Part shown: positions 1 through 6,047 of the stretch, piece by piece
How positions within the stretch are numbered: the stretch's first letter is position 1
Layout of the letters: each line of letters starts with the position of its first letter
Virus record (IMG/VR): IMGVR_UViG_2681813004_000006
Coordinates: 1-6,047 of that record
Direction: 5' to 3' (one strand)
DNA: 6,047 nt
Origin: a virus
Taxonomy: Duplodnaviria > Heunggongvirae > Uroviricota > Caudoviricetes
Made by a program: the position numbers and the translations under genes
Notes under the pieces: generated by a model
Database searches by the model: none
What the model was told of the DNA's origin: nothing
Seen by the model: only the letters and a program-made list of their open reading frames with translations

Positions 1-1
1 C

Positions 2-409
2 ATACTGAAGCAGCGCACAAAAAATCTTGCGCCGCTGCCTCACGCCCACCAGCAAAACCCGCCACAGGAAAAGACGGTGGTCAGCATTGCCGTTGATCCT
101 GAGTCTCCGGAATCTTTCATGAAACGACCTAAACGTCGCCGCTGGGTTAACGAGAAATACACGCGCTGGGTGAAGACACAGCCGTGTGCGTGTTGTGGTA
201 AGCCTGCTGACGATCCGCATCACCTGATTGGTCATGGTCAGGGGGGAATGGGGACAAAGGCCCACGATATTTTCACGTTACCGTTGTGCCGGGAGCACCA
301 CAACGAACTTCATGCAGACCCGCTGGAGTTTGAGAAAAAGTACGGCTCTCAGATTGAGTTAATTTTTCGTTTTCTTGATCACGCCTTTGCGACTGGCGTG
401 CTCGGGTAA
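2..409 (+). CDS. DUF968/HNH-like prophage protein (YdfU-like), C-terminal part; frame is open to the window edge so the gene is probably 5'-truncated by the window
   Basis: Frame of the 77..409 ORF has no stop back to position 2. Cys/His-rich motif CACCGKP...HH...H...HH resembles the C-terminal HNH-like region of DUF968 proteins that commonly precede rusA in lambdoid prophages (recalled, not searched). The GTG at 77 could instead be a true start. Confidence 0.65.
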   Translation: MLKQRTKNLAPLPHAHQQNPPQEKTVVSIAVDPESPESFMKRPKRRRWVNEKYTRWVKTQPCACCGKPADDPHHLIGHGQGGMGTKAHDIFTLPLCREHHNELHADPLEFEKKYGSQIELIFRFLDHAFATGVLG

Positions 410-421
410 AAGAGGTGACTG

Positions 422-781
422 ATGCTCATAGATTTGGTTTTACCTTACCCGCCGACAGTGAACACTTACTGGCGACGTCGTGGCAGCACATATTTTGTAT
501 CAAAAGCCGGGGAGCGTTATCGCCGGGCAGTGGCGCTTATTGTTCGCCAGCAGCGACTGAAATTAAGCCTGTCCGGACGGCTGGCAATAAAAATTATTGC
601 AGAGCCACCGGATAAGCGTCGTCGTGACCTGGACAATATTCTGAAAGCACCGCTGGATGCGCTGACGCATGCGGGAGTGCTCATTGATGACGAGCAGTTT
701 GATGAAATCAATATTGTACGTGGTCAGCCAGTATCTGGTGGACGGCTGGGTGTGAAGATTTACAAAATTGAGAGTGAGTGA
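422..781 (+). CDS. rusA: RusA-family crossover junction endodeoxyribonuclease (Holliday junction resolvase)
   Basis: 119 aa, the typical RusA length. Motifs LPxPPTVNTYWRR..., ...PDKRRRDLDNILKAPLDALT..., and GGRLGVKIY match my memory of E. coli RusA. Strong SD AAGAGGTGA 6 nt upstream of the ATG at 422. Confidence 0.9.
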   Translation: MLIDLVLPYPPTVNTYWRRRGSTYFVSKAGERYRRAVALIVRQQRLKLSLSGRLAIKIIAEPPDKRRRDLDNILKAPLDALTHAGVLIDDEQFDEINIVRGQPVSGGRLGVKIYKIESE

Positions 782-1320
782 GCGTAAATATGATATATCC
801 GGAAATTACAGGCAAAAGCGGCGAACATTTACGCCTGAACACGCTGGAAGCAGTCTGGATCCAGGGGAAATTACGGATGTGGGGGCGGTGGTCGTATATC
901 GGTGGGGGTAAATCCGGAAATATGTTTAACCGGTTACTGGTTTCGAAAAAGCTGACGAAAACAGCAGTTAATGAGGTTTTACGCAGCATGAAGAAATCCG
1001 GGCTGGAAAAACCGGAACTTGAGGCATTTTTTCGGGATATGACCAGAGGGAAGCAGAAGAGCTGGTTGTCACATTGTACAGACACAGAGGCGTTGATTAT
1101 TGATCGCGTTATCAGTGAGGTGCTTGGGGAATATCCCGGGCTAATCAATATTCTCCGGCAAAGGTACGAAGGACGGGGAATGAGTAAGAGAAAAATGGCA
1201 GAATGTTTAAATCGTACTCACCCGGAATGGTGTTTCAGCACATGTGAGAAACGTATTGCAGGTTGGTTAGCCGTGGCTGAACACATGCTTTATGTACCTA
1301 TGCACGATTCATTTCGATAA
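778..1320 (+). CDS. Putative late-gene antitermination protein Q (Phage_antitermQ-like)
   Basis: 180-aa ORF directly after rusA and directly before a promoter/terminator module, the canonical Q position. Contains an RMWGRWSY motif reminiscent of phage-82-type Q proteins (from memory). Start is uncertain: GTG at 778 overlaps the rusA stop (GTGA), or ATG at 790. Confidence 0.6.
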   Translation: MSVNMIYPEITGKSGEHLRLNTLEAVWIQGKLRMWGRWSYIGGGKSGNMFNRLLVSKKLTKTAVNEVLRSMKKSGLEKPELEAFFRDMTRGKQKSWLSHCTDTEALIIDRVISEVLGEYPGLINILRQRYEGRGMSKRKMAECLNRTHPEWCFSTCEKRIAGWLAVAEHMLYVPMHDSFR

Positions 1321-1417
1321 AAAAAGCTTGCTTTTTTACGCAGAAACAGCTTGAATTCCTGTAAGCTTCGCAAAGCTGTATCGCGAGGCGAAATGCAAGT
1401 TTTTTCGCACAAGGAAG
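1321..1417 (+). promoter_or_regulatory. Putative late promoter PR' / Q-utilisation (qut) region
   Basis: About 100-bp non-coding stretch between the Q stop and a strong intrinsic terminator, with TTGCTT and TTGAAT -35-like hexamers and dyad symmetry (AGCTTCGCAAAGCT). Exact -10/-35 not resolved by eye. Confidence 0.35.
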
Positions 1418-1438
1418 CCACCGGAAGGTGGTTTTTTT
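1418..1438 (+). terminator. Intrinsic terminator, tR'-like
   Basis: GC stem CCACC / GGTGG with a GGAA tetraloop, followed by a 7-T run (1432-1438). Confidence 0.7.
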
Positions 1439-1561
1439 GTGTCCGCGATATACAGTAGCGCAATAAATTCGCTGGTGGTTATTAATACCGTTCTTTCAGC
1501 TTGCTGGCTTTTTCGACAAGAGTTATTGGTGTGTCACGTTAACCGGAAAAGGGAAAAAGAC

Positions 1562-1759
1562 ATGCTAAAACAGCAGGATATGACAGAAACCGCCAGAGTG
1601 GTGTTTAATGAATTAAGCGTTACCGAACCGGCGACAGTCGGGGAGATAGCGCAGAATACTTACCTTTCACGCGAACGCTGCCAGTTAATACTGACCCAGC
1701 TGGTTATGGCGGGTCTGGCAGACTATCAGTTCGGTTGTTACAGACGCCTTCCGCAGTGA
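1562..1759 (+). CDS. Hypothetical small protein (65 aa) with a probable winged-helix/HTH DNA-binding fold
   Basis: ATG at 1562 preceded by AAGGGA about 9 nt upstream. The stretch ATVGEIAQNTYLSRERCQLILTQLVMAGLADYQ has a helix-turn-helix-wing pattern. The track ORF from GTG 1439 starts inside the terminator T-run and is unlikely to be the real start. Confidence 0.4.
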   Translation: MLKQQDMTETARVVFNELSVTEPATVGEIAQNTYLSRERCQLILTQLVMAGLADYQFGCYRRLPQ

Positions 1760-1774
1760 AGGCTTTTTTATTTG
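1746..1774 (+). terminator. Candidate intrinsic terminator overlapping the stop of the small ORF
   Basis: Stem GCCTTC (1746-1751) / GAAGGC (1758-1763), followed by TTTTTTATTTG. Confidence 0.45.
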
Positions 1775-1786
1775 TGGTAAATGGGC

Positions 1787-1817
1787 GGCTGGTGGGTGTT
1801 AGGGGCACCCACCAGCC
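1787..1817. repeat. Perfect 12-bp inverted repeat (GGCTGGTGGGTG / CACCCACCAGCC) with a 7-nt spacer; possible operator or RNA hairpin
   Basis: Arms at 1787-1798 and 1806-1817 are exact reverse complements, with loop TTAGGGG. No U-tract follows. Confidence 0.6.
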
Positions 1818-2029
1818 ATCTGCTCATGCGTTGGGTTCACAAGCAAACCTCAGGCCCACTGCTTTGCGCAAAAGCAGAATGAGCCTATCAGAGACAGGCT
1901 TAATGATCCATGCTTAATACTGTAAAAATATCCAGTTGTTAGTTAATCAACGCCGACTGCCTGGAATTTATCCGGTCGTTACCCGAAAATTCTGTTGACC
2001 TGATAGTCACGGACCCGCCGTACTTTAAA

Positions 2030-2959
2030 GTGAAGCCTGAGGGCTGGGATAACCAGTGGAAGGGCGACGATGATTACCTGAAGTGGCAGGACCAGTGTCT
2101 GGCGCAGTTCTGGCGGGTGCTGAAACCTGCCGGAAGTCTTTACCTGTTCTGTGGTCATCGCCTGGCATCTGATATCGAAATCATGATGCGTGAACGCTTC
2201 AGTGTGCTGAACCATATTATCTGGGCGAAGCCGTCCGGACGCTGGAACGGATGCAACAAGGAAAGCCTGCGGGCGTATTTCCCCGTCACAGAGCGCATTC
2301 TGTTCGCGGAACATTATCAGGGGCCGTATCGTCCGAAAGATGCCGGGTATGCGGCGAAGGGCAGTGCACTGAAACAGCATGTGATGGCCCCGCTGATTTC
2401 TTACTTTCGTGATGCGCGCGCGGCCCTGGGGATAACGGCAAAACAGATTGCAGATGCCACAGGAAAGAAAAACATGGTGTCGCACTGGTTCAGTGCCAGT
2501 CAGTGGCAGCTACCGAACGAAAGCGATTATCTGAAATTACAGTCGCTGTTTGCCCGGGTGGCAGAAGAGAAACATCAGCGCGGTGAACTGGAAAAGCCCC
2601 ACCACCAGCTGGTGGATACGTATACGTCACTGAACCGGCAGTATGTGGAGCTGCAGAGTGAATATAAGCATCTGCGGCGGTATTTTGGTGTGACGGCGCA
2701 GGTGCCGTACACGGATGTGTGGACACATAAACCGGTGCAGTTCTATCCCGGGAAACATCCGTGCGAAAAACCGGCAGAAATGCTGCAGCAGATAATCAGC
2801 GCAAGTAGTCGTCCTGGTGATCTGGTTGCGGATTTTTTCATGGGGTCGGGTTCAACGGTAAAAGCGGCGATGGCACTGGGGCGTCGTGCGATTGGTGTTG
2901 AGCTGGAGACCGGACGTTTTGAGCAGACAGTCAGGGAAGTTCAGGATTTAATCGTTTGA
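2030..2959 (+). CDS. Beta-class N6-adenine/N4-cytosine DNA methyltransferase (orphan, phage-type). The homologous reading frame extends upstream to 1943 and to an ATG at 1910, but is interrupted by an in-frame TAG at 1940-1942.
   Basis: Motif IV DPPY is encoded at 2012-2023 (translation ...LINADCLEFIRSLPENSVDLIVTDPPYF...), upstream of the first canonical start (GTG 2030). Motif I FFMGSGST lies near the C-terminus. ATG 1910 gives MLNTVKISSC-TAG-LINADCL... in the same frame. No adjacent restriction endonuclease gene. Confidence 0.8.
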   Translation: MKPEGWDNQWKGDDDYLKWQDQCLAQFWRVLKPAGSLYLFCGHRLASDIEIMMRERFSVLNHIIWAKPSGRWNGCNKESLRAYFPVTERILFAEHYQGPYRPKDAGYAAKGSALKQHVMAPLISYFRDARAALGITAKQIADATGKKNMVSHWFSASQWQLPNESDYLKLQSLFARVAEEKHQRGELEKPHHQLVDTYTSLNRQYVELQSEYKHLRRYFGVTAQVPYTDVWTHKPVQFYPGKHPCEKPAEMLQQIISASSRPGDLVADFFMGSGSTVKAAMALGRRAIGVELETGRFEQTVREVQDLIV

Positions 2960-3008
2960 AACGGATGAGATTGCAGAATTAATTACGCACCATTATTATT
3001 CTGCTTCC

Positions 3009-3084
3009 GGCCCTTTAGCTCAGTGGTGAGAGCGAGCGACTCATAATCGCCAGGTCGCTGGTTCAAATCCAGCAAGGGCCACCA
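3009..3084 (+). tRNA. tRNA with CAU anticodon, ileX/ileZ-like (tRNA-Ile2 by lysidine modification; would be called Met by anticodon alone)
   Basis: 76-nt cloverleaf: acceptor GGCCCTT/AAGGGCC, D-stem GCTC/GAGC, anticodon loop CTCATAA, T-arm GCTGG-TTCAAAT-CCAGC, encoded CCA. Near-identical to E. coli ileX as I recall it. Confidence 0.9.
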
Positions 3085-3085
3085 A

Positions 3086-3161
3086 CCGCCACTAGCCATC
3101 AGGAAAGAGCGTCAACCCTTTAAGTTGAGTGTGCGAGGTTCGAGTCCCCGGTGGCGGTCCA
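3086..3161 (+). tRNA. Atypical or degenerate tRNA-like gene (anticodon loop CCTTTAA, nominal anticodon UUU; identity uncertain, possibly a pseudo-tRNA)
   Basis: Perfect 7-bp acceptor stem CCGCCAC/GTGGCGG (C1-G72), T-loop TTCGAGT, encoded CCA, and a good anticodon stem TCAAC/GTTGA. However the D-stem is GCCA/GAGC with two mismatches, position 33 is C rather than the near-universal U, and the T-stem has an A-C mismatch. Confidence 0.5.
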
Positions 3162-3163
3162 GT

Positions 3164-3239
<76 letters not shown>

Positions 3240-3247
3240 TCAAGTCC

Positions 3248-3282
3248 GGTGGGGTTCCCGAGCGGCCAAAGGGAGCAGACTG
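3248..3282 (+). pseudogene. 5' fragment (about 35 nt) of a tRNA-Tyr gene, lacking the anticodon and 3' half
   Basis: GGTGGGGTTCCCGAGCGGCCAAAGGGAGCAGACTG matches the 5' end of E. coli tRNA-Tyr (tyrT/tyrU) as I recall it; similarity is lost immediately afterwards (ACTCAGTTCATGG...). Confidence 0.65.
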
Positions 3283-3539
3283 ACTCAGTTCATGGCCAAA
3301 AACGATTTCTGTGATAAATATTTTGAATATTATTTACAGGTAAATGGAGTGGGGCACATGGATAGAAATATTACAATAGAGAATGAAGTATATGCCCGTA
3401 TTGTATGGGCAGAGAAGGCAAAAACACGGTAATTCCGTGTGTTGCCATGATACCTGATTGGCAGAATAGTTGTTTGGTTTTGAGTATATAGTCAGCGTTT
3501 TTTGTTCAGTAATTGCTCCCTCAAAAAATAATAAAATAA

Positions 3540-3660
3540 GGTGATTATTTTTGTTTATTATTTAGTTTTTTTTGTGTGTTGTTTTATTGTTTTTGCGTGG
3601 TTTGTTTTTTATTGTTATTTCATTAAGGGAAGGTAAATTCAGGATGGCAGTCTGTAGATA
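3540..3660 (+). promoter_or_regulatory. T-rich, AT-rich upstream region of the PerC-like gene (probable promoter and curved-DNA region)
   Basis: Iterated TTTTTGT / TTGTTTT / TTATTGTT motifs across 3545-3620, directly upstream of the strong SD and ATG of the 3675 gene. Possible -35 TTGTTA (3613-3618) and -10 TAAATT (3634-3639). Confidence 0.35.
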
Positions 3661-3674
3661 ATCGGAGGTCACTT

Positions 3675-3989
3675 ATGCTACATGATCACGTGGCAGAATG
3701 TCTGGAGAAAAAAGGACTGTACCGGAGAGCAGCTGAACGATGGGCAAAAGTGATGGTACAGCTAAGTGATGACCAGAAAAGAAAAGTAGCGGCACAGAAA
3801 CGAGCAGAGTGTTTGCGTAAGGCGCGCCGGACTCCGGTTTCACCGGTGAACCTGACCGAAATAAAACAAGCGGTCAACAGACTACATTCTGAGTTGGGAA
3901 TGGGATTTGAAGAGCGGCGGGTATTCCGACGATATAAAGGGACAGGAGAACAGAATACGTCCGGAAACGCGCGGTCAAAAAAATGCTAA
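3675..3989 (+). CDS. PerC-family transcriptional regulator (Pch-like, PerC homolog)
   Basis: 104 aa. N-terminal motif LEKKGLYRRAAERWAKVM matches the conserved PerC/Pch signature (ekkGlyRRAAerW) as I recall it; basic C-terminus. Strong SD GGAGG 6 nt before the ATG. AT-rich context typical of prophage cargo genes. Confidence 0.7.
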   Translation: MLHDHVAECLEKKGLYRRAAERWAKVMVQLSDDQKRKVAAQKRAECLRKARRTPVSPVNLTEIKQAVNRLHSELGMGFEERRVFRRYKGTGEQNTSGNARSKKC

Positions 3990-4025
3990 AAAATATCTGA
4001 GAGAGTTATTGCCTGTTACCATAAG

Positions 4026-4052
4026 AAAAAGCGACTTTAGTGGTCGCTTTTT
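4026..4052. terminator. Bidirectional intrinsic terminator between convergent genes
   Basis: AAAAA-GCGAC-TTTAGTG-GTCGC-TTTTT: a 5-bp GC-rich stem flanked by an A-run upstream and a T-run downstream, so it can terminate on both strands. Confidence 0.6.
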
Positions 4053-4070
4053 GTGTCATATATAAGTCGT

Positions 4071-4295
4071 TTAAGTAAACCTGTCTGAACAGGTGCTCTG
4101 GTCGTGTTTGTCTTTGTTGGGTACAAATTGAGAATATTTTTCATTAATTAATCTTCTTCTGCAGGCTTCAATAACCCACGCTGAAAAATTACCTGAACCT
4201 TTCAGGTCAAGAGCGATGTTAATTTGTTCAATTATCTGGTTTGGAAATCGGATGTTGCGGGTTGTTGTTCTGCGGGTTCTGTTCTTTGATGACAT
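4071..4295 (-). CDS. Small YlcI/YnfO-like (DUF3950-like) prophage protein, 74 aa
   Basis: Internal ATG (M35 of the 108-aa track ORF) gives MSSKNRTRRTTTRNIRFPNQIIEQINIALDLKGSGNFSAWVIEACRRRL..., resembling DLP12 YlcI as I recall it. A perfect TATAAT on the - strand (plus coordinates 4338-4343) lies about 40 bp upstream. The longer 108-aa form (start 4397) is possible but would begin upstream of that promoter. Confidence 0.5.
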   Translation of the reverse strand: MSSKNRTRRTTTRNIRFPNQIIEQINIALDLKGSGNFSAWVIEACRRRLINEKYSQFVPNKDKHDQSTCSDRFT

Positions 4296-4465
4296 AATGT
4301 TGCCCCGAGGGGTTACATATTGCCAAAAAACTGCTTTATTATATCCCGAATAACGCGGGGATCCTGCTGGTACCATGCTGTCGTGGTGGTTCGGCATTTA
4401 CCCAGGGCGCGGAGGGGACATTCAGTGCGGACACGGGGGCCAGCCAGGATTCGGCGCGCTGGGGT

Positions 4466-5716
4466 GTGGGTAAACCGTTATATCAGGACCTGATTGCGCG
4501 CACCAAAGCTGCATTACAGAAGAACCCGAAAAATGTGTTGCTGGCGGTGTGCTGGATGCAGGGAGAGTTTGACATGAGCGCCGCCACCCACGCACAGCAA
4601 CCTGCGCTGTTTACAGCCATGCTGACACAGTTTCGTGCTGACCTCTCCGTGTTTAACGCGCAGTGCCATGGTGGCAGTGCTGCAGATGTGCCGTGGATTT
4701 GTGGTGACACGACGTATTACTGGAAAAATACATACGCTACCCAGTACGACACCGTGTACGGCGGGTATAAAAACAGGGAGAGTGAGGGCGTTTATTTTGT
4801 GCCCTTCATGACAGACGGTAACGGCGTCAATACCGCCACTAACGCGCCGGCAGAAGATCCGGATATTCCGGCATCAGGATATTACGGTGCGGCATCGAGA
4901 ACGAATGGAAACCAGGTATCATCAAACCGCCCGACACATTTCAGTTCATGGGCGCGCAGGAGCATTATTCCGGATCGTCTGGCAACCGCTATTCTGAACG
5001 CAGCCGGGCGCACCTCAGCCTTCATCAGTGGTAAGGCACCGGAAATCAAACCCTCGCCCGGCGGCAACACGCCATCGGGTCCGTCTGCAGATACGTCCGT
5101 TCGCACAATCTCCCTGCTGCCGGCAGCCGGAGAGGCTGCTGCGCAGGGCTGGAGCATTAAGGATGGCGGAATTCAGTTGTCAGATGGTGTATTTAAGATC
5201 ACCAAGCAGAGCAATAAAACCTGGTCCCTGACGCATCCGGTGGATGACGCAATTACCCTGCTGACACAGGGCGGCAGACTGACCTGTAAGTTCCGCCTGT
5301 CAGGCGCACTGACCAACAATCAGTTCGGGCTGGGGATTTATCTGTATACGGATGCTCCCGTTCCTGATGGTGTGGCGATGACGGGTACCGGTAATCCGTT
5401 CCTGATGTCGTACTTCACTCAGACCACTGACGGCAGAGTGAATCTGATGCATCACAGGAAAGCCGGAAACACGAAGCTGGGGGAGTTCGGCGATTACGGT
5501 AACGACTGGCAGACGCTGGAGCTGGTGTTCACCGCCGGCAGTGCCACGGTTACTCCGAAACTGAATGGAGTGGCTGGCCCGGCATTCCAGGTTATAAAAG
5601 ACAGTCTGACACTGGGACTGAATGCGCTGACGCTGACGGATGTTACAAAAAATGCAGCGTATGGCGTTGAGATAGAAAGTCTGGTGCTGGAGATAAATGC
5701 ACCGGCATCATCATAA
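4466..5716 (+). CDS. NanS-p-like 9-O-acetyl-sialate esterase homolog, N-terminally truncated (SGNH/DUF303 C-terminal half plus C-terminal beta-rich domain); possibly a gene remnant
   Basis: Motifs IPNNAGILLVPCCRGGSAF (upstream, in frame but with no start), [19 protein letters not shown], and [16 protein letters not shown] resemble the central and C-terminal parts of YjhS/NanS as I recall them. The frame is open from 4298, with the first canonical start a GTG at 4466 and no good SD. The N-terminal GQSN catalytic-serine region is absent. Confidence 0.65.
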
Positions 5717-5800
5717 AAAGTGAGCCAGTCAAATGGAAGGTATCGTTAAACTCACCGGTAGTGTCAGTGGGTCGTCTGAGACGCCTGCATGAGTTATCAG

Positions 5801-5834
5801 AGCCATCAGTAGTTAACTGGTGGCTTTTTTATTG
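5801..5834 (+). terminator. Intrinsic terminator upstream of the holin gene
   Basis: 9-bp stem AGCCATCAG / CTGGTGGCT (one G-U wobble), loop TAGTTAA, followed by TTTTTTATT. Confidence 0.55.
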
Positions 5835-5865
5835 TTGTCAGCTTCCGGATAACGGGAGACGGGGT

Positions 5866-6047
5866 ATGTACCAGATGGAAAAAATCACAACAGGTGTGTC
5901 ATACACCACGTCAGCGGTAGGGACGGGATACTGGTTACTGCAACTGCTGGACAAAGTCTCTCCGTCCCAGTGGGTGGCAATAGGTGTACTGGGGAGTCTG
6001 CTGTTTGGCCTGCTGACGTATCTGACTAACCTGTATTTCAAAATCAG
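5866..6047 (+). CDS. Lambdoid class-I holin (S-like), 5' portion; continues beyond the window end
   Basis: Translation [60 protein letters not shown]... matches lambdoid-prophage S holins from memory. Dual-start motif (Met1 and Met4), SD GGGAG 7 nt upstream, hydrophobic TM segments. Not in the ORF track because no stop falls inside the window. Confidence 0.85.

Follow-up and report, generated by a model that had tools for sequence, protein, structure and literature searches.

The closest described relatives of the gene studied here are M.EcoGII and M.EcoGI of E. coli O104:H4 strain C227-11, both of which are non-specific adenine DNA methyltransferases (Murray et al. 2018, PMC5778455). M.EcoGII, a 349-residue enzyme encoded by a prophage of E. 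coli O104:H4, has been purified and characterised. Its gene is silent in the lysogen, constitutive expression does harm, and induction of the prophage is believed to turn it on (PMC5778455). Genes annotated as 'DNA methylase' are also found in Stx2-converting and related lambdoid phages, where they lie between the antiterminator gene Q and the tRNA/stx/lysis region.

A member of this group was identified in a 6,047-nucleotide stretch of viral DNA (IMG/VR record IMGVR_UViG_2681813004_000006, positions 1–6,047; here called the window), where an ancestral 349-codon ORF (1910–2959, plus strand, as are all features given below) is broken by an amber codon at its eleventh position. Protein comparisons were made with this ORF after repair of the stop (349 aa). 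Residues 29–340 of the repaired ORF matched the Pfam family PF01555 (N6_N4_Mtase) at 150.9 bits (gathering cutoff 26.7), and in the PDB the ORF matched the beta-class enzymes RsrI, CcrM, MboIIA and DpnA. The motif order is also that of the beta class, with the catalytic motif IV, DPPY, near the N-terminus (residues 35–38, at 2012–2023) and the S-adenosylmethionine-binding motif I, FxGxG, near the C-terminus (FMGSG, residues 310–314, intact at 2837–2851). Compared with M.EcoGII, 330 of 350 positions were identical (94%, perhaps slightly more in truth, as the M.EcoGII sequence comes from a machine-read text with a few misreadings, Supplementary Table S1 of PMC11551740). Residues 1–59 were identical, with the stop repaired, and residue 11 of M.EcoGII is Glu. 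A literature search by peptide fragment did not find the M.EcoGII sequence in the main texts of papers.

The reading of the 5′ end of the gene in the initial annotation was borne out by the sequence and its translation. An ATG at 1910–1912 opens the methyltransferase frame with the ten sense codons MLNTVKISSC (1910–1939), the eleventh codon is TAG (1940–1942), and the DPPY motif lies downstream in the same frame. Intact homologues of 349–352 aa are annotated from this same ATG. After the stop the frame reads LINADCLEFIRSLPENSVDLIVTDPPYF and runs on to its natural stop at 2957–2959. Reading of the codons and of the ORF list likewise agreed that there is no in-frame ATG, GTG or TTG between the TAG and the DPPY motif. 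The earliest of these is the GTG at 2030–2032, which begins a 309-aa ORF in the program-made list and gives a protein that lacks DPPY. Five minor start codons of translation table 11 do lie in frame between the TAG and the motif, namely ATC 1946, CTG 1961, ATC 1970, CTG 2000 and ATA 2003. The claim that a protein containing DPPY could be made only by suppression of the stop was thus slightly too strong, given that these codons precede the motif and that RefSeq uses one of them as the start. None of them has Shine-Dalgarno support.

The residue lost to the stop was identified from homologues. Among 5,426 complete E. coli genomes, 1,975 have the gene. When the start regions from six of these were aligned, codon 11 varied only in having G or T at 1940: all five intact copies read GAG, and strain MB06102 and the window read TAG. 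This base was then counted with 33-nt queries centred on it, such that the 28-nt exact word used by megablast must span it. Among the 5,426 genomes the GAG (Glu) form was present in 1,762 (2,145 places) and the TAG form in 6 (6 places), so that the amber codon at 1940–1942 corresponds to Glu11 changed by a G-to-T transversion at 1940. The GAG 33-mer also occurred in 17 GenBank phage records, mostly of Stx2 phages, while the TAG 33-mer was present in none of the phage records, was without a match among the GTDB species representatives, and was found in two IMG/VR contigs.

The region upstream of the DPPY motif is conserved well beyond E. coli. In 114 of 120 cluster representatives, drawn from many enterobacterial genera, DPPY starts at residue 35, and the N-termini of these 114 follow the pattern M-x-N-T-V-K-I-[S/N]-S-x-[E/D]-L-[I/V]-N-A-D-C-L. 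M1, N3, T4, V5, K6, I7 and S9 are conserved, and residues 3–9 and 12–18 are nearly invariant. Position 11 is acidic in 109 of the 114 (E in 94 and D in 15, with K in 2, Q in 2 and H in 1), and a stop at codon 11 was indicated in none of the 120. Because an acidic residue is conserved at this place within a conserved N-terminus, the amber codon replaces a conserved residue inside the coding region. An AF2 model built with 37 homologues predicts beta-strands at residues 4–7 and 10–13, with a pLDDT of 82–92 over the first 30 residues, although the mean over the whole model is only 69. Four pairwise comparisons among intact alleles gave dN/dS values of about 0.10, and the window compared with the intact EcU1 allele, leaving out the stop codon, gave 0.08. 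The intact alleles are under strong purifying selection.

The copies that carry TAG are nearly identical to each other. The comparison covered five of the six complete genomes, that is, all except strain 22-250. Four of the five were identical across the gene, and the window differed from these only at 2088. The fifth, strain Z1323CEC0015, had 15 further differences, all of them within 2522–2565. A second, recurrent TAG mutation was considered for this strain and rejected, since its differences cluster in this single 45-nt patch and point to recombination. With the patch set aside, the TAG copies differ by 0–1 nt across the gene. Over longer distances, carriers from China, New Zealand and Japan differ by 1–2 bases in 8.4 kb, and an isolate from the Galapagos by 2 bases in 7.1 kb. 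The complete genomes that carry TAG come from five countries. This near identity indicates a single recent GAG-to-TAG transversion: the TAG allele is derived and rare and has one recent origin.

The gene order in related genomes is DUF968, RusA, DUF1133 (Q), a small ORF, the methyltransferase, tRNAs, DUF6645, and the holin and lysis genes. No endonuclease adjoins the methyltransferase in this order, making it an orphan. In the window, the DUF1133 protein, named quuQ or antitermination protein Q in records of related phages, is encoded at 778–1320 and puts the methyltransferase within the late region under Q control, and a GC hairpin followed by a T-run, terminator-like by pattern match, lies at 1746–1773, just upstream of the methyltransferase gene. 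With these two elements upstream, it is reasonable to infer that the methyltransferase is expressed late and depends on antitermination by Q. Downstream, ARAGORN placed three tRNAs at 3009–3239, with anticodons CAT, TTT and TGT, two of which were also backed by the Rfam tRNA model.

Further changes accompany the stop. Only two private substitutions were seen in the TAG lineage and both are non-synonymous: L60Q in the window, where T-to-A at 2088 turns codon 60 (2087–2089) into CAG, and V70G in another IMG/VR contig (L019). Neither of the residues affected, Leu60 and Val70, varies in an alignment of 37 sequences of the family. These changes point towards relaxed constraint after the stop arose, with the weak statistics of two substitutions. 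Decay of the prophage was read in the carrier strain CD45, the window itself covering only 6 kb of its own prophage. In the CD45 prophage the portal gene and ydfC are both frameshifted, YdfR is truncated, and a terminase is missing from the annotation.

The stop could in principle be an artefact of sequencing or assembly, an error that the initial annotation had raised for 1940–1942, and the window is indeed a short draft contig, a whole NCBI contig of 6,047 bp, the downstream part of which looks chimeric. The same TAG is, however, present in the six complete genomes, in the two IMG/VR contigs and in two independent Logan assemblies of public runs: contigs from SRR30129186 and SRR17988634 carry the window haplotype, one being identical to the window over 1521–3036 and the other over 1669–3036. 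Proteins called from the TAG allele are moreover on record for 74 contigs in a 337-aa form and for 17 in a 309-aa form. The recurrence of TAG in independent genomes and assemblies means that it is not a sequencing error, and the chance of an artefact is practically nil. A real stop might instead be recoded, translation continuing past the UAG to the full-length enzyme with the help of a suppressor tRNA or through programmed or near-cognate readthrough; this was the first of three outcomes offered by the initial annotation. The frame does continue perfectly past the stop, and basal readthrough of UAG exists in E. coli. Against this, the stop is not conserved among homologues, being confined to one recent haplotype in 6 genomes compared with 1,762 that have GAG, and, as the initial annotation had noted, none of the three tRNAs found in the window by ARAGORN has a CUA anticodon. 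The initial annotation had also pointed to supE and supF in the host. A 33-mer of the supE-type glnV(CUA) was found in 157 genomes, about 97 of which were listed; no TAG carrier was among those listed, and all but one of them had genomes of K-12 size, most being named laboratory strains, the exception being ETEC1738, a pig isolate with a genome of 5.58 Mb. The supF-type tyrT(CUA) 33-mer was found in one laboratory strain. In the records listed, suppressor alleles thus belonged almost exclusively to laboratory derivatives of K-12. A search for a stimulatory RNA structure was also negative, the predicted fold of 1900–2040 being no better than those of shuffled sequences (z = −0.94). The base that follows the TAG is U, reportedly a strong context for termination. 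A bypass of the stop by frameshifting was not found either, as the +1 frame meets TAA at 1944 and the −1 frame TGA near 1996, so that both alternative frames close within 60 nt of the stop. We give recoding almost no credence: the TAG makes this a rare but otherwise ordinary knockout of the gene rather than a signal for recoding.

An allele knocked out for full-length translation might still be attenuated rather than dead, if reinitiation at AUC 1946, or at one of the later CTG or ATA codons, made a little of a shortened enzyme that contains DPPY and keeps some activity. ATC 1946 (Ile13) is in frame, lies 3 nt after the stop and ahead of DPPY, and is the codon at which PGAP starts a 337-aa protein. 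Apart from the stop the ORF is intact, its downstream part is fully open in every copy seen, and M.EcoGII is potent, so that even traces might still methylate DNA. Near-cognate AUC, CUG and AUA codons initiate at about 0.02–3% of the level of AUG in E. coli reporters (bioRxiv 10.1101/063800). However, Shine-Dalgarno complementarity is absent before each of these minor starts: the calculated energy of pairing to the 3′ end of 16S rRNA is +0.9 kcal/mol at ATC 1946 and between +0.9 and +0.1 kcal/mol across the minor starts, compared with −7 to −10 kcal/mol for good sites in the same window. The product from ATC 1946 would also lack the conserved residues 1–12, and with them most of the predicted beta-hairpin, and the changes at the invariant residues 60 and 70 suggest that selection no longer acts on the protein. 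A homologue that seemed naturally short, starting at the equivalent of the ATC (P0101, one short representative of a few), was rejected as a gene-calling artefact, having an in-frame upstream TTG that is followed by the homologous N-terminus. Attenuation by reinitiation is thus unlikely. A related reading, that the amber allele is in effect a naturally attenuated M.EcoGII supplying trace amounts of active enzyme through reinitiation at AUC 1946 or near-cognate readthrough, we consider very unlikely; if it were true, so small an amount would spare the cell the toxicity of the full enzyme and still give the DNA partial protection, and this would explain the spread of the allele to strains on several continents. 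The other restart to be considered is at GTG 2030, the outcome that the initial annotation had described as an N-truncated protein, where the 309-aa product would lack DPPY, retain the target-recognition domain and the SAM-binding half, and have acquired a non-catalytic role. In its favour, no canonical in-frame start after the stop precedes GTG 2030, Prodigal-type gene callers deposit exactly this protein, and early amber mutants of lacI and T4 rIIB restart at internal GUG or AUG codons. Against it, 88 nt separate this GTG from the stop, its Shine-Dalgarno complementarity is weak (−3.2 kcal/mol), nothing suggests that the product has been selected for, and the haplotype is too young for a new role, all of which makes such a protein highly improbable.

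We therefore return to simple loss of function, the remaining outcome offered by the initial annotation, which described a nonsense-inactivated orphan methyltransferase. It agrees with the rarity of TAG relative to GAG, with the single recent lineage and with the decaying prophage. Very probably, the window carries an allele of a prophage methyltransferase, a non-specific adenine enzyme of the M.EcoGII type, that has recently lost its function: the disabling mutation is derived, rare and of single origin while its homologues are constrained, and it is accompanied by signs of relaxed constraint and by decay in its neighbourhood. The course of events may be pictured as follows. In its intact relatives the gene lies in a lambdoid prophage with the Q antiterminator on one side and the tRNA/lysis block on the other; it is not expressed in the lysogen, and is believed to be turned on late in induction to methylate the phage DNA against restriction. 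In the window a single G-to-T transversion converted Glu11 (GAG) to amber (TAG). Ribosomes that start at the native ATG 1910 would then terminate after ten residues, and little or no active enzyme would be made as a result. The remaining 338 codons are still open, only because the mutation is recent. Since the allele travels with a decaying prophage, its loss would be costless to the host and may even remove a potentially harmful gene. On the evidence of the sequence, the expected outcome is loss of function, with trace activity possible.

The way in which the allele has been deposited gives the case its main value, which is one of annotation caution: a single amber allele has entered the databases as two apparently intact proteins. 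NCBI PGAP annotates all the TAG copies from ATC 1946–1948 as a 337-aa 'DNA-methyltransferase' (WP_251987647.1 in the case of the window), and it is because the gene is started there that the lesion is hidden in RefSeq. Other callers begin at GTG 2030 and give a 309-aa 'DNA methylase' that lacks DPPY (CTT32611.1 and others). Neither entry is flagged as a pseudogene, and predictions of methylomes or defence systems that are based on annotation would therefore wrongly count an active enzyme. The allele further provides a naturally occurring null in the family from which M.EcoGII, a common reagent for chromatin footprinting, is drawn, and adds one more example of decay by small lesions in the cargo genes of the late region of lambdoid prophages. 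Early amber mutations, restarts and the decay of prophage genes are already known, textbook phenomena, and the amber allele opens no new biological question.

Loss of the same gene by a different route is seen in the O157 strain E. coli PA2, where the copy of the methyltransferase gene is independently frameshifted by a 1-nt deletion at gene position 683. There, as in the window, one small lesion has been enough to disable this prophage gene; the two differ in that the PA2 lesion is a frameshift and is flagged as a pseudogene by PGAP, whereas the amber allele is unflagged. The early amber mutants of lacI and T4 rIIB resemble the window in having a stop close to the start that is followed by a long open frame with internal candidate starts. 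Their restarts are, however, at AUG, GUG or UUG codons with some ribosome-binding context, unlike the window, where the starts that precede DPPY are AUC, CUG and AUA without a Shine-Dalgarno sequence, and the first GUG lies beyond DPPY. With the 'DNA methylase' genes of Stx2-type phages the window gene shares its position 3′ of the DUF1133/QuuQ antiterminator. The copies in those phages are intact and stand in phage records, where the TAG allele does not occur, and their setting differs from that of the TAG allele, the prophage of which is defective where it can be inspected. With M.EcoGII itself the window gene has in common the length of 349 codons, the order of DPPY, target-recognition domain and FxGxG, the location in a prophage, and the lack of a partner endonuclease. 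M.EcoGII has an uninterrupted frame with Glu at codon 11, while the window allele has the amber stop there and, in addition, L60Q at an invariant residue. Judged by its sequence, motifs and genomic context, the gene in the window belongs by descent to the M.EcoGII family, from which it departs only in its broken frame, as a disabled allele.

The TAG lineage of the methyltransferase gene carries private substitutions in addition to the amber codon. A T-to-A change at window position 2088 replaces Leu60, a residue invariant in 37 homologues, with Gln (codon 60), and this substitution is found only in the window haplotype and its two matches among the Logan contigs, which are assemblies of public runs. 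An analogous private change, V70G, is present in the IMG/VR contig L019. Both L60Q and V70G fit a relaxation of constraint since the nonsense mutation. The TAG allele of strain Z1323CEC0015 differs in another way, with 15 substitutions clustered within 45 nt, equivalent to window 2522–2565 in the target-recognition region, and identity elsewhere. This pattern points to a short recombination (gene-conversion) patch, whose donor would be another allele of the methyltransferase family.

The same gene has been disabled independently in E. coli PA2 (NZ_CP145944.1, O157-type). The homologous methyltransferase gene of this strain, at 2210–3267 of the locus compared, is annotated as 'frameshifted'; set against an intact O157 allele, it has lost 1 nt at gene position 683. 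This is a separate pseudogenisation event. The amber allele, on the other hand, has given rise to two different deposited 'intact' proteins (P0121–P0124), neither of which is flagged as a pseudogene: a 337-aa protein called by PGAP from an ATC start at window 1946 (WP_251987647.1 and WP_252322676.1), and a 309-aa protein from a GTG start at window 2030 (e.g. CTT32611.1). With regard to suppression, the pig (Sus scrofa) isolate ETEC1738 (NZ_CP122768.1), with a 5.58-Mb genome, carries the 33-mer of supE-type glnV(CUA), the only non-K-12-sized genome to do so among the approximately 97 matches listed. Judged by this match, ETEC1738 may hold a natural amber-suppressor allele.

Upstream of the methyltransferase gene, pattern matching located a GC-rich hairpin that leads into a T-run at window 1746–1773, immediately 3′ of a 66-aa ORF (1562–1759) and about 140 nt before the methyltransferase start. 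The hairpin is a candidate intrinsic terminator that would separate Q, the DUF1133 protein gene, from the late cargo genes. No σ70-like promoter was found in window 1250–3350.

Downstream, the tRNA block at window 3086–3283 is unlike that of every relative. The second tRNA called by ARAGORN (Lys, TTT) falls below the Rfam tRNA threshold; it is a prophage tRNA-Arg(UCG) copy that has diverged and lacks 1 nt of the D-arm. Behind the third (Thr, TGT) lies an apparent 5′ half of tRNA-Tyr, cut at the anticodon, a pair which we take to resemble chromosomal thrU-tyrU. This junction is absent from the complete E. coli genomes, in which no place covers at least 80% of window 3080–3480, and the Logan contigs with the window's haplotype stop at 3036. 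The contig's downstream part may thus have been joined chimerically across tRNA repeats during assembly, or it may reflect a rare rearrangement. Gene order across 3284–6047 is rearranged compared with strains PA2 and CD45, the latter a TAG carrier. Homology to the DUF6645 gene, annotated in related phage records as yjhS (9-O-acetyl-N-acetylneuraminic acid deacetylase), starts only at 4308, and because this is about 445 nt into the gene, the ORF at 4466–5716 is its 5′-truncated remnant. The PerC/YlcI–YnfO segment (3284–4306) directly follows the tRNAs in the window, whereas in PA2 it lies after the lysis genes.

Follow-up and report, generated by a model that had tools for sequence, protein, structure and literature searches.

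A probable tRNA pseudogene of the argN family in the tRNA cassette of a lambdoid prophage

Three tRNA-like elements lie almost end to end in a 6,047-nucleotide stretch of viral DNA (IMG/VR record IMGVR_UViG_2681813004_000006, positions 1 to 6,047; hereafter the window). The middle element, at positions 3086–3161 of the + strand, raises the question of whether a sequence that has the outline of a tRNA still works as one. The initial annotation described it as degenerate and proposed three possible fates: a decaying pseudo-tRNA, an RNase P or processing spacer that aids the maturation of its neighbors, or a tRNA with altered decoding. The analysis presented here favors the first of these, on the grounds of descent from argN, the lesions of the element, a covariance score of 30.6 bits, independent damage in sister copies, and the silence of PGAP on the deleted allele. 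With a probability of roughly three in four, the element is a tRNA pseudogene that has decayed from the argN slot of the tRNA cassette that follows the Q antiterminator in lambdoid prophages. Pseudogenes of this kind are already known from phage tRNA clusters, and the finding is an ordinary one.

The tRNA cassette and its setting

The window covers the region downstream of Q in a lambdoid prophage. Its genes run in the order DUF968, RusA, a Q-like DUF1133 gene (778–1320), a DNA methylase gene (2030–2959), the tRNAs, a PerC-like gene, and a truncated NanS-p-like esterase gene. The surrounding prophage is rearranged. A terminator-like hairpin is located 3' of the Q-like gene (1746–1763) and may be tR'.

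The first slot of the array holds an intact ileZ-type tRNA with the anticodon CAU (3009–3084, + strand), which was called by ARAGORN and scored 72.5 bits against RF00005 in a scan of the whole window. This tRNA is labeled tRNA-Ile by PGAP and Met by ARAGORN. It is identical across the aligned arrays of Stx phages and prophages, with the O157 copy differing by one D-loop base. A single nucleotide, A3085, separates the CCA of ileZ from the second slot on the + strand, and sister arrays have either A or G as this spacer. Judged by base complementarity, A3085 could pair with T73 (3158) of the middle element and provide an eighth acceptor pair in the precursor. The spacer between the second and third slots is 2 nt long (GT, 3162–3163).

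The third slot holds a tRNA-Thr(UGU) with the anticodon tgt (3164–3239, + strand), which scored 73.8 bits in the same scan and aligns with thrU of E. coli K-12 (NC_000913) at 76/76 positions. Alignment with the K-12 thrU-tyrU-glyT-thrT operon continues beyond this gene on the same strand (3240–3282), through the host thrU-tyrU spacer TCAAGTCC (3240–3247) and the first 35 nt of tyrU (3248–3282), where the tyrU copy is truncated within its anticodon loop. In most sister arrays, unlike in the window, thrU is followed directly by glyT. Because the third slot is host thrU plus a piece of tyrU, the cassette is a mosaic of a phage ileZ, a relic of the argN family, and a captured fragment of a host operon. 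The label of phage tRNA array in the initial annotation holds for the ileZ and argN-family slots but not for the third tRNA, which is a captured host gene. A comparison of Stx phages described variable tRNA sets (Met-Arg-Arg, Met-Arg, and Thr-Gly) and suggested their capture from the chromosome (PMC7366253). Another IMG/VR contig (L115) contains the block 3008–3283 with 100% identity, between flanks that otherwise differ. As the block is shared and the flanks are not, the cassette moves as a module.

Structure and descent of the middle element

ARAGORN called a 76-nt tRNA-Lys(ttt) at exactly 3086–3161 of the + strand. The acceptor stem, CCGCCAC/GTGGCGG, is completely paired (7/7 Watson-Crick), with C1-G72 as its first pair. 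The anticodon arm (3112–3128, + strand) consists of a complete stem, TCAAC/GTTGA (5/5), and the loop CCTTTAA. The discriminator T73 is followed by an encoded CCA (3158–3161, + strand, with the CCA at 3159–3161). U8, A14, G18G19, and T54T55C56 are kept, and U33 is replaced by C33. The tRNA geometry recognized at first, namely a perfect acceptor stem, an anticodon stem, a T-loop, and CCA, agrees with this call. The anticodon TTT occupies 3119–3121 and C33 occupies 3118, and direct reading likewise reproduces the loop CCUUUAA, the nominal UUU (Lys) identity, and the 1–2 nt spacers pointed out previously. U33 is the near-universal U-turn base of tRNAs.

The D arm (3095–3110, + strand) reads GCC-ATCAGGAAAGAGC and lacks T12, as determined by alignment with the SLK172 allele (L001, 3137–3213). 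The 1-nt deletion, ΔT12, falls between 3096 and 3097 relative to GCTC of this sister allele. In the 4-bp register, the D stem (GCCA/GAGC) forms 2/4 pairs and is mismatched at the other two positions, and the options left to the deleted stem are 2 bp, or 3 bp with a bulged A23. The SLK172-type allele is the nearest sister of the window copy. It is 77 nt long and has the same C33-UUU loop, the same A51·C63 mismatch, and an intact D stem (GCTC/GAGC), so that the T12 deletion is the sole difference between the two. The two D-stem mismatches listed in the initial annotation were present, and they exist because T12 is deleted relative to the sister allele; the A51·C63 mismatch in the T stem had been missed.

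The T arm (3134–3150, + strand) reads CGAGG-TTCGAGT-CCCCG, and A51·C63 (3136/3148) was flagged as a non-standard pair in the Rfam alignment. This mismatch breaks one pair and leaves the T stem paired at 4/5 positions, where alignments of relatives show CGAGG/CCTCG or CGGGG/CCCCG. Host thrU carries an A·C pair in its own T stem according to Rfam alignment and folding, and such a mismatch alone is therefore not disqualifying. The element does not reach the canonical 7/4/5/5 four-stem pattern, as both the D and T stems fail. E. coli tRNA-Lys has A73 as its discriminator. The element has neither this base nor a Lys body: its discriminator is T (3158), its body is of the Arg type, and it is only about 59% identical to what we take to be the sequence of E. 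coli lysT.

A megablast search of phage records showed that positions 2960–3161, which comprise ileZ and the second slot, align with the ileZ-argN block of Stx phages at 86.6% identity. In those phages, argN is the middle gene of ileZ-argN-argO upstream of stx, and it is 80.5% identical to the element. Both share an acceptor stem of the C1-G72 family (CCGCCAY/RTGGCGG), the T-loop, U73, the encoded CCA, and the slot after ileZ. In contrast, argN has the anticodon UCG, U33, the loop CTTCGAA, and an intact D stem, whereas the element has CCTTTAA, ΔT12, and A51·C63; the spacer after ileZ is 7 nt for argN and 1 nt in the window. The element lies immediately 3' of ileZ in the cassette downstream of Q, and its identity to intact members of the family is 80.5–89.6% across the acceptor, D-loop, and T arm. 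By position and by sequence comparison, it is a homologue of Stx-phage argN, which answers the comparison with argN-type tRNAs proposed at the outset. A search of the literature for the gene names ileZ, argN, and argO found nothing useful.

Two intact prophage tRNAs in the same family are closer still. One is a tRNA-Arg(UCU) of E. coli TW10690 (L003, 1637–1713; loop CTTCTAA), with 85.7% identity to the element. The other is the sole canonical tRNA-Lys(UUU) with U33, in the IMG/VR contig L012 (4006–4082; loop CTTTTAT), with 89.6% identity. Both match the element in the 1-nt spacer and in the anticodon stem TCAAC/GTTGA. The D-loop of the L012 tRNA-Lys is the same as that of the element, and that of TW10690 differs at two bases. 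Unlike the element, both have U33 and paired D and T stems and score 53–56 bits. C1-G72 occurs in all intact members of the argN family, and U73 occurs in argN and in the L012 tRNA-Lys, with G73 in TW10690. Since both features are found in intact relatives, neither marks decay. The initial annotation had treated C1-G72 as a sign of degeneracy, but this pair is ancestral to the whole family.

In a local scan of 98 nt, the element scored 30.6 bits against RF00005 (E=3.4e-5), where the gathering score is 29. It was not reported in the scan of the whole 6-kb window at E<=1 and is thus marginal. Intact relatives in the same slot scored 55.6 (Arg UCU), 53.6 (argN UCG), and 53.2 bits (Lys UUU with U33), and the C33 sister allele with an undeleted D stem scored 44.4 bits. 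The U8C allele (GTEN24) and the O157:H7 allele gave no detection with RF00005. The Rfam tRNA scores across the alleles of the slot are a stepwise decay series.

Folding energies were also compared. The minimum free energy (MFE) fold was rejected as an indicator of tRNA-likeness, as the genuine ileZ and thrU also lack a cloverleaf MFE. The energy of the cloverleaf minus that of the MFE fold was used instead, with the value for thrU distorted by its own A·C pair. The cloverleaf of the ΔT12 copy lies 7.9–8.2 kcal/mol above the MFE and that of the undeleted allele 2.7 kcal/mol above it. Intact tRNAs range from 0 to 3.9 kcal/mol, and for the TW10690 Arg(UCU) and L012 Lys(UUU) tRNAs the cloverleaf is the MFE or lies within 2 kcal/mol of it. 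Another fold or identity, such as Arg, was considered and rejected, because ARAGORN and the Rfam alignment agree on a single register with UUU. No high-confidence canonical tRNA emerged from any other fold, and the score in the agreed register remained at 30.6 bits. Altered decoding, the third option of the initial annotation, is unlikely for the window copy in view of C33, ΔT12, and this low score. Other RNA families gave only sub-threshold chance matches (Plastid-ycf2 antisense to the tRNAs, and P26 at 1786–1850).

Variation and annotation of the middle slot

The element was matched in 798/5426 complete E. coli genomes. Among 185,579 GTDB species representatives, the exact anticodon-arm pattern in a tRNA context was confined to E. 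coli and Shigella flexneri; the remaining 39 matches in these representatives lacked a tRNA and were set aside as chance. From this distribution, the C33-UUU lineage is recent and narrow. The C33 allele is also present in phages deposited as complete genomes, for example PhiR47_1. ΔT12 was found in 14/126 sampled copies, in two different array contexts, and also in PPompW prophages of STEC.

Sister copies of the C33 lineage are independently damaged in different ways. A sister in an O157:H7 prophage (L005, 3284–3363) has lost both the anticodon loop and the 3' half of the anticodon stem through a 12-nt deletion, and its T arm is also changed. Another sister (L233) lacks 7 nt that span the 3' half of the anticodon stem and the beginning of the variable region. 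About one copy in four of the C33 lineage carries U8C. Other changes in this lineage are G>A/T and C>A in the D stem and a G>A in the T stem that breaks one more pair. Acceptor-stem substitutions behave differently: four of the five are C>T and retain the pair as G·U, and none is G>A, a count that is not significant. No variant was found at loop positions 33–38 among about 119 copies anchored on the T arm.

Arrays were also collected through an ileZ anchor, which leaves the middle slot unbiased. About half of the C33-lineage copies in this sample bear extra lesions. ARAGORN found a tRNA in the middle slot of 80/112 arrays and in the third slot of 103/112 (Fisher p=1.5e-4); that is, the middle slot was undetected in 32/112 arrays versus 9/112 for the next slot. 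The commonest single sequence in the middle slot of these arrays is an 80-nt form in which the anticodon arm is replaced and the T-loop is shortened. Both argN/argO fusion tRNAs and arrays without a middle slot exist. Across 108 arrays, nucleotide diversity in the segment of the 5' acceptor strand and D arm was 0.049, compared with 0.007 for ileZ and 0.012 for thrU, which is four to seven times as high. The segment of the 3' acceptor strand and CCA had the lowest diversity within the element (0.008). Overall, the element is far less diverse than the flanking intergenic DNA (pi 0.22–0.27), which is mosaic and not a clean neutral reference; as these flanks are also unalignable, their use as such a reference was abandoned.

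The annotation record is equally uneven. In STEC RefSeq genomes with a 100%-identical PPompW ΔT12 cassette, PGAP, which relies on tRNAscan-SE, annotated only tRNA-Ile and tRNA-Arg and left the ΔT12 allele uncalled. The PPompW allele also has C71T, which keeps a G·U pair, and it therefore approximates the window copy closely without being identical to it. GenBank depositors label this same allele tRNA-Lys. PGAP calls tRNA-Lys for the undeleted C33 allele and leaves the U8C and O157 alleles unannotated.

These observations fit a tRNA pseudogene. The element descends from functional tRNAs and carries three or four lesions at functionally required positions (U33C, A51·C63, ΔT12, and a discriminator that is not that of tRNA-Lys). 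Disabling mutations that arose independently in sister copies, together with a fragile slot, point to relaxed constraint. Like other phage and prophage tRNA pseudogenes, it is homologous to functional tRNAs, has disabling lesions, is annotated inconsistently, and has sisters that decay divergently. It differs from them in keeping a perfect acceptor stem, T-loop, and CCA, and it may remain a processing substrate. The probability is about 0.75 and not higher because of the low diversity relative to the flanks, the invariant positions 33–38, the paired acceptor changes, the A·C pair of thrU, and the deposited phages. To judge from the sequences, the abundance of the C33-UUU lineage, including phages with complete genomes, counts against a pseudogene, and the paired acceptor-stem substitutions (4/5) hint at some constraint.

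If the element is a pseudogene, its present behavior can be outlined as follows. The Q-dependent late transcript would still include the cassette. Cleavage by RNase P at 3085/3086 and 3' trimming probably persist, given that the acceptor stem, T-loop, and CCA are retained. As the spacers are only 1–2 nt long, excision of the element would also help to release ileZ and thrU, incidentally setting the 3' end of the former and the 5' end of the latter. The excised RNA would probably have neither a stable L-shape nor a normal anticodon loop and so would not decode. The element may then persist through the movement of a compact cassette as a unit by recombination rather than through selection.

Alternative readings and their implications

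The first alternative is that the element is a selected processing spacer. According to this explanation, it does not decode, and its acceptor/T-arm minihelix is kept by selection as a substrate of RNase P and 3' trimming for the maturation of ileZ and thrU. An acceptor stem paired at 7/7 positions with CCA is found in nearly all variants, even where the anticodon arm is deleted or replaced. The paired C>T substitutions lie in this stem, the segment of its 3' strand and CCA has the lowest diversity of the element, and the spacers are only 1 and 2 nt. However, the 4:0 count of acceptor substitutions is not significant (one-sided p about 0.06), and the stem is broken in some variants (AAGGCGG, ATGACGG, and ATGGCAA). 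Furthermore, some arrays have a different tRNA, or an argN/argO fusion whose acceptor stem is broken, immediately after ileZ. Since arrays without an intact middle slot exist, the slot is dispensable. The cassette is also young and restricted to Escherichia and Shigella, and the conservation may simply reflect a lack of time. A selected role in processing is thus unlikely; the part of the initial proposal that stands is a possible residual role, for which no significant support was found.

The second alternative is that the element is a functional remolded tRNA-Lys(UUU), an Arg-type phage tRNA with a UUU anticodon that provides nuclease-resistant Lys decoding during lytic growth. In its fullest form, the C33-UUU lineage, of which the window copy would be a damaged member, would be a working remolded tRNA immune to PARIS AriB, P2-OLD, PrrC, and RloC, and together with the extra thrU it would form a lambdoid counter-defense module against tRNA nucleases of the Toprim/OLD family. 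PrrC cuts at the 33/34 junction, and C33 itself perhaps adds immunity. PARIS AriB cuts host tRNA-Lys at UAAUC|A, and the tRNA-Lys variant of T5 is resistant; its resistance is due to U39A, A41C, and U16C, with U39, A41, and U16 as the determinants (PMC12409363). P2-OLD, the agent of P2-lambda interference, has thrU as its first target and also cuts tRNA-Lys(UUU), doing so at CNG motifs within the anticodon stem; the tRNA-Thr(UGU) encoded by the lambdoid phage 21 is protective (PMC12445682). The anticodons of the second and third slots are both targets of Toprim nucleases of the OLD family that E. coli mobile elements encode (PMC12409363, PMC12445682).

Several features of the element agree with evasion. 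It has the UUU anticodon of the targeted host tRNA and substitutions at the recognition site: U36AAGUU41 in place of the host UAAUC|A, C16, and no CNG at 28–30 or 40–42. On this basis, a working version is predicted to be resistant. It adjoins a Thr(UGU) gene in a lambdoid prophage, and PGAP accepts the undeleted allele as tRNA-Lys. An independent origin of a UUU anticodon is seen in the third slot, where a thrU body has acquired G35U (TW10690 and seven IMG/VR contigs). A pattern of one UUU tRNA per array failed, as five contigs have UUU in both slots (a recombinant haplotype).

In contrast, the T5 tRNA-Lys(UUU) that withstands PARIS AriB and the phage 21 tRNA-Thr(UGU) that counters P2-OLD are structurally intact and have been shown experimentally to rescue, whereas the element has C33 and a D stem broken by ΔT12, and the adjacent Thr gene is a host copy. 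C33 stands in place of the U-turn uridine, and the canonical U33 version was seen only once in IMG/VR, so that C33 does not clearly improve on a functional gene. The features of resistance are passively inherited from the Arg scaffold. The neighboring thrU is identical to the host gene and hence not resistant, and the discriminator is U73 rather than the A73 of E. coli tRNA-Lys. To these are added, for the ΔT12 form, the low score, a cloverleaf that exceeds the MFE by about 8 kcal/mol, and the missing PGAP call; roughly half of the lineage copies in the ileZ-anchored sample bear further damage as well. A functional tRNA-Lys is accordingly very unlikely, and the counter-defense module is a speculative proposal with a correspondingly slim chance of being right.

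The third alternative, a chance tRNA-like fold produced by a permissive program, agrees with the missing whole-window Rfam report at E<=1 but is refuted by homology, namely the 86.6% block identity to ileZ-argN, the 80–90% identity to intact tRNAs of the same slot, the local RF00005 E-value of 3.4e-5, and hundreds of homologous copies.

A tRNA pseudogene therefore remains the preferred reading, and its practical value lies in annotation, because records disagree on the element, some labeling it tRNA-Lys and others giving it no label. Counts of phage tRNA complements, and inferences about roles in codon use or evasion of defense, should regard it as a pseudo-tRNA. The capture of host thrU(-tyrU-glyT) matters as well, since the anti-lambdoid nucleases P2-OLD and PARIS are now known to act on thrU and tRNA-Lys(UUU). 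If the undeleted allele works, it would offer a case from nature in which a switched anticodon serves to evade tRNA-targeting immunity. More broadly, the middle slot of a very common prophage tRNA cassette of E. coli has been repeatedly remolded (UCG, UCU, and UUU) and repeatedly destroyed.

Host operon capture and exchange of the cassette

The third tRNA of the cassette, tRNA-Thr(UGU) at 3164-3239, matches host thrU with 100% identity. Behind it, up to 3282, come the thrU-tyrU spacer of the host and then the first 35 nt of tyrU, with the break falling within the tyrU anticodon loop. In most sister arrays, glyT stands directly after thrU, whereas in the window this place is taken by the spacer and the tyrU fragment. 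The identical thrU, the host spacer, the start of tyrU, and the position of glyT in the sister arrays together indicate that the prophage cassette has taken up a piece of the thrU-tyrU-glyT-thrT operon of the host.

The tRNA cassette is also exchanged as one unit, and the breakpoints lie at its edges. Window positions 3008-3283 are 100% identical to positions 2144-2419 of the IMG/VR contig L115, and this block holds ileZ, the ΔT12 element (the argN-family tRNA, probably a pseudogene, with C33, a UUU anticodon, and a 1-nt D-stem deletion), thrU, and the tyrU fragment. Outside the block, the L115 flanks are only 78-93% similar or unrelated to the window.

The region 3' of the cassette (3284-6047) is rearranged relative to L005, the nearest O157:H7 prophage. 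The tRNAs are directly followed by a PerC-like gene (3675-3989) and a minus-strand DUF3950 ORF (4071-4397), and then by a NanS-p/DUF6645 esterase ORF of which the 3' part is present (4466-5716). L005 carries lysis genes between these blocks, whereas they are missing from 3284-6047. STnc100 and AgvB/AsxR-like sRNA matches occur at L005 3550-3819, just 3' of its damaged middle element, and are absent from the window. Four tandem STnc100 matches (77-132 bits) lie downstream of the tRNAs on the minus strand of L012 (2265-3380), the only contig with a canonical U33 tRNA-Lys(UUU) in the middle slot.

Damaged middle elements and a second UUU anticodon

The damaged element of L005 (3284-3363; E. coli O157:H7 strain 3-5-1) belongs to the C33 lineage, has a 12-nt deletion that removes its anticodon loop, shows additional T-arm damage, and carries no annotation. 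In Stx-type arrays, no other single sequence fills the argN slot, the middle position after ileZ, as often as an 80-nt form with 14 identical copies (among them L017 2726-2805, L023 8326-8405, and L027 1669-1748). It retains a perfect acceptor stem and CCA, has a 6-nt T-loop, and its anticodon arm is replaced by GACGACACGATAACAGGGTTGTT, possibly a 5-bp stem with an 11-nt loop; ARAGORN calls no tRNA in this form. A further form (L025 1532-1608, L052 9206-9282, and L098 5033-5109) joins the argN 5' half to the argO 3' half within the anticodon loop (CTTCTAA), and its acceptor stem is therefore unpaired. This hybrid apparently reflects a deletion by recombination between adjacent tRNA genes.

The UUU anticodon arose a second time, independently, in the third slot of the cassette. 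A G35U change converts the thrU-derived tRNA from Thr(UGU) to Lys(UUU) in E. coli TW10690 (L003 1716-1791) and in L140, L157, L172, L176, L200, L284, and L285, and PGAP labels it tRNA-Lys. Five contigs have a recombinant haplotype in which this tRNA accompanies the C33-UUU element of the middle slot.

Transcription and precursor processing

Downstream of the Q-like gene (778-1320), a hairpin with a T-run at 1746-1763 on the plus strand resembles a terminator and is a possible tR'. If it is, the methylase and the tRNA cassette would belong to the Q-dependent late transcript. Just downstream of the hairpin, P26 sRNA gives a sub-threshold match on the minus strand (1786-1850) that is probably due to chance.

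The sole spacer base between ileZ and the middle element, at 3085, is A, and G in some arrays. Speculatively, it could pair with discriminator T73 (3158), and the precursor would then have an acceptor helix lengthened to 8 bp. Such a helix might shift RNase P cleavage and so leave ileZ with an exact CCA end.

Follow-up and report, generated by a model that had tools for sequence, protein, structure and literature searches.

The late regulatory region of a lambdoid prophage was found to carry, 8 nt behind a tRNA-Thr gene, the first 35 nucleotides of the Escherichia coli tRNA-Tyr gene tyrU (positions 3248 to 3282, plus strand), cut off within the anticodon loop and continuous on its left with host-identical DNA. 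This stub is probably a non-functional recombination scar of captured host DNA; judging from its sequence, it would have entered the prophage as one contiguous host segment, together with the spacer that precedes it. The window, meaning the whole 6,047-bp stretch that was analysed, is the complete contig AOTC01000204.1 of the draft assembly GCA_001447405.1.

Genomic setting

The window reads, in order, a DUF968 gene fragment, RusA, a Q-like antiterminator, a 65-aa ORF, a methylase, the tRNA array, a PerC-family gene, a truncated esterase and a holin. The start of the late regulatory region is marked by the Q-like late antiterminator gene (DUF1133; 790 to 1320, plus strand; PF06576 and PF06530 (weak)), whose counterpart in the colinear O157 prophage is annotated "DUF1133 family protein", and the start of the lysis cassette by a class II holin gene (5866 to 6047, plus strand; PF04971), which is cut by the contig end and is 97.7% identical to EHEC prophage holin genes. 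With its tRNA genes at 3009 to 3239, between the Q-like gene at 790 to 1320 and the holin gene from 5866, the window holds a lambdoid late-region tRNA array, and the slot that follows the array is where Shiga toxin genes sit in Stx phages, with nanS-p and then the holin gene after them. Colinearity with the prophage of O157 strain PA2 extends over window positions 1 to 3229 (94% identity) and 4308 to 6044 (99%). In the PA2 prophage the third tRNA gene is annotated as tRNA-Arg, and the distance from the array to the point equivalent to window position 4308 is about 970 bp, a stretch that takes in the 5' end of nanS-p.

Upstream of the array is a DNA N6-adenine methyltransferase gene (1910 to 2959, plus strand; assigned from its translation and PF01555) with an in-frame TAG at codon 11 (1940 to 1942); its homologue in the colinear O157 prophage is annotated as frameshifted. 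In unrelated sequencing runs, at least two of them (SRR30129186 and SRR17988634), short contigs encode the identical 309-aa product of the reading frame downstream, so that this methylase allele exists outside GCA_001447405.1. Just 3' of the 65-aa ORF, at 1786 to 1850, there is a long G+C-rich inverted repeat (GGCTGGTGGG...CCCACCAGCC) that forms a clear hairpin; its weak match to the Pseudomonas sRNA P26 (24 bits, E = 0.09) is probably due to chance.

Three genes make up the array. The first, with a CAU anticodon, is a homologue of ileZ (tRNA-Ile2; 3009 to 3084, plus strand), called by ARAGORN, scored at 72.5 bits by the Rfam tRNA model and annotated as tRNA-Ile in RefSeq relatives. In the argN position stands an atypical tRNA-like gene (3086 to 3161, plus strand), which ARAGORN calls Lys(UUU) and which fails the Rfam tRNA model, matching the tRNA-Sec model only, at 17.8 bits; among more than 100 arrays, its 1-nt deletion (TAGC-CATCAGG) is confined to the window and to one further contig, L012, which is described below. 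The third gene, tRNA-Thr(UGU) (3164 to 3239, plus strand; ARAGORN; Rfam, 73.8 bits), is 100% identical to thrU of strain K-12.

Identity and extent of the tRNA-Tyr fragment

Alignment with the annotated K-12 genome matched positions 3248 to 3282, GGTGGGGTTCCCGAGCGGCCAAAGGGAGCAGACTG, to the first 35 nucleotides of tyrU at all 35 positions, as the original prediction had proposed from the letters of the sequence; the string occurs once in the window and never in 200 shuffles. The proposed length was exact for the tRNA-Tyr part, but the match as a whole reaches further left, to 3163, where the predicted fragment had stopped at 3248: positions 3163 to 3282 agree at 120 of 120 nucleotides with chromosomal thrU, the 8-nt spacer and the first 35 nucleotides of tyrU in K-12. 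In K-12 the tRNA-Thr(UGU) gene thrU is followed, after 8 nt, by tyrU, and the spacer of the window (3240 to 3247, plus strand; TCAAGTCC) is identical to that of K-12, so the identity is unbroken over thrU, native spacer and tyrU, as a host-derived thrU-tyrU segment would have it. The same 120-nt match fell under "tRNA-Thr | tRNA-Tyr" features in every genome sampled from 5,426 complete E. coli genomes. Because the stub is contiguous with thrU and with the native 8-nt spacer, its source is tyrU rather than tyrT or tyrV; of the earlier idea that host tyrT or tyrU DNA had been captured, the host origin and tyrU are thus retained and tyrT is dropped.

The anticodon arm of K-12 tyrU reads GCAGA-CTGTAAA-TCTGC, and identity therefore breaks after CTG, the last matching base being the first of the GTA anticodon. 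The break, between 3282 and 3283 and within the anticodon loop, is as abrupt as had been predicted and coincides with the edge of an AT-rich island, the G+C content dropping from 0.55 to 0.30-0.36 downstream. The other half of the gene was sought by several means. The 3' half of tyrU has no match anywhere in the window with up to 3 mismatches allowed; ARAGORN calls three tRNAs in the window, all at 3009 to 3239, and none at 3240 to 3340; Rfam at E<=10 reports no tRNA at 3240 to 3340 and none after 3239; and folding of the RNA from 3248 to 3345 gives no cloverleaf, with a z score of -0.6 that is no better than that of shuffled sequence. With neither a recognised cloverleaf nor a 3' half, the window contains no functional tRNA-Tyr gene, which upholds the expectation that no complete tRNA-Tyr could be folded here. 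The stub is most likely a scar without function of its own; at most, it would leave thrU without a downstream RNase P site for 3' processing.

The joints and the displaced pch/ylcI piece

The sequence across the left joint runs ...GCAGACTG, then a single A, then CTCAGTTC.... The A, at 3283, is the base of neither parent: tyrU has T at this position, and in each of the 5 pch copies examined in their usual context CTCAG is preceded by G. Beyond it, positions 3284 to 4307 (plus strand) are a 1,024-bp internal piece of a pch/ylcI module, 99.9% identical to copies in EHEC and EPEC prophages, with a private SNP at 3788. Within the piece lie a 46-aa ORF (3292 to 3432), a group-1 pch gene for a PerC-family regulator (3675 to 3989; PF06069) and, on the minus strand, YlcI/YnfO (4071 to 4295); the matched loci are annotated "PerC family transcriptional regulator" and "YlcI/YnfO family protein", which places the piece among the pch/PerC prophage modules. 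The pch genes of O157 EHEC, which are perC homologues, reside in prophages and prophage-like elements (PMC6265319). The island at the break is thus AT-rich, as was first noticed, but it is a relocated piece of a known prophage module and not an insert of unknown kind. In every other genome examined the module comes after Rz and before the small terminase gene. Its natural left edge, judged from genomes that lack the module, would lie about 84 nt to the left of window position 3284, so that what the window holds is an internal piece, and for the same reason the island was rejected as a cassette with natural ends.

At the right joint, 4307/4308, ...TTGCCCCG abuts AGGGGTTAC... bluntly, inside nanS-p. 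The gene so entered (4308 to 5716, plus strand; PF20350, PF03629) is a nanS-p-type esterase gene (SASA/DUF6645) that has lost its 5' end: the frame is open from 4310 and the first start codon is at 4466, and positions 4308 to 5716 are 99% identical to positions 5709 to 7117 of the full gene in O157 strain PA2. No microhomology was found at either joint, in keeping with the suggestion that an illegitimate event had cut through the tRNA-Tyr gene.

The three new joints are absent from the 5,426 complete E. coli genomes, from 50,697 phage records, from the GTDB species representatives, from IMG/VR except for L012, and from the JGI metagenomes. The exact joint of the window is absent from the genome_contigs and viral_contigs collections and, with the extra base left free, from metagenome_contigs; the pattern of stub plus A is absent from genome_contigs and metagenome_contigs, and in viral_contigs it recurs in L012 only. 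Exact-protein look-ups gave no record for the two ORFs that cross 4307/4308. For the methylase product they returned short Logan contigs only, all ending inside the array and thus providing no independent joint, and look-ups of the 46-aa ORF and the Q-like protein, both of which occur too widely, could not single out independent contigs that bear the joints.

A second contig with the same stub

The only other tyrU stub found is in L012, equivalent to L134, which is contig AOTC01000173.1 of the same assembly, GCA_001447405.1. Their Q regions agree at only 77%, which marks the two contigs as different prophages; a block of 275 nt is nevertheless 100% identical in both and runs from the first tRNA through the A after the stub and includes the deletion in the second tRNA. 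In L134 the stub is cut at the same nucleotide and is joined cleanly to a methylase gene lacking its first ~40 codons, the DPPY motif among them. In 300 complete genomes, natural prophages are colinear with the part of L134 to the right of this joint, and a description of both contigs as carriers of ~1-kb inserts was rejected for that reason. The methylase that follows the stub (8086 to 9018 of L134) starts just past the DPPY motif and is therefore presumably inactive. In the same contig the array is immediately preceded by an AraC-family regulator gene (7067 to 7780; 237 aa, PF12833). The finding of one and the same cut in a second contig of a single assembly raises the possibility of misassembly, and the joint of the window is judged somewhat more likely to be real than not.

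The Thr-Gly arrays of related prophages

An array of Ile(CAU), an atypical, argN-like second tRNA, thrU and glyT is carried by many prophages and temperate phages, in some of which a methylase gene lies upstream. When 106 arrays were gathered through the junction of the second tRNA with thrU, thrU was followed by TAT or TGT and then glyT in 104, and by host spacer and tyrU in the remaining two, the window and L012, which are also the only ones of the 106 to have the 8-nt host spacer after thrU. The array of the window (3009 to 3239, 231 nt) is the commonest Thr-Gly haplotype with one private 1-nt deletion, which fits a recent event. Among the matches listed, all complete genomes that have both the methylase and the array lose homology to the window at 3240.

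The usual joint of thrU with glyT, CCA-TAT-GCGGGC, is the sequence that would remain if exactly 206 nt, comprising the spacer, tyrU and the second spacer, were deleted from the host operon, and the phage copies of both genes are identical to those of the host; on these two grounds, DNA of the host operon had entered the array before. The agreement of three bases at the joint suggests that the Thr-Gly array may be a trimmed copy of the host operon. Pairs of thrU and glyT joined by TAT are seen, for example, at 5065 to 5218 of L007 and at 4166 to 4319 of L010, and among the 104 arrays in loci L013 to L130. Phage JLK-2012, considered as a case of glyT-thrT capture, carries Asn-Thr-Gly and was set aside as uninformative.

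An array with a complete tyrU was found neither in the 5,426 complete E. coli genomes nor in the 50,697 phage records nor among more than 100 IMG/VR arrays. The original prediction had pointed to relatives with a four-gene array (CAU, second tRNA, Thr, Tyr); none turned up, the fourth gene being glyT in the 104 related arrays. Its statement that the phage array once included tRNA-Tyr is accordingly unsupported as it was put, and can be offered as a surmise only, since no array with a complete tyrU occurs in the collections searched.

Origin of the stub

With regard to the order of events and the mechanism, we infer that the ~77 nt of thrU identity between phage and chromosome would have allowed a recombination or replication intermediate to shift onto the chromosomal thrU-tyrU locus, by exchange or by copying, and so to acquire the 8-nt spacer along with 35 nt of tyrU. 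The stretch of host DNA would have ended in the tyrU anticodon loop with a homology-free switch to the 1,024-bp pch/ylcI piece, and a second switch would have joined this piece bluntly within nanS-p; the outcome would be a patchwork in place of the ~0.97 kb that such a prophage usually has there, with the 5' end of nanS-p lost as part of it. One multi-step event of template switching or illegitimate joining, seeded by thrU homology, is modestly preferred over survival of the stub from an older thrU-tyrU-glyT array, because the array is the commonest haplotype with a single private deletion and because no array with full tyrU is present in the data. The older origin is a different order of events within the same favoured explanation and receives the smaller part of its probability: a five-gene array would have arisen by capture of thrU-tyrU-glyT as a whole, most lineages would have deleted tyrU precisely, and in the lineage of the window it would have persisted until one replacement took out the whole stretch that begins with tyrU nt 36 and ends midway through nanS-p. 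The host identity of phage thrU and glyT, and a thrU-TAT-glyT joint of just the form that a 206-nt host deletion would leave, speak for such a relic. Against it are the lack of any full-tyrU array among 104 Thr-Gly arrays, 5,426 genomes and 50,697 phage records, the standing of the window array as the commonest Thr-Gly haplotype plus a private deletion rather than a divergent sister, and a probability of about 1 in 64 that the three bases of TAT agree by chance. Neither the recent capture nor the relic explains why two prophages share the breakpoint.

What weighs against a recombination scar in either form is that everything comes from one draft assembly, GCA_001447405.1, to which the new joints are unique, and that the cut at the same nucleotide with a different partner in the second contig is not what a random illegitimate event would predict. 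An assembly artefact is the chief rival, less likely than the scar but a serious alternative. The assembler or scaffolder would have taken the chromosomal branch, spacer and tyrU, out of the thrU repeat as far as the end of a graph segment and butted the next contig against it. In favour of this, thrU is an exact repeat common to prophage arrays and chromosome, both contigs depart from the array into chromosomal sequence, follow it for the same 43 nt and then change abruptly to other DNA, and all of the new joints are blunt as well as peculiar to this assembly. Graph misjoins, however, arise inside common repeats, and the flanks of each joint share nothing; with no sequence common to the two sides, reads that contain the joints must exist, or else contigs were concatenated without Ns. 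The stub length of 35 nt, moreover, fits no usual k-mer size: k would have to be 35, with overlaps of k bases, or else 36, an even value. The signature of a k=35 assembly graph, a matching SNP pattern 35 nt in from the two ends of the island piece, was looked for there and not seen. The artefact also has to accommodate the private SNP at 3788 in the island copy and a joint at 4307/4308 that is unrelated to any tRNA repeat and yet implies that the island piece has a genuine neighbour on its left. In a mixed case, a single tyrU joint would be real; the assembly graph would then contain a segment, common to prophage and chromosome, that stops exactly at tyrU nt 35, and the other joint could be a product of scaffolding. 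Recurrent or site-specific breakage of tyrU between anticodon positions 34 and 35 would account for one breakpoint with two unrelated right-hand partners in a single genome. Candidate agents are a nuclease or recombinase acting on DNA of the anticodon stem-loop, or, at the RNA level, cleavage of a thrU-tyrU precursor by an anticodon nuclease, with the product then returned to DNA by copying; the break would lie at the site at which colicin E5 cuts tRNA-Tyr. Such a hot spot is nevertheless improbable: the two cases come from one assembly and are not independent, the partner sequences have neither a common core nor an inverted repeat, no integrase, reverse transcriptase or homing-endonuclease gene lies beside the site in either contig, and no further instance was found in any collection searched. 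Least likely are a remnant of an integrase attachment site and a tRNA-Tyr gene split by an intron, with its 3' exon elsewhere, although anticodon loops of tRNA genes serve as targets for integrases and, in bacteria, as sites of group I introns. The stub is a 5' and not a 3' piece, present as a single copy in the late region, with the Q-like antiterminator on one side and the holin gene on the other, rather than at an end of the prophage, and the window has neither an integrase gene nor a second copy; the prophage ends lie outside the contig, and the fragment does not qualify as an attachment-site tRNA duplication, in line with what had been foreseen. Nor does it qualify as an intron-split gene, there being no group I or II intron match (Rfam, E<=10) and no 3' exon, and the DNA downstream being the protein-coding pch module.

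Relation to known arrays, joints and modules

Like the ileZ-argN-argO arrays of lambdoid and Stx phages, the array of the window comes after Q, and after the methylase in those that have one, and is followed by the toxin slot and the lysis genes; positions 3008 to 3161 are 91.6% identical, over the aligned stretch, to Stx2-phage ileZ/argN records. It differs from them in its third gene, a host thrU copy in place of argO, which is followed by host spacer and truncated tyrU. With the prophage Ile(CAU)/argN-like/thrU/glyT array it shares the 231 nt, identical except for the one deleted base, and similar flanks, whereas behind thrU the 104 arrays have TAT or TGT and glyT and the window has spacer and stub. 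With the chromosomal thrU-tyrU-glyT-thrT-tufB operon of E. coli it has 120 identical nucleotides in common, intergenic spacer included, but of tyrU it retains 35 nt only, and its flanks are prophage DNA. Partial tRNA genes at integrase attachment sites are likewise tRNA gene fragments within prophages; those are 3' parts at both prophage ends, next to an integrase gene, and the fragment here is a single 5' part in the late region.

The stub is an ordinary case of the mosaic joints known from lambdoid prophages, where "morons" are placed by illegitimate recombination and then spread by homologous exchange: the joints are abrupt and free of homology, the neighbouring genes are truncated, and an AT-rich accessory module occupies a late-transcribed slot. 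It is set apart in that one side of its joint is DNA of a host tRNA operon, reached through a tRNA gene common to phage and host. If real, it would be a clean example of a tRNA gene shared by phage and host that bridges host DNA into an accessory-gene slot of the phage, and it would show the common Thr-Gly prophage array as a trimmed host thrU-tyrU-glyT operon. For genome scans, short host-identical tRNA fragments in draft prophage contigs call for checks at the level of reads.

The pch gene in the toxin slot

Positions 3284 to 4307 match the group-1 pch modules of EHEC prophages at the 99.9% identity given above; where those modules lie between Rz and the small terminase gene, the window has its internal piece upstream of the lysis genes, in the toxin slot. 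A real joint would thus have placed a pch virulence-regulator gene in the slot that holds the toxin genes of Stx phages, downstream of a Q-like antiterminator gene. In this slot, behind both the Q-like gene and the tRNA array, pch could be read from the late promoter upon induction. The 46-aa ORF at 3292 to 3432 is conserved, is called in 635 blocks of the protein collection, and is unannotated in the five RefSeq loci that were inspected. A rearrangement of the same region is seen in a complete genome, that of O157:H7 strain E32511 (L003; 1328 to 1375 and 4001 to 8137), where IS1203 lies in ylcI, nanS-p is inverted beyond it and the 5' end of ylcI is inverted upstream of the holin gene, an arrangement that looks like an IS-mediated inversion.

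Follow-up and report, generated by a model that had tools for sequence, protein, structure and literature searches.

A group-1 pch gene in the stx slot of a draft prophage contig: familiar sequence in an uncertain placement

Judged by its sequence, the 104-aa open reading frame that follows a tRNA array in the stretch of lambdoid prophage DNA described here is an ordinary group-1 Pch of the PchA/B/C type, and the pch-ylcI block that carries it is ordinary late-region sequence of EHEC/EPEC-type lambdoid prophages, not a foreign island. The placement of this block beside tRNA genes is, with a probability of about one half, an artefact of contig joining, which makes that slightly likelier than a real structure.

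The window, by which is meant the whole stretch of DNA that was analysed, is one entire draft contig of 6,047 bp, AOTC01000204.1 of assembly GCA_001447405.1, as established by exact protein look-up. Its gene content is that of a piece of a lambdoid prophage late-control region (Table 1). The exact Q-like protein encoded near its left end is very common across E. coli prophages. The hairpin that closes the next conserved reading frame lies at 1746-1763 with a T-run behind it; it was found in a terminator scan and folds with -8.9 kcal/mol. The methylase gene carries TAG at a codon that reads GAG in the three relatives aligned with it, and the 337-aa methylase call, which has ATT as its called start, is on record solely from this contig. 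The prophage is visibly decaying, as this nonsense codon demonstrates. After the methylase come three tRNA genes (3009-3239), the pch-ylcI block, a nanS-p fragment and the start of a holin gene, and the holin part matches other holin regions at 97-98%. Because the window is a single draft contig, this order of pieces is provisional.

Table 1. Features of the 6,047-bp window, with the evidence for each
Feature	Position	Strand	Basis
DUF968 gene end, then RusA	left end of window, before 790		window gene order
Q-like late antiterminator gene (DUF1133)	790-1320	+	Pfam PF06576 (E 1.1e-110), PF06530; PHROG 753 'anti-termination protein Q-like'
65-aa conserved ORF ending in terminator-like hairpin	1562-1772	+	phrog_331
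DNA methylase gene, premature TAG at 1940-1942	1910-2959	+	PF01555; alignment to three relatives
tRNA block	3008-3283	+	ARAGORN, Rfam; K-12 identity
tRNA-Ile2 (CAT)	3009-3084	+	ARAGORN/Rfam
tRNA-Lys-like gene	3086-3161	+	ARAGORN/Rfam
tRNA-Thr (UGU), thrU copy	3164-3239, then native 8-nt spacer	+	ARAGORN/Rfam
tRNA-Tyr fragment, first 35 nt of tyrU	3248-3282	+	K-12 identity; followed by A3283, assignable to neither side
pch-ylcI block (AT-rich segment), 1,024 bp	3284-4307		99.9% identity to O145:H28 RM9872; GC
46-aa conserved small ORF of unknown function	3292-3432	+	phrog_2157 full-length match, E 2.7e-37
pch upstream region and leader, T-rich	3433-3674	+	base composition; GGAGG at 3664-3668
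pch, group-1 Pch (PchA/B/C-type) PerC-family regulator, 104 aa	3675-3989	+	PF06069, E 3.8e-44
Two-way intrinsic terminator hairpin between pch and ylcI	4026-4052		folding of both strands; A-run/T-run flanks
ylcI/ynfO-family gene, 74 aa, convergent with pch	4071-4295	-	PF13132, NF041551, phrog_949
nanS-p remnant, codons 149-617, first in-frame start GTG at 4466	4308-5716	+	blastn against full-length copies; Pfam
Class II holin gene, 5' part, reaching the contig end	5866-6047	+	PF04971

A preliminary description of the window had placed the 104-aa protein in the PerC family, and the profile search bears this out: PF06069, a profile of 90 positions, aligns its positions 1-89 with residues 1-89 of the protein and scores 149.3 bits, where 22.6 is the cut-off. 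The protein is 100% identical to the copies on record from O145:H28 RM9872 and O157:H7 EDL933 and agrees with that of O157:H7 strain 3-5-1 at 103 of 104 residues; one source gives the exact sequence the name 'PchABC family'. Plasmid-borne PerC proteins share about 45-48% identity over about 87 residues. The assignment to group 1 follows from the identity to the O145:H28 and EDL933 copies, taken with this much lower likeness to plasmid PerC. PchA, PchB and PchC of EHEC O157:H7 likewise have 104 aa, are prophage-borne, and come with the same small upstream ORF, leader, terminator and convergent ylcI. They differ in position only, lying between Rz and the terminase small subunit, whereas here the neighbours are the tRNA block and a truncated nanS-p. 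PerC of the EPEC pEAF-type plasmids belongs to the same Pfam family, but it is encoded on a plasmid, has a shorter chain and is only distantly similar in sequence.

The target of Pch at the LEE1 (ler) promoter is AT-rich DNA that H-NS keeps silent; binding there loosens the H-NS/StpA/Hha complex and lowers H-NS/StpA occupancy, which activates ler and turns on LEE type III secretion (PMC4764244). PerC and Pch both act upstream of ler (PMC4764244, PMC5293775), and LEE expression in EPEC has been reported to be less dependent on PerC (PMC4764244). Expression of group-1 pch genes is raised by SOS and by prophage induction (PMC6265319). Translation of pchA is controlled via a structured leader that is opened by the sRNA DicF (PMC7873438). 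Activation of LEE1/ler by displacement of H-NS is known for PchA (PMC4764244), and given the sequence identity the copy in the window would be expected to do the same in a host that carries the LEE.

The segment around pch had been described beforehand as AT-rich between 3283 and 4465. Its low GC content was confirmed, at 39.6% in 3284-4307, with 50.6% in the left flank and 53.8% in the right one; the bounds were not, the real block being the 1,024 bp listed in Table 1, while 4308-4465 is nanS-p sequence with normal GC. RM9872 has the whole block at 99.9% identity, in a segment flanked by Rz/IS3 on one side and the terminase small subunit on the other. Native sequence ahead of the pch ATG extends over 391 nt in the contig, and the 46-aa ORF starts 8 nt inside the left join. 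A T-rich promoter region and a strong Shine-Dalgarno sequence had also been proposed. T makes up 55% of 3480-3620 and the GGAGG stands 6 nt ahead of the ATG; as for a promoter, there is one weak consensus match near pch, at 3442-3470, and 1300-4700 as a whole gave 2 promoter-like sites where shuffled sequence would give 4.2 by chance. By analogy with the pchA leader (PMC7873438), the stretch ahead of pch may have a regulatory role.

The terminator proposed between pch and ylcI does fold in both directions, with -14.7 kcal/mol on the plus strand and -12.1 on the minus strand (z about -2.6 to -2.8). The convergent gene was rightly called YlcI-like, scoring 62.7 bits against a cut-off of 25 with PF13132 (E 2.8e-17) and 34.5 bits against 30 with NF041551, which places it in the YlcI/YnfO family (DUF3950). 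It is not the 108-aa ORF first taken for it: the real coding sequence encodes 74 aa, and its product is identical to an annotated O145 CDS. Of the native sequence upstream of ylcI, 12 nt are kept. The K-12 genes ylcI (DLP12) and ynfO (Qin) are of the same family, with about 94% DNA identity to the gene of the window over its 5' half; they differ in the 3' part, and the native region between ylcI and terminase is absent from the window. Two features of morons, a terminator of its own and a GC content below that of the flanks, are found in the block.

The usual home of this block is well defined. Of 5,426 complete E. coli genomes, 658 cover 80% or more of a query spanning Rz, pch, ylcI and terminase, and in RM9872 and O157:H7 strain 3-5-1 the block follows the lysis genes and stands ahead of the terminase small subunit. 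Every one of the 64 IMG/VR contigs with this pch start has the same 25 nt on its left flank (a single SNP in one), and the right flank is the same in 35 of the 35 IMG/VR pch loci that extend far enough; these canonical flanks are a sequence ending ...TTTATAGTGTG and one starting TATTCAGTG. Rz lies 0.7-0.9 kb upstream of pch in 62/64 IMG/VR loci, and nanS-p, where present, mostly starts about 5 kb upstream of pch (3.9-6.3 kb across these loci). In the standard layout nanS-p precedes the block by about 4.5 kb. In the window the inner neighbours of pch are the usual ones, and the position between Rz and the terminase small subunit that marks group-1 Pch is not seen. Relatives that lack PerC have only the 5' half of ylcI in common with the block. 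The possibility that the edges of the block are natural boundaries of a prophage module was considered and rejected: PerC-less phages part from pch phages at other points, immediately behind Rz and either inside ylcI or where it begins.

It had been suggested that the segment is a foreign, AT-rich cargo unit with its own regulator, inserted at the stx position, possibly in place of the toxin operon, and insulated from its surroundings. Low GC, a private terminator and a slot that is that of stx2AB in an Stx2a phage would all suit such an island. The standard Rz-to-terminase placement in complete genomes and IMG/VR loci largely refutes such a separate acquisition. The block is 99.9% identical to prophage backbone with a fixed home, and even the cryptic prophages of K-12 have the 5' half of ylcI, which forms the right part of the block. 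The flanks of stx have left no trace. Lysis genes would lie downstream, so that a unit blocking late transcription would also block lysis. This origin is accordingly very improbable.

That the block occupies the equivalent of the stx slot in this contig was stated correctly. An Stx2a phage has the order methylase, three tRNAs, stx2AB and nanS-p, and the block takes the place of stx2AB. As in Stx phages, the cargo stands after Q, methylase and a tRNA array and ahead of nanS-p and holin, and the logic of late read-through would presumably be the same. The cargo is a regulator here and a toxin there, nanS-p is truncated in the window, and the placement comes from one draft contig. The flanks, whose collinearity with those of Stx phages had been proposed as a check, agree in position but not in detail, for the array reads Ile-Lys-Thr-Tyr', the last gene incomplete, as against one CAT-anticodon tRNA and two tRNA-Arg in the Stx2a phage, and nanS-p is short of 445 nt. 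Sister prophages have the same Q and carry other cargo between Q or methylase and nanS-p, for example an AraC-type regulator with TerB and DUF3927, or a toxin-antitoxin-like pair with TerB. They differ from the window in keeping a full-length nanS-p of 617-645 aa.

At the left edge, 3164-3282 is 100% identical to thrU-spacer-tyrU of K-12, and the Tyr gene is cut off inside its anticodon loop, at G34. The truncated tRNA-Tyr first noticed as ending at 3282 is real in this sense: it consists of nt 1-35 of a complete 85-nt cloverleaf, and neither ARAGORN nor Rfam called it as a tRNA. Complete genomes such as SLK172 have prophage arrays in which Gly comes after Ile-Lys-Thr. Since arrays with an intact Tyr gene are present in three contigs, one reading Ile-Lys-Thr-Tyr (L019) and two going on to Gly (L020, L021), the fragment can be taken as the remnant of a phage-borne copy of thrU-tyrU-glyT.

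A further IMG/VR contig, L018, has a tRNA block identical to the window at 276/276 positions of 3008-3283 and ending at the same G34. Beyond this point it continues AAGGTG..., which is the methylase gene from nucleotide 118 onward, and then reaches a holin gene. This tRNA-methylase join was not found in complete genomes, against which L018 is a mosaic with no close relative. Its truncated methylase is on record as a single unannotated NCBI contig of 10,226 bp, and the truncated nanS-p of the window is likewise known from one such contig only; for this reason L018 and the window probably come from one assembly. Both edges had been taken for recombination scars. Homology does break off abruptly at each, but the cut in tRNA-Tyr is not specific to this insertion, since L018 ends its tRNA block in the same way. 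A hot spot for breakage at G34 was also considered; a search of IMG/VR gave no Tyr gene cut after G34 besides that of L018.

At the right edge, the nanS-p that had been described as 5'-truncated is so: by blastn, homology opens at 4308 with gene position 446, and the first 445 nt, or 148 codons, are missing. The remnant matches positions 101-158 of the 226-position SASA profile, together with DUF6645, and gives no hit to DUF1737. The catalytic GQSN motif, at residues 71-74 of the full-length sialate O-acetylesterase NanS-p, falls inside the missing part. The 416-aa remnant protein occurs on this contig alone, and the 108-aa ORF that spans the right join had no exact match in the look-up. Among eight paralogues no switch from conserved to variable sequence is evident at nanS-p position 445.

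Both joins are blunt. At the left one, a single A that belongs to neither side separates ...GCAGACTG of tyrU from CTCAGTTC; at the right one, ...TTGCCCCG directly abuts AGGGGTTAC. Neither occurs in 5,426 complete genomes or 50,697 phage records, and neither has an exact match in IMG/VR; exact searches for the left join in GTDB species representatives and for the right join in JGI metagenomes also gave nothing. Each join is centred in a short inverted repeat, ACTGA-C-TCAGT with 5-nt arms and CCCC-GA-GGGG with 4-nt arms, the former completed by A3283. Arms of such size arose in 0.66% and 2.5% of trials with random joins, figures to be read with the knowledge that the pattern was spotted post hoc. 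Site-specific recombination and insertion sequences were rejected as causes, the edges being without repeats, target duplications or element ends.

A false join made in assembly or scaffolding, the reading to which we give even odds, would have come about when a contig of 1 kb, truly situated downstream of the lysis genes, was placed into a gap of about 1-2 kb whose true content would be repeats, namely the remaining tRNA genes and the 5' end of nanS-p. The window is a short 6-kb draft contig from a repeat-rich region, and neither of its joins is found elsewhere. Single normal prophages, for example L035, contain counterparts of both pieces, 3284-4307 and 4308-5719, with 99.5% identity or more for each and in the same orientation; only the order is changed. 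Comparison with L003 and L035 puts the missing stretch at about 0.9-1.9 kb, close to the size of the 1,024-bp block. What is missing is multi-copy sequence, the tRNA genes being common with the chromosome and the 5' region of nanS-p common among prophages. The first piece ends at the exact nucleotide at which L018 diverges, as it would at a branch point of an assembly graph, and at 4307, where the block ends, pch loci are known to differ between G and A.

Common assemblers join sequences via shared k-mers or leave Ns. Against an artefact, the contig contains no Ns and its joins have no shared sequence, so that blunt abutment would require an unusual step in the pipeline. The inverted repeats at both joins hint at an event in DNA rather than in software, and decay of the prophage, seen in the methylase nonsense codon, makes a real rearrangement unsurprising. 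No obvious boundary between paralogues falls at the left edge of the block or where the nanS-p piece begins, and the common origin of L018 and the window is no more than probable.

The joins may instead be real. A decaying prophage would then have received the pch-ylcI block in its stx slot, by copying or transfer from the normal site in the same prophage or a sister one; two non-homologous joins would have formed, and the whole stretch running from the anticodon loop of tRNA-Tyr through codon 148 of nanS-p would have been deleted. Template switching during replication, or two successive deletions in tandem prophages, are possible routes. We regard this as a tentative alternative that falls somewhat short of even odds. 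The sequence is contiguous, the bluntness of the joins is what illegitimate recombination would be expected to give, and the inverted repeats, including the A that completes the left one, are centred on both. Three complete genes are preserved with 8 and 12 nt to spare. The methylase nonsense codon indicates relaxed selection, other fusions of a 5'-truncated methylase exist in E. coli (P0072, P0152), and the cargo of the slot varies among relatives. On the other hand, either two independent blunt events around exactly one block or a rare templated insertion would be needed, and the structure is known from a single draft contig of 6 kb. In addition, tRNA-Tyr would have to break twice at one and the same nucleotide, in the window and in L018, and IMG/VR offers no support for a hot spot there. 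That a group-1 pch block was transplanted to the stx slot behind Q and the tRNAs, with the Tyr anticodon loop as a recurrent breakpoint, is plausible, though we would not quite expect it.

Read-through of the late transcript is established for stx2. In the lysogen, pch would be expressed from its own upstream region, and after induction it would also be read in the Q-dependent late transcript arriving from upstream. Three terminators, at about 1418-1440, at about 1746-1772 and behind pch, would have to be passed before this transcript reached the holin gene. The suggestion that the block is insulated from the late operon does not hold on this view of lambdoid late-gene biology: because holin and lysis genes lie downstream, Q-modified polymerase would have to read through it.

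The gene, its neighbours and its mechanism are already known; the sole new element is the placement, which may be an assembly error and would be of modest consequence if true. Where a genome is rich in lambdoid prophages, a short draft contig can present an order of genes without parallel elsewhere, and the reads should be consulted before any such arrangement is called a cargo island. Were the placement real, the late transcript would reach pch before any other protein gene once past the tRNAs, nanS-p would no longer yield an active esterase and ylcI would have lost its promoter. The effect of such a move would still be small, as pch is already a late-region gene at its usual site. Transcription of pch matters for virulence, since Pch sets the level of LEE expression in EHEC and EPEC.

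In the tRNA island of the window, the tRNA-Thr gene, the spacer and the 5′ part of tRNA-Tyr (3164-3282) are all 100% identical to the corresponding K-12 sequences. Related islands have either the order Thr-Tyr-Gly, with Tyr intact, or Thr-Gly. It thus seems that the phage acquired its tRNA island by capturing a copy of the thrU-tyrU-glyT operon from the chromosome. The gene that ARAGORN calls tRNA-Lys is 1 nt shorter in the window than in E. coli SLK172, and the Rfam tRNA model did not reach an E value of 0.1 on this interval. In the window (2990-3008) and at the equivalent places in L003, L004 and L018-L021, tRNA-Ile is preceded at a distance of 8-15 nt by a short TTATTAT-like motif. Apart from this motif, which may serve the island as a promoter or in processing, the upstream contexts are unrelated among these sequences.

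The window shares a 276-bp tRNA block with contig L018, and in both the block stops at the identical nucleotide of tRNA-Tyr. In L018 it abuts nucleotide 118 of a methylase gene, a join for which no match was found in complete E. coli genomes. In the window, both joins of the pch block are centered on short inverted repeats: ACTGA-C-TCAGT on the left (3279-3289), which is completed by A3283, and CCCC-GA-GGGG on the right (4303-4312). Random joins produced such arms in 0.66% of trials for the left and 2.5% for the right. Another contig, L033, contains a further unusual pch-adjacent join in a draft assembly; approximately 100 nt past the break in ylcI, the nanS-p/tRNA/Q region follows in inverted orientation.

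Features of the window and of related contigs
Feature	Location	Details
Second terminator-like hairpin	window 1418-1440	CCACCggaaGGTGG then seven T
DNA methylase gene	window 1910-2959	TAG at 1940-1942
tRNA-Lys (UUU) call	window 3086-3161	by ARAGORN and in some RefSeq annotations
tRNA island regions compared	window 3164-3282; L004 5206-5359; L019-L021	
46-aa ORF 5′ of pch	window 3292-3432	phrog_2157 match, full length, E 2.7e-37
276-bp tRNA block in L018	L018 2141-2419	minus strand; IMG/VR contig UViG_2681813004_000013
pch block broken within ylcI	L033 4121-6506	IMG/VR draft contig

Codon 11 of the window methylase gene is a nonsense codon, where three relatives have GAG. The gene caller chose an ATT at 1946 as the start; the first standard start codon after it is the GTG at 2030. 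In two E. coli proteins (P0072 and P0152), the C-terminal 81-84% of this type of methylase is joined to other N-terminal domains, for instance a phage lysis domain. The existence of such fusion proteins indicates that 5′ truncations and fusions of the methylase gene recur.

None of the RefSeq copies examined carries an annotation for the 46-aa ORF that precedes pch. The terminator-like hairpin lies approximately 100 nt downstream of the Q-like gene, a position that fits the end of a short pR′-type leader transcript.

Follow-up and report, generated by a model that had tools for sequence, protein, structure and literature searches.

A probable 5'-truncated remnant of the esterase gene nanS-p beside a displaced PerC-YlcI segment in the late region of a lambdoid prophage

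In the lambdoid prophages of EHEC-type E. coli, an intact nanS-p gene encodes a three-domain sialate O-acetylesterase that consists of a DUF1737 domain, an SGNH/SASA domain and a jelly-roll domain. The window analyzed here, which comprises all 6,047 bp of the draft contig AOTC01000204.1 (assembly GCA_001447405.1), contains a long open frame (4298-5716, + strand) that resembles the rear part of such a gene. A sequence-only reading of this DNA had left two possibilities: the frame is either a recently truncated pseudogene or a C-terminal module that is expressed alone. The question is therefore whether the frame is the debris of a known gene, a gene in its own right, or an artifact of assembly. 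The answer that we consider probable is that it is a 5'-deleted, non-functional nanS-p remnant, which originated from a recent illegitimate recombination.

Gene calls, Pfam and ARAGORN identify the window as the late-regulatory region of a lambdoid prophage. It contains genes for a DUF968 protein (1-409), RusA (422-781), a Q-like antiterminator (DUF1133/Phage_antitermQ, 790-1320) and an N6/N4 DNA methylase, which ends at 2959. An array of tRNA genes on the + strand (3009-3239) encodes tRNA-Met/Ile2 (CAU), tRNA-Lys (UUU) and tRNA-Thr (UGU); ARAGORN predicts all three, while Rfam detects only the first and the third. Downstream of the open frame are a terminator-like hairpin (5799-5827, + strand), which in intact phages is natively located between nanS-p and the holin gene, and the 5' part of a class II holin gene (Pfam Phage_holin_2_1; 5866-6045, + strand), which is cut by the contig end. 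The region of this hairpin is collinear with the relatives L001 and the O121 RM8352 prophage up to position 6047. The frame is hence located in the late region between the Q gene with the tRNAs and the holin gene S, as expected for nanS-p, which may also have stx on its upstream side.

The frame is closed upstream by a TAA at 4295-4297 and ends with the stop codon at 5714-5716; it comprises 472 sense codons. A frame check confirmed the earlier description, according to which the frame is open from 4298 and yields 416 amino acids from a GTG at 4466 (4466-5716, + strand). No ATG, GTG or TTG occurs in frame between 4298 and this GTG, which is the first in-frame start. The absence of a convincing Shine-Dalgarno (SD) sequence, also claimed earlier, agrees with the weak pairing of -4.0 kcal/mol between the region upstream of GTG 4466 and the anti-SD sequence.

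An alignment to full-length NanS-p and to NanS, which had been proposed for mapping the truncation, places the breakpoint at codon 149-152 of nanS-p and matches NanS from residue 95. Positions 4308-5728 of the window are 99.3% identical to nanS-p from the O26:H11 11368 prophage, beginning with nt 446 of this 616-codon CDS. Positions 4308-6047 are 99.7% identical to the O121 RM8352 prophage, whose nanS-p allele comprises 620 codons; this alignment is free of gaps over 1,740 nt. With the intact genes for 616-620 aa in O26, O121 and O157 prophages the identity is 99.3-99.7%, and the homology starts abruptly at codon 149-152. According to the frame, position 4298 corresponds to codon 146 of the O26 allele or to codon 149 of the O121 allele. 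Past position 4339 only 1 of 1,377 nt (4340-5716) differs from the O121 RM8352 allele. The comparison with this allele gives one synonymous and two non-synonymous changes, which are too few for an informative dN/dS; the synonymous change and one of the non-synonymous changes fall in a cluster at the junction. Because of the 99.9% identity to intact alleles, an intact frame of 1.4 kb is expected by default and is uninformative on selection. Judged from these alignments, the intactness of the frame would only reflect how recent the truncation is.

The domain content of the frame was examined with Pfam and with a sequence search against the PDB. In the frame from 4298, Pfam detects only profile positions 70-157 out of 226 of SASA (PF03629) plus a complete DUF6645 domain (PF20350; E 3e-18); when the ORF is read from GTG 4466, the SASA match covers profile positions 101-158. 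An intact relative has DUF1737 at residues 3-53, SASA profile positions 4-157 and DUF6645. The remnant frame is devoid of DUF1737 and does not contain a complete SASA domain. In the PDB search, frame residues 4-234 align with chain positions 106-332 of 3PT5 (native residues 95-321; E 1.6e-77), and frame residues 276-468 align with chain positions 13-218 of 6YP6, the crystallized C-terminal domain of a NanS-p (E 5.6e-30). The same search with the intact protein matches residues 60-379 to NanS/YjhS (3PT5) and residues 421-613 to 6YP6. Both retained domains therefore have solved homologues with strong E-values: a partial SGNH/SASA esterase domain (4307-4999, + strand) and a C-terminal lectin-like jelly-roll of the DUF6645 type (5123-5701, + strand). 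This bears out the earlier claim that central SGNH/DUF303 motifs are followed by a C-terminal domain. Missing from the remnant are DUF1737 and ~90 residues at the start of the SGNH domain.

The position of the breakpoint decides on the catalytic residues. The 472-aa frame contains no GQSN motif (block I), while intact relatives have it at residue ~71-80. The serine of this motif is residue 73 in the intact protein and aligns with Ser19 of NanS; the histidine of the RPTH motif is residue 359 and aligns with His301. In NanS, Ser19 and His301 form the catalytic dyad. Since Ser73 is located upstream of the breakpoint codon 149, the nucleophile is lost. The histidine is kept; its codon is at 4937-4939 (+ strand) in the block-IV sequence RPTH-FSS, and HFSS is found at residue 158 of the 416-aa ORF. 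The N-terminal GQSN region is missing, as was stated in the sequence-only reading. The same reading had regarded a full catalytic set within 4466-5716 as evidence against a truncation; we searched for such a set and it is not there. Because the nucleophile is lost, no esterase activity on Neu5,9Ac2 is predicted, and the remnant should be incapable of esterase function. Its loss of DUF1737 would also make it incapable of docking to a capsid; according to a 2026 preprint, gp84 hexamers attach to the phi24B capsid through DUF1737.

These alignments also bear on a further explanation, namely that the frame encodes a complete protein of a different family with its own N-terminus. There is next to no chance that this is correct. 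The nucleotide identity of 99.3-99.7% is to the interior of nanS-p and starts in the middle of a domain, the frame matches NanS from residue 95 on, and all close homologues of at least 560 aa have DUF1737 and GQSN upstream. The interior identity, the alignments of the intact protein and of the frame, and the N-termini of the homologues together refute this explanation. The earlier note had named membership in another family as the result that would speak against its reading; what was found instead is the interior of nanS-p.

In place of the 5' part of nanS-p, the window contains a segment of 1,012 bp (3284-4295), which in relatives has a location after Rz and which comprises an AT-rich spacer followed by the PerC and YlcI genes. 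The segment is 98.9% identical to positions 6596-7607 of the O26 11368 prophage record, where it lies between the lysis protein gene and HNH/terminase. The gene order in relatives (O26, O157 and others) is tRNAs, nanS-p, holin, lysozyme, Rz, PerC, YlcI (on the - strand), HNH and terminase. The left boundary of the segment is 75 nt past the Rz stop codon, and this is the same in two relatives (O26 11368 and O121 RM8352). On the right, the segment ends at 4295 with the ATG of YlcI as its final triplet. The homology stops at this ATG, and the native YlcI SD sequence of the relatives, GAGGAAAG, is gone.

Within the segment, the AT-rich stretch has a GC content of 0.32-0.35 at 3301-3750. The PerC-family regulator gene (3675-3989, + strand) encodes 104 aa; the Pfam match to PerC has an E-value of 3.8e-44, and the annotation of RefSeq relatives reads PerC family transcriptional regulator. 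The YlcI/YnfO gene (4071-4295, - strand; Pfam DUF3950) encodes 74 aa. Between these two convergent genes sits a perfect 10-bp hairpin (4026-4052) with A-run and T-run flanks, which is formed by the inverted repeat AAAAAGCGAC/GTCGCTTTTT and which looks like a bidirectional terminator. The earlier statement that the GQSN region is replaced by the YlcI gene and an AT-rich island is correct, but the orientation given for YlcI is not: the gene is convergent only with PerC, while it is divergent from the remnant with the 5' ends abutting. A YlcI ORF of 108 aa that reaches 4397 had also been read from the sequence. This ORF (4071-4397, - strand) is a chance extension of the real gene by 34 in-frame codons on its upstream side; the additional codons are antisense to the remnant and the ATG at 4397 has no SD sequence. 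The exact 74-aa sequence occurs on at least 996 contigs, while the extended 108-aa protein has no match in a collection of 15 billion proteins. At the left edge of the segment is an ORF of 46 aa with an ATG start (3292-3432, + strand), with a hairpin behind it; the RefSeq relatives that were inspected have no annotation for this ORF.

As a result of this arrangement PerC now immediately follows the tRNA array and takes the slot in which Stx phages have their stx genes. We looked for a relative in which a tRNA array is natively followed by the PerC module and found none. PerC-family (Pch) proteins are activators of LEE in EHEC. Because the gene has moved away from its slot after the lysis genes, and because the family is known for LEE activators, the timing of PerC expression might change.

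The two ends of the segment provide information on how it came to its present position. On the left side, positions 3163-3282 match the chromosomal tRNA-Thr|tRNA-Tyr (thrU-tyrU) locus in E. coli genomes at 100% identity; they comprise tRNA-Thr, a spacer of 8 nt and 35 nt from the 5' end of tRNA-Tyr. The tRNA-Tyr identity ends at 3282; this 5' piece (3248-3282, + strand) is broken in the anticodon loop and marks the left breakpoint of the rearrangement. On the right side is a filler of 12 nt (4296-4307), which is a poor match to either parent; 5 of the 10 bases at 4298-4307 differ from nanS-p. Two clusters of substitutions, at 4301-4307 and 4336-4339, convert VGQ into CPE and the Pro of LLPYIP into Tyr. 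This Pro is present in ~95 out of 105 homologues. The changes are unique to the present contig, and none of the 105 homologues shares the change of either cluster. A distant-mode search of E. coli genomes with positions 4283-4345 found no other source for the filler and the patches; the only match was nanS-p from 4308 on.

At either junction the sequence shared with both parents is at most ~2 nt, and the 1,012-bp segment is flanked neither by terminal inverted repeats nor by target-site duplications. Three genes are damaged: tRNA-Tyr by the cut in the anticodon loop, YlcI in its translation signal, and nanS-p. Because the junctions have no shared sequence, terminal repeats and target duplications are missing and three genes are damaged, we interpret these scars as the footprint of illegitimate recombination. 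The pattern is one of a recent illegitimate recombination and not of a designed architecture. In the proposed mechanism a non-homologous recombination would have brought the PerC-YlcI segment to its place behind the tRNA array and in front of nanS-p. The same event, which would have been recent, would have deleted the 3' half of tRNA-Tyr, the promoter-proximal region and the ribosome-binding site of nanS-p, and nanS-p codons 1 to ~148. The abrupt start of the homology, the loss of the catalytic Ser and of DUF1737, and the high identity of the rest to intact alleles favor the first of the two possibilities in the sequence-only reading, that of a recently truncated nanS-p pseudogene.

The only feature that turned up in the search for flanking repeats is an 8-mer, GCCAAAAA, which is present at 3295-3302 and again at 4322-4329. 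The two copies are 1,027 nt apart and lie 9-11 nt inside both of the segments that adjoin the junctions. The pair may be due to chance, or it may be a trace of joining guided by microhomology.

The rearrangement appears to be restricted to the present contig. The right junction was found neither in 5,426 complete E. coli genomes nor in INPHARED (50,697 phage records), the GTDB species representatives, IMG/VR or JGI metagenomes; a search for the left junction in the same E. coli genomes and in the GTDB species representatives was equally negative. The exact 416-aa protein was found solely on this contig. Because it is a singleton on one draft contig, the rearrangement is not independently confirmed as physical. 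This raises the alternative explanation that the contig is a chimera, assembled from many near-identical lambdoid prophages, and that the strain in reality has an intact nanS-p gene and a PerC-YlcI module in the normal place. A chimeric assembly is possible because all three pieces that are joined here (the chromosomal thrU-tyrU piece, the PerC module and nanS-p) occur repeatedly in EHEC-type genomes, either as multi-copy or as core sequences. It would fit with a window that is a complete draft contig and that ends in repeated phage genes, and with a protein and two junctions that are unique to it. The clusters of mismatches, the filler at the junction and a deletion in the D-loop of tRNA-Lys could then represent a consensus of low quality. 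Three observations nevertheless make the chimera an unlikely explanation. De Bruijn or overlap chimeras need shared repeats, while the present junctions have next to no sequence in common with both parents. The 1,012-bp segment is non-native on both flanks, which is not what a simple collapse of repeats generates. Finally, the sequence is clean beyond the junction, with 0 indels over the 1,740 nt that align with O121 RM8352. A genuine recombination therefore remains the preferred origin of the nanS-p remnant.

We then considered whether the remnant could still be expressed. nanS-p is a late gene that is induced together with the prophage (PMC10462455; PMC8065619). With the Q/tRNA region on one side of the remnant and the holin gene on the other, Q-modified RNA polymerase would have to cross it; on induction, its passive transcription as part of the Q-antiterminated late transcript probably continues. 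Two findings argue against an independent transcription without Q: the hairpin at 4026-4052 is perfect, and no promoter-like site is located between this hairpin and the remnant ORF. The remnant has no dedicated translation start, but internal ATGs at 4556 and 4574 have an SD-like complementarity of about -8.5 kcal/mol. A product that is initiated there or at GTG 4466 would contain a broken SGNH domain together with a C-terminal lectin-like domain that should be able to fold alone.

This consideration brings up the second possibility of the earlier reading: GTG 4466 or one of the ATGs at 4556 and 4574 is translated on the late transcript, and the product serves as a free lectin-like glycan-binding protein. 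The intact frame, the SD-like pairing at the internal ATGs and a location that the late transcript has to traverse before it reaches the holin gene are all compatible with such a stand-alone module. So is the behavior of the homologous C-terminal domain. Its jelly-roll fold has been described (PMC10462455; PMC8065619); it was crystallized alone, has a stable fold, is naturally released by autoproteolysis (PMC10462455; PMC8065619; 2026 preprint) and is proposed to be a carbohydrate-binding module. In vb_24B_21 the proposed binding site includes the aromatic residues Y510, Y515, Y540 and F611 (PMC10462455). Mapping on the 6YP6 alignment shows F, Y, F and L at the equivalent positions of the present allele, meaning that three of the four are still aromatic.

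Other data speak against a stand-alone module, and we regard it as quite improbable. The internal start signals are identical to those in intact alleles, so that the truncation has added none. The product would bear 150-230 residues of a broken SGNH domain, and the arrangement is conserved nowhere. An open frame that is 99.9% identical to intact alleles says nothing on selection, and the unique substitutions near the junction hit a motif that is well conserved across homologues. The database proteins that have only DUF6645 are partials from contig ends or pieces of broken genes. Of the two examples that were inspected, one is a fragment of a broken gene and the other a truncated copy that starts ~800 nt from a contig end; hence DUF6645-only proteins were rejected as a natural family. 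It is even a little less probable that during induction a lectin-like protein without catalytic activity exists in free form and binds, off the virion, glycans that are sialylated or O-acetylated, as this possibility would predict. If true, it would be the first natural example of a NanS-p carbohydrate-binding module that acts alone. Most likely the frame is an ordinary relic that no longer functions and that corresponds to the last three quarters of a well-known prophage gene.

A comparison with known systems is consistent with a remnant of nanS-p. The closest relatives are the NanS-p esterases, including 933Wp42/z1466 of EDL933, vb_24B_21/gp84 of phi24B and the 616-620-aa alleles of O26, O121 and O157, with 99.3-99.7% nucleotide identity over 1.4-1.7 kb. 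The remnant has the same slot as these genes, directly upstream of the terminator hairpin and the holin gene, and the same DUF6645 domain; it shares the RPTH variant of block IV with NanS-p of the Stx2 phage 86 (PMC10462455). In contrast to these genes it is devoid of codons 1 to ~148 with DUF1737 and GQSN, it has no start of its own and it has unique substitutions that adjoin the breakpoint. Chromosomal NanS (YjhS, 3PT5) aligns with the remnant over residues 95-321 including His301; residues 1-94 of NanS, which include Ser19, have no counterpart in the remnant, and NanS has no C-terminal jelly-roll. The C-terminal domain of vb_24B_21 (6YP6) is homologous over the whole crystallized domain, but the remnant belongs to a different C-terminal sequence group and the similarity is only moderate.

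Decay of nanS-p is common. IS insertions occur within nanS-p of Stx2a phages (PMC10462455), and in CP026825 a nanS-p copy is covered by three gene calls and apparently frameshifted. In these cases the same gene is inactivated in a prophage; the present case differs in that the 5' end was swapped for the PerC-YlcI segment and not affected by an IS insertion or a frameshift. There is nothing new in the gene itself, since nanS-p is already known, and one more decayed copy of a well-studied, multi-copy prophage gene is of small importance alone. The locus is a clean example of how the late region of lambdoid prophages is reshuffled by non-homologous joining, with a PerC/YlcI cassette in the stx slot of Stx phages and a thrU-tyrU piece inside a phage tRNA array. 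It also calls for caution in annotation: gene callers report a 416-aa "DUF6645/SASA" protein, which, judged by its sequence, should not be able to act as an esterase.

Some minor observations concern the genes upstream of the segment. The DNA methylase starts with GTG 2030 in the ORF list (309 aa) and at 1946 in an external gene call (337 aa). In relatives the protein has 349-354 aa or is annotated as frameshifted; the 5' end of the methylase gene may also be damaged. The tRNA-Lys(UUU) gene (3086-3161) has a deletion of 1 nt in the D-loop at 3097, where it reads TAGC-CA, compared with TAGCTCA in three relatives. It scores below the Rfam gathering threshold for tRNA and represents either a defective tRNA or a sequencing error.

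The stretch at 3163-3282 has its counterpart, the thrU-tyrU locus, in every complete E. coli genome. The closest array is that of the SLK172 prophage, in which the identical tRNA-Thr is followed by tRNA-Gly; this array has the order Ile2-Lys-Thr-Gly and is followed by the holin gene. The chromosomal operon has the order thrU-tyrU-glyT. From a comparison of these sequences, the data suggest that the chromosomal thrU-tyrU-glyT operon was the source from which the phage acquired its tRNA array.
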